From: a virus | Strand: one strand, 5' to 3' | DNA: 64,000 bases | IMG/VR virus record: IMGVR_UViG_3300046096_000285 | Location: 9,795 to 73,794 of that record | In this document: piece by piece, positions 1 to 64,000 of the stretch | Position numbering within the stretch: position 1 is the first letter of the stretch | Layout: each line of letters starts with the position of its first letter | Made by a program: the position numbers and the translations under genes | The notes under the pieces: model-generated | What the model was told of the DNA's origin: nothing | The model's input: only the letters and a program-made list of their open reading frames with translations | Databases searched by the model: none

Positions 1-257
1 GATTTATTGTTGATGTGGTTTACATCCCCTTCGCACTGCGTTTCGCCACTGTCATAAACAGTAACTGCAGGGAAGAAGTCTAGGTTGTGTACAACTGTCC
101 AGGTCTGAAGTGCAGATATTTGGCGGTGAACGTAGGCAACCAGAGTAGGAATACTTTCGGCACCAAGACCCGCGGGGCCTTGAGGGCCAGGAGCTGAGAC
201 TGTTACAGTCTGCGCATACTTTCCAGTTACAACTTTGTTAGGTGCATCACTAGCCAT
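1..257 (-). CDS. Partial virion-type protein with short collagen-like motif (runs off window start)
   Basis: ATG overlaps the stop of 257..616 (TAATG); reads MASDAPNKVVTGKYAQTVTVSAPGPQGPAG...WTVVHNLDFFPAVTVYDS, open to the window edge. Confidence 0.65.
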   Translation of the reverse strand, partial: MASDAPNKVVTGKYAQTVTVSAPGPQGPAGLGAESIPTLVAYVHRQISALQTWTVVHNLDFFPAVTVYDSGETQCEGDVNHINNK

Positions 258-616
258 TATCTAGTCACCTGTGCTTTCACGGCAAAGTTTCCCTGTACCA
301 ATCGGTATACATACTCACTGGAGCTAATAAGTTCTAGGTCATATACATATTTATCTGCTGGAATGACGGCAGTCTCTTGGCTAGTAGCCTTGATAGTTAT
401 GCTGCCATCTGTTGCGCCAAGCTCAATATGCCCATTATCAGTGGTGAACTCAGCAACTACAGTCTCGCTAGATACTGAAGTTCGGATCTGGAGACGAGCC
501 GAGTAGCCACCCAATTTAATTGGTTTGTTAGCCGGATCTTTCCAAAGAATGATTCGCTCTAAAGCTGAACCCTGAGTAGCTACGATATTATATAGACCTG
601 CTATATAATGGGTCAT
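257..616 (-). CDS. Phage structural beta-sandwich protein (tail/baseplate-associated type)
   Basis: 119 aa; QG..L...W, ARLQIR and YVYDLEL....VYRLVQG pattern typical of small phage virion proteins. Confidence 0.6.
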   Translation of the reverse strand: MTHYIAGLYNIVATQGSALERIILWKDPANKPIKLGGYSARLQIRTSVSSETVVAEFTTDNGHIELGATDGSITIKATSQETAVIPADKYVYDLELISSSEYVYRLVQGNFAVKAQVTR

Positions 617-670
617 AAGCGCCTCGTTCTAGGGAAGATGTAGTCCCTTTTATTTTACAACATTTAGAGT

Positions 671-1627
671 TTGGTAAGATTGACTGTGGTAAACTACCCC
701 CTTTTCTCTGAGCTCGGCGGAAGTACGCGTCAAATAAGACGCTTGCCGGACCCTGATGACAAGAACTGGTCTGCCTTTAATCCGTCTATTGCGTGGTCTC
801 CTAAGGGGTACGCAATGGCCATACGCTCCAGTAACTACGTAATCATGCCACCTACGGACGAGATTTACGTTGTAACTACTGGCCCTATCCGCAACCGAGT
901 CTGGTTCTGTGAACTAGATAGTGACTTCTCTATAAATAAAAGTACTTTGCGTCAAATTGACTTTAACTCTGGAGAGTACAACATAGTTTTTAAGCGTGGG
1001 GTGGAGGATGCAAAACTGTTCTGGCGCGGTGCTTGGTGGTTTACTGGAGTCATTCTTGAGCGTGAAGTCCCTACTGCTCGCATTGGACTCTTTGAGATTG
1101 TAGAGAACACTGCAATTCTCAGGGAATTTTTAGACTACAGCTGGATGAATCCAAAACGGGTTGAGAAAAACTGGATGGCTTCTTATGAAAAGAATCCGCA
1201 TTTTGACTATGTATATAGTCCGACATCTGTAGTACATCGCGGTGAGCTAAAAGAAGTACGTGAAATGACAGACGCTCTTATTGGTATTAGAGGTACTAGC
1301 CACTTGTGGGGGTTAGGAAATGGCAGCTATCTAGCAATTGTGCATAAGATGTACCCTAAGCCAATCGAGGTATGGGATCCACGGACCTTCTCGTACCGCA
1401 AGAGCGACATAAAAAACTACACGCACCTATTTGCTAGGTATAGCGCTGAAGGCGTCCTCACGGGGCTTAGCCAGGAGTTTCAGTTTGACTCTAGCGGGAT
1501 TGAGTTTGCTGCTGGGGTTGTGGTAGATGGCGGAGATGTCCATATCTCGTACGGTAGTAAAGATGTATCAAGTCATATCGCGACCATTAAACTTAAAGCA
1601 GTGATGAAACTGATCGAGGAGGTGTGA
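671..1627 (+). CDS. Glycoside hydrolase-like beta-propeller protein
   Basis: FNPSI, GVEDAKLF, EKNW, RGTS and IEFAAG...ISYG motifs of five-bladed propeller GH-like proteins; true start may be GTG 686. Confidence 0.6.
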   Translation: MVRLTVVNYPLFSELGGSTRQIRRLPDPDDKNWSAFNPSIAWSPKGYAMAIRSSNYVIMPPTDEIYVVTTGPIRNRVWFCELDSDFSINKSTLRQIDFNSGEYNIVFKRGVEDAKLFWRGAWWFTGVILEREVPTARIGLFEIVENTAILREFLDYSWMNPKRVEKNWMASYEKNPHFDYVYSPTSVVHRGELKEVREMTDALIGIRGTSHLWGLGNGSYLAIVHKMYPKPIEVWDPRTFSYRKSDIKNYTHLFARYSAEGVLTGLSQEFQFDSSGIEFAAGVVVDGGDVHISYGSKDVSSHIATIKLKAVMKLIEEV

Positions 1628-1845
1628 TGAGTACCGACCTACTTGAAAAAGTCAAAAGAGACGAGACTACTGGTGAAGAGAAGTTTGCTCACTATGCCGA
1701 AGCAGCTTCAGTTACTGAGGGCTACGTCATGGGTACCCCTGTTTTGGCAATATGTGGTAAGGTTTTTGTCCCATCTAGGGATCCAGAGAAGCTTAGAATC
1801 TGCCCGATTTGCAAAGAAATTGCGGATGCACTATTCTTAAATTGA
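1624..1845 (+). CDS. DUF3039 family protein
   Basis: FAHYA...GTPVLAICGKVFVPSRDP...CPICKEI, actinobacterial family signature. Confidence 0.85.
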   Translation: MMSTDLLEKVKRDETTGEEKFAHYAEAASVTEGYVMGTPVLAICGKVFVPSRDPEKLRICPICKEIADALFLN

Positions 1846-1943
1846 GCTTCTAAATTTGCCTTATACTAGAACTCCGCCTCCCAGGTTTATCTGAAAAATC
1901 TGGGAGATTTTTAACCTCTAAATCACCCTGAAAGGGTCTCCCA

Positions 1944-2171
1944 ATGCCGATTACTGTTTATACTCTGCCTTCCTGTGTCCAGTGCGACAGCACCAAGCGA
2001 GTATTGACTAAGAACGGTATCGAGTTCAATACTGTAGATCTTTCTACTGATGAGACTGCCATGGAAATGATTAAGACCCTGGGCTACCAGGCAGCTCCAG
2101 TTGTAATTGCTGGCGACGACCACTGGTCAGGCTTCCGCCCTGACAAGCTAAGCGCCCTAACTGCAGCTTAG
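1944..2171 (+). CDS. nrdH: Glutaredoxin-like NrdH
   Basis: CVQC active site, GYQAAPVV, WSGFRPD. Confidence 0.96.
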   Translation: MPITVYTLPSCVQCDSTKRVLTKNGIEFNTVDLSTDETAMEMIKTLGYQAAPVVIAGDDHWSGFRPDKLSALTAA

Positions 2172-2186
2172 TTAACGGCGATTGTC

Positions 2187-2612
2187 ATGTATGACATCGT
2201 CTATTTCTCGAGCGTCTCGGAAAATACAAAGCGATTTGTAGAAAAGCTACCCCCTGAGATAAGCTTGGCACGAATCCCGCTCAAGTGGGCTGAGGAAGCT
2301 CCACTACTCGTCAATCGAGAATATGTTTTAGTACTCCCTACCTATGGTGGCGGAGAGTATGAAAAAGCCGTTCCTAGGCAAGTAGTTAAGTTTTTAAATA
2401 TACAAAGTAACAGAGACCTTATCCGTGGCGTTATTGGCACAGGGAACACCAACTTTGGTGAACACTACTGTCTAGCCGCGGATGTCGTTGTAGCGAAAAC
2501 GGGAGTTCCGTTGCTACATCGAGTAGAAATTCTTGGAACACCCGACGACGTAATAAAAGTAAGCGAGAGGCTGGAGCAGCTATGGAAAACAAATACAGTT
2601 ACCACGAACTAA
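2187..2612 (+). CDS. nrdI: Flavodoxin NrdI
   Basis: [28 protein letters not shown]. Confidence 0.96.
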
Positions 2613-4699
2613 ATGCAATGTTGAATCTTTACGATGATGAAGGAAAGATTCAGTTTGGTAAAGATAAAGAGGCAGCACGCGCTTACTTTCTGGACCACGT
2701 AAACCAGAATATGGTATGGTTCCATAACATCGAAGAGAAGTTGACCTACCTAGTAGACAATGACTACTACGAAAAGGAGGTCCTAGACCAGTACTCACCT
2801 GAGTTCATCAAGTCTGCTTTCCAGGCTGCGTATGCCCACAAGTTCCGCTTTGAGGCATTCCTTGGTGCATACAAGTTCTACACCTCATATGCTCTTAAGA
2901 CTTTCGAAGGTGACCGCTACCTAGAGCGGTTTGAGGACCGCGTTGTTATGAATGCCCTTGCTCTTGCACGTGGTGACGAGGAGCAGGTTCTAAACCTGAT
3001 TGACGAGATCATCTCTGGTCGTTTCCAGCCAGCAACTCCAACCTTCTTGAACTCAGGTAAGAAGCAGCGCGGTGAGTTCGTCTCGTGCTTCCTTCTTCGT
3101 ATTGAAGACAACATGGAATCTATCTCTCGTGGCATCAACTCAGCTCTGCAGCTCTCGAAGCGTGGTGGCGGTGTTGCTCTGAACCTGAGCAACCTACGTG
3201 AGTTTGGTGCTCCAATCAAGAAGATTGAGAACCAGAGCTCGGGCATCATCCCAGTGATGAAGCTTCTTGAAGACTCATTCTCGTACGCGAACCAGCTTGG
3301 TGCACGTCAGGGTGCTGGTGCTGTCTACTTGAATGCTCACCACCCGGACATCCTCCGTTTTCTAGACACCAAGCGTGAGAACGCCGATGAGAAGACTCGT
3401 ATCAAGACTTTGTCTATTGGTGTGGTTATCCCAGATGTGACTCTTGAGTTAGCTAAGACTAACGAAGACATGTACCTTTTCTCTCCTTATGACGTAGAGC
3501 GCGTGTACGGCGTACCTTTTGGGGACATCTCAGTCACTGAGAAGTACCAGGAGATGGTTGATGATGCTCGCATCAAGAAGACCAAGATCAAGGCTCGTGT
3601 TTTGTTTGAGCGTATTGCTGAACTTCAGTTTGAGTCTGGCTACCCATACATCATGTACGAAGACACCGTAAACGCTGCTAACCCTGTAGAGGGTCGCATC
3701 AACATGTCGAACCTCTGTTCAGAGATTCTTCAGGTAAACACCCCGTCTACCTTTAAGGCAAACCTTGACTATGACGAGATTGGTAGCGACATCAGCTGTA
3801 ACCTTGCATCTCTAAACATTGCTAAGGCTATGGAGTCCAAGGACTTTGGTATGACTATAACTACTGCTATCCGTGCTCTAACTGCTGTCTCGGACCTCAG
3901 CTACATCGACTCGGTGCCTTCTATTGCTGAAGGTAACAAGCGTGCTCACGCAATTGGTCTTGGCCAGATGAACCTCCATGGCTACTTGGGCAAGGAGCGT
4001 ATTCACTATGGTTCAGAAGAAGGCATCGACTTCACCAACATCTACTTCTACACTGTTCTGTTCCACGCGCTAGTTGCCTCTAACGAGCTGGCTATCGAGC
4101 GTAAGGAGACTTTCGTAAACTTCGAGAAGTCTAAGTACGCTGACGGTTCATTCTTTGATAAGTATGTAAACCAGGAGTGGAAGCCAGCAACTGCACGTGT
4201 TGCTGAGTTGTTCGCAAATGCCGGTATTGCAATTCCTAACCAGCAGGACTGGGAAGTTCTTCGTGAGTCAGTAATGGAGCACGGGATCTACAACCAGAAC
4301 CTTCAGGCAGTTCCGCCTACCGGTTCGATCTCATACATCAATAATTCGACTTCAAGCATCCACCCAATTGCTTCGAAGATTGAGATCCGTAAGGAAGGCA
4401 AGCTAGGTCGCGTTTACTACCCAGCCCCTTACTTGACCAATGACAACATGGAGTTCTTTGAGGACGCCTATGAGATCGGCCCAGACAAGATCATTGATAC
4501 CTATGCTGCTGCAACTCAGCACGTTGACCAGGGTTTGTCGTTGACACTATTCTTCAAGGACACCGCAACCACTCGCGATGTCAACCGTGCGCAGATTTAC
4601 GCATGGAAGAAGGGTATCAAGACCATTTACTACATCCGTATCCGTCAGATGGCACTCGATGGTACCGACATCGAGGGCTGCGTCAGCTGCATGCTCTGA
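2582..4699 (+). CDS. nrdE: Class Ib ribonucleotide reductase alpha subunit
   Basis: [28 protein letters not shown]-terminal CVSC. Confidence 0.98.
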
Positions 4700-4719
4700 G
4701 TGTGTGGTACCATAAATTC

Positions 4720-6196
<1,477 letters not shown>

Positions 6197-6205
6197 GTCA
6201 GACGG

Positions 6206-6236
6206 AAAGGCCATCCTTCGGGATGGCTTTTCTTTT
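6206..6236 (+). terminator. Rho-independent terminator of nrd operon
   Basis: GGCCATCC-TTCG-GGATGGCT followed by T tract. Confidence 0.85.
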
Positions 6237-6255
6237 ACCCTGGTAAGATGAGACC

Positions 6256-6441
6256 ATGCCTACTTATGAATTTTATTGCTCTGAGAATAAAGAGCACACC
6301 TATAGCGAGATCCGAAGTATTACTGAAGATCAGAAGAAGTTCACTTGCGCTGAGGAGGGGTGTGACGGTAAGCTATTACGTAAGTTCACTGCTCCACCAA
6401 TTACCTTTAAAGGTACTGGATTCCAGGGTGTGAACCGCTAA
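6256..6441 (+). CDS. FmdB-family zinc-ribbon protein
   Basis: MPTYEFYC...C....C...ITFKGTGF. Confidence 0.85.
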   Translation: MPTYEFYCSENKEHTYSEIRSITEDQKKFTCAEEGCDGKLLRKFTAPPITFKGTGFQGVNR

Positions 6442-6461
6442 CCGATAAAGAAAGAACTATC

Positions 6462-6779
6462 TTGGCCCTCAAAGACCTGAACCTATTTTCTAACTTCCCT
6501 GTCTTTGAAGATTATGGTGCACCTATATGTTCTGAAACTGATCCAGAACTTTTCTTTCCTCGAGAGCCGCTAGAAGGTATACGCTCTGTCAACGAGGTAT
6601 ACGAGAATGAAGCAGCAGCTAAGTCGATGTGCTCTCAATGCCCTTACCGTATGCAGTGTCTAGAGGCCGCTATTGTTGACCCGGAGACTCAGGGTATCTG
6701 GGGAGGGACTACTCAGCTAGAGCGCCGCAAGATGCTACGAGCTGCTAAGACTCGCCTCAAGCTATCAATGATAAAATAA
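6462..6779 (+). CDS. whiB: WhiB-family Fe-S transcription factor
   Basis: CSETDPELFFP, CSQCP...C, GIWGGTT..ER. Confidence 0.92.
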   Translation: MALKDLNLFSNFPVFEDYGAPICSETDPELFFPREPLEGIRSVNEVYENEAAAKSMCSQCPYRMQCLEAAIVDPETQGIWGGTTQLERRKMLRAAKTRLKLSMIK

Positions 6780-6829
6780 AACTACGCCTGGGAGAGGTGT
6801 AAATAACCATACCTATCCCGGGAGAAAAC

Positions 6830-7135
6830 ATGATTCTAGATATCATCTACCGCATCATCGCGGTATTTGTAGCAACAGCCTTGGCAACAATTGGAACCGG
6901 CTCGCTTGTCGGCGTGAGCATTGCTCAGTCTGCACTTATGGCAGGAGCTGGAGCTGTAGCTGCAGTTGTAGAGCGTCTTGCTCGCGCATTCATCGACGAT
7001 GGAAAGCTAACCATTGATGAGATCAATGCTGCATTCAACGTCAAGGACCCTAAGAAGACTGCCGACGGCACTAGCGGAAATGCTGGAACTGCTGTTGATG
7101 GCGTTGACGACGAAGAACACGAGCCTTACCAGTAA
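6830..7135 (+). CDS. Small membrane protein
   Basis: Two hydrophobic N-terminal segments then DDGKLTIDEINAAF; GGAG RBS. Confidence 0.6.
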   Translation: MILDIIYRIIAVFVATALATIGTGSLVGVSIAQSALMAGAGAVAAVVERLARAFIDDGKLTIDEINAAFNVKDPKKTADGTSGNAGTAVDGVDDEEHEPYQ

Positions 7136-7201
7136 ATCTCTTTACAAATTGGACCCTCCCCTATACAATAGGCGGAGGGTTTAATTTTAGGAGAGACAGT
7201 T

Positions 7202-7435
7202 ATGGATTTTGATGAGTGGATGGAACTCGGTATTAAGTTTGGCTACTGCGGTCCAGCAGTTTGCTACACGCACGATGGGCTACCAACCTCGGAGTTAGAG
7301 GACTCAGAGTTTGAAGAATCGGATCCTTGTATCCACATTATTCGACTTTATGAAGACCGAGCCACTAAGATGGGTGTAGAAGCAAATCACTCGCCTAGCG
7401 TTTGGCGTGCAACCAATCTCGGTATCGATGTATAA
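7202..7435 (+). CDS. Conserved actinophage hypothetical protein
   Basis: ORF with RBS; C..HDG.P and DPCIHIIRLY motifs. Confidence 0.6.
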   Translation: MDFDEWMELGIKFGYCGPAVCYTHDGLPTSELEDSEFEESDPCIHIIRLYEDRATKMGVEANHSPSVWRATNLGIDV

Positions 7436-7449
7436 TAGAGGAACTAGAA

Positions 7450-7578
7450 ATGGCTAAAGGTAAGGGTGGAGCACCAGCTCCAGCAAGCAAGACTAATGAC
7501 CGCCAGAATGGCAAGGCATCTAAGAAGCGCCCACTGAAGTTCGACGCTGCAAAGCGTCGTCTAGTAACTGATAACTAA
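7450..7578 (+). CDS. Small basic protein (42 aa)
   Basis: MAKGKGGAPAPASK...AKRRLVTDN; GAGGA RBS; below ORF-track cutoff. Confidence 0.55.
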   Translation: MAKGKGGAPAPASKTNDRQNGKASKKRPLKFDAAKRRLVTDN

Positions 7579-7590
7579 ATAGAGATTCAC

Positions 7591-7911
7591 GGGGATGACA
7601 GGTTTCGACGGTCATTCAACAAACTAGTGAAGCAAGCAGAGACGGCCACGCACTCTTAAGTGTGGCAAAAAACTAAATGCAAACTCACGTTCAGCATTCG
7701 CACTAGCAGCCTAAAAACTGCTAGACGCCCCTGACAAAGCAGTAGTTCTAGCTGGGCAGTCAGGTCTTAAATAAATAGAACAACACCAAGGGTTGCAGTA
7801 GGAGACCTTAAGATCCCACATCTGTAGTACCGTGGCTGGTAAAGCCTAAGCTTGTAGAAGAATAGTTAGTCCTTGATCGGACGGGGCTCTCGGATGCCCC
7901 CATCTCCACCA
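7591..7911 (+). ncRNA. ssrA: tmRNA, tag ANSRSAFALAA (7679-7714)
   Basis: 5' GGGGATGACAGGTTTCGAC, 3' CATCTCCACCA, G3-U70 acceptor pair, internal tag ORF ending ALAA-stop. Confidence 0.93.
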
Positions 7912-7984
7912 TGGCCTATAACTCAGTCGGTAGAGTGCCTCTCTGTTAAAGAGGATGTCGCAGGATCGAAGCCTGCTGGGCCAG
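7912..7984 (+). tRNA. tRNA-Asn(GTT)
   Basis: TGGCCTA/TGGGCCA acceptor; CCTCT-CTGTTAA-AGAGG anticodon arm; T loop ATCGAAG. Confidence 0.88.
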
Positions 7985-8070
7985 CGAAGGGCATGTACAC
8001 CTGATGGTAATACGCTGTGTGGGTGTCGACTCCTTTAGCACCTGAGCATGTGCTATCAAAAACTGCCCAT

Positions 8071-8141
8071 GCGGATGTAGCTTAGTGGTAAAGCCTCAGT
8101 CTTCCAAACTGATGATGCGGGTCCGATTCCCGTCATCCGCT
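8071..8141 (+). tRNA. tRNA-Gly(TCC)
   Basis: GCGGATG/CATCCGC acceptor; TCAGT-CTTCCAA-ACTGA. Confidence 0.92.
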
Positions 8142-8287
8142 CTAAATCCTTACGGGATGGCTCCATGTAAGGTCAGCCACCATGCTGGATATTGGTCGGG
8201 ATTTACGCCGTCATACTGTAGAGGTGTTTTGGGTTGACCGTTAAGAACCCACAGTGGTAGGCTTTTGCCAAGGGTGCTACCACACTT

Positions 8288-8360
8288 GCCTCAATAGCTC
8301 AGTTGGTAGAGCGCCATACTTGTAATATGGATGTCGCGGGTTCAATTCCTGCTTGAGGCT
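8288..8360 (+). tRNA. tRNA-Thr(TGT)
   Basis: GCCTCAA/TTGAGGC acceptor; CCATA-CTTGTAA-TATGG; GGTTCAATTCC. Confidence 0.93.
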
Positions 8361-8461
8361 CGGTACTTAGATGGCGTGTCAGCGGGTGTCTAAGCGTGTG
8401 CCCATTCTACGTAAACAATGGGTAGGGACTTGAGTTCTGACAAGCAAGATAGTCCCACCAA

Positions 8462-8535
8462 GTTGGTAAAGTGTTACGGTAGCACGGAGACCTCCAAAGT
8501 CTCAGGCCCAGGTTCGACTCCTGGTACCTTCGCCA
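8462..8535 (+). tRNA. tRNA-Trp(CCA) with two T-T mismatches in acceptor stem
   Basis: GAGAC-CTCCAAA-GTCTC; CCAGG-TTCGACT-CCTGG; encoded CCA; acceptor GTTGGTA/TACCTTC. Confidence 0.72.
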
Positions 8536-8581
8536 ACAGGCAGAGAAACGGTCACGGAGGCATCTGTGGCAAGTCAAACCT

Positions 8582-8664
8582 GGAGCTATAGTGTTAGAGG
8601 CAGCACGCGGAGGTCTGAATGCAGGACATAATCCGAAGCCCTGGTTCGAATCCAGGTAGCTCAT
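8582..8664 (+). tRNA. tRNA-like gene with expanded anticodon loop (Met-like remnant CATAA)
   Basis: GAGCTA/TAGCTC acceptor, normal D and T arms, CGGA..TCCG stem enclosing about 20 nt. Confidence 0.6.
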
Positions 8665-8699
8665 TTTAACTTTTTACACTTATCTGCTAGCATGTCATC

Positions 8700-9134
8700 A
8701 TGACTATAAGAGGAGAATCCGCTAGAAGCGGTCGTGGAGAATATCTACGTAACTATCAAAAGCCTTGGATTAGAGCTCGACGCGATGCGTTCATTGAATC
8801 ACGTGGCGGCGTATGTGTAAAATGCGGTTCAGCTGATCGACTAGAGGTTGACCACATCGACCGTAATAAGAAGACTATGCGAGCCAGCTCTATCTGGTCC
8901 CGTAATCAAACTAGTCAAGTAGTCCTTGATGAACTTGCCAATTGCCAGGTTCTGTGTCACGACTGCCACCAGCAGAAGACTAATGCAGAGCGACGTGCAC
9001 ATATCACTGAGCATGGAACTTATGCAATGTATAAAACAGTTGGGTGCCGTTGTGAGCCATGCACTAAAGAAAATGCCTTACGTGTTCGAGAGCAGCGAGC
9101 TGCTCGTAAGAGTAAGCTAGCTGAAGGTAGTTAA
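8700..9134 (+). CDS. HNH endonuclease
   Basis: CVKCG..LEVDHID...NCQVLCHDCH; C-terminal HGT..Y...GCRCEPC. Confidence 0.9.
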   Translation: MTIRGESARSGRGEYLRNYQKPWIRARRDAFIESRGGVCVKCGSADRLEVDHIDRNKKTMRASSIWSRNQTSQVVLDELANCQVLCHDCHQQKTNAERRAHITEHGTYAMYKTVGCRCEPCTKENALRVREQRAARKSKLAEGS

Positions 9135-9207
9135 TCTACTTTGAACTTTTAGATGTAAATTAATTGCTACTGAACTCACTAGTTCAAGTAACGTTTATCA
9201 TTAATGT

Positions 9208-9747
9208 ATGATAAATAAAATATGTGAAAAATGTTCTGTAGAGTTTAATAGTAAAGACAGTAGAACTAGATTCTGCGGCCATTCGTGTGCTGCAAGCGTT
9301 CGTAATATTGGGATATCTAGAAATAGAAAAAGACCTCTAAAATTATCTCCATGTTTATTTTGCAACTCGCCTTTGGTCAAATATCACAATAAAAAATACT
9401 GCAGCGTTAAATGCAGTAATGCTGCCAGAACAAAAAATAAGATAGATGCCTGGCTAGAAAATCCCGCTGGTGTTGCTAATACTAACGGTGCCCCAGCGTA
9501 TCTCAGGAGGTATCTGTTAGAGCAGGCAGAATATCGCTGCTCCACGCCTTCATGCGGTTGGTCTGGTATAAATCCAATTACGGGTAGATCTACTCTGCAT
9601 GTTGACCATATAGATGGAAATGCTATGAACAATACCCCTGAAAATTTAAGAGTTATATGTCCTAATTGTCACTCTCTCAGCGCTAATTATGGGTACTTAA
9701 ACAAGGGTAAATCGACTAGAAAAAGCTACTATAGGAAGCTAGGCTAG
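9208..9747 (+). CDS. HNH endonuclease with zinc-binding repeats
   Basis: FCGHSC, YCSVKC, LHVDHIDGNAMNN..ENLRVICPNCHS; AT-rich relative to flanks. Confidence 0.9.
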   Translation: MINKICEKCSVEFNSKDSRTRFCGHSCAASVRNIGISRNRKRPLKLSPCLFCNSPLVKYHNKKYCSVKCSNAARTKNKIDAWLENPAGVANTNGAPAYLRRYLLEQAEYRCSTPSCGWSGINPITGRSTLHVDHIDGNAMNNTPENLRVICPNCHSLSANYGYLNKGKSTRKSYYRKLG

Positions 9748-9754
9748 TTTAAAA

Positions 9755-9831
9755 CCTCCAGTATCGGCTCACTCTTATAAGGTGTAGGAACCGTAGTTGG
9801 TGGCACGCGGGTTCAAGTCCCGCCTGGAGGA
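9755..9831 (+). tRNA. Atypical tRNA-like element, anticodon TAT (Ile), no recognisable D arm
   Basis: Perfect CCTCCAG/CTGGAGG acceptor, GCGGG-TTCAAGT-CCCGC T arm, CACT-CTTATAA-GGTG. Confidence 0.55.
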
Positions 9832-9968
9832 CTAATGGTAAGGTTCAAGTATGAAGAAGAGAAACTCTGTAACTGGCTCCGGGATCGGCTGCGCTTTTAT
9901 TGTTCTTATCTTTGCCGGGTTATTAGTTTTAGTAGCCGTTATTCTCTGATAAGTGGTAAGCTATTCAC

Positions 9969-10415
9969 ATGCCTAAATCTACATACATTTCGATCGTAGT
10001 TAACGATCCCGCTCTACTTCCTACCTATGCTCGCGAAGGCGATGCTGGCGCTGATCTTCGCGCAGCTGAAGATCTTATCATCCCTGCTGGAGAACGTGCT
10101 CTCGTTAAGACTGGCGTAAAGCTTGCTCTGCCAGACGGTGTTGTTGCCCTTGTGCATCCACGCTCTGGCCTTGCTCTCAAGCACGGAGTAACTGTTCTCA
10201 ACACTCCTGGAACCATCGACTCTGGCTACCGTGGCGAGATTGGTGTGATCCTCTACAACACCTCTGAGCAAGACTTCGCTGTAGTAACTGGCGACCGTAT
10301 TGCTCAGTTGGTCTTTCAGGAGTACCTAACCGCTGACTTCTCTCGCGAGTCTTCTCTTGATGAGACAGACCGTGGCGAGGGTGGCTTCGGCTCTACCGGT
10401 ATTGGGGAAATCTAA
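9969..10415 (+). CDS. dut: dUTPase
   Basis: GDAGADL, PRSGLA, GTIDSGYRGEI, RGEGGFGSTG. Confidence 0.97.
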   Translation: MPKSTYISIVVNDPALLPTYAREGDAGADLRAAEDLIIPAGERALVKTGVKLALPDGVVALVHPRSGLALKHGVTVLNTPGTIDSGYRGEIGVILYNTSEQDFAVVTGDRIAQLVFQEYLTADFSRESSLDETDRGEGGFGSTGIGEI

Positions 10416-11122
10416 TGTCTGAAATTCAATTTCGTTCTGATGTAACCGTTGAGCTTATTGACTCAATGGGAGGAGATGATGCAGTTGTTCGCAGCGCTCG
10501 TGTGTCTACTAGCAGTGATAGTCGCAATGTTGATATGGGAACCCGGGAAGAGGGACTAATCAACTACTTGATGCGTGACCGCCATGGTTCACCATTTGAG
10601 CACAATGCCTTCACCTTCTTTATTGAGGCACCTATCTTCGTATTCCGAGAGTTCATGCGTCACCGCATCGCTTCGTACAATGAAGAGTCTGCCCGGTACA
10701 AGGAGCTTTCACCGGTCTTTTATGTTCCTGGAGATGACCGTAAGTTAATTCAAGTCGGTAAGCCTGGTGCCTACACTTTTGAAGATGCTAACTATTCTCA
10801 GATTAAAAGTGCTCAGTCGTTAACTCGTCTAGCTAGTGAGCGTTCATATGAGCTCTACAAGAAGATGCTTGATGACGGTATTGCTCGCGAGGTTGCTCGT
10901 GGAGTACTGCCTGTAAATATCTACTCGAGCATGTATGTAACTATGAATGCCCGTTCAATGATGAACTTCCTAAGCCTACGCACTATGCGCGAAGGTACCC
11001 ACTTTCCTTCATTCCCGCAGCGGGAGATCGAGATGGTTGCTGAGAAGATGGAAGAGTTCTTCGCGGAGAAGATGCCTATTACCTACGCGTCATTCAACAA
11101 GAACGGCCGCGTAGCTCCGTAA
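10415..11122 (+). CDS. thyX: FAD-dependent thymidylate synthase
   Basis: HGSPFEH, RHRIASYNEESARY, REVAR. Confidence 0.97.
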   Translation: MSEIQFRSDVTVELIDSMGGDDAVVRSARVSTSSDSRNVDMGTREEGLINYLMRDRHGSPFEHNAFTFFIEAPIFVFREFMRHRIASYNEESARYKELSPVFYVPGDDRKLIQVGKPGAYTFEDANYSQIKSAQSLTRLASERSYELYKKMLDDGIAREVARGVLPVNIYSSMYVTMNARSMMNFLSLRTMREGTHFPSFPQREIEMVAEKMEEFFAEKMPITYASFNKNGRVAP

Positions 11123-11221
11123 TGGCTAGACGCGGCTATCCTTGCAGGAAGCACCGGATTTGGTTTCTAGGTAGCTACTGCGTACAATGTTATAAAGAAC
11201 GCCGAGCAAAGGAACGTAACA

Positions 11222-11458
11222 ATGGATAAAGATGATGTAATCGTTTCAAAGGTCGGTAGTGCAGTTCGCGCAGCAATGGCTGCCAAAGAAGCGCTAACCA
11301 ATGCAACTGCCGAAGCAATCGATTCCGCATCTACATTTGGTTACGAGCTTGGCGCAGAGGACATGAAGCTCGGTCTTATCGAGATGTTCGAGAGTTCTGA
11401 CTCTGCTTGTGCTGCCTGGGCTATCTCTCAGATTGAATCTCATGTCAGCGCCGAATAG
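11222..11458 (+). CDS. Hypothetical protein
   Basis: ORF in operon context with RBS. Confidence 0.5.
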   Translation: MDKDDVIVSKVGSAVRAAMAAKEALTNATAEAIDSASTFGYELGAEDMKLGLIEMFESSDSACAAWAISQIESHVSAE

Positions 11459-11705
11459 CGATCGCGTTCTATTTAGGTGCGAGTACTGGGTTGAAGACTC
11501 TGGCCTAAAGGTTGACTACGAGTGGGCGCTAAACAGTGCTGAACTTGAAGACCTATATAAAGGTGAAGACGGTATCAACTTATATAAGTATCAGGTAGCA
11601 TCTCCTTACGAGGTAGAAGCTTGGCTTAGTGGTTTTGATGAGGGCTCCCTATATGGGATTGCTAAAGCTCGACTGAAGAACATCGCGGATTCCGACAATA
11701 ATTAG
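11442..11705 (+). CDS. Hypothetical protein
   Basis: ORF overlapping previous stop. Confidence 0.5.
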   Translation: MSAPNSDRVLFRCEYWVEDSGLKVDYEWALNSAELEDLYKGEDGINLYKYQVASPYEVEAWLSGFDEGSLYGIAKARLKNIADSDNN

Positions 11706-11733
11706 TTAATCCGTTTTACGGTAAAATTAGATC

Positions 11734-12477
11734 ATGAACGATTTAATCCCTGAAGAACAAGAGCTTGCCGACGCTCTACAGCTGATTGCTGATAAGTACG
11801 GGAAGTTTAACGACGACAACACCGGCATTTGGGCTGGCTACACTCCTGCGTCTGAGAATGAGGAAAACTCCAGAATCGGCGTTAAGTGTGGTAACTGCGT
11901 CTTCTATCTTGAGCCTAACGGATGTTCAATCATTGTTGCTGAAGTTGAAGAAGGCGGACTATGCCGTTTTGCTGTGCTTCCAGATGGTGCTGTAACTGCA
12001 ACCGCTGGATCTAAGCCTGCCCCTAAGAAGGACCGAATTAGAGGCTCTGACAAGAACAAATCTGGATCTGCTGGTAGTGGTAAGGGCGTTAACTTCACTG
12101 CAGAAATTACTAAGTCTCTAGAAAAGAAAGTTGCTACTCACAACGAGAAGGCACCTAACGGACGTAAGGTAACTCTTGCGAAGTTGAAGGCTGTCTATCG
12201 TCGAGGTGCTGGAGCCTTCTCTACTTCTCACCGGCCAGACCAGAACCGGAACTCGTGGGCGATGGCACGTGTAAACGCTTTCTTGCACTTGGTAAAGAGT
12301 GGTAAACCTAAGAACTCTAAGTACACTACCGACAACGACTTGCTACCAAAGATGCACCCGCGTGCAAGCGAGGCATCTGATATGTCTCCTATTCTTGCAA
12401 GCCTGATGGCTAACCTAAACTTTGACTATGATCTAGATGAAGCTCATGACGAACCTTTGGAGCCTTGGCTAAATTAA
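11734..12477 (+). CDS. Two-domain phage protein (CxNC-C-C module plus basic LKAVYRRG.GA domain)
   Basis: CGNCVFY..C...C; LKAVYRRGAGAF..WAMARVNAFL, a domain often seen in phage head-region proteins. Confidence 0.6.
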   Translation: MNDLIPEEQELADALQLIADKYGKFNDDNTGIWAGYTPASENEENSRIGVKCGNCVFYLEPNGCSIIVAEVEEGGLCRFAVLPDGAVTATAGSKPAPKKDRIRGSDKNKSGSAGSGKGVNFTAEITKSLEKKVATHNEKAPNGRKVTLAKLKAVYRRGAGAFSTSHRPDQNRNSWAMARVNAFLHLVKSGKPKNSKYTTDNDLLPKMHPRASEASDMSPILASLMANLNFDYDLDEAHDEPLEPWLN

Positions 12478-12542
12478 ATAGCTAATTTCTAATCTGCTTC
12501 GTGATAACATTTAGGTAATCAAGTGCAGACAGGAAAGAACCT

Positions 12543-13427
12543 TTGAAAGTTTACATCGCTGGTCCAATGACTGGAATTAAAGACTGGAACTTTCCCGCTT
12601 TCTTTCAGGCCGAGGATGAGCTTGTAGCTCTTGGGTTTGATGTAATCAATCCTGCGCACAATGACGGTGCAACTGTTCAAGAAGCACTTCAGTCTGCTGG
12701 CTCTCCTGAGTCACCAAATAAGCTTTGGTCAGACTACATGAAGCGTGACCTTCCACATGTGATGGAAGTTGACATGCTTTGCTTGCTTCCTGGTTGGCAA
12801 AGCTCTCGAGGTGCTCAGTTGGAAGTGCACGTGGCGAAAGCACTAGGTCTTCCGCTTATGGTTTTGAAGGACGGAAACCTAGTTCCTCGTCTAGAGGTTC
12901 TTGGTTTGAGTGGCTATGCCAGATCTGGTAAAGATACCGTTGCCGAGCACCTAATTGAAACTCAGGGGTATACCCGTATTTCTTTTGCTGACCCCATGCG
13001 TGAGGCATTAGTTGCTCTCGACCCAGTAATTCATCTTGGCGGCTATCCAATGGGACTAGCGTCAGCTGTACGAATGGTTGGCTGGGAGAAGCTAAAGGGT
13101 ATGAGTAATGATATCCGCCCTCTTATGCAACGCTTTGGTACAGAGGTTGGTCGAGAGATGTTCGGTCAGAACTTTTGGGTAGACCTAGCCCTATCGCGAA
13201 TCCCCGATGGTGGCAAGGTTGTTTTTGCTGATGTCCGATTCCCTAATGAGGCTAATGCTATCCGTGACCTAGGTGGAGAAATCTGGCGCGTAGAGCGCGA
13301 GGGTGTAGTTGCGGCTAATGCGCACATCTCGGAGCGAGCCTTGGATGACTATATGTTTGATTCAATCATTGCAAATACTGGAACCCTAGAAGATCTTTAC
13401 GCTGCCGTAGACGCGCTTATTAAATAG
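12543..13427 (+). CDS. DUF4406 (NDT-like) domain fused to deoxynucleoside monophosphate kinase
   Basis: VYIAGPMTG..N.PAF, LPGWQSSRGA.LE; then GLSGYARSGKDT, SFADP, DVRFPNE. Confidence 0.88.
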   Translation: MKVYIAGPMTGIKDWNFPAFFQAEDELVALGFDVINPAHNDGATVQEALQSAGSPESPNKLWSDYMKRDLPHVMEVDMLCLLPGWQSSRGAQLEVHVAKALGLPLMVLKDGNLVPRLEVLGLSGYARSGKDTVAEHLIETQGYTRISFADPMREALVALDPVIHLGGYPMGLASAVRMVGWEKLKGMSNDIRPLMQRFGTEVGREMFGQNFWVDLALSRIPDGGKVVFADVRFPNEANAIRDLGGEIWRVEREGVVAANAHISERALDDYMFDSIIANTGTLEDLYAAVDALIK

Positions 13428-13464
13428 ATTTGCATTTATGAAGAAGCAGTGCTACGCTGCTTCT

Positions 13465-13923
13465 ATGATAAAAAGTAAGACTACGCATCGCGGCTCAGAC
13501 TATGGTTCTGTTGATTTAGGTTCGCATCTACATTGGCCTACTGCAACAAAAACTATTGGCCCTAACTCTGTAGCTAGTGACGGATATGACCGTGCCGTTA
13601 ATGAAGCCCTCTCTCACTTTGAGGGGGAGGGAGCTTTATTCACCGTTGTGCGTCGTGGAGATGGGCTGTATATTCTCAAGCCGCATGGTGAGGAAAGCAG
13701 GGTGTACGTTCGCCTATTCAAGAGCGATGTCGGATCTTCTGAGCTAGAGGCAGATGTCTTAGATCTAGAACCTAAAAACTATCCAGCAGTTGGCTGGTTC
13801 CAGGATGCTGCAGGAGAATTGTATTGTCACGAAGGTGAAGGCCACTGGCAGGGTATTGCACTTGCGAGATGCAAGGAACTTAATAAGTTGGCAGCAAAAG
13901 GTGAATTGGAGTTTATTAGCTAA
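13465..13923 (+). CDS. Hypothetical protein (paralog of next gene)
   Basis: Shares GW.QD..G.LY...G.G.W...LEF with 13923..14345. Confidence 0.55.
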   Translation: MIKSKTTHRGSDYGSVDLGSHLHWPTATKTIGPNSVASDGYDRAVNEALSHFEGEGALFTVVRRGDGLYILKPHGEESRVYVRLFKSDVGSSELEADVLDLEPKNYPAVGWFQDAAGELYCHEGEGHWQGIALARCKELNKLAAKGELEFIS

Positions 13924-14345
13924 TGACAACTAAAGTATCTACTCGCCCTAAGAAGGCATCTGCTGCTGTAAAGCTTTGGGCTAATGCCCTTGCAACTAAA
14001 GATAATGACATCATCCAGCTTCGTAAGAAGAACGGTATCCTTTACGTTATGAAAGTTATTCCGCACAGGAGTGGTACATGGGAGAAGCTTGACCCTACTG
14101 ATGTAGCTGTTGTTACTGATCAATACGGTGCAAAATTGGAAGATGTAAGTCTTGCTGACCTACGTGAAGAGCTAGTTGCTCCTAAGGAGCCAAAGCCAAT
14201 TCCAAGCATTCCGCTCGGCTGGTATCAGGATAACGGGGCAAACCTTTATAAGTATCTCGGTAAGGGTATCTGGGATGCTCCAATAGATATCTGGGAAAAG
14301 TTGCTTAATCTTGCAGAGTCTGATACATTAGAGTTCTTAGGTTAG
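13923..14345 (+). CDS. Hypothetical protein
   Basis: TAATG coupling; paralogous C-terminus. Confidence 0.6.
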   Translation: MTTKVSTRPKKASAAVKLWANALATKDNDIIQLRKKNGILYVMKVIPHRSGTWEKLDPTDVAVVTDQYGAKLEDVSLADLREELVAPKEPKPIPSIPLGWYQDNGANLYKYLGKGIWDAPIDIWEKLLNLAESDTLEFLG

Positions 14346-14355
14346 GAGATAGCAA

Positions 14356-14541
14356 ATGGCTAAAGAACTAGTACAGATCGATATCGAGCGCGATGATGTT
14401 CATCGTCTATTATCTTACATGAAGACGGCTGAGATTGCCTATGGCAATGACCAGCAGTGGCTAGCAAGTAAGCATGCTGGTAGGCTACATACAGAACTAC
14501 AAAAGCAAATCTTCTACTATGAAGGTAGTGATGAGGACTAA
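14356..14541 (+). CDS. Hypothetical protein
   Basis: AGGAG RBS. Confidence 0.55.
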   Translation: MAKELVQIDIERDDVHRLLSYMKTAEIAYGNDQQWLASKHAGRLHTELQKQIFYYEGSDED

Positions 14542-14810
14542 TGAGTTACGCAAGGTTTAGCGCAGAGAGCGACGTATATGTCTACCACCACTACATGGGG
14601 TGGATTGAATGTTGCGCCTGCAACATAACCCCTGTAGAGCAGGGGGAGAACGTGGGATTCTTTAGGGCATACACTGCTCGAGAAATCCTGGATCACTTGG
14701 GGATGCACTCCATGATTGGAGAGTCAATTCCGGAGCGTTGCTTCGCCCGCATTCGTGAAGAGTACCCTGACTTGGATGCCCCTATTGAAGAATATAAGCA
14801 GGAGAAGTAA
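14541..14810 (+). CDS. Hypothetical protein
   Basis: MSYARF..SDVYVY...CC.C; TAATG coupling. Confidence 0.6.
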   Translation: MSYARFSAESDVYVYHHYMGWIECCACNITPVEQGENVGFFRAYTAREILDHLGMHSMIGESIPERCFARIREEYPDLDAPIEEYKQEK

Positions 14811-15295
14811 TGGGTAACGTATTTATTACCAGTGATACTCACTTTGGGCATGCAAACATTATTAAGTATGCAAACCGCCCTTTTGATTCTGTAGAAGAGA
14901 TGAACGAGGCTCTAGTAGAGAACTGGAACTCGGTTGTGAAGCAGGGAGATAAGGTCTACCACCTTGGTGATGTAACTATGAACTCTAAAGCACTAGACAT
15001 CATGACTCGTCTTAACGGGCGTAAGTGCCTTATCAAAGGCAACCACGATACCCAAAGGTTGAAGTTCTACACTCCGCACTTTTATGATATTCGTGGCTCT
15101 CATGAATTGGGCAACTTTATCCTGACCCATATTCCCGTAGCCATTGAGCAGAAGTTGCGTTATCCAAGCGGAAACATTCATGGACACCTACACGAACAGA
15201 ACATGAATGACCCTTGGTATCTAAATGTAAGTGTGGAGCAAACTAACTATACCCCGATAGCGTTTGACGCAATAACAAAGGAGAGAAGTAAATGA
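14810..15295 (+). CDS. Calcineurin-like metallophosphoesterase
   Basis: SDTHFGH, HLGD, GNHD, HGHLH. Confidence 0.92.
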   Translation: MGNVFITSDTHFGHANIIKYANRPFDSVEEMNEALVENWNSVVKQGDKVYHLGDVTMNSKALDIMTRLNGRKCLIKGNHDTQRLKFYTPHFYDIRGSHELGNFILTHIPVAIEQKLRYPSGNIHGHLHEQNMNDPWYLNVSVEQTNYTPIAFDAITKERSK

Positions 15296-15558
15296 GTAAA
15301 GAATCTGTCAATATGACCTATCGCTTATCGGATGGCACAGAAACTACCTATTCTGTAGAACTTCAACCTGAAAGCGATTACAACTTGATGGATAAGAAGT
15401 TTTATCAGGCAGGTGTGCAAGCCGAGCAAGAACGTATTCTTAAGTTGCTAGAGAAGATTCTTGTAGGGCAGCGCAACGGTCTCGCTTATTGCTACGAATG
15501 TGATGGCTGGGATGAACTATATCCAGATGTTGTCGCTCTTATCAAAGGAGAGAAGTAA
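15292..15558 (+). CDS. Small protein, E.ERI.KLL...ALIKGEK family
   Basis: Paralogous C-terminal module. Confidence 0.65.
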   Translation: MSKESVNMTYRLSDGTETTYSVELQPESDYNLMDKKFYQAGVQAEQERILKLLEKILVGQRNGLAYCYECDGWDELYPDVVALIKGEK

Positions 15559-15744
15559 ATGAGAATGTTTTGGTTTTTTACCAATAAAGCATGGCTTGAG
15601 GGCTTCCTGAAGGGGGAGGCTTTTGGGGCTTATGATGAGCGACAGCGCATTATCAAGTTGCTCTCGGAGAATCAATGCGTATGTGGTTGTGAGCAGTCCA
15701 ATCGAGCAGGAGACATCGCTCTTATCAAAGGAGAGAATAAGTGA
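15559..15744 (+). CDS. Small protein, same family
   Basis: ERQRIIKLL...DIALIKGENK. Confidence 0.65.
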   Translation: MRMFWFFTNKAWLEGFLKGEAFGAYDERQRIIKLLSENQCVCGCEQSNRAGDIALIKGENK

Positions 15745-16031
15745 GCAAGGAAGAGAATACTGAACACCTGATTAACTCATTAACTTGGTTAGGTAAAAGC
15801 ATTAGCGAACCGTTACCACCTTTTCCTAAGCCAAAGTGGTATGACAGCGTTGCAAAATGGGAGTTACACTTACTTGCCTGGAAGAAGGGAGTTATCAGTG
15901 AGCGTGAGCGCATTATAAAACTGCTAGAGCCACTTGGTTGCGAGGCTAATGGTGTTGAGCATGATTGCCAAAATGGGCTGGGTTACACAACCGCAGCCGA
16001 CCTTATCGCTCTTATCAAAGGAGAGAAGTAA
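15741..16031 (+). CDS. Small protein, same family
   Basis: ERERIIKLLE...DLIALIKGEK. Confidence 0.65.
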   Translation: MSKEENTEHLINSLTWLGKSISEPLPPFPKPKWYDSVAKWELHLLAWKKGVISERERIIKLLEPLGCEANGVEHDCQNGLGYTTAADLIALIKGEK

Positions 16032-16145
16032 ATTAGTAAACCAATCGTATGCACTAGACCAGGGTGTAGCAGTACTGAGTTTGAAAACAAGATGTTTTTC
16101 TGGGTTTGTAAGAAGTGTCGTATTGCTATTAGTAAAGGATAAGTA

Positions 16146-16343
16146 ATGGCTAAGAAGCTGACAACAATCGTGCTAGATGAGCTGACTGAGGCTCAGCAGG
16201 TTGCTATTGATATTGTTATGGGCGAGGGCGCTTTGCGTGAGCAAGAGCGTATTCTTGCACTGCTAGAGGATGAACGTAGCAACTGTAAGTGTGAGGAACC
16301 TTTGCAGCACTTGGGGCTCCGAATTAGAAAAGACTCGGAGTAG
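16146..16343 (+). CDS. Small protein, same family (divergent)
   Basis: EQERILALLE...CKC. Confidence 0.55.
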   Translation: MAKKLTTIVLDELTEAQQVAIDIVMGEGALREQERILALLEDERSNCKCEEPLQHLGLRIRKDSE

Positions 16344-16604
16344 CTTGTGAATTGTCCAAATTGTAGTACAGTTGTTTTAGTGAAGCAGCCCACCGGGCTG
16401 TGGACTTGTAGTTCATGTCTATCAAGTTGGATTGGGATTAAGGAAGAATCAAATGCTAGATAACCGAGGAATGCTAGAAGCACTAGAAGGTAGCAGGGAT
16501 GTGTTTGCGCTACTTGCTGGTATGAAGAAGCAGGCAATGGACGCTGGATTCAGTGAAGAGATTGCTGAGCAAATTGTTCTTGAGATGTTGAAGAAGCAAA
16601 GCGC

Positions 16605-17018
16605 ATGAGCTCGCTAGTTAGTCAAGGGGATCTTGACAAGATTAATAAAATTACTCGTCTTCATGACGAAGCCTTCTGGCATCTACATGAGTTCGATAGT
16701 CATGCTAAAAGCAGTGATGGGCGTGTATCTATAAGTCTAAATATGGGTACGGTATGGGACCGAGAAAATGGTAACACCTATCCTCGTATTGAAGTGTCTA
16801 TATATTCTTACGTTGTAGCAACTGAGGGTGGGCGTACTCATGAGTTTGAATCTATTGATGAGGCCTTAGCTGCTGTAACTGAATGGCACTCAAAGGCGCT
16901 GGCGTACAACCCTACCCCTGAAGAGATTGCAGAAGTAGATGCTTTTGCGATTGAGATGTGGGATGCTATTAAAGATAGAGTTATTGTTATAGATGCTAGT
17001 AAGAAAGACGGAGAATAA
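16605..17018 (+). CDS. Hypothetical protein
   Basis: 137-aa ORF in co-directional run. Confidence 0.55.
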   Translation: MSSLVSQGDLDKINKITRLHDEAFWHLHEFDSHAKSSDGRVSISLNMGTVWDRENGNTYPRIEVSIYSYVVATEGGRTHEFESIDEALAAVTEWHSKALAYNPTPEEIAEVDAFAIEMWDAIKDRVIVIDASKKDGE

Positions 17019-17019
17019 A

Positions 17020-17304
17020 ATGGATGAGATCGAAAGCGCAGATGTGACTTTGTTTGAAGACAAGGCAGCTATCTTGGCTGACCTTTGGCTCAACTATCGG
17101 GAAGACGAGAACTTCACAGAGTTCATTGCGTACAATGACTTAGGCCTACCTTTGGCATACGCAATCGCAAATGGGATTGTAGAGAGCACCGAAATGGCAG
17201 CTCGATTTGTTGAAGAGACTTTTGAGTTACTAGTAGATGGTCTAGATATCGAGGACACTGGGTTCGAGACTTTGGACGACATGCTTGAGGCTGTAGACAT
17301 TTAA
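17020..17304 (+). CDS. Acidic hypothetical protein
   Basis: GGAG RBS; F..YNDLGLPLAY motif. Confidence 0.6.
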   Translation: MDEIESADVTLFEDKAAILADLWLNYREDENFTEFIAYNDLGLPLAYAIANGIVESTEMAARFVEETFELLVDGLDIEDTGFETLDDMLEAVDI

Positions 17305-17663
17305 TGGCTGGTGTTAGTAAGTTCGGCTGGTGTATAACTGGCCATCATGACATATGCATTGTCGAATTTACTGGGCATAGATGTGGCTGCACCTGCCATG
17401 GTGGCGTTGAAGAGCCTGTCGTAGAAGAAAATACGTAGTGTAGCATAGTTTGCTAAAGTAAAATCAAGAAAAATAGAGGGGGCTATTGTGCTGTATTTGG
17501 AATGTAGCATAGTTTAGGTCTAATTACATTACCGTCCAGTGCCTCCCGTTGTAGTCTATTGTGCTCTATTGCTGTCCGTTGATGTCTATTGATGTTTATT
17601 TGTGTATTGAAATGCTTGTTTGGTAGTACACTAGTAGAAATAGTTCAAACGGAAGAGATCCTA

Positions 17664-17933
17664 ATGCGCGAGAGCCAGATTCGTAAGATCCAAAAGCAGC
17701 GACACATGAGCGACATTATGGTCATGATTCTAAGTAATGGAATTTTTAAGAATCTGAATGAGCGTGACCGTAAGAAGCTGGCAGAATTAATCTACAAGGC
17801 CGAGATTGTCGAGATGCATATGCGCGACAAGAGCCTAACCCGCGTAAACGAATCGTTCCAAGACATTGTTCAGGCGCTCATGGCAATGGATTTGGATGAT
17901 GACGAAGACGACGAGTTTGACGATAAGCTTTAA
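17664..17933 (+). CDS. Hypothetical protein with acidic tail
   Basis: ATG 17664 downstream of promoter-like TTGAAA..TACACT. Confidence 0.5.
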   Translation: MRESQIRKIQKQRHMSDIMVMILSNGIFKNLNERDRKKLAELIYKAEIVEMHMRDKSLTRVNESFQDIVQALMAMDLDDDEDDEFDDKL

Positions 17934-18003
17934 AAATCCCCGCAACATGTACTAGAATGAAAGCGCATTGAAAAATGTTTTCCTTTCGTAGGGTTGTTGG
18001 GTA

Positions 18004-18041
18004 AAAGAAAGCCCCCGGTGTTTAGCCGGGGGTTTTCCTTT
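18004..18041. terminator. Bidirectional terminator between convergent blocks
   Basis: AAAGCCCCCGG...CCGGGGGTTTT flanked by A and T tracts. Confidence 0.8.
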
Positions 18042-18060
18042 TGACATGGAAGGGTTAGGG

Positions 18061-18894
18061 TTACGGAAGCTCGATGATCTTGGTCCAGGTGAGCTTACCG
18101 AAGACGCCATCAGCCACAAACTTGTTCTTCTTCTGAAGAGCAACTACAGCCTTAACTGTCTTAGGGTCGTAGACGCCAGTAACGGTTAGCTTCAACTTAC
18201 GCTGTACATATGAAACGTAGCGGTTCTTAGCTCCAGGAGCTAGCTTCGGGTACTTAGCTAGGTCTAGGTTCATCTCGCGAGATAGCTCATCTAGGTAGTC
18301 AATAACTGGTGCAGCAGCAACTGGTGTTTCGGCAACTGGTGCAGCAGCCTTTGCGGCAGCTGGTGCGGCAGCGGTAGCAACAGCCGGGGTAGCCGGGGCA
18401 GCAGCTGGAGCTGGCTTTGAGTGTGCATCGATCCACTTGAATGGGTCCATAAGCTGGCTACGGTCTGCAAGGTGGCAGTTCTTTACGCGGCCCATGGCAA
18501 CATGAAGATGGGCACCGGTGCTCGCAGAACCGCTCGGGGTCTTCTTACCGCCACCAACTTTACCTACAACCTGACCCATCTTGACTACTTCTCCGACATC
18601 AACGGCGGCAGTCTTTGGTGCGACGTGCGAGTACTGTGTATAGACGCCATCTGCTGCTAGTACTTCTACAACCCAGCCTAGAACGTTAGACCAGAAAACC
18701 TGGGTGACTTTACCGTCGCAGAATGCTTTGATAGGGCTGAGTTCCTTTGGAGCCCAGTCGCCTCCGCGGTGTGGACGGCCATTACGATATGGTGCTAGAT
18801 TGCCAAATTCATCGCCACGCAGTTTCTTACCGAAGAAGTCGGTGTACTGTACGTAAGGCTTTGGCTTTGCTGGTGCTTTAGGTGCTGCAGCCAT
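18061..18894 (-). CDS. Endolysin: M23 peptidase plus peptidoglycan-binding domain
   Basis: HRGGD, YSH, STGAHLH; Ala/Pro linker; T..AV..LQ....ADGVFGKLTW. Confidence 0.9.
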   Translation of the reverse strand: MAAAPKAPAKPKPYVQYTDFFGKKLRGDEFGNLAPYRNGRPHRGGDWAPKELSPIKAFCDGKVTQVFWSNVLGWVVEVLAADGVYTQYSHVAPKTAAVDVGEVVKMGQVVGKVGGGKKTPSGSASTGAHLHVAMGRVKNCHLADRSQLMDPFKWIDAHSKPAPAAAPATPAVATAAAPAAAKAAAPVAETPVAAAPVIDYLDELSREMNLDLAKYPKLAPGAKNRYVSYVQRKLKLTVTGVYDPKTVKAVVALQKKNKFVADGVFGKLTWTKIIELP

Positions 18895-18935
18895 GGTCTC
18901 TCCTTGTTATTTGTTTGTTGGAAGTTATATTAATT

Positions 18936-19184
18936 TTACCGCTGAGCCCATTCGCTGAGTTTAGCGAGGGCGTAGTCCTTACGGCGACGTTCCATATATG
19001 CTTGCTGGAACCGCTGAGTCTCTGTGAGACGTCGCGCGTAGTCGACTGGTCTTGGGTATGGGTTTGCTACTGTGCGTAGCGGTCTTGCTCGGTAATACAC
19101 TCCGGCAGCTTCATAAGCTTCCTTGCGTAGTTCCTTACTGTTTAGCTCCATATAGAACCTGAGATACATGAAGAATCTTTTCAT
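18936..19184 (-). CDS. Hypothetical protein
   Basis: Coupled ORF in minus-strand block. Confidence 0.45.
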   Translation of the reverse strand: MKRFFMYLRFYMELNSKELRKEAYEAAGVYYRARPLRTVANPYPRPVDYARRLTETQRFQQAYMERRRKDYALAKLSEWAQR

Positions 19185-19384
19185 GAGCCAATTTTACCAG
19201 GGTGCTTATGTAGGTAGTCGTGAACTGCTTTGTGAAAGATGTCGCGCTCTACTGACCACTCAAGTTTGTCACCGTTCTCTATCTGAGCACGGTAAATCAT
19301 CATGTAAGCGTATTGCCTCACGTCAGGAGTGATGTCGTGTGTTAGGCGACATTCTTCGGTTGGTTCGTTATTACTCGTTGTCAT
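19181..19384 (-). CDS. Hypothetical protein
   Basis: Coupled ORF in minus-strand block. Confidence 0.45.
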   Translation of the reverse strand: MTTSNNEPTEECRLTHDITPDVRQYAYMMIYRAQIENGDKLEWSVERDIFHKAVHDYLHKHPGKIGS

Positions 19385-19565
19385 CTTCTGGCTTCTCGTA
19401 ACGAAGTGGGAAAGTGATTACCCAGATCGCAAGTACTACGAGAATAAGGTTTCCGGTCAGTTCTTTAGCTGAGCCTTCGAGTACGAGCCATGCAACGACC
19501 ATTCCTAAGAGGGTCCAAGCCTGGTCGATGATGTCTTTGAAAAGTGATACTAGGAAGTTCTTCAT
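19371..19565 (-). CDS. Two-TM membrane protein (possible holin)
   Basis: Two hydrophobic helices, charged tail, upstream of endolysin. Confidence 0.55.
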   Translation of the reverse strand: MKNFLVSLFKDIIDQAWTLLGMVVAWLVLEGSAKELTGNLILVVLAIWVITFPLRYEKPEDDNE

Positions 19566-19567
19566 TG

Positions 19568-21430
19568 CTATTTATTCTTTCTACTTGAGTTGGTTGATTC
19601 TTTACGTGATCCGCCAGAAGCTCCTCCGCCTCCACCGGAACTTGCGGCTGCTGATGATGCTGCACCTGCGGCACCTGCAGCGGCAGCAATAGCTGCGTTA
19701 CCAGCAACAACGGCTGCAACAACTGTCTCTTCTGCTGTTTTACGAGTCTCTGGAGACATGTCAGCGCCTGCGTTACCAAGGAAGTTAATCGCGTCAACAA
19801 GGGCTTCAGCGCCTGGGATGGCTGCAAGTTCTGGGCTTAGAACAATGTCATCCGCTGCTGCTGCAACGTAGAGTGCGTCAAGGGCTTGCTCGTATTCTGC
19901 TGAACCCTTCTCTGCTGTCTCGAATGTTTGAAGTGCAGCTTCCTTCAAGGCCTCTGCTTGCTGTGGAGTTAGGTCAGTGGCAACAATCTCGGTAAGGTCG
20001 ATCTTCGTTAGAAGTTCGGCGCTGATGATTTCTGGAAGCTGTTCGGCAGAAGTAATCTCTTCTTCTTTTACAACTGGCGGTTCAGGCTCTACTGGTGTAG
20101 GCTCTGGAGCAGGTTCAGGTATAACAACAGGAGGTTCAGGTGTCGGTTCAACAACAGGTGGTTCAGGTACTACTACTGGCGGTTCTGGTTCCGCTGGTAC
20201 CGTTGGTTCTGGTGTTGGCTCTACTGGTGGCTGTGGAGTGGGAGTCGGTTCTGGTGTTGGCTCTGGTTGCGGTTCTGGCGACGGACTTGGTGCTAAAGGC
20301 AAAGTTGGCTCTGGCTGTGGAGTCGGAGTAGGGGTAGGGTCAACTACTGGGTCTAGTGTTGGAGTAGGGGTTGGCTCCGGGATTACGATTGGCGGGATCA
20401 CGGGTGTTGGCTCTGGAGTTGGGATTGGTTCATAGTTGACTACAAAGATGAGAACCTTAACTGTGCCACCTGCTGGGTCTCCATATCGATTGTCTGAGTC
20501 AATCGTGACGGAGGTCTGTCCGCTGGCTAGCTGAGTTAGTTGTGATGAAACTTCGATGCCACGTGAACCGTCAGCCGGGTCACCGTACCAAGCAGTGACG
20601 CTTACAATCCTCTGTCCTGCTGGAGCAATGACTTCAATAGATGAACCCTCTCCTAGTAAGGTAGCTCCCTCTGGAATGAATGGCGTTGGAGTAGTAGGCT
20701 GAGGGGTCGGCTCTGGAGTTACAACTGGTTCTGGGGTAGGTTCAACGGTTGGTTGAGGAGTCGGCTCTGGCGTTGGGGTTTGTATAGGGGTTGGTTCTGG
20801 GGTAGGTGTGACTGGCTCTGGAGTTAGTACTGGCGGAGTCTCGACCTGAACAACGCCATACTCTTCAAGCGTGGCAATCTGGCCGTTAGTTAGTCGAACT
20901 CCAGTACGAGTCTGACCTTCGTAGGTTGGACCTGTTAGGGAGTATGAGATGGCTACTGTTCCGTCAATGTTGATGGCGGCAACAATATTAATGTTCGTTG
21001 GTTCTGTAGCATTCTGTAGCCAAATCGGACGAGCCGAGATGTCTACCTGAAAACCTCCGTCAGATGCGCGAATGATTAGGTGCTCGTCTGAGCGCTGGTT
21101 AGGGTAGACAACCCAGTCCATGGAGTATAGGGAGATAGATGGTGTCTGTGGATAGGTCCAGTAGGTTCCATCTGGCTTTCCGAATGTGATGACTGAGTTC
21201 GTTGTAGCGTAGACGTTGCTGTACTGCACTCCGTCAAAGGTAACAGTGGTTGTCAGTGGTATCTGGTAGGACGAGTCATCGCCACCGGGGGTAGTAACTA
21301 CAACAACTACCGGCTCTGCAGGTGCTGGCTCTTCAGCCATCGCTGAGGTTGCAACCGCTATAGGTGCGAATGCTAGAAATGCTGCTAGGTATAGTCTTAT
21401 AGACTTACGCGCTAGTTTGGTGTTGAACAA
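19568..21430 (-). CDS. Secreted/surface protein with PT/PE-rich linkers and C-terminal membrane anchor
   Basis: Signal peptide ending AMA-EE; two globular domains; long PTPEP repeats; hydrophobic then basic C-terminus. Confidence 0.75.
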   Translation of the reverse strand: MFNTKLARKSIRLYLAAFLAFAPIAVATSAMAEEPAPAEPVVVVVTTPGGDDSSYQIPLTTTVTFDGVQYSNVYATTNSVITFGKPDGTYWTYPQTPSISLYSMDWVVYPNQRSDEHLIIRASDGGFQVDISARPIWLQNATEPTNINIVAAINIDGTVAISYSLTGPTYEGQTRTGVRLTNGQIATLEEYGVVQVETPPVLTPEPVTPTPEPTPIQTPTPEPTPQPTVEPTPEPVVTPEPTPQPTTPTPFIPEGATLLGEGSSIEVIAPAGQRIVSVTAWYGDPADGSRGIEVSSQLTQLASGQTSVTIDSDNRYGDPAGGTVKVLIFVVNYEPIPTPEPTPVIPPIVIPEPTPTPTLDPVVDPTPTPTPQPEPTLPLAPSPSPEPQPEPTPEPTPTPQPPVEPTPEPTVPAEPEPPVVVPEPPVVEPTPEPPVVIPEPAPEPTPVEPEPPVVKEEEITSAEQLPEIISAELLTKIDLTEIVATDLTPQQAEALKEAALQTFETAEKGSAEYEQALDALYVAAAADDIVLSPELAAIPGAEALVDAINFLGNAGADMSPETRKTAEETVVAAVVAGNAAIAAAAGAAGAASSAAASSGGGGGASGGSRKESTNSSRKNK

Positions 21431-21543
21431 ATGAGGCTCCCGTAGGTAGACCTCTCCCTCTACTATTTTACCATTTGCCTGTTGAGTTGTTAGGGTGCTA
21501 GGGTGTAGAGTGTAGGGTATAAACCCTTAAAAGGAGATGCGAA

Positions 21544-21687
21544 ATGGTAGTTTCATTTGTAATTGACTGGACGTCAGTCTGGATTGGCGCTGCTGTAACA
21601 GTGGCCCTAGAGTTCGTAGCGTTGGTTATTGTGGCTTCGGTTACTTACCGTAAGCAGAAGCGTTCTAGTAAGCGCCGTGTGCTGTAG
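21544..21687 (+). CDS. Small single-TM protein (47 aa)
   Basis: AAGGAG RBS, hydrophobic core, basic tail, terminator at 21705-21738. Confidence 0.55.
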   Translation: MVVSFVIDWTSVWIGAAVTVALEFVALVIVASVTYRKQKRSSKRRVL

Positions 21688-21738
21688 TTTGACTTAGCTA
21701 GCCCTTAAACCCTCTTGCCTTCGGCAAGGGGGTTTTTG

Positions 21739-22002
21739 CTACTCGTCTTCGTACTCTTCTTCTTCTTCTTCATGATCTTTCCCCCACGCCATTCGTCTTA
21801 CGGTGTGGAGAAGGTCTACTACTTCAATGGTGAGAGCCTCTGTAGCTAGAAGAAGGTCTGCTTTGTGCTCTGGGTCTTCTGGGGAGTCTAGTTCGTAGTG
21901 CGTCTCTTGGACTGCGTACTGGCATAGGGTGAGCCTGTGGAGAGCGCGTTCTAGTGGACTGCGTGGGTCTGGTGTCGAAACCTCGTACGGCTCTAGCGTC
22001 AT
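21739..22002 (-). CDS. Acidic hypothetical protein
   Basis: ORF ending at bidirectional hairpin. Confidence 0.5.
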   Translation of the reverse strand: MTLEPYEVSTPDPRSPLERALHRLTLCQYAVQETHYELDSPEDPEHKADLLLATEALTIEVVDLLHTVRRMAWGKDHEEEEEEYEDE

Positions 22003-22020
22003 GAAACTATTGTAAAACAA

Positions 22021-22570
22021 AACTAAACAATCGTAAGGAGCTGGGATATGTAAAGCAACTTCGAATGAAGGTTCGTTGGAAGTTAAGTGGAAAAGTGGAT
22101 AGTTTTTAAAAACTTTTTAAAATGAAAAAAAAGTAGAGGGCCCTATTTTAAAGGGATTCCGGGGAGGGAAGTATAGCATAGGGAAAGGGGGAACTTAGCA
22201 GGGTTTGAAGTGGAGATGCAAAAAGGTATTAGCAAGAAAATCTTGGCGGTTATTGTTTTTATTTGCTAATAGATGGGAAAGTATTAGCAAGAAAAAAGAA
22301 AAGTTAAGTGGAAAAATCTGCTAATACCGACGTCTTAAACGTATTAAATTAATTAACTAGCTGTTTTAGTAGTACGCGCGTAGTAATTCTTTCCGGGGGT
22401 AGTAGTAAAAACAGCCAGTTCATTGAAATAATTTGTTTAAGTAGTGATTTAAGTTCTAATTAACTTGAAAATAAGATAGAATAAGAGTTGAAACAGAGAT
22501 AAACTGTGCAGAACAGCAGGATAAGAAAACTGTGTATTTGACATTTGATTTGTCAAGTTTGCATTTAGGA
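22021..22570. other. AT-rich non-coding region with direct and inverted repeats
   Basis: AAGTTAAGTGGAAAA x2, GTATTAGCAAGAAAA x2 plus two inverted TGCTAATA; strand switch. Confidence 0.6.
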
Positions 22571-22571
22571 G

Positions 22572-23054
22572 TTGGAAATGGAAGTTGGAATGGGACTGGT
22601 TGGAAAGAATGGGTCGGAAGATCCTTTTGCTTTCTTTGACTTCACGGAGACGGAAGTTGAAGAAGAGATGGAACGAGTGACGGCTGCAGCAAAAGCACGC
22701 GGAACTGTTTGTATGTGTGGACATCCTTCAGGGCGTCATACAGAAGAGGTTGGCGTATACAGTTGCTCGGCTGGTAAGTACACTTGCCCGTGTAAGAAGT
22801 TGAAGCCGGTTATAGAAGTTGATAACGCAAGAATCTTCCTACGTAAGACTACGGGACCTGGAACTCAGCATGCCTTGGCTCAAGGAATGTTGAGTGCAAT
22901 AAAGGCTGGTCAGGAAATCTCGTGGCTTATCGAACAGAAGTGCGACAAGTGTGATGTCCCTGGGGCAGTAGCACCATGTCCTGTAAATCAACGTGGAGTA
23001 GTTATGGATGAGGCAACTGGGTATGACGTGTTGCTTTGCCGTGATTGCCGTTAG
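22572..23054 (+). CDS. Cys-rich zinc-binding protein
   Basis: C.CGH...H, C..C pairs. Confidence 0.6.
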   Translation: MEMEVGMGLVGKNGSEDPFAFFDFTETEVEEEMERVTAAAKARGTVCMCGHPSGRHTEEVGVYSCSAGKYTCPCKKLKPVIEVDNARIFLRKTTGPGTQHALAQGMLSAIKAGQEISWLIEQKCDKCDVPGAVAPCPVNQRGVVMDEATGYDVLLCRDCR

Positions 23055-23075
23055 TTAGTTAGTTAGGAGTTAGAA

Positions 23076-23327
23076 ATGTTTAAGAATGAAGCAGCACGAA
23101 AGATCGAAGAGCATATTGCATTGCTTGTTGACTACGATGTTCTGGACGCAAGGGTGGCGGATACGCTCACTGAGTATGTCTGGAAGATTATTGGCGAAGT
23201 AGATGAAGTCGTCAATGTTGACAAGGATGAGGAACAGGCTATAAGCTTGGCTGGTTGGGAATGGATTTTAAAGAACTACAACAACCAAAATGAAAACGAA
23301 GATGGAGAGAACAATGGGAATCTTTAA
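23076..23327 (+). CDS. Hypothetical protein
   Basis: AGGAG RBS. Confidence 0.55.
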   Translation: MFKNEAARKIEEHIALLVDYDVLDARVADTLTEYVWKIIGEVDEVVNVDKDEEQAISLAGWEWILKNYNNQNENEDGENNGNL

Positions 23328-23748
23328 CAAGATTATTAAGAAGCTTCGCGGTGGAGCAGCAGCACCGAATGAGCATGGCCCAGCAGTACAGGCTGCAAAG
23401 CTACGCGCTAAGGAAGTAGCAGCAACGGATGCTTTGATTGACAGTGCAAAGCCAAAGGTAAAGGTTCAGGTTGTTAAGGCAACTGTTGGAACTAACCCAG
23501 GTTGTGCATGTGGCGGTCAGTGTGGTTGCAAGCCAAAAACTGCGCCAAAGACTAAGGCGGCAGATACTTACACCGCTGAAGTTAAGAAGGCTGCCGTCAA
23601 GAAGGCAGCAACTCCTGCACCTAGTGCAAAGAAGCCAGTAGCTAAGACTACTGAGAAGAAGATTGCGATTGCTAAGGACTTGGCAGATGAGCCAGTCGTT
23701 GCTAAGAAGCCAGTTGCTAAGAAGCCTGCACCAAAGAAGGCGAAGTAG
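23314..23748 (+). CDS. Lys/Ala/Pro-rich histone-like protein
   Basis: AKKP repeats; CACGGQCGC. Confidence 0.6.
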   Translation: MGIFNKIIKKLRGGAAAPNEHGPAVQAAKLRAKEVAATDALIDSAKPKVKVQVVKATVGTNPGCACGGQCGCKPKTAPKTKAADTYTAEVKKAAVKKAATPAPSAKKPVAKTTEKKIAIAKDLADEPVVAKKPVAKKPAPKKAK

Positions 23749-23750
23749 TC

Positions 23751-23936
23751 ATGGCAAAAAGGGAAGTAGCTGACTATATTTTGGTTTCAGCAGGATCTGC
23801 AGAAGAGTTGACTGTTCATACTCATAACCACATTATTGACGATTACGAACCATTTGGTGCACCATTCTCGGCAACATTTCATGACGGCAGCATTGGATTC
23901 TATCAAGCTGTGGTTAAGTATGCAGATCGATACTAA
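23751..23936 (+). CDS. Small protein (DUF1737-like)
   Basis: Y.....L...V.....YEPFGAPF...FYQAVVK pattern. Confidence 0.5.
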   Translation: MAKREVADYILVSAGSAEELTVHTHNHIIDDYEPFGAPFSATFHDGSIGFYQAVVKYADRY

Positions 23937-24060
23937 TAAGCCAGCCCCGAAAAAGAAGTAAGGGCACAACTCCGTAACCTAACTAAGGTTGCCTTAAACG
24001 GAGTTGCAGAAACGGGTCCACCAACTTGCGGTGTGGGCCCGTTTTTGTTATGCTGGGGGA

Positions 24061-24555
24061 ATGAGTGAGATTATGCCAGAGGATTTGGTTACGCGGGAGG
24101 AAGCAGCGAAGGCTGTGTATGTGACCGAAGCGATGGTGTCGTACTGGACTCGCAAGGGTCGGGCGAATAAGTACTTTGTTCTAGGGAACAAGAAAGAGTT
24201 TCTCGTAAGCATGGCTGAGATTGTTTACGCAAGTCATTGGCGTGAGAATGAGATTGCCAGGATTACATCAGGGGAGTATGACTCAGTAGGGCGAATGATT
24301 ACTCGGGCTGAAGCAGCAGAGTTGCTGTATGTGTCCGAGCCTCAGATTAGCAACTACTGTCGACGTGGATATTTAACTAGGCACTACCTGCTAGACAATA
24401 AGAAAACTTACTTCCTAGAACTTGATGAAGTTCTGCAAGTTACAATGAAGCGAAAGAAAGTCGAAGAGAAGCGCGTCCATGATTTGAAGATGCGCTACTG
24501 GGAGAATCCATTTCCACGAGATGAGCGAGGGCAGCGATTTGTCAAGCACGGATGA
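24061..24555 (+). CDS. Tandem HTH DNA-binding protein
   Basis: Two repeats (L/M)(V/I)TR.EAA..(V/L)YV(T/S)E..(V/I)S. Confidence 0.7.
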   Translation: MSEIMPEDLVTREEAAKAVYVTEAMVSYWTRKGRANKYFVLGNKKEFLVSMAEIVYASHWRENEIARITSGEYDSVGRMITRAEAAELLYVSEPQISNYCRRGYLTRHYLLDNKKTYFLELDEVLQVTMKRKKVEEKRVHDLKMRYWENPFPRDERGQRFVKHG

Positions 24556-24559
24556 GCCA

Positions 24560-24802
24560 ATGGTTAAGATTACGGTTGCAGCAGATGAGGTCGGAGTCTC
24601 GTACAAAACTTTGTACAACTGGATTGAAGACGGCTCGCTTCCATTAGCCCACCCCGGCTATGTGAGGATGTCGGATGTCCACCGAGCCATGATGATTAAG
24701 CAGAACACTAAGTCCAACTGGTCTCGTAAGAATGCCAGTTATGTAGCCCGAGATGTAAACGGTAGGTTCAAGTTGCTCAATGGAAAGCTCAACGGCAAGT
24801 AG
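24560..24802 (+). CDS. Excisionase-like HTH protein
   Basis: AADEVGVSYKTLYNWIEDGSL. Confidence 0.7.
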   Translation: MVKITVAADEVGVSYKTLYNWIEDGSLPLAHPGYVRMSDVHRAMMIKQNTKSNWSRKNASYVARDVNGRFKLLNGKLNGK

Positions 24803-25041
24803 TAATGTAGCAGGCTTGACGGATTAGTCAAAGAGGGTAACTTGTTACTGCAAGGAGCAAAACCCTTCCGTCTCCCTATCCACGCGCTAAAAAAACTTTT
24901 CAAGCTTCGTTCTCTCCGAACTCAACTTCGAACGAGTATCGTAAAATTAATAGGACGGTGGATCGTTTGCAAGTCCTCTCCCCGGTTGAATGGTCCACCG
25001 TCGCTTAACAACTAACTTCCAACGGAGAGAACCGACGAACG

Positions 25042-25926
25042 ATGTTTGACAAAGAAGACGAAGACGAACTTCCCGAAATCCAGGATGACGAACCGATCGA
25101 TCTTAGGGTTGACCTAAGCGGCCTGGGTATAGACGAAGTTGATAAAGGCGTCTGCGAGGACAACTACACTAACCGTGGTATACTTCGTAAAGCTCGCATG
25201 TCCTGGGATCCGGTCTACTCAACTAACGGAGTACCTACCGGACTGATTAGGGCCCGCTCTCAAGAATCAATGGCCGAGCGTCGCTTGATGACACTTGCCG
25301 AGAAGCGGCCAGTGCTTTCAGTTCCAACGGATAATAACTCCGACTACCTAACCGGCCTGGATCTACTAGTTGAAGAAGCATCGGATTATCTAGTTCCGCC
25401 TTGGGTTATCCACAGTACCCGCCTCTATCTCAAAGAGCAGGAGAATGGTGGTCCGGCGAGCGCTAAACGTCAACCACTTGCCCAACCTCATCGATGCCGA
25501 CAGATCAAGAGCGACGGTATCCGCTGCCTACTTTGGAGTTCGGGACGTCCAAAGGATGACGGCCTGTGTAGAGTACATTTGCGATCAGCGAAACATAAGA
25601 CATCCGATGACATCGAACGAGCTCGTACGAAGTTGATGCAAGCTGCACCTTACGCAGTTGACAAGCTTGAAGATCTAATGATGAACGCAGAGAGTGAACC
25701 GGTTCAGCTCAAAGCTGCAACGGAGATCCTTGACCGAGCTGGTGTACGTGGTGGTGTTGAGATCGACACGACGGTGAACATTGATGTGCGGCCAGCAGCT
25801 TCAGTAATAGCCGAGCGACTTGACCGTCTTGCTCAAGGAGCGATCGCAAATGCTGCTAGACTAACCGCAGCTACTGAAGAAGTAGTTGACGCTGAAGTTG
25901 TAACGGAGCCTGCCAAGAATGAATGA
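25042..25926 (+). CDS. Possible terminase small subunit
   Basis: C...K.DG.RC...C..H then AVDKL.DLM..AESE.V.LKAA.EILDRAG, typical of actinophage TerS-like proteins. Confidence 0.5.
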   Translation: MFDKEDEDELPEIQDDEPIDLRVDLSGLGIDEVDKGVCEDNYTNRGILRKARMSWDPVYSTNGVPTGLIRARSQESMAERRLMTLAEKRPVLSVPTDNNSDYLTGLDLLVEEASDYLVPPWVIHSTRLYLKEQENGGPASAKRQPLAQPHRCRQIKSDGIRCLLWSSGRPKDDGLCRVHLRSAKHKTSDDIERARTKLMQAAPYAVDKLEDLMMNAESEPVQLKAATEILDRAGVRGGVEIDTTVNIDVRPAASVIAERLDRLAQGAIANAARLTAATEEVVDAEVVTEPAKNE

Positions 25927-26110
25927 AGAACTTAACCAAATAACGGAAGCGGCCCGCGCACTTTACACGAACCTAAAAGCGGATATCCAGAATGCCGGTA
26001 CCCGCGTCGAGCACATCAGATTAACCGCACTGACTCAGGAAGCTGCGAATCTTCTAACGGAGCTCGAGAACATGGGATCAGCTTCCAACGAAGAGTCTTC
26101 TGCAGCATAA
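25919..26110 (+). CDS. Hypothetical protein
   Basis: Coupled ORF. Confidence 0.5.
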   Translation: MNEELNQITEAARALYTNLKADIQNAGTRVEHIRLTALTQEAANLLTELENMGSASNEESSAA

Positions 26111-26137
26111 CGGCCAACACTGTGATAGACTTCACAC

Positions 26138-26986
26138 GTGAACAGCTCAGCTGAAGTTTTTGTCCAGACGGCCCGGAAGTATGTTGGTTATACTTCCGAG
26201 CTACTTGGGCGCAACAGTTTCGGCGAGCGCGTAGGTTATAACACGACGGTCTGGTCTGGGGCATTCATTGATGTGATCGCCCGGGAGAGCGGCCTGGACA
26301 TACCGTCATTCGTTTATAGTCCTGCAGCGCTCGCCGAATTCTTACGTAACGGCCAGGTTGTAAAGACACCGCGGCCAGGGGACATCGCGATCTTTAACTT
26401 CGCATCAACATCAACACATGCGGCGAGCGCCTTCAATAGCCCGCACTGCGGGATTGTTACTGACGTCCGCCATCTTTCAACCAACGGTCAGTTCGTTACA
26501 GTGGAAGCTAATACGACGGGTACCCAATACCAGCAGCAAGACGGAATCTACGTAAAGCTTCGCCATCTAACGGATGTTGTTACCTTCTGCCGGCCTGCCA
26601 CTTTCAACGGACCTGTTCGTAAGTTGTTAGCAGCTGCCCGCCGATCCGGCCTGCAACTTCTAACGAAGGTTAAACGGATCTTCAACCAGGAGCTCAAGCT
26701 CGAGCTAGATCAGATCCAGGAAGCGGCCAGCTTACAACCAACGGTTGATATAAAGATGATCCGGCCTGCAACTAAGAACAAGCAGATAGCTGCAGTGCAG
26801 CTCGCACTTTCAACGGTTGTTGATTTGATCGGAGCTGAGCAAGGAAAGTGGGACCAGGTCACGGCGAGCGCCTTCGCTAGGTTCCAACGAAACATTGGAC
26901 GTGTCGGATCGGATGCATCGGGGATGCCAGATCTACAGACTTTGCAACGGCTGGCTAAAGACACCGGCATGTTCCAGGTAAGCTAG
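26138..26986 (+). CDS. CHAP-fold cell-wall hydrolase-like protein with PG-binding domain
   Basis: ARKYVGY, PRPGDIAIF, HCGIV, TVEANT; C-terminal T..A..RFQ; expected catalytic Cys is Ser. Confidence 0.72.
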   Translation: MNSSAEVFVQTARKYVGYTSELLGRNSFGERVGYNTTVWSGAFIDVIARESGLDIPSFVYSPAALAEFLRNGQVVKTPRPGDIAIFNFASTSTHAASAFNSPHCGIVTDVRHLSTNGQFVTVEANTTGTQYQQQDGIYVKLRHLTDVVTFCRPATFNGPVRKLLAAARRSGLQLLTKVKRIFNQELKLELDQIQEAASLQPTVDIKMIRPATKNKQIAAVQLALSTVVDLIGAEQGKWDQVTASAFARFQRNIGRVGSDASGMPDLQTLQRLAKDTGMFQVS

Positions 26987-27072
26987 CTCCAACTTCTAAC
27001 GAAGAGATGGAAGCTGCGGCCCGCCCCTAAGGCCGGCTTGCATTCTGAACCAGGTCCTGCTAACATCGACGT

Positions 27073-27240
27073 ATGAAACAATTCACATACCACGTAAACT
27101 GCAGCGGACTCTGTACTGTAGACCGGATCACGATCCAAGCTTTCAACGAAGAAGACGCTGTTCAGAAGTTGCTAGCTGCGACACTGAACGGCGAGCACTT
27201 CAGTAACCCGCGGCTTGAACGCGTCGAAGGAAGGGACTAA
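27073..27240 (+). CDS. Small hypothetical protein (55 aa)
   Basis: Directly after TTGCAT..TAACAT promoter-like sequence, likely leaderless. Confidence 0.45.
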   Translation: MKQFTYHVNCSGLCTVDRITIQAFNEEDAVQKLLAATLNGEHFSNPRLERVEGRD

Positions 27241-27242
27241 CC

Positions 27243-27719
27243 ATGGCTAAAGGCAAGGAAGCAATCGCTGCAGAGAAGCGACGGAATGCTGAGCTACTAG
27301 AGAAGCAATCAGAGTTGATGATTCGGATCGCAGAACTTAAGACGGAGAACGTCACCCTTCATGAGAAGGTGCGGGCCCTGGAAGTGCAGCATGATCGAGC
27401 AATTAGAACCGGCACGCTTCTCACTGAACGCGACGAAGCCATCGCGCAGGCAAACGGCATGCAAGATGAACTTGCGATGTGGAAGGCCCGCGCTATCATG
27501 TTTGCTGAAGCTGCAGTGTCCGAAGAAAATGTCAACACGATCAAACTTCCAGTCGAAGCTTTCGGAGTACTTGCGGACCTCGGACTAGCGCCTGAGGCAC
27601 TGAAGAGGAATCGACAGCAGCGACGTTCAGTCAAGTCCGAGGCCAGGTTCCAAAAGCAGGAGCGGCTAGCCCGCGAATATCACAAGCTGGAGAAGACTGT
27701 TCCAATGATTGACATTTAA
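27243..27719 (+). CDS. Coiled-coil protein
   Basis: Heptad pattern. Confidence 0.55.
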   Translation: MAKGKEAIAAEKRRNAELLEKQSELMIRIAELKTENVTLHEKVRALEVQHDRAIRTGTLLTERDEAIAQANGMQDELAMWKARAIMFAEAAVSEENVNTIKLPVEAFGVLADLGLAPEALKRNRQQRRSVKSEARFQKQERLAREYHKLEKTVPMIDI

Positions 27720-27921
27720 TCATCGGCATGCTAAGCTGAACAAACAACCAACGAAAGGGGATCCCCATGGATCGCGAAGAAGTAGCAGTAATACTAGACA
27801 CTCTGATCAAACAAGCGGAGCGTGCACTGCAGGTTTTGGAAGACGAGACCGACGATCGAATTCAGGCACGCGTACGTGTGATGACCACTACGGTCACCGA
27901 CCTACAGAACGAGGTGCACTA

Positions 27922-28152
27922 ATGCAGTCAAAGCATGTTAAAGCGGTACCCGACGAGCTGCGCTTCTGTGCGGCATGCGGATACGAGGGCTCGCCAAACG
28001 CTGGCCCGTCCGATGACCTTCGCTTCTACGGGACTGAACTACTTCACCCGATATGCCGCGAAGAGATGGGGTTCCTGCTAACGGAGTTCACCAAGGCGGG
28101 CTCGGTTACTGAGGACGACGCAGCGGACCTATTGCGACGGATCCAGCTCTAA
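27922..28152 (+). CDS. Small zinc-finger protein
   Basis: GAGGTG RBS; CAAC..HPIC. Confidence 0.5.
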   Translation: MQSKHVKAVPDELRFCAACGYEGSPNAGPSDDLRFYGTELLHPICREEMGFLLTEFTKAGSVTEDDAADLLRRIQL

Positions 28153-28221
28153 CTTCCAACGAACGGCATGCGGCGAGCGCCTCTCCAAATCAACATCTCA
28201 GTAACGGGGTAACATAACCTC

Positions 28222-28527
28222 ATGAGAAGTTTAGAGATCCACGTATTCGAGACCGATGCCGATTTGGATAGCGGCGTGCTTGGCGGCCTGCTGACCGTCG
28301 AGGACCTAGATGCCGTAGCATGCACTGCGTGCTTGGACGAAGTCGGACACACTAACGGATCCTTCGTAAGCTACACGACTGTGCTTGATGACGTCGATCA
28401 GTGGTACCTTTGCATTCCATGTACTGGAGCAGTACTCGAGCCATCAGCTGCAGCGATCGATGAACCGATCTATCTTCTTGACGTCGACGACGAGGAATTC
28501 GAAACTTTCGACCTAACGGATGACTAG
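28222..28527 (+). CDS. Acidic zinc-finger protein
   Basis: CTAC..CIPC. Confidence 0.55.
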   Translation: MRSLEIHVFETDADLDSGVLGGLLTVEDLDAVACTACLDEVGHTNGSFVSYTTVLDDVDQWYLCIPCTGAVLEPSAAAIDEPIYLLDVDDEEFETFDLTDD

Positions 28528-28653
28528 CTAGTAGCTCAGCTCCTTCCCAACTTCCAACGAAGCCTGGGACCTGAATGCTGAATTTAGTCCCGTATTCATT
28601 TTTTCAATACACGTATTCATTTTTTCACAAGAGCAAAACACCCGCTGCGTGAT

Positions 28654-28682
28654 TTGACTCGCCGAACCTTTTCTGCTAAGTT
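28654..28682 (+). promoter_or_regulatory. Sigma70-type promoter of first cassette (representative of ~20)
   Basis: TTGACT-17-TAAGTT; equivalent TTGnnn-16/18-TAnnnT follows nearly every 13-mer. Confidence 0.8.
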
Positions 28683-28709
28683 TGACCTAAGCAATGAAAG
28701 GACGGAAAA

Positions 28710-29240
28710 ATGCACGTTGCGCACATACTGCTTGTTCAAGCAGACTCAGCAGAGGACGCCTTTGAGAGGGTCGAAAGCGAACTATCACCAACTGACTATG
28801 GAGTTCGACCAGAGTGGTCAGACTGGCACAATGCCAACAACTCAGCAGAGATGAACTTTGCTGGTCGTTGGACTGGTTCATTCTTCAAGAGCGATAAAGA
28901 GGACGAGCCAAACCCAAACCACCTTTGCTACGCAGATGACAAGGCGCTCGCAGAAAGTGTTATCTCTGACCAGTTAGCCATGCGTGACGCGGAGATTGCC
29001 AACATTAGAAAGAACATGGTTTCAGACCTTTCTACTGTCACAATCAACCACTACGCAGAAAAGTGGAACATGGATTACTGGTATACCCAGAAGTTCCTCA
29101 AGTTGGCAGATAACGAGTGGACTCCAGACTCATACATTTATGACCTAGAAACCAGCACAGCGTCACTTCACTGGTTCATGGAGCGTGTCATGCTCGTGCC
29201 AAAGAAGCAGTTTCTGGTTCCTGTGGACTTCCATTATTAG
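28710..29240 (+). CDS. Hypothetical phage protein
   Basis: GRWTG and LVPVDFHY motifs; AAGGACGG RBS. Confidence 0.7.
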   Translation: MHVAHILLVQADSAEDAFERVESELSPTDYGVRPEWSDWHNANNSAEMNFAGRWTGSFFKSDKEDEPNPNHLCYADDKALAESVISDQLAMRDAEIANIRKNMVSDLSTVTINHYAEKWNMDYWYTQKFLKLADNEWTPDSYIYDLETSTASLHWFMERVMLVPKKQFLVPVDFHY

Positions 29241-29269
29241 AAGTGGAGAAGTGGTGATACACTTTTCTT

Positions 29270-29725
29270 ATGAAATCAATAGACAGATTTACAACTAAAT
29301 ACAAAATCAATCTAGAAACAGGCTGCTGGGACTGGATAGCAGGGACATCGGCTGGGTATGGAGCGTTCGCGTACGAGCGCGGCAAAAAAGCCCATAGATT
29401 CTCGTACGAATACCACAACAACACCATTCTCGGCGAACTGACTATCGACCACTTATGTAGGAATACACTGTGCGTAAATCCAGAACACTTAGAGGCAGTA
29501 CCTAAGGGGGAGAACTCTAGGCGCAGAAATCTCAACCACACCTATAAGAAAAAAGAAGTCTGTAAGAATGGACACTTCATAGGAAAAAATGAATACGTCA
29601 GACCAGATGGCTACTCTGAGTGCCTACTATGTAGGAGTGATAGAGGTAAGGCTTATAGGGAGAAGCATGGAGACGAGCATAGAGCCAAACTTCGTAAGTA
29701 TTACCACGACAAAAAAAATAAATAA
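29270..29725 (+). CDS. HNH endonuclease
   Basis: GCWDW, AHRFSY, DHLCRNTLCVNPEHLEAV..EN, CKNGH. Confidence 0.92.
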   Translation: MKSIDRFTTKYKINLETGCWDWIAGTSAGYGAFAYERGKKAHRFSYEYHNNTILGELTIDHLCRNTLCVNPEHLEAVPKGENSRRRNLNHTYKKKEVCKNGHFIGKNEYVRPDGYSECLLCRSDRGKAYREKHGDEHRAKLRKYYHDKKNK

Positions 29726-29814
29726 AAAACTTTCAAAATAGACTTGACACTTCGAACGAATGGTGTAAAGTTATCAGTAGGTGGAAATCACCACCCAAAA
29801 AGTAAGGACGGAAA

Positions 29815-30285
29815 ATGACAACAATCGTTGAGCCAGTAGTCGAGACAGGTAAGCCAGCAATCGCTGGTGTTGGTATCTATCTCGAACTCGTGCCAAAGGG
29901 CGACAACCCACACAACAAGACCACCCAGATTTTGTTTACCCCACAAGGTATGACAGAAAAGGGTCAGCCAGTAGGACTCGCCATGATTTCTCGTGAGGTC
30001 TCAACTTGGTCGCCACGCAAGCAATGGAGGCACAACTTCTCTCGCTTGACAGCAGAGCAAGAAGCACTCGCACCAGCAGACCAAGCACTCGCACTAATCG
30101 CTCGTTTCGAGACTTCTCTCAAGCGTGAGATTTACTATGGCTACGAACTACGCAACAAGCCAATCGTTTTCGAAGTTACCAACCTAGACCTCGCCGAGGT
30201 TCTGGACTGGAAAGCACCTGCTTCGGCACTACGCCGAATCCAAAAGGCACGAGTATCTCTCGGCTTTCCAGAGAAGTTAGTTTAG
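29815..30285 (+). CDS. Hypothetical protein
   Basis: TTGACA-17-TAAAGT promoter at 29744; GGACGG RBS. Confidence 0.65.
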   Translation: MTTIVEPVVETGKPAIAGVGIYLELVPKGDNPHNKTTQILFTPQGMTEKGQPVGLAMISREVSTWSPRKQWRHNFSRLTAEQEALAPADQALALIARFETSLKREIYYGYELRNKPIVFEVTNLDLAEVLDWKAPASALRRIQKARVSLGFPEKLV

Positions 30286-30308
30286 TCAAGGAATAGGACG
30301 GAAAAATC

Positions 30309-31349
30309 ATGACTACAACCACAGCAACCCCAGCACCAGCAACACGCTCAATGGACACCATTGAGGTAGACGAACTGTTCGCCAATCTGACAGGTATGCT
30401 TTTCAGCGTGGCTGTTCAGGACAAGGACGCAAGTCTCAAGTCTCCAAATCTCGACTCCCTAATGCCACCTGCCGCTCGTGCTAATCTTAGAGCAAAGGCT
30501 GGCACAGGACAGGTAAAGGTAGCGAAGAAGTCAATGGTCAATGTTGAAGCACTAGAGGGTGTCGAGAAGTATCCTCGCCCAAATGGTCAGGATTACTACG
30601 CTCGCCCTTGGGGTGAACACACAGACATCGAGGTTCTCCGCAAGGCTCGAACTGCTGACCAGTTTGTTCTCCTCTATGGTGCGCCCGGAACTGGTAAGAC
30701 TGCCGCTGTTGAAGCAGCGTTCCCAGACGAACTTTACACAGTCTTGGGTTCAGGCGACACCGAAGTTTCTGACCTCGTTGGAGGGTATGTTCAGACTCCA
30801 AGTGGCGGCTTCGAGTGGGTGGACGGTTCTCTCGTTCGCGCCGCCGAAGAGGGTAAGGTTCTTCTCATTGACGAGATTGGTCTCATTGACCCAAAGGTCT
30901 TGTCAATCGTTTATGGTCTCATGGACGGACGCAGGGAATACACCGTCACAGCGAACCCAGAGCGCGGAACTGTCAAGGCGAAAGAGGGCTTCTATGTAAT
31001 CGCCGCGACTAACCCAAATGCCCCAGGAGTTCGCCTATCAGAGGCGTTGCTATCTCGCTTCTCACTCCAAGTTGAAATGACAACTGACTGGGGTCTTGCC
31101 AAGAAGTTGGGCGTTCCAGTAATCGCTGTAACTGCCGCGCAGAACCTTGCGAAGAAGCAGAGCAATGGAGAAGTTTCTTGGTCTCCACAAATGCGTGAGT
31201 TGCTCAACTTCAAGACAGTCTCGACCTTGTTTGGTTCGAAGTTCGCTGTCGAGAACCTCGCAGGTTCAGCACCAGAACTTGACCGTTCTGTTGTGGTAGA
31301 TGTTCTGACCCGAGTGTTCGGCGAAGAAGTCAAGCCAGCCAAGATTTAG
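30309..31349 (+). CDS. MoxR/CbbQ/NorQ-type AAA+ ATPase
   Basis: GAPGTGKT, LLIDEI, IAATNP, LSEALLSRF. Confidence 0.92.
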   Translation: MTTTTATPAPATRSMDTIEVDELFANLTGMLFSVAVQDKDASLKSPNLDSLMPPAARANLRAKAGTGQVKVAKKSMVNVEALEGVEKYPRPNGQDYYARPWGEHTDIEVLRKARTADQFVLLYGAPGTGKTAAVEAAFPDELYTVLGSGDTEVSDLVGGYVQTPSGGFEWVDGSLVRAAEEGKVLLIDEIGLIDPKVLSIVYGLMDGRREYTVTANPERGTVKAKEGFYVIAATNPNAPGVRLSEALLSRFSLQVEMTTDWGLAKKLGVPVIAVTAAQNLAKKQSNGEVSWSPQMRELLNFKTVSTLFGSKFAVENLAGSAPELDRSVVVDVLTRVFGEEVKPAKI

Positions 31350-31470
31350 CAACACCGTCCGTTGCTAATCGGGGAGTGTCAAAAAAGTTTTCGAATGGAC
31401 TTGACACTCCCCACCCACTTATGCTACTTTGTTGGTAGGACGAAACACCAACACGAATAAAGGACGAAAC

Positions 31471-33243
31471 ATGGCACACTTATCTAGACTCTCAACTCGC
31501 ACGAGTTCAACTCCTGTCGAGTGGCTCAAGACCTGTTCACACATTGGCGAAGTTGCTAATGCTTGGGCTGGTCGTGGAGACCTTGCTGTCTACGCTGGCG
31601 AGGACGCTGGCATGGGCGAGGCACTTGCTTGCTTCATTATCGAGACAGCAGAAATCGAAATCAACCTACCAAAGGCTTTTGGCAAGGCGACCACTCCAGA
31701 AATGGTTGGCGACCTACGCTTGCGCGAAGTTCAGTATGACTGGGCAGAGCCAGTTGGCGTTATCTATCACGAGGCACTTCACGCTCGTTACACCACTTGG
31801 AACATGGAGGCACTCAAGGAGAGTCCAAAGGTCGAGATTGACGCTTTCATGTTGCTAGAGGAGTCACGCATTGAAGCACGAGGCGCACGACTAATCCCAA
31901 GTAACAAGTTGTTCTTGCGCTCGTCTGCCCTTGGTCTCTCGATTGGTGACATGGCAGAGGCTGTCAAGGACATGAGCGAGGTCTGGGCGACTGCCAACCT
32001 CGCAGGTCTGGCACTTGCTCGTGTAGACGCTGGCGTTCTCGAAGCGAGTGATGTCACGATTATCGAGGGCAAGGTTCTCGAGATTCTGGGCGAGGACTTG
32101 CTTGGCAAGTTGCGTTCAGTCTGGGTTCGCTTTCAGGCACTAGAGACTTCACAAATGGAACAGGGCAAGGCACTCGCTCAAGAGTGGGTCGAGTTGCTAC
32201 GCGAGGCAGACCCAGAGGGCGAACCTCAAGAGGGTGGCGCAGGTGGCGCAATGTCACAGGCACTCCAAGACTTGATTGACGCGCTTGGCGAGGCTGCTGG
32301 CGATACTGCTGTTCAGGTCTCGATTGACATGGGCGACCAGCAGGATTCAGAGGAACGCAAGGCAGAGGCAGAGGAACGCGCCAAGGAAAGCAAGCGACAG
32401 AACGACAACAAGCAGGAGTCGCGCGAAGTGTTCACTCGCTCGAATGGCTCGACTGGTTCTGGGTCAGATTCACGACTCCAAGAACAGCGCAACCCAACTG
32501 GACACGAACGCGCCGCCGCTGTTCAGATTGCCAAGATGTTGGAAAAGGCAAAGTATCGTGAACGCTCGCTCACCGAAATCAAGAGCCACGCGCCACAGGG
32601 TCGCCTCAAGGCTCGCGTTGCTATTCAGAACGCCGCCGCGAAGTCGCGTGGAGTTCGTGAGACACAGCCAGCGTGGGTCGCCAAGAAGCGCAAGCACACA
32701 GACGACCCGAACCTAAGCATTGGTGTCATGGTGGACATTAGCGGCTCAATGAGTTCGGCAATGGAGGCAATGGCAACTACGGCGTGGGTCATGGGAGAAG
32801 CAGGTCGCCGCGTTCAAGCCAAGACCGCAATGGTCTACTTCGGCTCGGGAGTGTTCTCGACTCTCAAGGTCGGTCAGAAGTTGGACAAGGTTTCGGTCTA
32901 CTCCGCGCCAGACGGAACGGAGAAGTTTGACAAGGCGTTCAAGGCACTAGACGGCGAGTTGAACCTGACCTACGGCGAGGGTGTTCGTATGTTGGTCGTT
33001 GTATCAGACGGACAGTTCACCAGCGTAGAAATGGAAAAGGCTCAAGCCGCGGCTCGCCTTTGTGACCGCAACGGAGTCGCGCTTCTTTGGATTACGCCAG
33101 AGGCTTGCTGGAGTGGCAAGGGTCAAGCCTTGCTCAACGGCACGAGCGGCGTGGTTCTGGACAAGATGAAAACAGACGAGATTGCGCTCGCTATCGGTAA
33201 AGCCGCCGCCGAAGCACTCGGTAAGGTGGGTTCAAAGTTCTAG
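31471..33243 (+). CDS. VWA-domain partner protein with N-terminal HEXXH
   Basis: YHEALH...LEESRIE; MIDAS DISGS, VVSDG. Confidence 0.88.
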   Translation: MAHLSRLSTRTSSTPVEWLKTCSHIGEVANAWAGRGDLAVYAGEDAGMGEALACFIIETAEIEINLPKAFGKATTPEMVGDLRLREVQYDWAEPVGVIYHEALHARYTTWNMEALKESPKVEIDAFMLLEESRIEARGARLIPSNKLFLRSSALGLSIGDMAEAVKDMSEVWATANLAGLALARVDAGVLEASDVTIIEGKVLEILGEDLLGKLRSVWVRFQALETSQMEQGKALAQEWVELLREADPEGEPQEGGAGGAMSQALQDLIDALGEAAGDTAVQVSIDMGDQQDSEERKAEAEERAKESKRQNDNKQESREVFTRSNGSTGSGSDSRLQEQRNPTGHERAAAVQIAKMLEKAKYRERSLTEIKSHAPQGRLKARVAIQNAAAKSRGVRETQPAWVAKKRKHTDDPNLSIGVMVDISGSMSSAMEAMATTAWVMGEAGRRVQAKTAMVYFGSGVFSTLKVGQKLDKVSVYSAPDGTEKFDKAFKALDGELNLTYGEGVRMLVVVSDGQFTSVEMEKAQAAARLCDRNGVALLWITPEACWSGKGQALLNGTSGVVLDKMKTDEIALAIGKAAAEALGKVGSKF

Positions 33244-33476
33244 GATTCCACTAGCGCAACGGTAGGCTTTCGGGTTCGTTCATGCCCGCCTCCTTTCCCT
33301 ATCGGCTACTGGATAGAGACCCTCGACAGATTCGTCCCTGTCGGGGGTTTCGCACTTTCGGCGAGCGCAGGTCGTATTCATTTTTTCATTCTGTCTTTCG
33401 ACTTCTGACGAAAGATGTTTGACACTCGTTTGAAGTATGCTAAGTTTGAACTATTCCTAGAAAGGGGAAAACAGAA

Positions 33477-34403
33477 ATGCCAAATCACGTTTGGAACAGC
33501 ATTGGGGTTTCAGGGGCTATCGCTGACATTGAAGCGTTCGTTGCTAAGGCTGGCAAGCCACACATTACAGAGTTCAAGGGCAAGCGTTATCAGGACGAAA
33601 CTGGCGCTTGGAAGTATGACCCAGAGATTATTGACACCCACGAGGACACAGACCCATTCTCATTCTGGAACTTCATAAAGCCAGACGACGAGATTCTTCC
33701 TGTCTACTTTGGACACGAGAAGTCAGAGAAGCCAGAGGGCTACGAGGGCTGGGACTTCGCGGAGAAGATGGCGCACGACCTCAAGTTCACAGGCAACAAC
33801 GCATACGACTGGAACGTTCGCAACTGGGGAACCAAGTGGGACGCATACGACCAGACCTTCGACGGCGTGACAACTGACGAAGCGATTGGAAAGGCGAGTG
33901 CGACTTACAGTTTCAATACGGCGTGGAGTATCCCAGTTCCAGTATTTGAAGCACTCTGCGAACAGCACCCAGAGTTGAGTTTCTCGTTTGAGTCGGAGGA
34001 GGAACAGGGCTGGGGCGCGACTTACGAGTCAAGCGCGGTAGACGACCCAGAGGACGGCGAGCCTACATCCGCACTACTTCTCATCAGCGAGTGGGACATC
34101 CCTGAGAGCCACGCAGAGTTGGTAGCCCGAGGGCGAGAATGCCACTGCGAGTATGACGACGACGAGGACTCGTGGTATGACGACTGCCCTCGTGAAGAAC
34201 GAGTGTTCACCGTTGTCGTTGAGCAGACTTTCGTGGTCAAGGCGACGGACGCAGAGAAGGCTTGGGAACTTGCCGAGGAACACCTCAACAAGCCGATTGA
34301 GAACTTGCCAGAGGGAGTCGAGCAGTCGGATGAGTATTCGCTGTTCGTCAAGAACCCAGAGACTGGCGAGCGTTTGTATCCGACACTCGGAGGGGGTGAG
34401 TAG
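33477..34403 (+). CDS. DUF1281/YubB-like ferredoxin-fold protein
   Basis: MPNHVWN, YDWNVRNWGTKWD, FNTAWS.P. Confidence 0.8.
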   Translation: MPNHVWNSIGVSGAIADIEAFVAKAGKPHITEFKGKRYQDETGAWKYDPEIIDTHEDTDPFSFWNFIKPDDEILPVYFGHEKSEKPEGYEGWDFAEKMAHDLKFTGNNAYDWNVRNWGTKWDAYDQTFDGVTTDEAIGKASATYSFNTAWSIPVPVFEALCEQHPELSFSFESEEEQGWGATYESSAVDDPEDGEPTSALLLISEWDIPESHAELVARGRECHCEYDDDEDSWYDDCPREERVFTVVVEQTFVVKATDAEKAWELAEEHLNKPIENLPEGVEQSDEYSLFVKNPETGERLYPTLGGGE

Positions 34404-34649
34404 CGTGGCAACACCAAAGACACCGAAGCCGAAGATGGGCAACGGCGCAACGACTCGTCTGACAGACGGACGACGCAAGTAGCAGAGGGAGAGGGCGAAA
34501 GCCCTCTCTTTTCTTTTGCCCCTCGTATTCATTTTTTCGTCATTGCCACGCCGATACACGCCGCGATTTGACACGAGTTTGGAATAGGGTATAGACTACG
34601 AGAGTAGTCAACGAGGAAATGCCTCGACTACACAAAGGAGGGGATTGAA

Positions 34650-35042
34650 ATGGCAACTGCCGAACTTCAATCAGCACAGGTTGCTAAGGCGACCACCAGC
34701 ATTACCAGCACCACAGAGGACAACCTAGTTGTTCTAACCCCTGCGATTCAGAAGCAGGTCAAGGCACTACGCGAGGCTCGCAATGTAGCGAAGCAGGCAA
34801 AGGCTCTAGGGGATACAGCACGAGACGTTATCTTGGAGTTCGTGGGGGAGACCACCACCAACCTCGTGGGCGTGGACGCAAAGGGCAAGCGTTTGATTAG
34901 CCTCAAGTTGATTCCAAGTTCAGAGAGTTTCGACTGGGCACGACTTCAACTTCAGCAGCCTGAGTTGTTCGAGATGCTCAAAAAGGAATACACCATTCCT
35001 CGTGGGGCAGGCGCACCAACTCCACGAGTGGACACGATTTAG
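34650..35042 (+). CDS. Hypothetical protein (similar to 38657..38983)
   Basis: Cassette gene; helix then FD...L....PELF. Confidence 0.6.
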   Translation: MATAELQSAQVAKATTSITSTTEDNLVVLTPAIQKQVKALREARNVAKQAKALGDTARDVILEFVGETTTNLVGVDAKGKRLISLKLIPSSESFDWARLQLQQPELFEMLKKEYTIPRGAGAPTPRVDTI

Positions 35043-35205
35043 TCCACTCACGAAAGTCGCTGGCGAGAGTTCCCCTCTCTCGCTGGCGATTTTTTGTATG
35101 GAGGCTGTATTCATTTTTTCATTAGATCCATAACTTCCAACGAATGGTTTGACTTGGAGATAACAAACTGGTAAAGTGGAAGTAACTCAACCAAAGGGGA
35201 TTCAA

Positions 35206-35658
35206 ATGAGAACCAGAGAATACGACCTCAACGTTTACGTCACAGATGGCGTGGCACGTTTGTCAGCATACGAATACACATATAGCGACAGCGACGACCC
35301 TCAGCCAAATGGCACAGAGATGAGCAAGTTCGTCACGTTGGAAGTTCCAATGGACAAAGCACACCACGACGAAGTGGCGTTTCTACTGAGCGACGAGGAC
35401 TGGCAAGACTCACCAGTGGCAGACTGGCAGGACTACGACAGCCCATGGGAAAACTTGGCGTGGCTAGAGACAGCACCGGCAAGCATAAGAGCGTGGGGAG
35501 ACGCGCTCGCGGAATACGAGCCGACCACTCAACACGAGTGGGAACTCTACACAATGGACTTGAAATACGGCGAACGGCGAGACGTGAAGTGCCTCAACTG
35601 CGACGCGACATACCCTATCTACCGTTTGACATGGGAACAGATGACGGCTAAGGTGTAG
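35206..35658 (+). CDS. Hypothetical protein
   Basis: AAGGGG RBS after cassette promoter. Confidence 0.6.
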   Translation: MRTREYDLNVYVTDGVARLSAYEYTYSDSDDPQPNGTEMSKFVTLEVPMDKAHHDEVAFLLSDEDWQDSPVADWQDYDSPWENLAWLETAPASIRAWGDALAEYEPTTQHEWELYTMDLKYGERRDVKCLNCDATYPIYRLTWEQMTAKV

Positions 35659-35660
35659 GT

Positions 35661-35885
35661 ATGAGAAAAGACATCAAGCAACTACGGATACTCGCAGAGC
35701 AACAAGGCTGGAGAGTAGAGCGCACTAACGGCGACCACTTACGGTGGCTCGCGCCAGAGGGTGGCATGGCTATCTACTCGGCAAGCACACCGTCTAATGC
35801 TCGCGGAATACTCAACCTCAGAGCGCAACTGCGTAAAGCGGGTCTACATTTAGAGAAGCACGGCAAGCAAAAGGTGAACGCATGA
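35661..35885 (+). CDS. HicA-like protein
   Basis: L..QGWRVERT.GDH.RW..P...STPS....N....L...G. Confidence 0.65.
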   Translation: MRKDIKQLRILAEQQGWRVERTNGDHLRWLAPEGGMAIYSASTPSNARGILNLRAQLRKAGLHLEKHGKQKVNA

Positions 35886-36178
35886 AACTGTATCGGCAAG
35901 CACTAGGCGAGGTTCTGCGCGAAGCAAGAACGGTGAGGGGTCAGACCCTGCGACAAGTCTCAACGGCTGCCTCGTGCGCCCTCGGATACCTGTCGGAGTT
36001 GGAGAACGGACACAAGGAAGCGTCCTCGGAGATTTTGGAGGGGCTTGCCCGTGCGCTCAAGGTGACGGTGAGTGAACTCGCTATCCGTGCTGGCTTGCGT
36101 ATAGCGGAGGAGAGTATCCCTGATACCCCTGCCGAACTCTACGAGGAAGCACCGGCCCTCATTCCTCACCGAGGATAG
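35882..36178 (+). CDS. XRE HTH regulator, ClgR-like
   Basis: LGEVLR..R...G.TLR.VS..A...LGYLSELE.G.KEASSE.L. Confidence 0.82.
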   Translation: MKLYRQALGEVLREARTVRGQTLRQVSTAASCALGYLSELENGHKEASSEILEGLARALKVTVSELAIRAGLRIAEESIPDTPAELYEEAPALIPHRG

Positions 36179-36292
36179 CCTCGGGTGGTAACCCCGTATT
36201 CATTTTTTCAACAACCGACACGGCGAGCGCAATACTTGCTTGACGGCTTGCCGTAGGGTATAGTTGGACTATCCAATGAAAGGGGTTGCCAA

Positions 36293-36688
36293 ATGGCAGA
36301 GAACATCACAACGGCGGGGCTAGTAGCCACCACACCAAGATACCTAGTCACGGCAGACGGCTTGCCGATTACTTCATTCCGGCTTGCCACAACTTCAAGA
36401 AAGTTTGACGCGCGAACTGGCGAGTGGGTTGACGGCGAGGCTAACTGGTATACCGTTACCGCCTTCCACGACTTGGCTATCAATGCGGCAAGCAGTATCG
36501 AGAAGGGTCACCGTATTGTCGTTCAAGGCGCGGTTAGAGTGCGCGACTGGGATAACGGCGAGCGAAGCGGAACATCCGTAGAGATTGAAGCCGAGGTCAT
36601 AGGTCACGACTTGAGTTGGGGAACCGCTGTGTTCACCCGAACCGTCTTGACTCGTAGGGTAGAGAAGCCAGAGACCGTGGGGGTATAG
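36293..36688 (+). CDS. ssb: Single-stranded DNA-binding protein (no acidic tail)
   Basis: FRLA...R......EW.DG..NWY.V..F..LA.N...S..KG.R..V.G, IGHDL.WG. Confidence 0.9.
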   Translation: MAENITTAGLVATTPRYLVTADGLPITSFRLATTSRKFDARTGEWVDGEANWYTVTAFHDLAINAASSIEKGHRIVVQGAVRVRDWDNGERSGTSVEIEAEVIGHDLSWGTAVFTRTVLTRRVEKPETVGV

Positions 36689-36864
36689 AGACCTTACCGA
36701 ACAGATAGAGAAAACGCGGGAACTTGCTATCCCGCGTTTTTTCATAGTCGGGGTCGTATTCATTTTTTCAACCGGCACGACACTTCACACTAAGATTTGG
36801 AAGTTGGCACGGAAAGTGGTAAGGTTGAACTATCACCGAAGACAAGGGTGAGAAAAGGGAAGAG

Positions 36865-37038
36865 ATGAACGAGATAAAGATTTGCCCAAAGTGTCAGGGC
36901 TACATCCCAAACAACAAGACACCGGGGGCATACTCAGGCGCGATTTCACGCCGAGACAACAAGACAGAGATTTGTTCGGCTTGCGGAACTCATGAAGCGT
37001 TCGAGGACCTTTTCGCGAAAGAGCGAGTCAATGGCTAA
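36865..37038 (+). CDS. Small zinc-finger protein
   Basis: CPKC...AISRRDNKTEICSAC. Confidence 0.65.
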   Translation: MNEIKICPKCQGYIPNNKTPGAYSGAISRRDNKTEICSACGTHEAFEDLFAKERVNG

Positions 37039-37165
37039 GGCAGAGTGTTACGACTGTGACGCGGAAATTGAAGTCGAAGACTCAACCTATGTCCACCCCT
37101 TGTGCGCTGAGTGTCAGAACGAAGCAGACGACTGGCTACAAACACAGATGTTGCTAATGAACTAA
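37031..37165 (+). CDS. Small zinc-finger protein
   Basis: CYDC...CAEC. Confidence 0.55.
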   Translation: MAKAECYDCDAEIEVEDSTYVHPLCAECQNEADDWLQTQMLLMN

Positions 37166-37339
37166 AAGTCACGCTCACCGAAAGGTGGGCGTTTCTTTTA
37201 CGCCGCATCGCGTATTCATTTTTTCACCAACACAGTGGCGATTACTCACAACAACTCACGAATGATTTGATTTTGTCCTAGCAGGGTGATAAGTTTGATT
37301 TGTTGCCGAAGTTCAGTAAGCAACGAAAGGGGCAACAAA

Positions 37340-37669
37340 ATGGGTAACAGGGCTTGGATTCAGATTTCAGCAGAGCAGTTTGAAACACCTATCAGCCTTT
37401 ATGGTCACTGGTCGGGCGAGGACAACCTCACCGCCGTAGTCAAGACCCTAGAGAGTTCAACACGCATTGGGGATGTGTCATACCTCACAGCACAGATTTT
37501 CTTCCACTTCACGCAACTAGGTGGCTACACAGGCGACACAGGGTTTGGCATTTCGACAGGCGAAGCCCCTAGCGTAGACGATGTGGACACCGTTTATGTG
37601 AACGCTGATAATGGTGAGTATACTTATCAGGGCGTAACTCACCACGAGTTTGCGCTAATGAAGGCTTGA
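37340..37669 (+). CDS. Hypothetical phage protein
   Basis: MGNRA, LY.HW.G, R.GD.SY motifs. Confidence 0.7.
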   Translation: MGNRAWIQISAEQFETPISLYGHWSGEDNLTAVVKTLESSTRIGDVSYLTAQIFFHFTQLGGYTGDTGFGISTGEAPSVDDVDTVYVNADNGEYTYQGVTHHEFALMKA

Positions 37670-37912
37670 GTCGAGGTCGAGTCCACCACTCCCTTGATTC
37701 ATTGGGTTAGGGTTAGCCCCCTTTCCCTAACCCCGAACGCCAGTAGATAATCCCCTTATCTACTGGCGTTCACCATTTCTCAGGGATACGAGGCGTATTC
37801 ATTTTTTCCTCGAGCTCAGACACGACGCAACAACTCACGAATGATTTGACTTGATACGAGTTATGTGTTACTTTTGTATTGCCTTTGAAAAGGCAGAAAG
37901 ATAAGGGGCAAC

Positions 37913-38320
37913 ATGGAAAAGGTATTAGAGATTCGCAAGTTTGAGATTAGCTCAGACTGTTCATGCGAGGTATACGACGAGGACACAGACACGTCTTCAC
38001 CAAGCGACGAGTGTTTCAACTGTTTCGCCGACGACAAGGATAATTTCAAATACGTGATTCTTCAGCCATGGCTTGAGGCTAATGGTTGGGATGAGGACAC
38101 AGTTGTTTATGTGTTCAGCGCGAACATGAACTGGAATCACGTCGCGGGATGGACAAACGTCTACGCGAGAGAGGCTATCGACTGCCTAACTTTGAATGGC
38201 GAGTTTACCCTTAGTTACAAGTTGGATGGCAAGAACTTGACTTGCGTTCGTTCAAGCCACGACGAACATGGCGCGTTGTTCACGTTCAGTGAGGCACAGA
38301 AGGATTATCGCGATGAGTAA
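37913..38320 (+). CDS. Hypothetical protein
   Basis: Cassette gene; SSHDE.G motif. Confidence 0.65.
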   Translation: MEKVLEIRKFEISSDCSCEVYDEDTDTSSPSDECFNCFADDKDNFKYVILQPWLEANGWDEDTVVYVFSANMNWNHVAGWTNVYAREAIDCLTLNGEFTLSYKLDGKNLTCVRSSHDEHGALFTFSEAQKDYRDE

Positions 38321-38477
38321 CCTAGTGTTCACCGGCCCTCGCGCCGTTCTCTCTCAGTTGTCTGCCGATTCGACAGTCATGTTCTCTCAGTTGATAGAGG
38401 ATGACGAGTTGGTCGCGATGGTGTTAGCCAAGAAGCCATACGACACGTTGCTTGAATACGTGAACGAAAACTACTGA
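38313..38477 (+). CDS. Small hypothetical protein
   Basis: Overlaps previous stop, ends before terminator. Confidence 0.55.
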   Translation: MSNLVFTGPRAVLSQLSADSTVMFSQLIEDDELVAMVLAKKPYDTLLEYVNENY

Positions 38478-38656
38478 GTCACGACAGGGAAGCCCCGCGG
38501 AAACGCGGGGTTTCTTTTTGCCCGCGGGAAGTCGCCGTATTCATTTTTTCAGCGAGCCTAGAGCCGACACGCTTAGGATTTGGTGTTTTTTGAAATAGGG
38601 GGTATCATTGACTTATGAAGTCAATAAGGCTTCACTAAATAGAAGGGGGTCGCCAA

Positions 38657-38983
38657 ATGGCTACCAAGATTCAGAAGGCAACCGCGGTTGTCACCGAGGC
38701 TCGCAAGGTCTCAAAGGTTGTTGTTGCTAACGCCGAGCGTCTAGCGTTCGTTCGTGCCGAGGTTATTCGTCTAGAGGCAGAAGCCAAGCTCTTGCGCGAT
38801 GGGCTTATCGCGGTTGCCGATGGCGCAACTACTCTTGTCCACAACAACATCGCCATCGTTGAGATTTCACCACGCTCAACCTCACGCGTAGACTCGAAGG
38901 CGTTGAAGGTTATGTTTCCTGAAGCATACGAGGCAACACTCAAAGTCACCGTATCACCTGTCGTGGATGTTCTGAAGCGATAA
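38657..38983 (+). CDS. Hypothetical protein
   Basis: Cassette gene; RVDSKALK..FPEAY. Confidence 0.65.
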   Translation: MATKIQKATAVVTEARKVSKVVVANAERLAFVRAEVIRLEAEAKLLRDGLIAVADGATTLVHNNIAIVEISPRSTSRVDSKALKVMFPEAYEATLKVTVSPVVDVLKR

Positions 38984-39207
38984 ACGCCACGAGGAAGCCC
39001 CCTAGGATTCTCTAGGGGGTTTTTCCTTACCCTAAACACGCCAAGCCCGCCACGAGGCACACAGCCCCGCCACGAGGGCGTATTCATTTTTTCGTCAAAA
39101 CACGCCAGCTGAGGATTTGATTTGACAAGTGTCCGGCTTATGGATAAGATTTAGTTATAACTAAATAGATGCACCACTCAATGCACCACCAACCTAAGGG
39201 GATTCAA

Positions 39208-39537
39208 ATGGCAACTATGGCACCTGCTACCAACACCACTACCAAGTTCGACCTAGGCGCGACTCTAGACGAGCCGACCACCGCATCAGTCGTCACCGAG
39301 GTCGAGAAGTTCGACAACACTATGGTCTATGCCAAGACTTCACTAGAGATGTTCGTTAGCGCGGATAACGTGGATGACACAGTCTACCTTGACCTTCGCC
39401 AACTCAACTTTGTACGACTGGGCCCAACCGACGAAGAACAGATGCACGTATTCACCACCTTGCTCAACCACCGCTTCACTCGCGAGCAGGCCGAGGCACT
39501 GGTCGCCACGTTCACTCACGAACTCGCGAAACTCTAG
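39208..39537 (+). CDS. Hypothetical protein
   Basis: AAGGGGATTCAAATG start. Confidence 0.6.
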   Translation: MATMAPATNTTTKFDLGATLDEPTTASVVTEVEKFDNTMVYAKTSLEMFVSADNVDDTVYLDLRQLNFVRLGPTDEEQMHVFTTLLNHRFTREQAEALVATFTHELAKL

Positions 39538-39690
39538 CGAGCGCGACAAGCCCCTGTCGAAAGGCAGGGGTTTTGTCATTCCCCGGCTGTATTCATTTTT
39601 TCACAAGAAGACACAGGAGTGGGCTGAGATACTATGTTTTGTCCGAGGGGTTTGATAAAATGGGAGTATCCAAATGAAAGGGGATAAAGA

Positions 39691-40047
39691 ATGACAAACT
39701 ACAGCGACGTGGAAGTTGCTCTTGAGAACGCTAAGGCGATTGCTTGGGACACCTGCCACAAGATTTACGTTCTAATGGATGACGAGCAAGTTGAGAAGAT
39801 GCGCGAGTACGAGTACGACCCTCTAATCACGAGCGACGAGATGGACCCTAGCGAAATGCTGTCCACGATTCAAACTTGGTATGAGGACTCTTGCGGATTG
39901 CGTTTCGTAGAAAGCGTCACCACAAATCACGAAGACCCTAACCTTGGGTTTGAAAGTCTGATTCCACAGGGCGCGGATGACGAAGATGACGACACCGACG
40001 AATCTGAAGACGACTACTTCGATGACGAGGATGACGAAGATGAGTAA
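39691..40047 (+). CDS. Acidic hypothetical protein
   Basis: IAWDTCHKIY...W..SC.LRF motif; D/E tail. Confidence 0.7.
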   Translation: MTNYSDVEVALENAKAIAWDTCHKIYVLMDDEQVEKMREYEYDPLITSDEMDPSEMLSTIQTWYEDSCGLRFVESVTTNHEDPNLGFESLIPQGADDEDDDTDESEDDYFDDEDDEDE

Positions 40048-40240
40048 GTTCGCGTTCAACCTAGTTCTCAAGACTGATTACATCGAAGCAGAGAACATCG
40101 AAGAAGCAGAGAAGTTGCTGAACAAGTACATCGATGGGCTGGCTATGGTTGGTGAGCCTGAGATTACTTGGGACGAAGTTGACTGGCAGACCTTTGAAGG
40201 CGACCTAGTAATCAAAGACTTTAGTTCGCCCCTCAACTGA
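40040..40240 (+). CDS. Small hypothetical protein
   Basis: Coupled; ends before terminator. Confidence 0.55.
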   Translation: MSKFAFNLVLKTDYIEAENIEEAEKLLNKYIDGLAMVGEPEITWDEVDWQTFEGDLVIKDFSSPLN

Positions 40241-40405
40241 GCACGAAGAAGAACGCTCTCGAAAGAGGGCGTTTTTTCTCAGGCCCGTTGTATTCATTTT
40301 TTCAACTGGCGACACGGGGGGTTGGTCGAAAGTTGCGAAGGTTTGTCGAAAGTAGTAAAGTAGTTCTGTTGGCAAAAGCCAGCGTAAAGGGATAAGGGGT
40401 TTGAA

Positions 40406-40630
40406 ATGAAGTTTGTAGTTCGTAGAGCAGTCATTGGAGTTCTAGCAGTTCCAGCAGTAGCCGGTGCGTATGTGTTTGGGTATCTAGGTCTGTTGCTTCT
40501 AGGCGCGGAGGGTGCGCTCAAGATTGAAGAAATCTGGAACAATGGAATGTTGATTGGTGGCGTGTGTGCCGTAATGCTCGTGTTCGCGCCACAGGTAAAC
40601 AAGTTCCTCGACAGGGTTACTGGAGAGTAA
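40406..40630 (+). CDS. Two-TM membrane protein
   Basis: Two hydrophobic helices; cassette gene. Confidence 0.65.
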   Translation: MKFVVRRAVIGVLAVPAVAGAYVFGYLGLLLLGAEGALKIEEIWNNGMLIGGVCAVMLVFAPQVNKFLDRVTGE

Positions 40631-40856
40631 AAGACTTGGCAGGGTTTATCCCCCTATCCCCTGCCCAAGAAAAGAGCGTGACCATTCCGCTCACGGCTAG
40701 GCACTTCCCCCAAGTGTCTAGCCTTTTTCTTTGCTCGGAAGTGTATTCATTTTTTCACCCTGCGACACGCGGATACAGATTGGATTTGCGCTCGCCGAGG
40801 ATTTCCTGTAATGTAGTTCTTGTAGCCAGCAAGGGGTTGGCAGACAAGGGGTTCAA

Positions 40857-41015
40857 ATGCTAAAGACTTCAACAGCCGAGTGCGTAGATTGCGCGGTTGC
40901 TATCACCAGCGACAACACGCAAGACGAGGGTGGAAAGTTTGCTTCACCACAGGGGGAATACGCTATCTGCGACAACTGCGCCAATGCTCGCATTGACGCT
41001 TACCTAGAGAACTAA
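40857..41015 (+). CDS. Small zinc-finger protein
   Basis: CVDC...CDNC; AAGGGG RBS. Confidence 0.6.
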   Translation: MLKTSTAECVDCAVAITSDNTQDEGGKFASPQGEYAICDNCANARIDAYLEN

Positions 41016-41027
41016 GGGGCAGGGAAA

Positions 41028-41252
41028 ATGGCCGACTCAATGAAAGGTTCTGGGATTGACTCCGAGGACTACACCGCTTGGTTCTTTTGCTCACATTGTG
41101 ACGAGGAACTGGAACTTGATGGAAAGTCAGACGACTATGGGATTATTGCGACAGCCGAGTGTCCTAAGTGCCGTTCAACCCTAGAGGTTGAAATGCCTAG
41201 CAAGGAACAGTTGCGCGAGGACTACCTAGCCGACTACGACCCAAACAACTAA
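41028..41252 (+). CDS. Small zinc-ribbon protein
   Basis: CSHC...CPKC. Confidence 0.65.
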   Translation: MADSMKGSGIDSEDYTAWFFCSHCDEELELDGKSDDYGIIATAECPKCRSTLEVEMPSKEQLREDYLADYDPNN

Positions 41253-41497
41253 ATAGACTTACCTAGCGCGGGCAACTTCGCTAGGTGGGAGAGAACCGAG
41301 TAACCCCCTTGCTCGTGCGACTCCGAAAGAGCCAGACACTAATCCCCTTGTGTCTGGTTCTTTTGTTTCTACGGTGCTATTCATTTTTTCAGCAAGACTC
41401 CCCCGGGCGTGTCGATTTGCGCCACCCTGGTTGGGGTGCTACAGTTGATACTGTAGTCAGGAAGCAGATAGCGGAGGGCTACACGCAAGGGGAAGAA

Positions 41498-41833
41498 ATG
41501 TCTTCAATCATTACTGTTCCAGTTCAGTTCCAGGCCGAGGACTTCTGGAGTGAAATCATGGGTTCAGCCTGGGAGACCTGGGACTGGTGGGTGACCCTGG
41601 ACTACAGCCAGGGCGCGTCCTGGGACAAGGTTGGCGAAATCACCGTTACATCCTGGGACGGCGAGACCGAGGGCGAGACCCTAGTCACCAAGACCCTCAC
41701 CATCCAGGACCTGGCTGAGTCTTACGGCAAGTGCCTGGCCGAAGGGTTCCGAATCAACATCCACGACCTGGACGCCGGCCAGGGCGACGTCATCCTTCAG
41801 ATGGCAATGTTCGGAGAAGTCGTCTACGGATAG
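41498..41833 (+). CDS. Hypothetical phage protein
   Basis: DLDA..GD.ILQ.A.FGEVVYG C-terminus; AAGGGG RBS. Confidence 0.7.
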   Translation: MSSIITVPVQFQAEDFWSEIMGSAWETWDWWVTLDYSQGASWDKVGEITVTSWDGETEGETLVTKTLTIQDLAESYGKCLAEGFRINIHDLDAGQGDVILQMAMFGEVVYG

Positions 41834-41870
41834 TTTCACCAGGACGCCCCTCGGCAGAAATGCCGGGGGG

Positions 41871-41921
41871 TTTTCCACAGCCTGTGGAAAGTTATCCACA
41901 GACTTATCCACATGTGGATAA
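41871..41921. promoter_or_regulatory. Cluster of five DnaA boxes
   Basis: TTTTCCACA 41871, TGTGGAAAG 41883, TTATCCACA 41892, TTATCCACA 41904, TGTGGATAA 41913. Confidence 0.85.
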
Positions 41922-42066
41922 CTTTTTTTGGAGAGGTCTATTCATTTTTTCGTCAAACGACACGCACTTACGGAGACGATTTGACAGCTGCCAAAAACCC
42001 GAGTAGGCTTACTAATGTAATCAGGAAGCCAAGGGGGCGGAGGGTTACTGAAGGGGTGGGGTTCCA

Positions 42067-42405
42067 ATGGGACTTCTTATCAGCGTGTATCGGTCGGACT
42101 ACGACAGCAAGGCAAATGTTTTCCACGGAAAGCGTCAGCTAGTTCTCGTGAATGTCGAAGGGCCATTCCAGCCATCAGACAACGCACCAGCTGCCAAGTT
42201 GGTTCAGGGTCACGGTAAGACCGCAATCATCGTGCCAGCGGACGAAGGCTTTGACGGCGTTCAGATGAACGGCGGAACTTACGGCTCAACCAGCGACAGT
42301 CGCTTTCAGCGAGCCGTAGAGGGACTAGTCGGAGTCTCACACTTTGCGGTGGCAATCCACGACCGTCGTGAGTCGTGGGCGGAATACGAGCAGTTCAGCC
42401 AGTAG
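42067..42405 (+). CDS. Hypothetical phage protein
   Basis: M.GG.Y..TSDSRF...IHDR.E motif. Confidence 0.7.
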   Translation: MGLLISVYRSDYDSKANVFHGKRQLVLVNVEGPFQPSDNAPAAKLVQGHGKTAIIVPADEGFDGVQMNGGTYGSTSDSRFQRAVEGLVGVSHFAVAIHDRRESWAEYEQFSQ

Positions 42406-42560
42406 GCAACCAAGCGAAAGGCTCACCCGAAGGGGTGGGCTTTTTTCTTGCTCGTTAGTCTATTCATTTTTTCATCCGGATGCGGGGAAGCTTGCGCGGT
42501 TCGTTGGAAGTTGGTAAAGTTGGAGTATCAACCAGATTGGTTGAAGATAAGGGGCTTCAA

Positions 42561-42908
42561 ATGGAAAAGATTGGTTTGGTAGTGGACTCGGAGTTCACCG
42601 CGTCTGTGACCAGGTTGTCACTCAAGGAACTACAAGCTGCGGTCGATGGTCTGATTCAGCCGATTGACATTCGCGAGGGCTTGACTATGTGGGTAAACGA
42701 GGAGTTCTTGTTTCGCTCAGAACCAGACGCAAACGTTTTGGCTAGTGCGTTCTTCGCTGAGGCTGGTGGAAAGTATGACATCCACGGAACTGTCGTCTTC
42801 ACTGGTGGCACGGATGAGGATGGCAACACTCTCGGGCTGTCAGACGAGCACCGCGAGTTAGTGGAGTCGCTCTGTAAGTTCGGGATTGGCGTTCGCGAAA
42901 TGGCTTAG
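42561..42908 (+). CDS. DUF3846-like protein
   Basis: L.ELQ.AV.G.I....MWVNEE......N..A.....I.G.VVF.G. Confidence 0.75.
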   Translation: MEKIGLVVDSEFTASVTRLSLKELQAAVDGLIQPIDIREGLTMWVNEEFLFRSEPDANVLASAFFAEAGGKYDIHGTVVFTGGTDEDGNTLGLSDEHRELVESLCKFGIGVREMA

Positions 42909-43080
42909 ATTTCAAAAAAGGAAAGTCCGGCTTCGGTCGGGCTTTTTCTTTTTCTCGGGGCTATTCATTTTTTCCTTCAGCTCGCAGACAACACACGGAA
43001 GTTCGTGGGAAGTTGCGTAGGCAGGGCGTTTCGATTAGGCTTAGGTCATAAGCCAAATGGTTTGGCGAAAGGGGATTCAA

Positions 43081-43314
43081 ATGGCAACCAAGAACGCGAA
43101 CGCAGATTTCGTTTTCGAACTCGTTATGAAGATGGCGGGCGGGGCGGACAAGTATTCAATCCACACTCAGGGCGCAATCTGGGCTGAGTGTCAGCGCAAC
43201 TCATCACTACAAACGCTAGCGGGAATGTATCTCGTTGGTTCATCAGCACGCGCAGAGAACAACCTAAAGAAGTTGCGCTCTGCCGTTTACTCAACATTCC
43301 TAGAGAGGAACTAA
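43081..43314 (+). CDS. Hypothetical protein
   Basis: AAGGGGATTCAAATG start. Confidence 0.6.
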   Translation: MATKNANADFVFELVMKMAGGADKYSIHTQGAIWAECQRNSSLQTLAGMYLVGSSARAENNLKKLRSAVYSTFLERN

Positions 43315-43316
43315 TA

Positions 43317-43544
43317 ATGGCAATGTCATACGGAGAGCGTAAAGCGCAAGCAATCGCTAGGCGTAATGCGGAACTACTCACGCGAGATTCTATGTTGGAG
43401 ATTCGCAGTATTCTAAGTCCAATGCCCTACGCGCCTAAGTCGGTGCTAGAGGGCGTGCCGTTCGTAATAGAGAACTTGACCCCAATGGAATTAGATGTGG
43501 AGTTCGTGGGCGACACAATCACAATCAAAGAAGCGGTGCGCTAA
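43317..43544 (+). CDS. Hypothetical protein
   Basis: GAGG RBS, coupled. Confidence 0.55.
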   Translation: MAMSYGERKAQAIARRNAELLTRDSMLEIRSILSPMPYAPKSVLEGVPFVIENLTPMELDVEFVGDTITIKEAVR

Positions 43545-44325
43545 TGCGGGCGTGGCACTTGCTCAAGTATCGAACTTGGCGCGTGGTCGGTTCGCTGGCG
43601 TTCGGTCTGTATCACCGCTCTGCTCAATGGTCTCACGAAGCGTTCGTGCGGGCTGGCAAGTCTGGTGCGGACAATGACTAGGGGCGAGAGTCTGGCTGTT
43701 CTTTTACGCTCGGTGGCTGGCGGTCTGGGATTTGTCTGGCTGTTTGGTTTTGCCGTTGGCTGGCAAGACCCTGTATCGCCGTTCGTTGTTTCCACACTTG
43801 CCGTTGGATTCTTGTGGGGTGCGTGGCGCGTGGGTCGTTAGTGACCCCGCGTTCGCGCTTGCGTGCGGACTATTCATTTTTTCCCTAATCCCCCTGCGGG
43901 CACACGGATGATTTGACTTTCATTTGCGGAGTAGGGTAGGCTAGTCGTAGACCAGCCAAGGGGGCTGGGGAGAGGGGCATCATGATTCACATCTTCTGTG
44001 CGGACTGCGACGGCTGGGACTCGTTCCCATCTGGCGGGTCACACAACTGCGAGACCGTCGAGTTCGTTACCAACCCATCCGCTGGGTTCATCGGTGGCGA
44101 CTGCTGGTTCGGGGACGACTCGGACTACTAGGCGAAAGCCTAGCCAACCCCTCACCTTCGGGTGGGGGGTTTCTTTCTGTTCGTGAGAAGTTGTCTGTGC
44201 GGGAGTGCTATTCATTTTTTCCCTAGGCGACACGCTTGCGGGGGGTATGATTTGACTTTGCCGGAGGATGTGTTAGGCTAGTCCTAGGACAAGCCAAAGG
44301 GGCTTGCCAGAAAAGGGGATTCAAA

Positions 44326-44496
44326 ATGTTCGGTCAGACTTTCTCAGGAATCGAAATCACTGTTCGCGAAGCAAACGGCTCAATCGTATGTGCGCCAACC
44401 TACGAAGCACACACCACGGCGAAGCAGTTGGAACTTATCAACGCAACCAAAGCAATGCTTACCGCTGGTCGCTCAATCACTTGGCGTTTGTTCTAA
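44326..44496 (+). CDS. Small hypothetical protein (56 aa)
   Basis: AAGGGGATTCAAAATG start; fills cassette. Confidence 0.6.
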   Translation: MFGQTFSGIEITVREANGSIVCAPTYEAHTTAKQLELINATKAMLTAGRSITWRLF

Positions 44497-44802
44497 GCCA
44501 ACTTCCAACGAAGCCCGTCACCTCGGTGGCGGGTTTTGTTTTGCCCTGTGGGTCTATTCATTTTTTCGTCAAGTCGGGCATGCGGGTGACACGATTTGAT
44601 TCGCGCACCGTAAAGTGCTAAGCTCATGGGTAGAGCTTCAAAGGGGGGCTCAATAGTTCAAAGGGGTATTTATGTTTGGGTTCAACGAGTGCGCACACTC
44701 TGAGTCGGAATCGTATGGCACTAGCCAGATTCATTGGGATGACCGCTCTGCGGGTATCGGCTGGGTTCAAGCTCCGTGCGCTGAGTGCGGGGAATCGCTA
44801 AC

Positions 44803-45564
44803 ATGGGTTATCAACGCATGAGCGCCCTGCTAGCAACCCGCGAGACTACTGCGGGCATTATCGCGGGGATGCTTACCGAAAACACTGGTCGGAGCTTCCT
44901 AGACTCTGGGGGTGAATCGGGACGTGCGTGGCAGAGAAACGCGGGCATGACCGTGGCAGACTTTGAAGCCCGCCCTGCGGGTACCTATGACGCTGAGTAT
45001 GAGACGCTTACGGTAGACACATTCCATTACTTGAATGAGCTACTAACCTTTGACGCTGAGCGCACTGCGGAATGGGTGACCTTTGACGCTGAGCGGTCGC
45101 ACCTATCGTGGGGCGAAACTTTGGATGAATGGCTTGACACTCTAGGCGTCCCTGCCGAAGGGGGTGGGGATTTTTACTCTAACGCGCGATGGGGATTCAA
45201 CAGCTACAACTTTGATGGGTGTTTGCTGAGCTCCACGATTCAGGGCGTCAAGTTTGTCTCTGCGGGCACTGAGTACCTAGCCCTTCAGATTCATGGCGGG
45301 GCTGACGTGCGGGGCGGTTACACGGCATTCAAGATTTTCACTGGAGACATTGAATCAGTGATTCTCGGGACTACTCGCGCAACCCTGCGATGCCCTGAGT
45401 GCGACTTTTATGCGGGCTACTCCGATGGCATGTTGGAAGATTACTACCTAGGTGACGCGCTAGCTGACCCGAACATGTTGATTGAGATGGATGTGCCTAC
45501 GGAGCTCCCTGCGGGATGGGCAATCTCTGACGGTTGCCCTTTGCATAAGGTCGCTCTGGTTTAG
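44803..45564 (+). CDS. Hypothetical phage protein
   Basis: MLTENTG..FLDSGG..GR.WQRN, FNSYN, LQIHGGADVRGGYT. Confidence 0.75.
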   Translation: MGYQRMSALLATRETTAGIIAGMLTENTGRSFLDSGGESGRAWQRNAGMTVADFEARPAGTYDAEYETLTVDTFHYLNELLTFDAERTAEWVTFDAERSHLSWGETLDEWLDTLGVPAEGGGDFYSNARWGFNSYNFDGCLLSSTIQGVKFVSAGTEYLALQIHGGADVRGGYTAFKIFTGDIESVILGTTRATLRCPECDFYAGYSDGMLEDYYLGDALADPNMLIEMDVPTELPAGWAISDGCPLHKVALV

Positions 45565-45733
45565 CTCTACTCGGGAACCCCTGCTTCGGCGGGGGTTTTC
45601 GCATGTGCGGGGGAGCTATTCATTTTTTCCTGCTCTGCAACGAGTGCGGGCGTGATTTGACAAGTTTCGAATAGCTGATAGGATTTAGTCATAACTAAAT
45701 AGCTCCAATTAACCGACAACCAAAGGGGACAAC

Positions 45734-45976
45734 ATGTCAACAGCAACAACTACCGCTAGCTTCTTCGTGCTAGCCGTCTCAACCAAGGGTGAGCTGCGCT
45801 TCACCCGTGGCAACAGCTTCGTTACTCGCGGTGCTGCAACCTTCGAAGCTTCTCAGAGCAACAAGCTCACTGAGCACCTTCGTGCTCAGGGATGGGACAC
45901 TAGCTACAAAGTGTTCTCTGCCGATGAGCTCAACGCCCTGGGTGCGCTAGGTATTCGCATCGGTGAAGCCTACTAG
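45734..45976 (+). CDS. Hypothetical protein
   Basis: Last motif-bearing cassette. Confidence 0.6.
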   Translation: MSTATTTASFFVLAVSTKGELRFTRGNSFVTRGAATFEASQSNKLTEHLRAQGWDTSYKVFSADELNALGALGIRIGEAY

Positions 45977-46102
45977 GCACACGCTCAAAGATGACCCCGC
46001 CATCGTGCGGGGTTTTCTTTTTGCTCAGGGGTTGCATTTATCTTGCGGGGCATGTATGATTGACTTATCAAGTCAAGGTGACTTGGAGATAAGGGGTTCA
46101 AA

Positions 46103-46315
46103 ATGAAAACACGTAACGCACGCGCATGGAGCGCAATCTTTATTCTTGGCATGGCAGTAGTCGGCGCGGTCGACTTGAACAACATCCAATCAGCTGACGA
46201 TGCCAGTGAATTCTTTGGGTACGTTGTCGCTGTAGACGTGGCCATGTTTGCGGTAGGCCTAGCCCTGTTCGCCTACAACATCGCAACCTTCAAGCGTTCA
46301 AAGGTAGGTGCATAA
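46103..46315 (+). CDS. Two-TM membrane protein
   Basis: TTGCAT-17-TATGAT promoter; GATAAGGGG RBS. Confidence 0.6.
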   Translation: MKTRNARAWSAIFILGMAVVGAVDLNNIQSADDASEFFGYVVAVDVAMFAVGLALFAYNIATFKRSKVGA

Positions 46316-46548
46316 TGACGCACGCGGTGTTGATTGAAGATGCACTTACGGGTGACCTTCTTGACCTTCGTTACTACTGCTCTGATTCATGCGCTCAGGA
46401 TGACGTGGCCTACTCAGGATGGAATGGCTGCATTGAGCTCATGTTTGGGCAAGTGTGTGAGCGTGAAGGGTGTGAGAGCATCCTGCATGGCGTGAGCGAG
46501 TGTGTCTGCTCTGACGCTTCGTGTGTCGGGTCTCTGATAGACGTCTAG
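46315..46548 (+). CDS. Cys-rich small protein
   Basis: YCSDSC and further Cys; TAATG coupling. Confidence 0.55.
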   Translation: MTHAVLIEDALTGDLLDLRYYCSDSCAQDDVAYSGWNGCIELMFGQVCEREGCESILHGVSECVCSDASCVGSLIDV

Positions 46549-47513
46549 CCCCTAAGCATCCACGTTAGCCCCTAGCTCAGTGCTAGGGGTTTTCGTATGT
46601 CTGCGGGCACCTTATCCCTGCGGTGACCTTATAGGGGCGTCTCAGGGCGTATAGCCCCCTGCGGTGACAACTATCCTGCGCTCAGGGTTGCACGCTCTGC
46701 CACGGGTCTCTCTAGCCACGTGTGCCCCTATGCACTAGCGGGCGGGGTGTAGCTAGCTCATGCTCATGAGTAGGTTGGTACCTAGGCATGGGCATGCTTA
46801 TCACTGGAGATTCTGAGCATGACCTTTGTCTAGCCATGACCGGGCGCGTGAGCTATCGATTGATGAGAGCATGAACAACAAGCAACCCTTCATGGGTAGC
46901 CGCTAGCGAGACGGGCATTAGGCGTGTGCATGAACACCTAGGCATGATAGGCAGCCATAGAATCCATGAGCGTGCTCACCTTGTCGCTCACGTGGCTAGG
47001 GGTTGTTGGCGTAGGGTGTAGGATAGGCATGCTTCTCAAACGGGCATGTATCAATTTGGAAAACATGCTTGACTTTGGTCGCGGGTTATGGTAGACTACT
47101 CCATCTTTTGGCGTGACGGACGGTGCTCCACGGCCGATTCAGGAAACGTTTCGAGAGGGGTCGATTTATAGCTGCTGCCCTCTCGCACCCCAAAAGCATT
47201 TCAACGTCAACCTTACCCTAGTGCCGTCGGTTGTCAAATTCCTCCTTGAATTCTCCTACCTTAGACGCCCCTATTTCTAAAATCCCCCTCCACAAATTTT
47301 CAAAAAATACGTCCCAAGTTGCATCACGACCAAAAATCCGACATAATAGACGCAGTTATTGTGCTACCATATTTAAACGGGAGCGCATTCAGCCACTAAA
47401 AGGTTGGATGTGCTTTTTTGCATCTCTGACAAGTACCACCCACAATTAAATAAGAAACACCAAGACAAGAAACAGCTGAGTACTAACTCTCACCAGGAAA
47501 GGTAGGCTGCCTA

Positions 47514-48131
47514 ATGAAATGGATTTCATTTCTACTCACCGCATCAACCGCAGTAGGAGCCCCAATGGCCCCAGATCTGTCTGATGCAGCTCTAGTAGAG
47601 CAAATTTCTACAAATACAATGACAATAAGCACCTCCGCTACACCAAAGCAGCTATCTAGTGCAAACTTTTTAGCTAATCTGCCAGCCCTAAAGGCTAAGC
47701 AGACACTCCTTGAGCAGCAGGCAGCCCATGCGCAGCTAGTTGAGCTCAATAACCAGAAGATGGCTACCGCCCTAGAACGTCTCAAAAAGACTGTTGGGCA
47801 CACATGGTACGCCTTCTCCGGTGCCTCTCCCTCAGGTTGGGACTGTTCAGGCCTCGTTGTCTGGACTTATGAGCAGGTTGGAACCTCTCTGGAGCACCGA
47901 GCCACTCTCCAAGCCAATACCGGCGTTCAGACCACCTCACCACTGCCAGGCGATATTGTTGCCTTCACGTATAAGGGATCTAACTCCGCATATCACGTTG
48001 GCATTTATATTGGAGACGGTAAAATGATCCACGCCCCTAAAAAGGGCCATGTTACTGCCATTGAAGATATTGGAACCTTCGGCGGAAACTACTCCATCAT
48101 TGAATTCAGGCGTATCCTTACGCGTGAATAA
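47514..48131 (+). CDS. Secreted NlpC/P60 peptidase
   Basis: Signal peptide; GWDCSGLV, PGDIV.F, HVGIYIGDGKMIHA. Confidence 0.92.
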   Translation: MKWISFLLTASTAVGAPMAPDLSDAALVEQISTNTMTISTSATPKQLSSANFLANLPALKAKQTLLEQQAAHAQLVELNNQKMATALERLKKTVGHTWYAFSGASPSGWDCSGLVVWTYEQVGTSLEHRATLQANTGVQTTSPLPGDIVAFTYKGSNSAYHVGIYIGDGKMIHAPKKGHVTAIEDIGTFGGNYSIIEFRRILTRE

Positions 48132-48241
48132 CCACCTCTAAGGTAAGCCAACCAAGCATTGCCTACCAGAAGTAAAGTCCTAGGGCCGACTATAAAGGGC
48201 CCTATTTCCATTCCCCGGGCAACATATGCTATGATAACCTC

Positions 48242-48460
48242 ATGATGACTACACAAGACAAGTATTACTACGTTCTACTAGGCGTATTGCTCACGCTTTC
48301 CCTAGTATCTATCGCCATTTCCGCCTATTATCTGGCCCATCACTATGCCCGAAAGAGGCTAGCTGCCCTCCAAAAGAAGCACATTTCCGCCCTTTTAGGC
48401 GTAGCTTCCCCAGAAACTATCAAATACCTAGCCAAAAAGGATAAAAATGCCCGTTTTTAA
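48242..48460 (+). CDS. Small membrane protein
   Basis: One TM helix. Confidence 0.5.
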   Translation: MMTTQDKYYYVLLGVLLTLSLVSIAISAYYLAHHYARKRLAALQKKHISALLGVASPETIKYLAKKDKNARF

Positions 48461-48644
48461 CCCTCTAGTAGTACTTTTGACCGTATTTTCAGCGATTGCG
48501 CTTATTCTCGTTTTGCTTTTTCTAGCAGCAGCGTTTATAGTGTCTATAACGCCATTTGGCGACTACGACAACGACCCTCACGGAGGATTGCTTCTAGATG
48601 GAGAAGACTTTGACAATAAAGCTACAGCTTCACAGCGCCGATGA
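48447..48644 (+). CDS. Small membrane protein
   Basis: One long TM helix. Confidence 0.5.
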   Translation: MPVFNPLVVLLTVFSAIALILVLLFLAAAFIVSITPFGDYDNDPHGGLLLDGEDFDNKATASQRR

Positions 48645-48879
48645 GCTAAGGGAGTCGCTCCCAACCAGCGGTGTATTCGACATGTTCGACTGCACAATCC
48701 GCATCAGCTATCCAATTGAGGCTACAACCGAAGAATTAGAGCGAATGGTTACGATTCTTGAGTCTGTAATCAACGTTCAGCGTCTAGAGACCCAGATTAA
48801 TCTCGAAGACAATGAGTTCCGCTTCGAAATCACCGAGGTTCCAGCAGATTTCACCCGCAACCGCCGCAAGTTTACTTAA
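48598..48879 (+). CDS. Hypothetical protein
   Basis: GGAGG RBS. Confidence 0.5.
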   Translation: MEKTLTIKLQLHSADELRESLPTSGVFDMFDCTIRISYPIEATTEELERMVTILESVINVQRLETQINLEDNEFRFEITEVPADFTRNRRKFT

Positions 48880-48941
48880 TTTGACATCCACCAACCCACC
48901 AGATACACTTCAAGTACCAAATAACGACAAAGGACCACGAA

Positions 48942-49535
48942 ATGACTACCGAAATCAACTACGTTAAGAAGAATCAAGAGCTTCCAGCTGAAATCAAGGA
49001 AGTTTTTGACACTCTTGTTTCAAACGAAGGTCGCGATCGCCTCATTCGAGAGCTCCGCCACAAGCAGTGGACCCTTGAGGCTATTGCAGTAGCCTCTGGA
49101 CTCACCCGAGAGCGTGTTCGACAGATCTCTAAGCTAACTCCGGAGGCCCCAGAGCCGGATATCTCAGAGATTATCGACATTCCTACTCCGCCAATCAAGG
49201 CAGAGCGTCCAAAGCCGGTTTACATTGAGCCATCAGAGAAGGTTCTTGCTCGGCTTCTAGAGCTTCAGCCTTACGCACAGCTAGTTCGCTCCAATGGAAT
49301 CAAGTACCGCGCAGAAGCAGAGGAATATACCTCGCTACTGAACTACGCACACACTGTTGAGGGTGTAACCCTCTACCGTTTGGCAAAGCGTCTCGGCGTA
49401 ACTCACGGTGCACTACGTTTCCGCCTTGTCCGCTACGGCTACAAGACTCCAGTTACTGCTACCTCTAAGGTTTACACTCCAATTGTTGCCGAGAACCGCG
49501 CCAAGGAGTATGACTGGGAAGCACTAGTTAAGTGA
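48942..49535 (+). CDS. Double-HTH DNA-binding protein (sigma region 4-like first HTH)
   Basis: TLEAIA...GLTRERVRQI; TLYRLAKRLGVT. Confidence 0.75.
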   Translation: MTTEINYVKKNQELPAEIKEVFDTLVSNEGRDRLIRELRHKQWTLEAIAVASGLTRERVRQISKLTPEAPEPDISEIIDIPTPPIKAERPKPVYIEPSEKVLARLLELQPYAQLVRSNGIKYRAEAEEYTSLLNYAHTVEGVTLYRLAKRLGVTHGALRFRLVRYGYKTPVTATSKVYTPIVAENRAKEYDWEALVK

Positions 49536-49721
49536 TGCCACTACGTCTACCAGGATTCCGACACTATAACTTGCGTAAGCAGGGAAATAGGACCGTTTAC
49601 TACGGAATCCTATTAGACGCTTTCAAAACTACCAAGCAGACCAAGCGCTACTACACGCTAGACATCTATCTCGGACATCACCTTTACGTTGTGTTCTGGG
49701 GAAACAGGGTAAACTAGGCAC

Positions 49722-52163
49722 ATGGGTAAATCAATTATGGAGATCCTTGCCGCTCTCCCGCCAGAAGAGCGCGAAGAAGCACTGCAAGGCATGGATCCAG
49801 AACAGCTTCTCTGGGACTGGTCTGTTTGGGGTCGTCCCGAGCAGCAAGCTCCTGAAGGCGACTGGAACATCTGGCTCGTCTTAGCCGGACGTGGGTTTGG
49901 AAAAGCTTTAGACGTAAACACGCCAGTGCCGACCCCTATCGGTTGGTCAACGATGGGCGAATTGCGCCCAGGTGATCGTGTCCTAGGTGCGGATGGTAAA
50001 CCGACAATGGTAACATTCCATACTGGTGAACAATTCAACCGCACCTGCTACCGCATAACCTTTAGCGATGGGGCTCAAGTAGTTGCTGATGCGGACCACC
50101 AGTGGACTGCCCGCGCCCGCAAAGATCGACGAGCTGCGCGAGAGTATCGTACTGTAACCACTCAGCAAATGCTCGACGAGGGCTTAACCATTGGTCAGGC
50201 TAATCCTGAAGCCAACTGGCAAATGCCGATCAATAAAGCATTGCACCTACCGGAAGTTGATTTACCAATCCACCCTTGGGTACTTGGCATATGGTTAGGC
50301 GATGGCTCGTCGTCAGCCGCTGAGGTGACTATGGGGCCAGAAGATATCGATGAGTTAAAAGCCTTAATGGCTGAAGTAGGCGAGCCTTTCAACGGTAAAC
50401 CGCGCTCTAAAGATGGCAAAACTTGGACTATTGGATTTGGTCAACGCTCCATGCGTGAACGTGCTCAGTCAGCCCAAGCGAGGCTACGAACGCTTGACGT
50501 GCTGAATAACAAACATATTCCAATGAGTTATTTGCGTGCTTCAGAGCAGCAACGCCGTGATCTGCTTGCCGGACTTATTGACTCAGATGGCCACTGCGAC
50601 CGCTCAACCGGAACTTTTGAAATAACAACCAACCGTGAAACACTGGCCTTAGATGTAGCTGAGCTAGTTCGCTCACTCGGATACCGCGCCAATATAGTTA
50701 CTGGTAGAGCTACCATATACGGCAAAGATTGTGGCGCAAAGTATCGCATTACGTGGACAACCCGATCGGGCGGTGGCTGGCTAAAGCGTAAGCAGCTATC
50801 AGATCGCAACCACCTAGGACAGCCTAACCGAAGTACTACCCGCTATGTTCATAACATAGAGTTGGTAGAGTCACGCCCTGTCTGTTGCATCACCGTAGAT
50901 AATGATGATGAGCTCTATCTTGTCGGCGAAGAGATGCTAGTCACCCACAATACCCGTCTGGCTTCAGAGTGGGTTCGCGAACAAGCGAAGTACACTAATA
51001 CTGGCCAACGCCGTTTCGCACTTGTTGCTCGTACTGCTGCTGACGTACGTGACGTTATCGTTGAAGGTGAGTCGGGCATTATGAATGTCACTCCGCCATC
51101 CGAGAAGCCCCTCTATGAGCCTTCGAAGCGTCGTCTAACTTGGCCTAACGGAAATACCGCCACACTGTTCACCGCTGATGAGCCTGACTCGCTTCGTGGC
51201 CCTCAGTTCACTCACGCATGGGGCGATGAGATCGCGGCTTGGCGTCAAACCCCGGATGCTGCGGGCATGACCGCGTTTGACAACCTCCGCGTTGGTACTC
51301 GTCTTGGTGCAAAGCCGAAGATTCTAGTTACCACCACCCCGAAGCGTACCCCCCTTCTCTACAAGCTCATTGAAGAAGCAGCCACCGGCCGAGTCTCCAT
51401 CACCCGCGGTTCAACTATGGACAACGCCGGAAACCTTTCAGGTGCATACATGGACACCATGCTTGGCGTTTACGAGGGAACCTCTCTTGCTCGTCAGGAG
51501 CTCTACGGTGAAATGCTTGAAGCCATGGAGGGTGCTCTCTGGACTGAAGAGTCTATTGAAGCTGGACGAGAGATCCAGTATCCTTTCTCTACACCTCTAC
51601 GAGTAATCGGCGTTGACCCGAGCGTTGCCGAGAACCCGCGAGATGAATGTGGAATCGTTGTTGTTGCCTCTACCGCAGATAATGATCTTTACAAGCGCAA
51701 TGCTTGGGTACTAGAAGATGCTTCTGTACTCGGAAGCCCGGATGTCTGGGCAAATCAAGTTGTCAAGATGGCGAGGAAGTGGGGTTGCCCAGTTGTTGCA
51801 GAAGTTAACCAGGGCGGTGCGTTGGTTCGCAATGCCATCAATACCATTGACCCAACAATTAAAGTCCTTGAAGTCCACTCAAAGCAGGGTAAAGCGCTTC
51901 GGGCTGAGCCTATTACTCTTGCGTACGAGCAAGGGCGAGTCCACCATGTTGGTCATCTGGCTGATCTTGAGTCTCAGATGATCTCCTGGGTTCCAGGCGA
52001 AGGAAAGTCTCCTGACCGCGTCGATGCACTTGTTCACGCGCTCACTGCCCTACTAATCAAGCCACCTCCTGGGTTCACCGGTGGAAAGATCCGAGCTAAG
52101 TCTCTTTCTGACCGCCGCCTACCTGACACTCGCCTAGGCCGAGGAACATTCCGAGTACGATGA
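49722..52163 (+). CDS. terL: Terminase large subunit containing an intein
   Basis: AGRGFGK|T Walker A, LRGPQF..AWGDE, TTTP, GVDP, EVNQGG, SPDRVDA. Confidence 0.95.
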   Translation: MGKSIMEILAALPPEEREEALQGMDPEQLLWDWSVWGRPEQQAPEGDWNIWLVLAGRGFGKALDVNTPVPTPIGWSTMGELRPGDRVLGADGKPTMVTFHTGEQFNRTCYRITFSDGAQVVADADHQWTARARKDRRAAREYRTVTTQQMLDEGLTIGQANPEANWQMPINKALHLPEVDLPIHPWVLGIWLGDGSSSAAEVTMGPEDIDELKALMAEVGEPFNGKPRSKDGKTWTIGFGQRSMRERAQSAQARLRTLDVLNNKHIPMSYLRASEQQRRDLLAGLIDSDGHCDRSTGTFEITTNRETLALDVAELVRSLGYRANIVTGRATIYGKDCGAKYRITWTTRSGGGWLKRKQLSDRNHLGQPNRSTTRYVHNIELVESRPVCCITVDNDDELYLVGEEMLVTHNTRLASEWVREQAKYTNTGQRRFALVARTAADVRDVIVEGESGIMNVTPPSEKPLYEPSKRRLTWPNGNTATLFTADEPDSLRGPQFTHAWGDEIAAWRQTPDAAGMTAFDNLRVGTRLGAKPKILVTTTPKRTPLLYKLIEEAATGRVSITRGSTMDNAGNLSGAYMDTMLGVYEGTSLARQELYGEMLEAMEGALWTEESIEAGREIQYPFSTPLRVIGVDPSVAENPRDECGIVVVASTADNDLYKRNAWVLEDASVLGSPDVWANQVVKMARKWGCPVVAEVNQGGALVRNAINTIDPTIKVLEVHSKQGKALRAEPITLAYEQGRVHHVGHLADLESQMISWVPGEGKSPDRVDALVHALTALLIKPPPGFTGGKIRAKSLSDRRLPDTRLGRGTFRVR
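49905..50951 (+). mobile_element. Class 3 intein with LAGLIDADG endonuclease (349 aa)
   Basis: Starts ALDVNTP, DHQW, LGIWLGDG, LAGLIDSDG, VCCITV, VTHN/T. Confidence 0.9.
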
Positions 52164-52522
52164 AACTTATTAAAGATGTTTTCCCAGCTCACGTTGCTGT
52201 TGTTCCTGCCGGATTCACAGAGGATGTCACCGAGGTTCGCTCTATGCCGACTTCAGAGGGTGCCCATTATGTCGGGACGACTCGCGTTGTACTTACCTCT
52301 GACCTAATTGTGATTGCAGCTGATGGCCCACAGGGTCCAGTAATCATATTCCGCGAACCCTACACCGAGCTCATTCCAGAAACCTCCAAGGGAGCTGACA
52401 TGCGCATTATCACAACCTCTGGAAAGATTGTTGCCTTCAAAAAAGACACCAACTGCGGATGCGGTTCTCGCTTGCGTAGCTGGAATCCAATTAAGACTCT
52501 CAGCTCTACCAAGGACGAGTAA
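52160..52522 (+). CDS. Hypothetical protein
   Basis: CGCGSRLRSW; between terL and portal. Confidence 0.65.
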   Translation: MKLIKDVFPAHVAVVPAGFTEDVTEVRSMPTSEGAHYVGTTRVVLTSDLIVIAADGPQGPVIIFREPYTELIPETSKGADMRIITTSGKIVAFKKDTNCGCGSRLRSWNPIKTLSSTKDE

Positions 52523-52809
52523 TGCCAGTAGACCCGTTTACGTTTGTTCTGCTCACGCTAGCCACCTACCGCCTAACTAGGCTCTTTCTTCTTGACGAAA
52601 TCTTCTCTCCACTGCGCGAGTTTATCTGGAAGAAGTTCCCACCCCACACAAAGCTAGGCTACCTATTCACCTGCTTCTGGTGCTTCGGTTTATGGGCGTC
52701 TATACTAGTAGTAGTGCTCTATTTACTGGTCCCGACATTTGCGTATGTGGTATCATTAGTACTATCTATCTCCGCACTTGTTGGGATAGTATCCTCTCGT
52801 ATGGATTGA
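52522..52809 (+). CDS. DUF1360-like membrane protein
   Basis: ATYRLTRL...D.IF..LR...L.TC.WC.G.W. Confidence 0.8.
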   Translation: MPVDPFTFVLLTLATYRLTRLFLLDEIFSPLREFIWKKFPPHTKLGYLFTCFWCFGLWASILVVVLYLLVPTFAYVVSLVLSISALVGIVSSRMD

Positions 52810-52822
52810 CAGGGAGACCCTC

Positions 52823-54589
52823 TTGGGAATTTTTAAGCGTAGCTCCGCCCAGCAGCCAAAAGCTGCTAATCGCCAGCAAGGTCTTCGTGCCTCTGCTGCC
52901 CGTAACGCTACTCAGGTAGGCCCTGGCATCTCAGTAGACTCGTTCGGTGTAATTCGTGCAGAACCTGCAGTCTTCTCTAGCCCACGCCCTCTAACTGCAG
53001 CTGCTGCTCAGATTAAGATTGGCGACAAGGGCGAGGCCGAGTCATTTAAATCTCGCCGCCAGTCTGCCTCTACCGCGTGGCAGTCAGAAGCGTGGGAGTA
53101 CTACGATGCAATTGGTGAAATTAAATATGCTTTTAACCTTGTGGCGTCTGTCGTATCGCGTATCCGACTTTACGCAGCTGTTCTAGACGATCCAGCCGAG
53201 GCTCCAGTCCCAGTTAACAAGTCAAAGAAGATCGAGGGCGACCTTGCAGCTGCTGCAGAGCGTGCCCTAGGCCGTCTTGACTCTGCCTATGGAGGCCAGG
53301 CTGGTCTTCTTAAGGACGCTGCCCTAAACCTCCAGGTTACTGGCGAGTGCTACCTTGTTCAGGTTCCAGAGCGTATCGGCTCTCAGCTCCCTGAATCATG
53401 GGACATCCGCTCAGTTGATGAGCTTCAGGTTGACCAGAAGGGCAACTACATTATCAATGCCCGCCGTGGTGTTGGTGGCTCTTCTTCGATGAATGTCTCT
53501 AAGGACACCATCAAGCTTCCAAAGGATGCGTTCATTGGACGCGTATGGAAGGCTCACCCACGCTATAGCCAGGAGTCTGACAGCTCACTACGCGGCCTTC
53601 TAGACCTTTGTGCGGAACTACTACTCTTGAACCGTACTTTCCGTGCTACGGCCCGTTCTCGCCTCAATGCAGGTGCCCTCTACTTGCCAGACGGTCTATC
53701 AGTTGCTGCGTCTCCAGACCCAGATTATCCGTATGATGAAGATGGCGAATACAATGAGCAGTACAACATTGAAGAAGCTGCTGACGACTTTGAAGACCAG
53801 CTTATCGATGCGATGACCACTCCAATCAAGGATGAGGACTCAGCTTCTGCTGTTGTTCCTCTAATCATCCGCGGTCCTGCAGACCTTGGCGACAAGATCA
53901 AGCAGTTCAAGTTCGAGCGTTCATTTGACGACTCTCTTGTTGTTCGTGCTGACCGTGTTCTTGAGCGCATCATGCAGGGTCTAGACGTTCCTAAGGACGT
54001 TGTCTCTGGTATGGCTAACGTTAAGTACTCAAACGCTCTACAGATCGACGAGTCACTTTACAAGGCACACATTGAACCTCTAATGCTGCTCATTGTTGAC
54101 GCGCTTACTGTTGTCTACCTACGCCCTTACCTAATCGCTAATGGCTACGACAAGGCAGATGTTAACCGCCTCCACATTTGGTATGACCCATCGGCTGTTG
54201 CTACTCGTAACGACCGTGCAGCAGATGCAGATGCAGGCTTCGACAAGATGGCTGTATCATTTGACACATGGCGTCGCACCCATGGCTTCTCAGACCAGGA
54301 TGCACCAGACCCTACAGAGCTTGCACTTCGCATCGTTCTAAACAAGGGTGCTGTTACCCCTGAGCTAACTCAAGCCTTGCTTACTGCAGTTGCTCCGGAT
54401 GTTATGAACATGACCCGCGACATTCAGCAGCAGCAGTCAGCAGCACCAATCCCACCTGCTCTAGACCAGCTACTAACTCAGGCAACCGGAACTCCAGGTG
54501 CCCCTGCGGCTCCAGGCGCAGCTCCAGAAGTTGCCCCCGCCGATGCCGGACTAGCAGAACCCACCGCACCAACAACACCAGGAGCCTAA
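52823..54589 (+). CDS. Portal protein
   Basis: WQ.EAW.YYD.IGE, size and position after terL. Confidence 0.8.
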   Translation: MGIFKRSSAQQPKAANRQQGLRASAARNATQVGPGISVDSFGVIRAEPAVFSSPRPLTAAAAQIKIGDKGEAESFKSRRQSASTAWQSEAWEYYDAIGEIKYAFNLVASVVSRIRLYAAVLDDPAEAPVPVNKSKKIEGDLAAAAERALGRLDSAYGGQAGLLKDAALNLQVTGECYLVQVPERIGSQLPESWDIRSVDELQVDQKGNYIINARRGVGGSSSMNVSKDTIKLPKDAFIGRVWKAHPRYSQESDSSLRGLLDLCAELLLLNRTFRATARSRLNAGALYLPDGLSVAASPDPDYPYDEDGEYNEQYNIEEAADDFEDQLIDAMTTPIKDEDSASAVVPLIIRGPADLGDKIKQFKFERSFDDSLVVRADRVLERIMQGLDVPKDVVSGMANVKYSNALQIDESLYKAHIEPLMLLIVDALTVVYLRPYLIANGYDKADVNRLHIWYDPSAVATRNDRAADADAGFDKMAVSFDTWRRTHGFSDQDAPDPTELALRIVLNKGAVTPELTQALLTAVAPDVMNMTRDIQQQQSAAPIPPALDQLLTQATGTPGAPAAPGAAPEVAPADAGLAEPTAPTTPGA

Positions 54590-54595
54590 TCCAAT

Positions 54596-55120
54596 ATGAA
54601 TGAATACATCGACGTCCCACTAGACGAGACCGTTATGCCAATTGAAGAAATGCACGAAATTAAGCCAGAGCAGTCAGGTATGGATCTAGCTATCCTTCTT
54701 GCTCGCGCTGTTGCAGACTCTACAGTAGCGGCCAACATTGCTCACGGATATCACTGGAATGTTATGGGCCCAGACTTCAATGAGTATCACGAGTTCTTCG
54801 GCGAGATCTATGAAGATATCGATGCTTCAATTGATGACACTGCAGAGAGCATCCTTAAGCTAGGTCACGAAGCGCCATACCTTCTAACCGACTTCCTAGA
54901 GCTGACCTCTATTCACGAAGAACGTATTGATGGCGGAAACACTATTGCAATGCTTGAATCTCTACACCGAGTAAATGGAATCCTTATTGGGAAGTTCAAC
55001 GAGATCTTTGCTGTTGCAAATGATATCAACCGTCAGGACATTGCTAACTACGCAGCTGACCGTTTGACAGCGCTACAGAAGCACGCATGGCAGATCAAGG
55101 CTTCTCTAGGCATTCGCTAA
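54596..55120 (+). CDS. dps: Dps/ferritin-like protein
   Basis: HGYHWNV.G.DF...H.FF.E.Y...D..AE, K.AW. Confidence 0.88.
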   Translation: MNEYIDVPLDETVMPIEEMHEIKPEQSGMDLAILLARAVADSTVAANIAHGYHWNVMGPDFNEYHEFFGEIYEDIDASIDDTAESILKLGHEAPYLLTDFLELTSIHEERIDGGNTIAMLESLHRVNGILIGKFNEIFAVANDINRQDIANYAADRLTALQKHAWQIKASLGIR

Positions 55121-55126
55121 ACTTAA

Positions 55127-55164
55127 AAAAGTAACCCCCGGCCTACCCGCCGGGGTTATTTTTT
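55127..55164 (+). terminator. Rho-independent terminator
   Basis: TAACCCC(C)GGC...GCCGGGGTTA then T tract. Confidence 0.75.
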
Positions 55165-55268
55165 ACCTTAATCCAAATAACATACCCCAGTCTTCTGTAA
55201 ACTTTTAGTAGGCTATTTGTAGCACGAAAACTTTACCGCAGTGTCAGCGTTCAAAAAGAAGGATACGC

Positions 55269-58190
55269 ATGTCTTATCTAGACAAATTTAACCCAGAAAC
55301 CATTCTTGCAGGAATCGGATTTAACGATGGAGCAAACAACGGCTTCTGGCGTGTACAACCGCGTCTAAAGTTTGGTAAGGGTGCTGGCCAGTGGATTGAG
55401 ATGGGTGCCGAGCTTCGTGCTGCATTCAAGATCAATGGCAAGGTCTCTAGTGTTCCTGGTCGCTCAGCTGGTTCTGGCGGAACCCCTGACACCGTACGTC
55501 TTCTAGTTCAGAACATGAGCGACAAGGGTATTCCTGATGGCATCTACGAAGTCAAGACCAAGCACGTTGAGCTAATTGGTGCTACTCTTCCAGAGAGCTA
55601 CCTAAAGTCAAAGGGCATCAAGACTGAAGGCAACGCTGACAACCTTGGCGGACTGACTGACGCTGCTGATATCCCAGAGCTAAAGGATATGAACACCGCT
55701 CCAATTACTCCAGATGACATCCGTCTTGTTAACGACGGTATCAACTCTCCAGAGGGCCGTGAGCAGTCTGCTTTCAAGGAGTCACCAGAAGGTAAGGCTA
55801 TTGCCCAGCTTCCAGAAGATGCCGCCGAGCCGATGTCTGGCAATGAAGCCATTGACCAGGCTACTGAGCCAGGTGCATTTATGGACCAGGAACGTCAGCT
55901 ATGGAATAAGACATCAGATCTTATGGACCAGATGATTAAGCTTGACTCATCTGACCCTAAGAACCTTCCAGAGCTAGAGCGCCTCTCCGCTGAGTATGAA
56001 AAGGCTCAGGCTGAGTACGATGCTATTGCTGGCGACATGCACAATGCGCAGGACATCGAGCACCTGGTTGACTACGCTCTAAACAAGGCTGGCAACGACG
56101 AGCCAGTTAATGTAGATGAGATCATCTCGATGGCTAAGGCTTCAGTATCCGACAAGAAGACTCCTGTTTCTCAGCTGAAGGGTATGAAGACAACCGCCAA
56201 GCCTGCATCTATGGAGCCTGGCGACATTTTCAACGACCGTGGCACCGACTATGTATTCGAAGCACCTGGCGAGCGCGACCGCGTATCTAAGACCCAGACT
56301 GTGTTTGCTAAGGACTACAACACCGGCGAGTCTAAGGAAATTCTTCTTGACACTGACGTTGCTACTCCTGTTTTCCGCCCTGACGCAGTTCAGCCAGAGC
56401 CTAAGGCTCCAGAAGCCCCTAAGGCCGCTAAGGTAGCAGAGCTTCCTAAGGCTCCAGAGGCTGCTCCAGCTCCAGAAGCTCCTAAGGCACCGGAAGCTAC
56501 TCCAACTCCAACTCCGGAGGTGCCTGCAGCTCCAAAGCCAAAGAAGGCTGCTAAGACTGACAAGACTGGAACTAAGGGAAACAAGGCTACGCCTGCCCCT
56601 ACTCCAGAGCTAGACCAGACCACTCCTGAAGCTAAGGCAATTGATGCTGGACGCGAGGATAAGGGTCAGGACATTGACTTCTCCCCTATCTCAGATGAGG
56701 AACTATTCGGTCGCAAGCTAGATACCAAGGGGTCTAAGTCTGGTGCCGACGCTATCGTTGAGCAGCTACTTAAGGACTACCCTGACGCCGCTGTAACCCC
56801 AGACGGCACTATTGTTCTGGAGCGTCGTAAGTTCACTGATTCTAACGGCAAGACCTACACCATGGAAAGCCGTGTCAACCGTACCGAAGGCAACCAGTTC
56901 ATGGTTAGCCAGAAGGTAACTGATGAAAATGGCGAGTCTACCGAGTACTTCCAGTACGACTACAAGGATTCGTACTCAGCTATTCACGGTAAGACTAATG
57001 GTATTCGCCGCATGAGCCGTATCCTTGCTGGTGAAGAGTCTCCTCTACAGGAGAAGCTACTTTCTGGTAAGAAGGCTGGACAGCCAAACCCTAACTACCT
57101 AAAGCACTTTGGACCTGGCACCAACCTAGCTGACCGTCTCGGCTACTTCCGTGACAAGTTTAACGACAAGGCTGGAAACAAGAACCTGCAGGAATACCGC
57201 CTACTAACTCTTCCAGAGATGACCAACCGTATTCTTGATGGTCGCGACCGTACCTTCAACCCAAGCCTCTCTAACAACCAGATTGGTAACGTTCAGCGTA
57301 GTTTCATCCAGAGCTTCTGGGAAGCAGCTAAGAACAAGGACAGCATCGGCATGGCCGAAGTTATGTCTGGCCTCATGGGACGCCTGCCTGACAATGAGTC
57401 ATCTCGTCAGCTAGCTCTTGCAGCAGTTCGTGCTGGAGTCAAGAAGAACCTTCCTGACGCAAACAAGAAGGAACTATCTGGATTTGTAACTGCTGCGTAC
57501 GCTGCAATGGTCAAGAAGTATGACTTCCGTAACCAGGTTCGCCCGCCGCACGTTTCAGGCGATGGAATCACTCCGGTTGAGGCTGGACAGTTCGTAGCAT
57601 GGTACAACAATGAAGGTGACCGCTCAGTTGGTTTCGTTGCTAACCTAGTAGAACGTGTTGGCTCTGGTGCTGGTCCTAATGAGTATACCGACGCAGCATA
57701 CGTCATCTTCGGTGACGGAACTCGCCGTAAGCTTGTGACCAAGAACATGGATATTATTGAAGCTGGTCACGCTTCTGACCTGACCTCATACAAGGGCTGG
57801 ATCACCAAGGAAGAGAAGCTAGTTCGCCGTGGATTTGACCCGAACATCTATGCAGTTGCAGACAATAAGCGCCAAGCTGCTGACCTTGCAGACCAGGGCT
57901 TCAACCCAGCAACTAACGCTGCTAACCCTAACCTTGGAACTCAGGGTAACGAGGATGCAAAGGTTACTAAGGCAGACAAGACTGTAAAGCCTGCAGCTGA
58001 CCTAATTACTGGTGACGGCATCTTCGACAATGACTTCACTAAGGTTGGTACCGTTATGGACACCGACCTAACTGAAATCGATGGTCAGCCAGTTGTTGTA
58101 GTCACCTACCGTGACCTTAAGACTAACGAAGTCAAAACTGTTGGATATCTTCCAGAGCAGATGGTTGGTGGCCAGGGCCCAAAAGCCTAA
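55269..58190 (+). CDS. Large head-region protein (973 aa), probable frameshift donor
   Basis: N-terminal QPR...GQW motif; APEAPK linker; ends at slippery site. Confidence 0.75.
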   Translation: MSYLDKFNPETILAGIGFNDGANNGFWRVQPRLKFGKGAGQWIEMGAELRAAFKINGKVSSVPGRSAGSGGTPDTVRLLVQNMSDKGIPDGIYEVKTKHVELIGATLPESYLKSKGIKTEGNADNLGGLTDAADIPELKDMNTAPITPDDIRLVNDGINSPEGREQSAFKESPEGKAIAQLPEDAAEPMSGNEAIDQATEPGAFMDQERQLWNKTSDLMDQMIKLDSSDPKNLPELERLSAEYEKAQAEYDAIAGDMHNAQDIEHLVDYALNKAGNDEPVNVDEIISMAKASVSDKKTPVSQLKGMKTTAKPASMEPGDIFNDRGTDYVFEAPGERDRVSKTQTVFAKDYNTGESKEILLDTDVATPVFRPDAVQPEPKAPEAPKAAKVAELPKAPEAAPAPEAPKAPEATPTPTPEVPAAPKPKKAAKTDKTGTKGNKATPAPTPELDQTTPEAKAIDAGREDKGQDIDFSPISDEELFGRKLDTKGSKSGADAIVEQLLKDYPDAAVTPDGTIVLERRKFTDSNGKTYTMESRVNRTEGNQFMVSQKVTDENGESTEYFQYDYKDSYSAIHGKTNGIRRMSRILAGEESPLQEKLLSGKKAGQPNPNYLKHFGPGTNLADRLGYFRDKFNDKAGNKNLQEYRLLTLPEMTNRILDGRDRTFNPSLSNNQIGNVQRSFIQSFWEAAKNKDSIGMAEVMSGLMGRLPDNESSRQLALAAVRAGVKKNLPDANKKELSGFVTAAYAAMVKKYDFRNQVRPPHVSGDGITPVEAGQFVAWYNNEGDRSVGFVANLVERVGSGAGPNEYTDAAYVIFGDGTRRKLVTKNMDIIEAGHASDLTSYKGWITKEEKLVRRGFDPNIYAVADNKRQAADLADQGFNPATNAANPNLGTQGNEDAKVTKADKTVKPAADLITGDGIFDNDFTKVGTVMDTDLTEIDGQPVVVVTYRDLKTNEVKTVGYLPEQMVGGQGPKA

Positions 58191-59794
58191 AGCCTTCATC
58201 GGATAAGTCCGAAGGAGGCGACAAGCCGATAGTAGAACCAGTCGTAATTAAGCAATCGATCTCGACTGGCAAGGTAGACAATACCCCTATCAAAATCTCG
58301 TCGCCTCTATCGGATGCTCCAGCAGATAACACCCCGCTAAACATTGACCTGAGCTCTTTCAAGAAGCCAGCAGCGACAAACAACACACCAATCCCAATTG
58401 ACCTATCTAAGCTAACCCCTAAAACGGAGAAGACTTCCTCATATCTAGACAACGAGACCATTCTTTCGCTATATAACGGGCTAGATGATCACCTGCTAGG
58501 CGACTACTCTCCCGATGAGGTTCTACACTCTGACAACCTAAATACTGCAGCAGCTGCTATGCAGGATAAGCTGCAGAAGCTGATTGCCTCCGGCACTGCT
58601 GGCGAAGCTACTGTTAGCACCTTTAAGAATCTGTACAAAAAGCGTCTTCAGGATATTTTGAACTACAACAAGACACTTCAGGCTCGCTACTCAGGCGTTC
58701 GAGGTGAAGTTAAGAGCTACAAGCCAGAGATTTCTTCTGACCCTATTCTCACCCCTGCCGAGCTTGCCGAAATTAATGCTAATGTCCAGTTTGCCGACGA
58801 GGCCGGAGCTATTCATGAGTCGGTCGGTACCTACACCCGCAGGGCTAGTCAACAATACACACTGAACCAGCTACGCGCACTTCAAGCATCTGCTGACGAG
58901 TCTAATGCCGAAACCGAGCTAGCTGGGAACATCCCAGAAGGTTTCCAGCTCTACACACATGCTCAACACTGGGACGATAGAGTATCCGATCAGGCTAGTA
59001 ATAACGTGTCCAAGCGCGTTGCTACGGTCACATTGCTGTTTAAAACTCCGGGCCGATCCCCTAAGAATCTGTATAGCGACTTGGTCATTGTCCCTAGCGA
59101 TCCAAAATTGAAAGGCACTAGGTTCAATATTCAGCGATCCGGTAGCGGGCATGTTTTGTCCCCTAGTCAGCTAAAAGACGCTACTGAAGCTTTTACTGCA
59201 GCTGCTAAAAATATGGACCTATATAGCCCGGATGTAAATAATTGGAGCACCCCTGGCGTGCGCTATCAATTCGGGATCTTTAATGATGATCCAGAGTTTA
59301 GACCTAGTGGCGTCCTGGCTTATGCCAGCAACATCGGGTCAGTAGTTAGATTCCACACCAATAGAATCCAGCTTCACAGCTGGGATTTCGAGAACCAGCA
59401 CACTAACGGCGATAAAGAGCTAGAGCACCACTTCGCTGCAGAAGAAGCAATAAAAAATGGTGACCTAACCATGCTTCAGTACACACTCTTCCACGAGACT
59501 GGGCACATCTTGGAATACAAGCGCGTCCCTATTAACTCATGGTATCGCTACATGAAGAACCGTAAGCCAGCCCGCCGTTGGGCGCAGTACAAATCTGACT
59601 TTGGTGGTAACACCCCTATCAGCGGGTACTCTAAGGATTCCGAGGCAGAGCACATTGCCGAAGCTATTGCTAAGTATCTAGCTACCGGAGAAGCTTCTCC
59701 GCAATTTAGAGACTTCATGATTAAGTATGCAATTGCAAATGGCGGTCAGGATTTCGTTCAATTGCCTAAACCAGCTAGTGCTAACCAGAAATAG
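58184..59794 (+). CDS. -1 frame extension with zincin (HEXXH) metalloprotease-like domain
   Basis: Frame open from 58178 to 59794; FHETGH...ISGYS....EHIAEA. Confidence 0.72.
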   Translation, partial: SLKPSSDKSEGGDKPIVEPVVIKQSISTGKVDNTPIKISSPLSDAPADNTPLNIDLSSFKKPAATNNTPIPIDLSKLTPKTEKTSSYLDNETILSLYNGLDDHLLGDYSPDEVLHSDNLNTAAAAMQDKLQKLIASGTAGEATVSTFKNLYKKRLQDILNYNKTLQARYSGVRGEVKSYKPEISSDPILTPAELAEINANVQFADEAGAIHESVGTYTRRASQQYTLNQLRALQASADESNAETELAGNIPEGFQLYTHAQHWDDRVSDQASNNVSKRVATVTLLFKTPGRSPKNLYSDLVIVPSDPKLKGTRFNIQRSGSGHVLSPSQLKDATEAFTAAAKNMDLYSPDVNNWSTPGVRYQFGIFNDDPEFRPSGVLAYASNIGSVVRFHTNRIQLHSWDFENQHTNGDKELEHHFAAEEAIKNGDLTMLQYTLFHETGHILEYKRVPINSWYRYMKNRKPARRWAQYKSDFGGNTPISGYSKDSEAEHIAEAIAKYLATGEASPQFRDFMIKYAIANGGQDFVQLPKPASANQK

Positions 59795-59810
59795 GGTATA
59801 GACTTTTATC

Positions 59811-59996
59811 ATGGCTGAAGAAAACTATACTGATAACCCAGAACTCTGGATCCGCACCATTACGGAGACCACTGGCACCCGTGAGATTATCGAAGACCTT
59901 AGTCTTCTCAGCGACGAGGAGCTCATGGAAAAGGCTAATGACTACCCAGAACTGGAACAGCTAGTCATAAATCGCAGACTGAAGCGCTTTCTTTAG
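59811..59996 (+). CDS. Small hypothetical protein
   Basis: ORF directly after zincin domain. Confidence 0.5.
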   Translation: MAEENYTDNPELWIRTITETTGTREIIEDLSLLSDEELMEKANDYPELEQLVINRRLKRFL

Positions 59997-60081
59997 TCGC
60001 TATCTCTGTTTTAAGGTAAAATTGTCTTAGGCGTGTCTCTATTATGCGCCTAGACCTACATGAGGAAAGAACAACATACAC

Positions 60082-60459
60082 ATGGCTAACTCAACACTAG
60101 GTTTTAACGTATACATTTACGTAGACCCTGAGACTCAGGTTGTAGACTCTATCCACGCCTACCACACCTTTGGTGCTTCAGTCCGCCTTAATGCTGACTG
60201 GGTATCAATGAGCCAGGACGAGCTAGACGAGAACCTAGCTGACCTTGCCGGAGACCTCGTGTATTCTCTAGATTGGTCTACTGACTACACTGCTGCAGGG
60301 GATGCAGCTGACGACGATGACTCAGAGCACGTCGCTATCGAACTTTATGACCAGGATGAACTTACTTTTGATGAAGTTCAGAAGTACGCAAAACTAGCAA
60401 CTGAGGCCGAAGAGGCTGACGGTATTCCAGACGTAACTACAGACGAAGAATCAGCTTAA
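60082..60459 (+). CDS. Acidic hypothetical protein
   Basis: GAGGAAAG RBS. Confidence 0.6.
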   Translation: MANSTLGFNVYIYVDPETQVVDSIHAYHTFGASVRLNADWVSMSQDELDENLADLAGDLVYSLDWSTDYTAAGDAADDDDSEHVAIELYDQDELTFDEVQKYAKLATEAEEADGIPDVTTDEESA

Positions 60460-60482
60460 TCAACTCTTAAGAACGGTACAAA

Positions 60483-63158
60483 ATGCCTCAATACCTCGGC
60501 TCTTCAGACAACCTGGCCCTGTTTTCACAGGGTAACCAGGGTATTGTTGTTGACACTGCTCTAAACCTAGTTCTAGATGCAGGACCGCTTGACCTAGTTC
60601 TAGCTAGCCGCAACGTCATGTGGCGTGATAATGGTCTAGAAATTTCGGAAGAGCTAGATACTCTAGTTTCTTCTGCCGTAACTGTTGAAGAAGATGCTCT
60701 AACTGCAGCAGCTAGCCGTATGTATACTATTCCAGGCGGCGCTCAGGCAGAAGCCAAGAAGGCATTGGCTTGGCATAAGAAGCACCACCGCGGCGGCACT
60801 CCAGTTGGTTTAAATACTGCACGCACTCTTGCAAAGGGTGGCCAGATCGGCATCGAAAAGATCCGCCACATCGCTAAGTACTTCCCTCGTCACGAAGTTG
60901 ACAAAAAGGGCAAGGGCTGGGCTCCAGGCGAGGACAACTTCCCGTCTAATGGTCGTATCGCATGGGCCCTTTGGGGCGGAGATGCCGGACAGCGTTGGGC
61001 CTCTACTATCGTTAAGCGTGAAAACGCTATTACTGCTGACGCATATGCCGTCAACGAGTACGATGCATACGCTGATGAGCCAGCACTAAACGCATTTAAG
61101 ATGGCGCATGAACTAGACGAGAACTTTGGTCCAGAATTTTTGGCTCGTGTTCGCATGGATGGTTCTGGATTCGACCGCCTATACAAGGTTGGCATTGATG
61201 GTACCGTTTCAGTCTGGGATGACTGCAGCTGGGATGATCTGGGAAACGTAGATTCAGATATCTGGACTTACGACCGTGCTCTAGATGACCCATACGACTC
61301 TGTAGGCAAGGACCACGTCATTATTGATGCTGAGTCTGCTTTTGTTATTGCCTCTCTTCTTGAGAAGAGCCCACATGCTCCGGTCTACATTGATGACATC
61401 GATACTGAAGAGGCTCGTCTAGTTGCACTAGGTCTTCTAGAAGATGACCTAGCTTTTGTAGACTCAGCAATCACTGCTGCAGCTACCGTAGCTGCTAAAC
61501 CAGTAGCAGCTACTAAGGGTAACGACCAAGATGGCGTCGACACCCCGGAGGAGCGTGCTGCTCGTTCAGAGAACCAGCCACGCAATGCGCTAGGACGATT
61601 TGCTACTGCTGGCCAGAAGGTTGCTGTTGGCGGAGACGTTTCTCGTGGAGCCGGAACGATTACCAAGGTTGATGCAAAAACCGGTCTAGTAGACGTCAAG
61701 CTAAACTCCGGCTCAACGATTAGTGTTGACGCTAAATACACTCAGCCTTTAGAGGGAATGCCTCAGCCAGCAGCTGCTCCAGCTGGCGGGCTTATCAATA
61801 CAAAGCCACTAGATACTTCAGGTATCTTCGCTAAGCCACGTGCTCAGGTAAATATGACTAAGGCTACGCTGCCTTCTGGCACGTCTGCCGCATCTAGCGA
61901 CCAGCTAAAGAGCGGCCTATCTGGATTCGCTTCTTACGTAGCTGCCCAGCGTACTGCTACTGCAGACAACAAGGGAAAGATTGGCGTTCTAAAGGACGGC
62001 AAGATTACTCTGGCTCAGGGCATTAGCAAGGCTGTAGCCGAGGATAATAAGAACAGCAAGATTGTTCAGCCTATTCTTAAGGGCGGTAAAGACCTTATTG
62101 AAGGTAAGACCCATGTTTCTCAGGACATTGGCAAGGCAATTGGTAAGGCTGTAACTGACGCAGGTGCTGGTGTTGGCGGTCGTTCTGCCAACATTCCAGA
62201 CAAGCGTTCTGGCTTCCGCGGTATTGGTGGAACCAAGCCTACAACTACTACAAAGCCTGGTCCAGATGCAGTAGAGCGCAAGGGTGCACCTAAGCCAGCA
62301 GTCAAGCCAGCAGTCAAGCCAGCAGTCAACCCTGCTGCCAAGGGCGGAGACTACACAATTCAGAAGGGCGACAACCTATGGTCTATCGCCGAGAAGAATA
62401 AGCCAGCTGGCGTAAGTACCGCTGACTACTGGAAGCAGATTCTTGATGCAAACCCTAAGGGCAACTTCAAGAGTGGCGACCACAACCTGATCTATTCTGG
62501 TGAGAAGGTAATTCTTCCAGGTAAGGCTAAGTCGACCCCTACAGATTCTCGCAACGCGCCGGGCTCAAACAAGAGCACCCCGAGCAAGACCGACTCACGC
62601 AATGCGCCGGGTTCAAACCGCGAGACTAAGTCAACTCCAGTTGATTCACGCAATGCTCCTGGCTCTAACAAGAACGGCCCAACTGATTCTCGTAATGCTC
62701 CTGGATCTAACAAATCTAGTGCAAAACCAGGCCCAGATGCAGTAGAGCGCAAGGGTGCACCTAAGAAGTACTCAGGCCCAATGATTGACCCTAACACCGG
62801 TAAGTCTACAATTACTGACTCGAACAAGGGTACTCCGGTTAAGCTACAAGGCACCCCTAAGGATGCTCCTTTTGTGAAGAAGACTGGAACTGACACTACT
62901 GACGTAGTCGGAGTTCCAGCTAAGAAAACAAAAACCTATTCAGGTCCGATGGTAGATCCTAAGACTGGTAAGTCTACAATTCCTACGGCTACTACACCAA
63001 AGCCAGGTATCCCAGTTCAGGGAAATAAACTCCCTAACGTTGGTGCAAAGTATACTGGTATTACTACTAAATCTGCCAACCTAGGCGGTAAGGGCAAGGC
63101 TGGCGCTAAGCGTCAGAAGCCTGGTGACGGTAGTATGCTCTTCAAAACAGGGAAGTAA
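60483..63158 (+). CDS. Multidomain virion-type protein with LysM and low-complexity repeats
   Basis: GGT.VG..TAR.LA..IAWALWGGD domain; QPRN..GRF; YTIQKGDNLWSIA..LIYSGEKV.LP; DSRNAPGSN x4. Confidence 0.75.
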   Translation: MPQYLGSSDNLALFSQGNQGIVVDTALNLVLDAGPLDLVLASRNVMWRDNGLEISEELDTLVSSAVTVEEDALTAAASRMYTIPGGAQAEAKKALAWHKKHHRGGTPVGLNTARTLAKGGQIGIEKIRHIAKYFPRHEVDKKGKGWAPGEDNFPSNGRIAWALWGGDAGQRWASTIVKRENAITADAYAVNEYDAYADEPALNAFKMAHELDENFGPEFLARVRMDGSGFDRLYKVGIDGTVSVWDDCSWDDLGNVDSDIWTYDRALDDPYDSVGKDHVIIDAESAFVIASLLEKSPHAPVYIDDIDTEEARLVALGLLEDDLAFVDSAITAAATVAAKPVAATKGNDQDGVDTPEERAARSENQPRNALGRFATAGQKVAVGGDVSRGAGTITKVDAKTGLVDVKLNSGSTISVDAKYTQPLEGMPQPAAAPAGGLINTKPLDTSGIFAKPRAQVNMTKATLPSGTSAASSDQLKSGLSGFASYVAAQRTATADNKGKIGVLKDGKITLAQGISKAVAEDNKNSKIVQPILKGGKDLIEGKTHVSQDIGKAIGKAVTDAGAGVGGRSANIPDKRSGFRGIGGTKPTTTTKPGPDAVERKGAPKPAVKPAVKPAVNPAAKGGDYTIQKGDNLWSIAEKNKPAGVSTADYWKQILDANPKGNFKSGDHNLIYSGEKVILPGKAKSTPTDSRNAPGSNKSTPSKTDSRNAPGSNRETKSTPVDSRNAPGSNKNGPTDSRNAPGSNKSSAKPGPDAVERKGAPKKYSGPMIDPNTGKSTITDSNKGTPVKLQGTPKDAPFVKKTGTDTTDVVGVPAKKTKTYSGPMVDPKTGKSTIPTATTPKPGIPVQGNKLPNVGAKYTGITTKSANLGGKGKAGAKRQKPGDGSMLFKTGK

Positions 63159-63163
63159 GGACT

Positions 63164-63748
63164 ATGGCTGAAACAGCTGCACCATTGACTCCGGAGACCA
63201 CCGATGTCCCGCCTCTATATTTTGCTATTGTCTCGCCTGATGACCCTCGCGCTGTTATGGATATGGTTGCCCTAATCCCAGCAAGTGGCACCAGTACCGA
63301 ACTAGCTGCGTACAAGCGCGTGGATAAGCAGTGGGTTAAAGATGACCAGGTTGTTTTTGATCTAAAGTCTGCCACCCCCCCGCCAGTTGTACCTATCGAT
63401 GCTTCAATTCTTGACGACGTCCTTCAGCAGGTTGACGGCTTCAAGCCAGTTACTGCTTCTGGGCTGGCTCAGCTATTCTCAGCATTCTGGTCTATTGGCT
63501 CTAGTCCACTAATTGCTGCTGGTGGGTTTGACCGCAATCGCGGTAATGCTGAACAGCTTCGTGAGTATTGGACGCATGGAGAAGGAGCCGCCAAGATTCG
63601 CTGGGGAACTCCTGGTGACTGGAAGCGCTGTGTCCGCCACCTATCTAAGTACATGGGAGTTCGCTCAAAGGGCTACTGCCAGCTACGTCACAAGGAAGCT
63701 ACCGGAATGTACACCGGAGATAGCCGAAACCCAGGGAACGAGAACTAA
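63164..63748 (+). CDS. Head-region protein with LR.YW..G.GAAKIRWGTPGD..RC domain
   Basis: Conserved phage domain at C-terminus. Confidence 0.7.
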   Translation: MAETAAPLTPETTDVPPLYFAIVSPDDPRAVMDMVALIPASGTSTELAAYKRVDKQWVKDDQVVFDLKSATPPPVVPIDASILDDVLQQVDGFKPVTASGLAQLFSAFWSIGSSPLIAAGGFDRNRGNAEQLREYWTHGEGAAKIRWGTPGDWKRCVRHLSKYMGVRSKGYCQLRHKEATGMYTGDSRNPGNEN

Positions 63749-64000
63749 TGATGGAAGAAGTTTGGGGCGAAAACATCGGTAAGCCGACTGAAGTAACCCA
63801 GGAAGATCTACTAACCCCTATTGACGATATCCTCACTGAAGATGACGAGATCTATGATGACTCATGGGAGCCATCCGATGAGGTCTGCAAGCAGCTTCAG
63901 GATCTAGCTAATTGCGAAGATGCTGAATACGCTGCCCTGATTGCTGCTGGCGGTTTCGACCGTAACCGTGGCAATGCAGAAGAGCTTCGCCAGTACTGGA
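63748..64000 (+). CDS. Partial CDS repeating the LIAAGGFDRNRGNAE.LR.YW domain
   Basis: TAATG coupling; open to window end. Confidence 0.65.
   Translation, partial: MMEEVWGENIGKPTEVTQEDLLTPIDDILTEDDEIYDDSWEPSDEVCKQLQDLANCEDAEYAALIAAGGFDRNRGNAEELRQYW

Follow-up and report, generated by a model that had tools for sequence, protein, structure and literature searches.

A -1 programmed ribosomal frameshift probably joins the gene at 55269-58190 of the window (the 64,000-nucleotide stretch analyzed here, DNA of an uncultured lake phage, positions 9,795 to 73,794 of the IMG/VR record IMGVR_UViG_3300046096_000285) to the reading frame that follows it, and judging from sequence comparisons we give this recoding event a probability of roughly 0.8. 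A conserved programmed frameshift is very likely because relatives keep the signal, sister lineages in which the two parts are fused are non-slippery at the junction, and no indel is seen at the site. The upstream gene, whose product we refer to as the carrier, and the elements around its 3' end are listed in Table 1.

Table 1. Features of the region from the portal gene to the end of the -1 frame; all positions refer to the window.
Feature	Positions	Strand	Remarks
Portal protein gene, start of the head module	52823..54589	+	phrog_776 portal, E 3e-107
Ferritin/Dps-like gene, between portal and carrier	54596..55120	+	Pfam Ferritin PF00210, E 5e-17
Carrier gene (973 aa), zero frame	55269..58190	+	From the ORF list; C-terminus ..GQGPKA, then stop
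Slippery heptamer C_CCA_AAA	58178..58184	+	X_XXY_YYZ in the zero frame of ORF 55269-58190
-1 frame extension	58184..59794	+	536 codons + stop; would be read only after a shift
Zero-frame stop TAA	58188..58190	+	One codon past the heptamer, within the spacer
Stimulatory stem-loop (predicted)	58192..58219	+	7 nt past the heptamer; 6-bp + 5-bp stems, UAAG loop
HETGH zinc-binding/catalytic motif	59492..59506	+	Extension residues 437-441
EHIAE motif	59648..59662	+	Extension residues 489-493; in the helix that, in lethal-factor-type gluzincins, contributes the third ligand to zinc
61-aa ORF after the extension	59811..59996	+	Outside the conserved system

The last codons of the carrier ORF are GGC CCA AAA GCC TAA, and together with the sequence that follows they present two elements of a canonical -1 site, namely an in-frame X_XXY_YYZ heptamer and an RNA structure 5-9 nt downstream, here GCCUUC-A-UCGGA-UAAG-UCCGA-A-GGAGGC. 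Folding of 60 nt at the hairpin gives -18.6 kcal/mol (z = -3.4), with equally good folding in only 1 of 200 shuffles. Lysine is encoded by AAA at just 3 of its 80 positions in the carrier gene, and one of these three is the slip site. A point against frameshifting is that heptamers ending in AAG reportedly shift best in E. coli reporter studies and the one found here ends in AAA. Phage A2 likewise uses C_CCA_AAA. The layout described in the first-pass annotation (ORF end, heptamer, hairpin, -1 frame, 1508-aa product and motifs) proved correct in every detail that could be checked. A heptamer at most 12 nt from the stop is not very rare within one genome (2 of the 63 long plus-strand ORFs of the window), and the weight of the argument lies in its conservation among relatives.

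Such conservation is evident in 15 related loci, representing about 12 lineages at 26-62% identity, in which C_CCA_AAA or A_AAA_AAA is followed by 0-1 codon and a stop and the -1 frame stays open for 306-1637 codons. A stem-loop lies 3-8 nt after the heptamer in all 15 (5-8 nt in 13 of them); the stem-loop sequences differ or are unrelated, and three compensatory base-pair changes were found in the stems, within close groups. The -1 frame of three lineages does not open until 13 nt short of the stop, leaving the heptamer as the place of the shift. Independent assemblies of relatives have the same reading frames, and the frameshift-type ending is present in about 34 of the 55 close homologs. 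The first-pass annotation had proposed a -1 shift at C_CCA_AAA with a 3' hairpin and had suggested looking for conservation of both together with variable C-termini in relatives; the heptamer, the position of the stop and the hairpin are indeed kept in about 12 lineages, and the cargo beyond the zinc metallopeptidase (zincin) domain includes an ADP-ribosyltransferase (ADPrib_exo_Tox) and an RNase_T exonuclease. Further domains in relatives are a UvrD helicase, ParB_N (weak, below cut-off), and ArdC_N with an MPTase-PolyVal metallopeptidase.

Natural in-frame fusions of the carrier and zincin parts also exist, the same zincin being fused in frame in 15 of the 55 homologs. The DNA of the junction was located for five in-frame-fused lineages, and each of them has a non-slippery spelling of the Pro-Lys/Asn there: CCT AAG, CCT AAA or CCT AAT. 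In the tree of the N-terminal domain the fused type does not separate from the frameshift type, and the branches with good support require a minimum of 7-8 changes between them. Since Pro-Lys is kept as protein at the junction of fused forms too, part of the conservation of the heptamer is due to the protein. The signal is conserved beyond what the protein needs, in the slippery spelling, the rare AAA and the compensatory stems, and the codon comparison shows that synonymous codons are held fixed at the predicted slip signal.

The -1 frame itself is open from 58127 to 59794. Over the 122 codons between the carrier stop and ATG 58559 it holds no stop codon, against 11 in each of the other forward frames, and 52 of 20,000 shuffles of this stretch were free of stops. 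No ATG, GTG or TTG occurs in the -1 frame in the 371 nt before 58559, and no Shine-Dalgarno sequence was found for ATG 58559, neighboring genes having one. The region has the form expected at a canonical -1 site, a long overlapping coding -1 ORF without its own start, and these counts show the predicted extension to be coding but without a start codon of its own. The predicted fusion amounts to 972 + 536 = 1508 aa, with the junction ..GQGPK/SLKPSSDK.. (the slash marks the change of frame) and the junction peptide GQGPKSLKPSSDK. Residues 1-90 of the extension form an acidic disordered linker with an NIDLS motif, residues 90-200 are helical and about 300-520 make up the zincin domain. Nine loci have the conserved acidic motif in the linker, and in 7 of these the first possible start comes only after it.

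Two separate genes could produce a similar picture if the zincin had a start of its own, either ATG 58559 or a non-AUG codon such as ATA 58229, and the heptamer merely coded for Pro-Lys. Gene callers do split the carrier and zincin ORFs, the junction Pro-Lys is conserved as protein even in the fused forms, and the in-frame ATA 58229 is preceded at 9 nt by an AAGGAGG, so that a weak non-AUG start is conceivable for this single genome. However, this AAGGAGG forms the 3' arm of the hairpin, other lineages lack it, and ATG 58559 is without a ribosome-binding site. The first canonical starts in the -1 frame of relatives are scattered at inconsistent places 47-371 nt past the stop, mostly after the conserved acidic motif, whereas the -1 relation, slippery spelling and hairpin are kept in 15 of 15 loci and fused forms are non-slippery, and we therefore regard independent initiation as improbable. 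Transcriptional slippage, in which RNA polymerase would add one A within the A-run to give a fusion mRNA in one frame, is very improbable. One added A would yield an identical fusion, and slippage becomes more plausible in three lineages where seven A follow one another (CCA AAA AAA), but in the window, as in most lineages, the run is just four A long, far short of the runs for which transcriptional slippage is known in bacteria. The conserved structure moreover sits downstream at the spacing typical of ribosomal frameshifting, whereas transcriptional slippage, where a hairpin drives it, relies on one that lies upstream in the nascent RNA. The single RNA run found had no coverage of the site. 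An assembly indel, or the recent breakage of a fusion gene that no longer yields its downstream part, is hardly credible: in-frame fusions exist in sister lineages and a one-base deletion would therefore give the picture seen in the window, but the same arrangement recurs in about 12 diverged lineages, decay is unlikely because a dead gene would not keep the intact catalytic motifs and the long stop-free -1 frames that all of them have, and the check for an indel advised at first pass was made with contigs from three other metagenome runs, which cover the site and reveal no difference and no indel.

If a -1 programmed frameshift operates here, most ribosomes would terminate at the TAA at 58188 and release the 973-aa protein. 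The hairpin at 58192-58219 would pause a fraction of them with CCA and AAA in the P and A sites, and paused ribosomes would slip back by one base (CCA to CCC, AAA to AAA) and read on in the -1 frame to 59794, giving a 1508-aa protein composed of 972 shared residues, the linker and a lethal-factor-like zinc metallopeptidase. The frameshift could set the number of copies that bear the enzyme cargo, as for Gag and Gag-Pol in retroviruses. The peptidase might cut the carrier protein itself, or host proteins after injection, self-processing and a delivered effector appearing to be equally good readings of its role.

The extension is a predicted gluzincin with a tentative likeness to anthrax lethal factor; the lethal factor and Pro-Pro endopeptidase gluzincins form MEROPS family M34. 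H437, E438 and H441 are invariant across 19 aligned sequences, as are E489, A492 and E493 in alignment A1, and the HETGH and EHIAE motifs are invariant or nearly so across the alignments, providing the HExxH and the later Glu that define gluzincins. In anthrax lethal factor, EAEFFAEAF aligns with the EHIAE of the extension, about 50 residues past HExxH. Comparison by hhalign of the extension with the in-frame C-termini of two relatives, L009 and L006, gave probabilities of 98.9 and 99.2%. The window extension had no Pfam match; a further relative, L011, scores 22.3 bits against Pfam ATLF, under the cut-off of 27.4, and is the only one among the window protein and its relatives to reach the Peptidase_Mx1 cut-off. 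The top peptidase structural matches (VIA-align) are lethal factor (Z 7.6), PPEP-2 (Z 7.2) and PPEP-3 (Z 6.9), values below 8 being common by chance, and the matches to lethal factor and PPEP are also borderline by PDB profile (E 0.027) and Foldseek (E 0.66). The proposal that the extension is a zincin agrees with all this, the HExxH and the downstream Glu helix being conserved and lethal factor and PPEP being the best fold and sequence matches. Unlike lethal factor, the extension belongs to a phage-encoded protein in a bacterial context, and there is no sign of a role outside bacteria.

The carrier has 55 homologs. As modeled by AF2 (mean pLDDT 72), it has a conserved N-terminal domain of ~200 aa, then helical stretches and a set of five small barrels that resemble SH3/Tudor domains. 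No match to the 973-aa protein was found in Pfam, PHROGs or NCBIfam (E <= 0.01), the N-terminal domain is without a Pfam model, and nothing matched strongly in fold searches with the carrier model. The family with this N-terminal domain is not small; the domain stands at the head of 438 representative protein clusters. Pfam, PHROGs and fold searches detected no known head-protein domain in the carrier, MuF included. The 'MuF-type' affinity hinted at in the first-pass annotation is not supported, no MuF domain (PF04233) being found by Pfam, PHROGs or NCBIfam and the model being a chain of SH3/Tudor-like barrels, which leaves room for a very distant relation at most; the carrier is of the 'polyvalent protein' kind and not detectably MuF.

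The gene order fits a putative role of the carrier as a head-module gene. It is the second gene after the portal inside a conserved module, in which the portal, ferritin-like and carrier genes are followed by genes for 125-aa, 891-aa and 194-aa proteins. The portal protein is 78-84% identical across related loci, the Ferritin/Dps-like gene has a tblastn match in 57 related loci and, where located, lies directly before the carrier gene, and the 125-aa, 891-aa and 194-aa genes have tblastn matches in 20-40 of 84 loci. The 61-aa ORF, which had been thought a possible inhibitor of the peptidase, drew no tblastn match across the 84 related loci, whereas its neighbors are conserved, leaving that suggestion unsupported. 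From gene order and analogy, we infer that the 973-aa carrier may be virion-internal and loaded into the head via its conserved N-terminal domain. More broadly, we see an even chance that in a family of uncultured freshwater phages -1 frameshifting couples a head-internal carrier to a swappable protease, ADP-ribosyltransferase or nuclease, and that fusion and frameshift have been switched repeatedly by the spelling of a single Pro-Lys alone.

In tailed phages, most known cases of conserved frameshifting concern tail chaperones or the decoration of coat or tail proteins. If confirmed, the present case would show a frameshift loading enzymes onto a large head-module protein, and it would provide a simple rule, open to testing, by which a phage sets how many copies in each particle bear the enzyme. 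It would also reveal systematic splitting of carrier proteins by gene callers, which would leave cargo domains in annotations as orphan genes whose starts are false. Pairs of fused and frameshift forms that occur in nature, synonymous at one Pro-Lys, would then be a ready-made experiment on why dosing matters. We found no publication on frameshifting that attaches such a protease module to a phage protein.

Among known systems, polyvalent proteins are large multidomain phage proteins encoded among virion genes, with the zincin metallopeptidase as their commonest domain (PMC5512222). Packaging and injection have been proposed for them, with self-processing or host proteins as targets of the peptidase (Iyer, Burroughs, Anand, de Souza, Aravind 2017; PMC5512222). 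The zincin of the window, together with the ADP-ribosyltransferase, nuclease, helicase, ParB (weak, below cut-off) and ArdC-N domains of its relatives, matches their make-up, and across the window and relatives effector-type domains with a zincin hub are likewise encoded among virion genes. Polyvalent proteins were described as single polypeptides, the word 'frameshift' having 0 occurrences in that paper (PMC5512222), whereas here recoding would join the cargo to the N-terminal part. MuF head proteins and toxins (phage Mu gp30, SPP1 gp7) are similarly near the portal and modular, with variable C-terminal enzymes, and PRFect flagged actinophage pairs of MuF-like and VIP2 ADP-ribosyltransferase genes as possible frameshifts, which were untested there (PMC10885494).

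In lambda (gpG/gpGT), T7 (10A/10B) and Lactobacillus phage A2, a -1 slip like the one proposed here occurs close to where a structural-module gene ends (PMC5009743), and slips of the gpG/gpGT type yield, as would the carrier, short and C-terminally extended products in a set ratio. In other phage cases, too, some relatives make the extension without frameshifting (PMC5009743). In contrast to lambda, T7 and A2, the carrier belongs to another gene family and lies near the portal, not in a tail module or coat gene, and the part added would be an enzyme module (300-1600 residues) and neither a chaperone domain nor an Ig-like decoration. The retroviral Gag/Gag-Pol system is without homology and of another virus type, and the likeness to it is confined to the mechanism. 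In it, as would be the case for the carrier, a -1 slip where a structural protein gene ends puts enzymes on a minority of copies, which the structural part then takes into the particle, and a protease is the first enzyme past the junction in both. If true, the carrier and its extension would provide the bacterial-virus counterpart of Gag/Gag-Pol, dosing injected weapons per particle.

The window, 64 kb long, forms the right-hand part of an incomplete, 73.8-kb phage contig from metagenomic data, which is present in freshwater metagenomes. Re-analysis bore out the layout described in the first-pass annotation: the heptamer, the stop codon, the -1 frame, the 1508-aa fusion and the HETGH...E..AE motif all lie as it had them, and the hairpin that it claimed folds as predicted. 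The open -1 frame extends over 58127-59794, and its first canonical start is the ATG at 58559; between the stop of the 973-aa zero-frame protein (hereafter the carrier) and this ATG it holds no stop in 122 codons, compared with 11 in each of the other two forward frames, and 52 of 20000 shuffles were free of stops in this stretch. A Shine-Dalgarno sequence is absent at ATG 58559, while AGGA/GGAG-type sites are present at neighbouring head genes. Simultaneous slippage would join the carrier to the -1 frame product (the extension) across the predicted junction ..GQGPK|SLKPSSDK.., giving a long form of 1508 aa with the junction peptide GQGPKSLKPSSDK. Two in-frame heptamers, G_GGC_CCA and C_CCA_AAA, overlap in tandem at 58175-58184, with relatives keeping the second only, and AAA accounts for three of the 80 lysine codons in the window gene, one of these three sitting in the heptamer. 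Inspection by eye across lineages revealed no conserved Shine-Dalgarno-like stimulator of the dnaX type 5' of the heptamer. A heptamer no more than 12 nt from the stop occurs in two of the 63 long plus-strand ORFs of the window. The other such ORF, at 29270-29725, has an in-frame A_AAA_AAT. Taken by itself, the window genome makes a moderate case for a frameshift.

Features of the head module and slip site in the window, and the extensions of the related loci L022 and L049
Feature	Location	Description
Portal gene	52823-54589	phrog_776, E 3e-107; start of head module
Ferritin/Dps-like gene	54596-55120	between portal and carrier genes
Carrier ORF	55269-58190	973 aa, after the ferritin/Dps-like gene
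Slippery heptamer C_CCA_AAA	58178-58184	in-frame X_XXY_YYZ, one codon ahead of stop; ORF end GGC CCA AAA GCC TAA
Stem-loop	58192-58219	7 nt 3' of heptamer; 60-nt stretch, -18.6 kcal/mol, z -3.4
HETGH	extension residues 437-441	from sequence
EHIAE	extension residues 489-493	from sequence
LysM protein	60483-63158	891 aa, LysM domain at residues 624-679
L022 extension	13215-16499	~1095 aa, RNase_T exonuclease near start, HEFWH near residue 924
L049 extension	12612-15890	~1095 aa, RNase_T exonuclease near start, HEFWH near residue 924

Viral-contig scans using the protein and the family alignment as queries yielded 84 related loci, 15 of which, from about 12 lineages and 26-62% identical to the window protein, show the same arrangement. 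These frameshift-type loci are spelled either C_CCA_AAA with a stop after zero or one codon, or A_AAA_AAA followed by one codon and the stop, and their -1 frame stays open beyond the site for a further 306 to 1637 codons. In three lineages this frame opens just 13 nt ahead of the stop, so that the frame change must occur at the heptamer. A stem-loop follows the heptamer after 3-8 nt in all 15 loci (5-8 nt in 13 of them), and the stems of different lineages are unrelated to one another in sequence. Close groups show compensatory changes: one GC pair is replaced by AU among L022, L023 and L049, and L018 differs from L041 at two pairs. L015, L051, L025 and L040 share an unchanged outer stem, within which a different self-pairing sequence has taken the place of the inner part. 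The pattern that the first-pass annotation had proposed to look for in relatives is thus evident, with heptamer and hairpin kept across about 12 lineages and the cargo encoded after them variable. We regard this comparative sequence evidence as decisive for a slip signal in excess of chance.

A protein search returned 55 homologs in three C-terminal classes, the closest of them (P0001 and P0002) being 83% and 80% identical to the window protein. Approximately 34 end in ..(G/S/A)PK(A/G) or ..PKK(A/D/E), 15 carry the same zincin (a zinc metallopeptidase module, HExGH...EHFAE) in frame at the C-terminus, and six carry ArdC_N and MPTase-PolyVal. In profile comparisons, the in-frame C-termini of two fused loci, L009 and L006, align to the window extension with probabilities of 98.9 and 99.2%. 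The fused proteins retain ..GE.R(G/A)PK.. at the junction. In the five fused lineages whose junction was located in DNA, the junction codons are CCT AAG, CCT AAA or CCT AAT and none forms a slippery heptamer, whereas CCA AAA is used by every frameshift-type locus; it is this codon contrast that parts constraint on the protein from constraint on the signal. Fused and frameshift states are interspersed in a tree of the N-terminal domain, where the well-supported branches imply no fewer than 7-8 changes of state, a count that derives from one domain only and could be inflated by recombination.

Independent initiation of the zincin part, requiring no frameshift, could in the window alone make use of the AAGGAGG in the 3' arm of the hairpin, 9 nt ahead of an in-frame ATA at 58229, but is unlikely given that canonical starts first appear 47-371 nt past the stop, with inconsistent placement among loci, and that a conserved acidic (D/N)-(F/I)-D-(L/F) motif is found upstream of them in seven of the nine loci that have this motif in the linker. 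The AAGGAGG, within 58210-58231, may reflect a weak internal start or coincidence; other lineages do not have it. Transcriptional slippage yielding a fusion mRNA seems very improbable, as four A make a short run and the structure that is conserved sits downstream, at frameshift spacing. The RNA run that was found holds reads of a relative covering 57833-58063 only, which do not reach the slip site. An assembly artefact can be dismissed, since contigs of three further metagenome runs are free of any difference over at least 58121-58454, and hence of the indel that the first-pass annotation had flagged for checking, and since the assemblies that yielded the relatives are many and independent.

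In the extension that a -1 frameshift would append, an acidic, disordered linker is followed by a helical part and the zincin. Among solved structures, the catalytic core of lethal factor matches the extension best in sequence (E 0.027). In structural comparison the top matches, with borderline scores, are to lethal factor at Z 7.6 and to Pro-Pro endopeptidases at Z 7.2 and 6.9; given that the model is poor overall (pLDDT 54), these fold matches should be taken as no more than supportive. One relative scores above the Pfam cut-off for Peptidase_Mx1, and a viral-contig scan with the 411-aa ORF from ATG 58559 alone gave no match. The cargo is zincin only in the window, L017 and L033, zincin and RNase_T in L041, zincin, ADP-ribosyltransferase and RNase_T in L018 (whole product 3089 aa), and RNase_T without the lethal-factor-like zincin in L022 and L049. 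Since this zincin is missing behind the same slip signal in the latter two, the cargo has been exchanged.

The carrier has no match in Pfam, PHROG or NCBIfam. AF2 modelled it (mean pLDDT 72) with helical segments and five small barrels of SH3/Tudor-like type, together with a disordered linker rich in Pro and Ala. Foldseek returned nothing strong for this model from PDB and BFVD, the matches being weak ones to Tudor/SH3-type and uncharacterised phage proteins. The carrier is not detectably MuF, and the earlier suggestion of a MuF-type head protein is not supported. The most conserved part is the first ~200 residues (55269-55868), GFNDGANKGFWR.QPR...GQWIEMG, a domain for which there is no Pfam model and for which an ESM Atlas lookup of 200 residues gave no usable match. 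A protein-representative search with this domain (E <= 0.001) recovered 438 representative clusters headed by it; the proteins range from 900 to more than 5000 residues, and in nearly all of them the domain stands at the very N-terminus. Giants of 2000-5400 aa are included, and those examined carry a UvrD helicase and a weak, below-cut-off ParB_N match. We suggest it as a candidate capsid-loading domain. A cultured-phage collection, from which near-identical records may be missing, gave no match when searched with the DNA and both proteins, so that in this analysis the family was met in metagenomes alone. A metagenome-contig scan with the last 300 carrier residues gave no match either.

The gene order portal, ferritin-like gene, carrier, 125-aa acidic protein, 891-aa LysM protein and 194-aa protein is conserved. 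Among the 84 relatives the portal is 78-84% identical and the carrier 26-62%, its length varying from 973 to 1650 aa through large insertions, marking the carrier as a fast-evolving, hypervariable gene in a stable module. By tblastn, the ferritin/Dps-like gene was found in 57 related loci, just ahead of the carrier gene wherever located, and its product may be a head-internal protein. A fold for iron storage or DNA protection is oddly placed between portal and carrier. The 891-aa protein, which shows 50-60% identity over its first ~490 residues in about 40 loci, might be a cell-wall-binding protein that is ejected; a targeting signal common to it and the carrier N-terminal domain was considered and rejected, BLAST between them giving nothing significant. 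The 61-aa ORF (59811-59996), earlier proposed as an inhibitor, has no homolog at any related locus, which leaves that idea without support.

In the mechanism we propose, a fixed fraction of ribosomes would shift at C_CCA_AAA to produce carrier plus cargo, the remainder producing the bare carrier; by analogy with gpG/gpGT and Gag/Gag-Pol, the long form is assumed to be the minor product. We infer that capsid loading would proceed via the N-terminal part common to both forms, and infer likewise the job of the protease. Among described systems, phage coat and tail proteins that gain Ig-like domains through frameshifting have been listed (Atkins review, PMC5009743), and pairs of MuF-like/VIP2 ADP-ribosyltransferase genes have been raised as a frameshift possibility only (PRFect, PMC10885494). 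A full-text literature search found no paper connecting ribosomal frameshifting to polyvalent proteins, and the account of these proteins by Iyer et al. (PMC5512222) makes no mention of it. The cargo of the window and its relatives has the same domain make-up as the phage-type polyvalent proteins described there, which were proposed to be packaged in the head and injected, the peptidase either processing the polyvalent protein or attacking host proteins.
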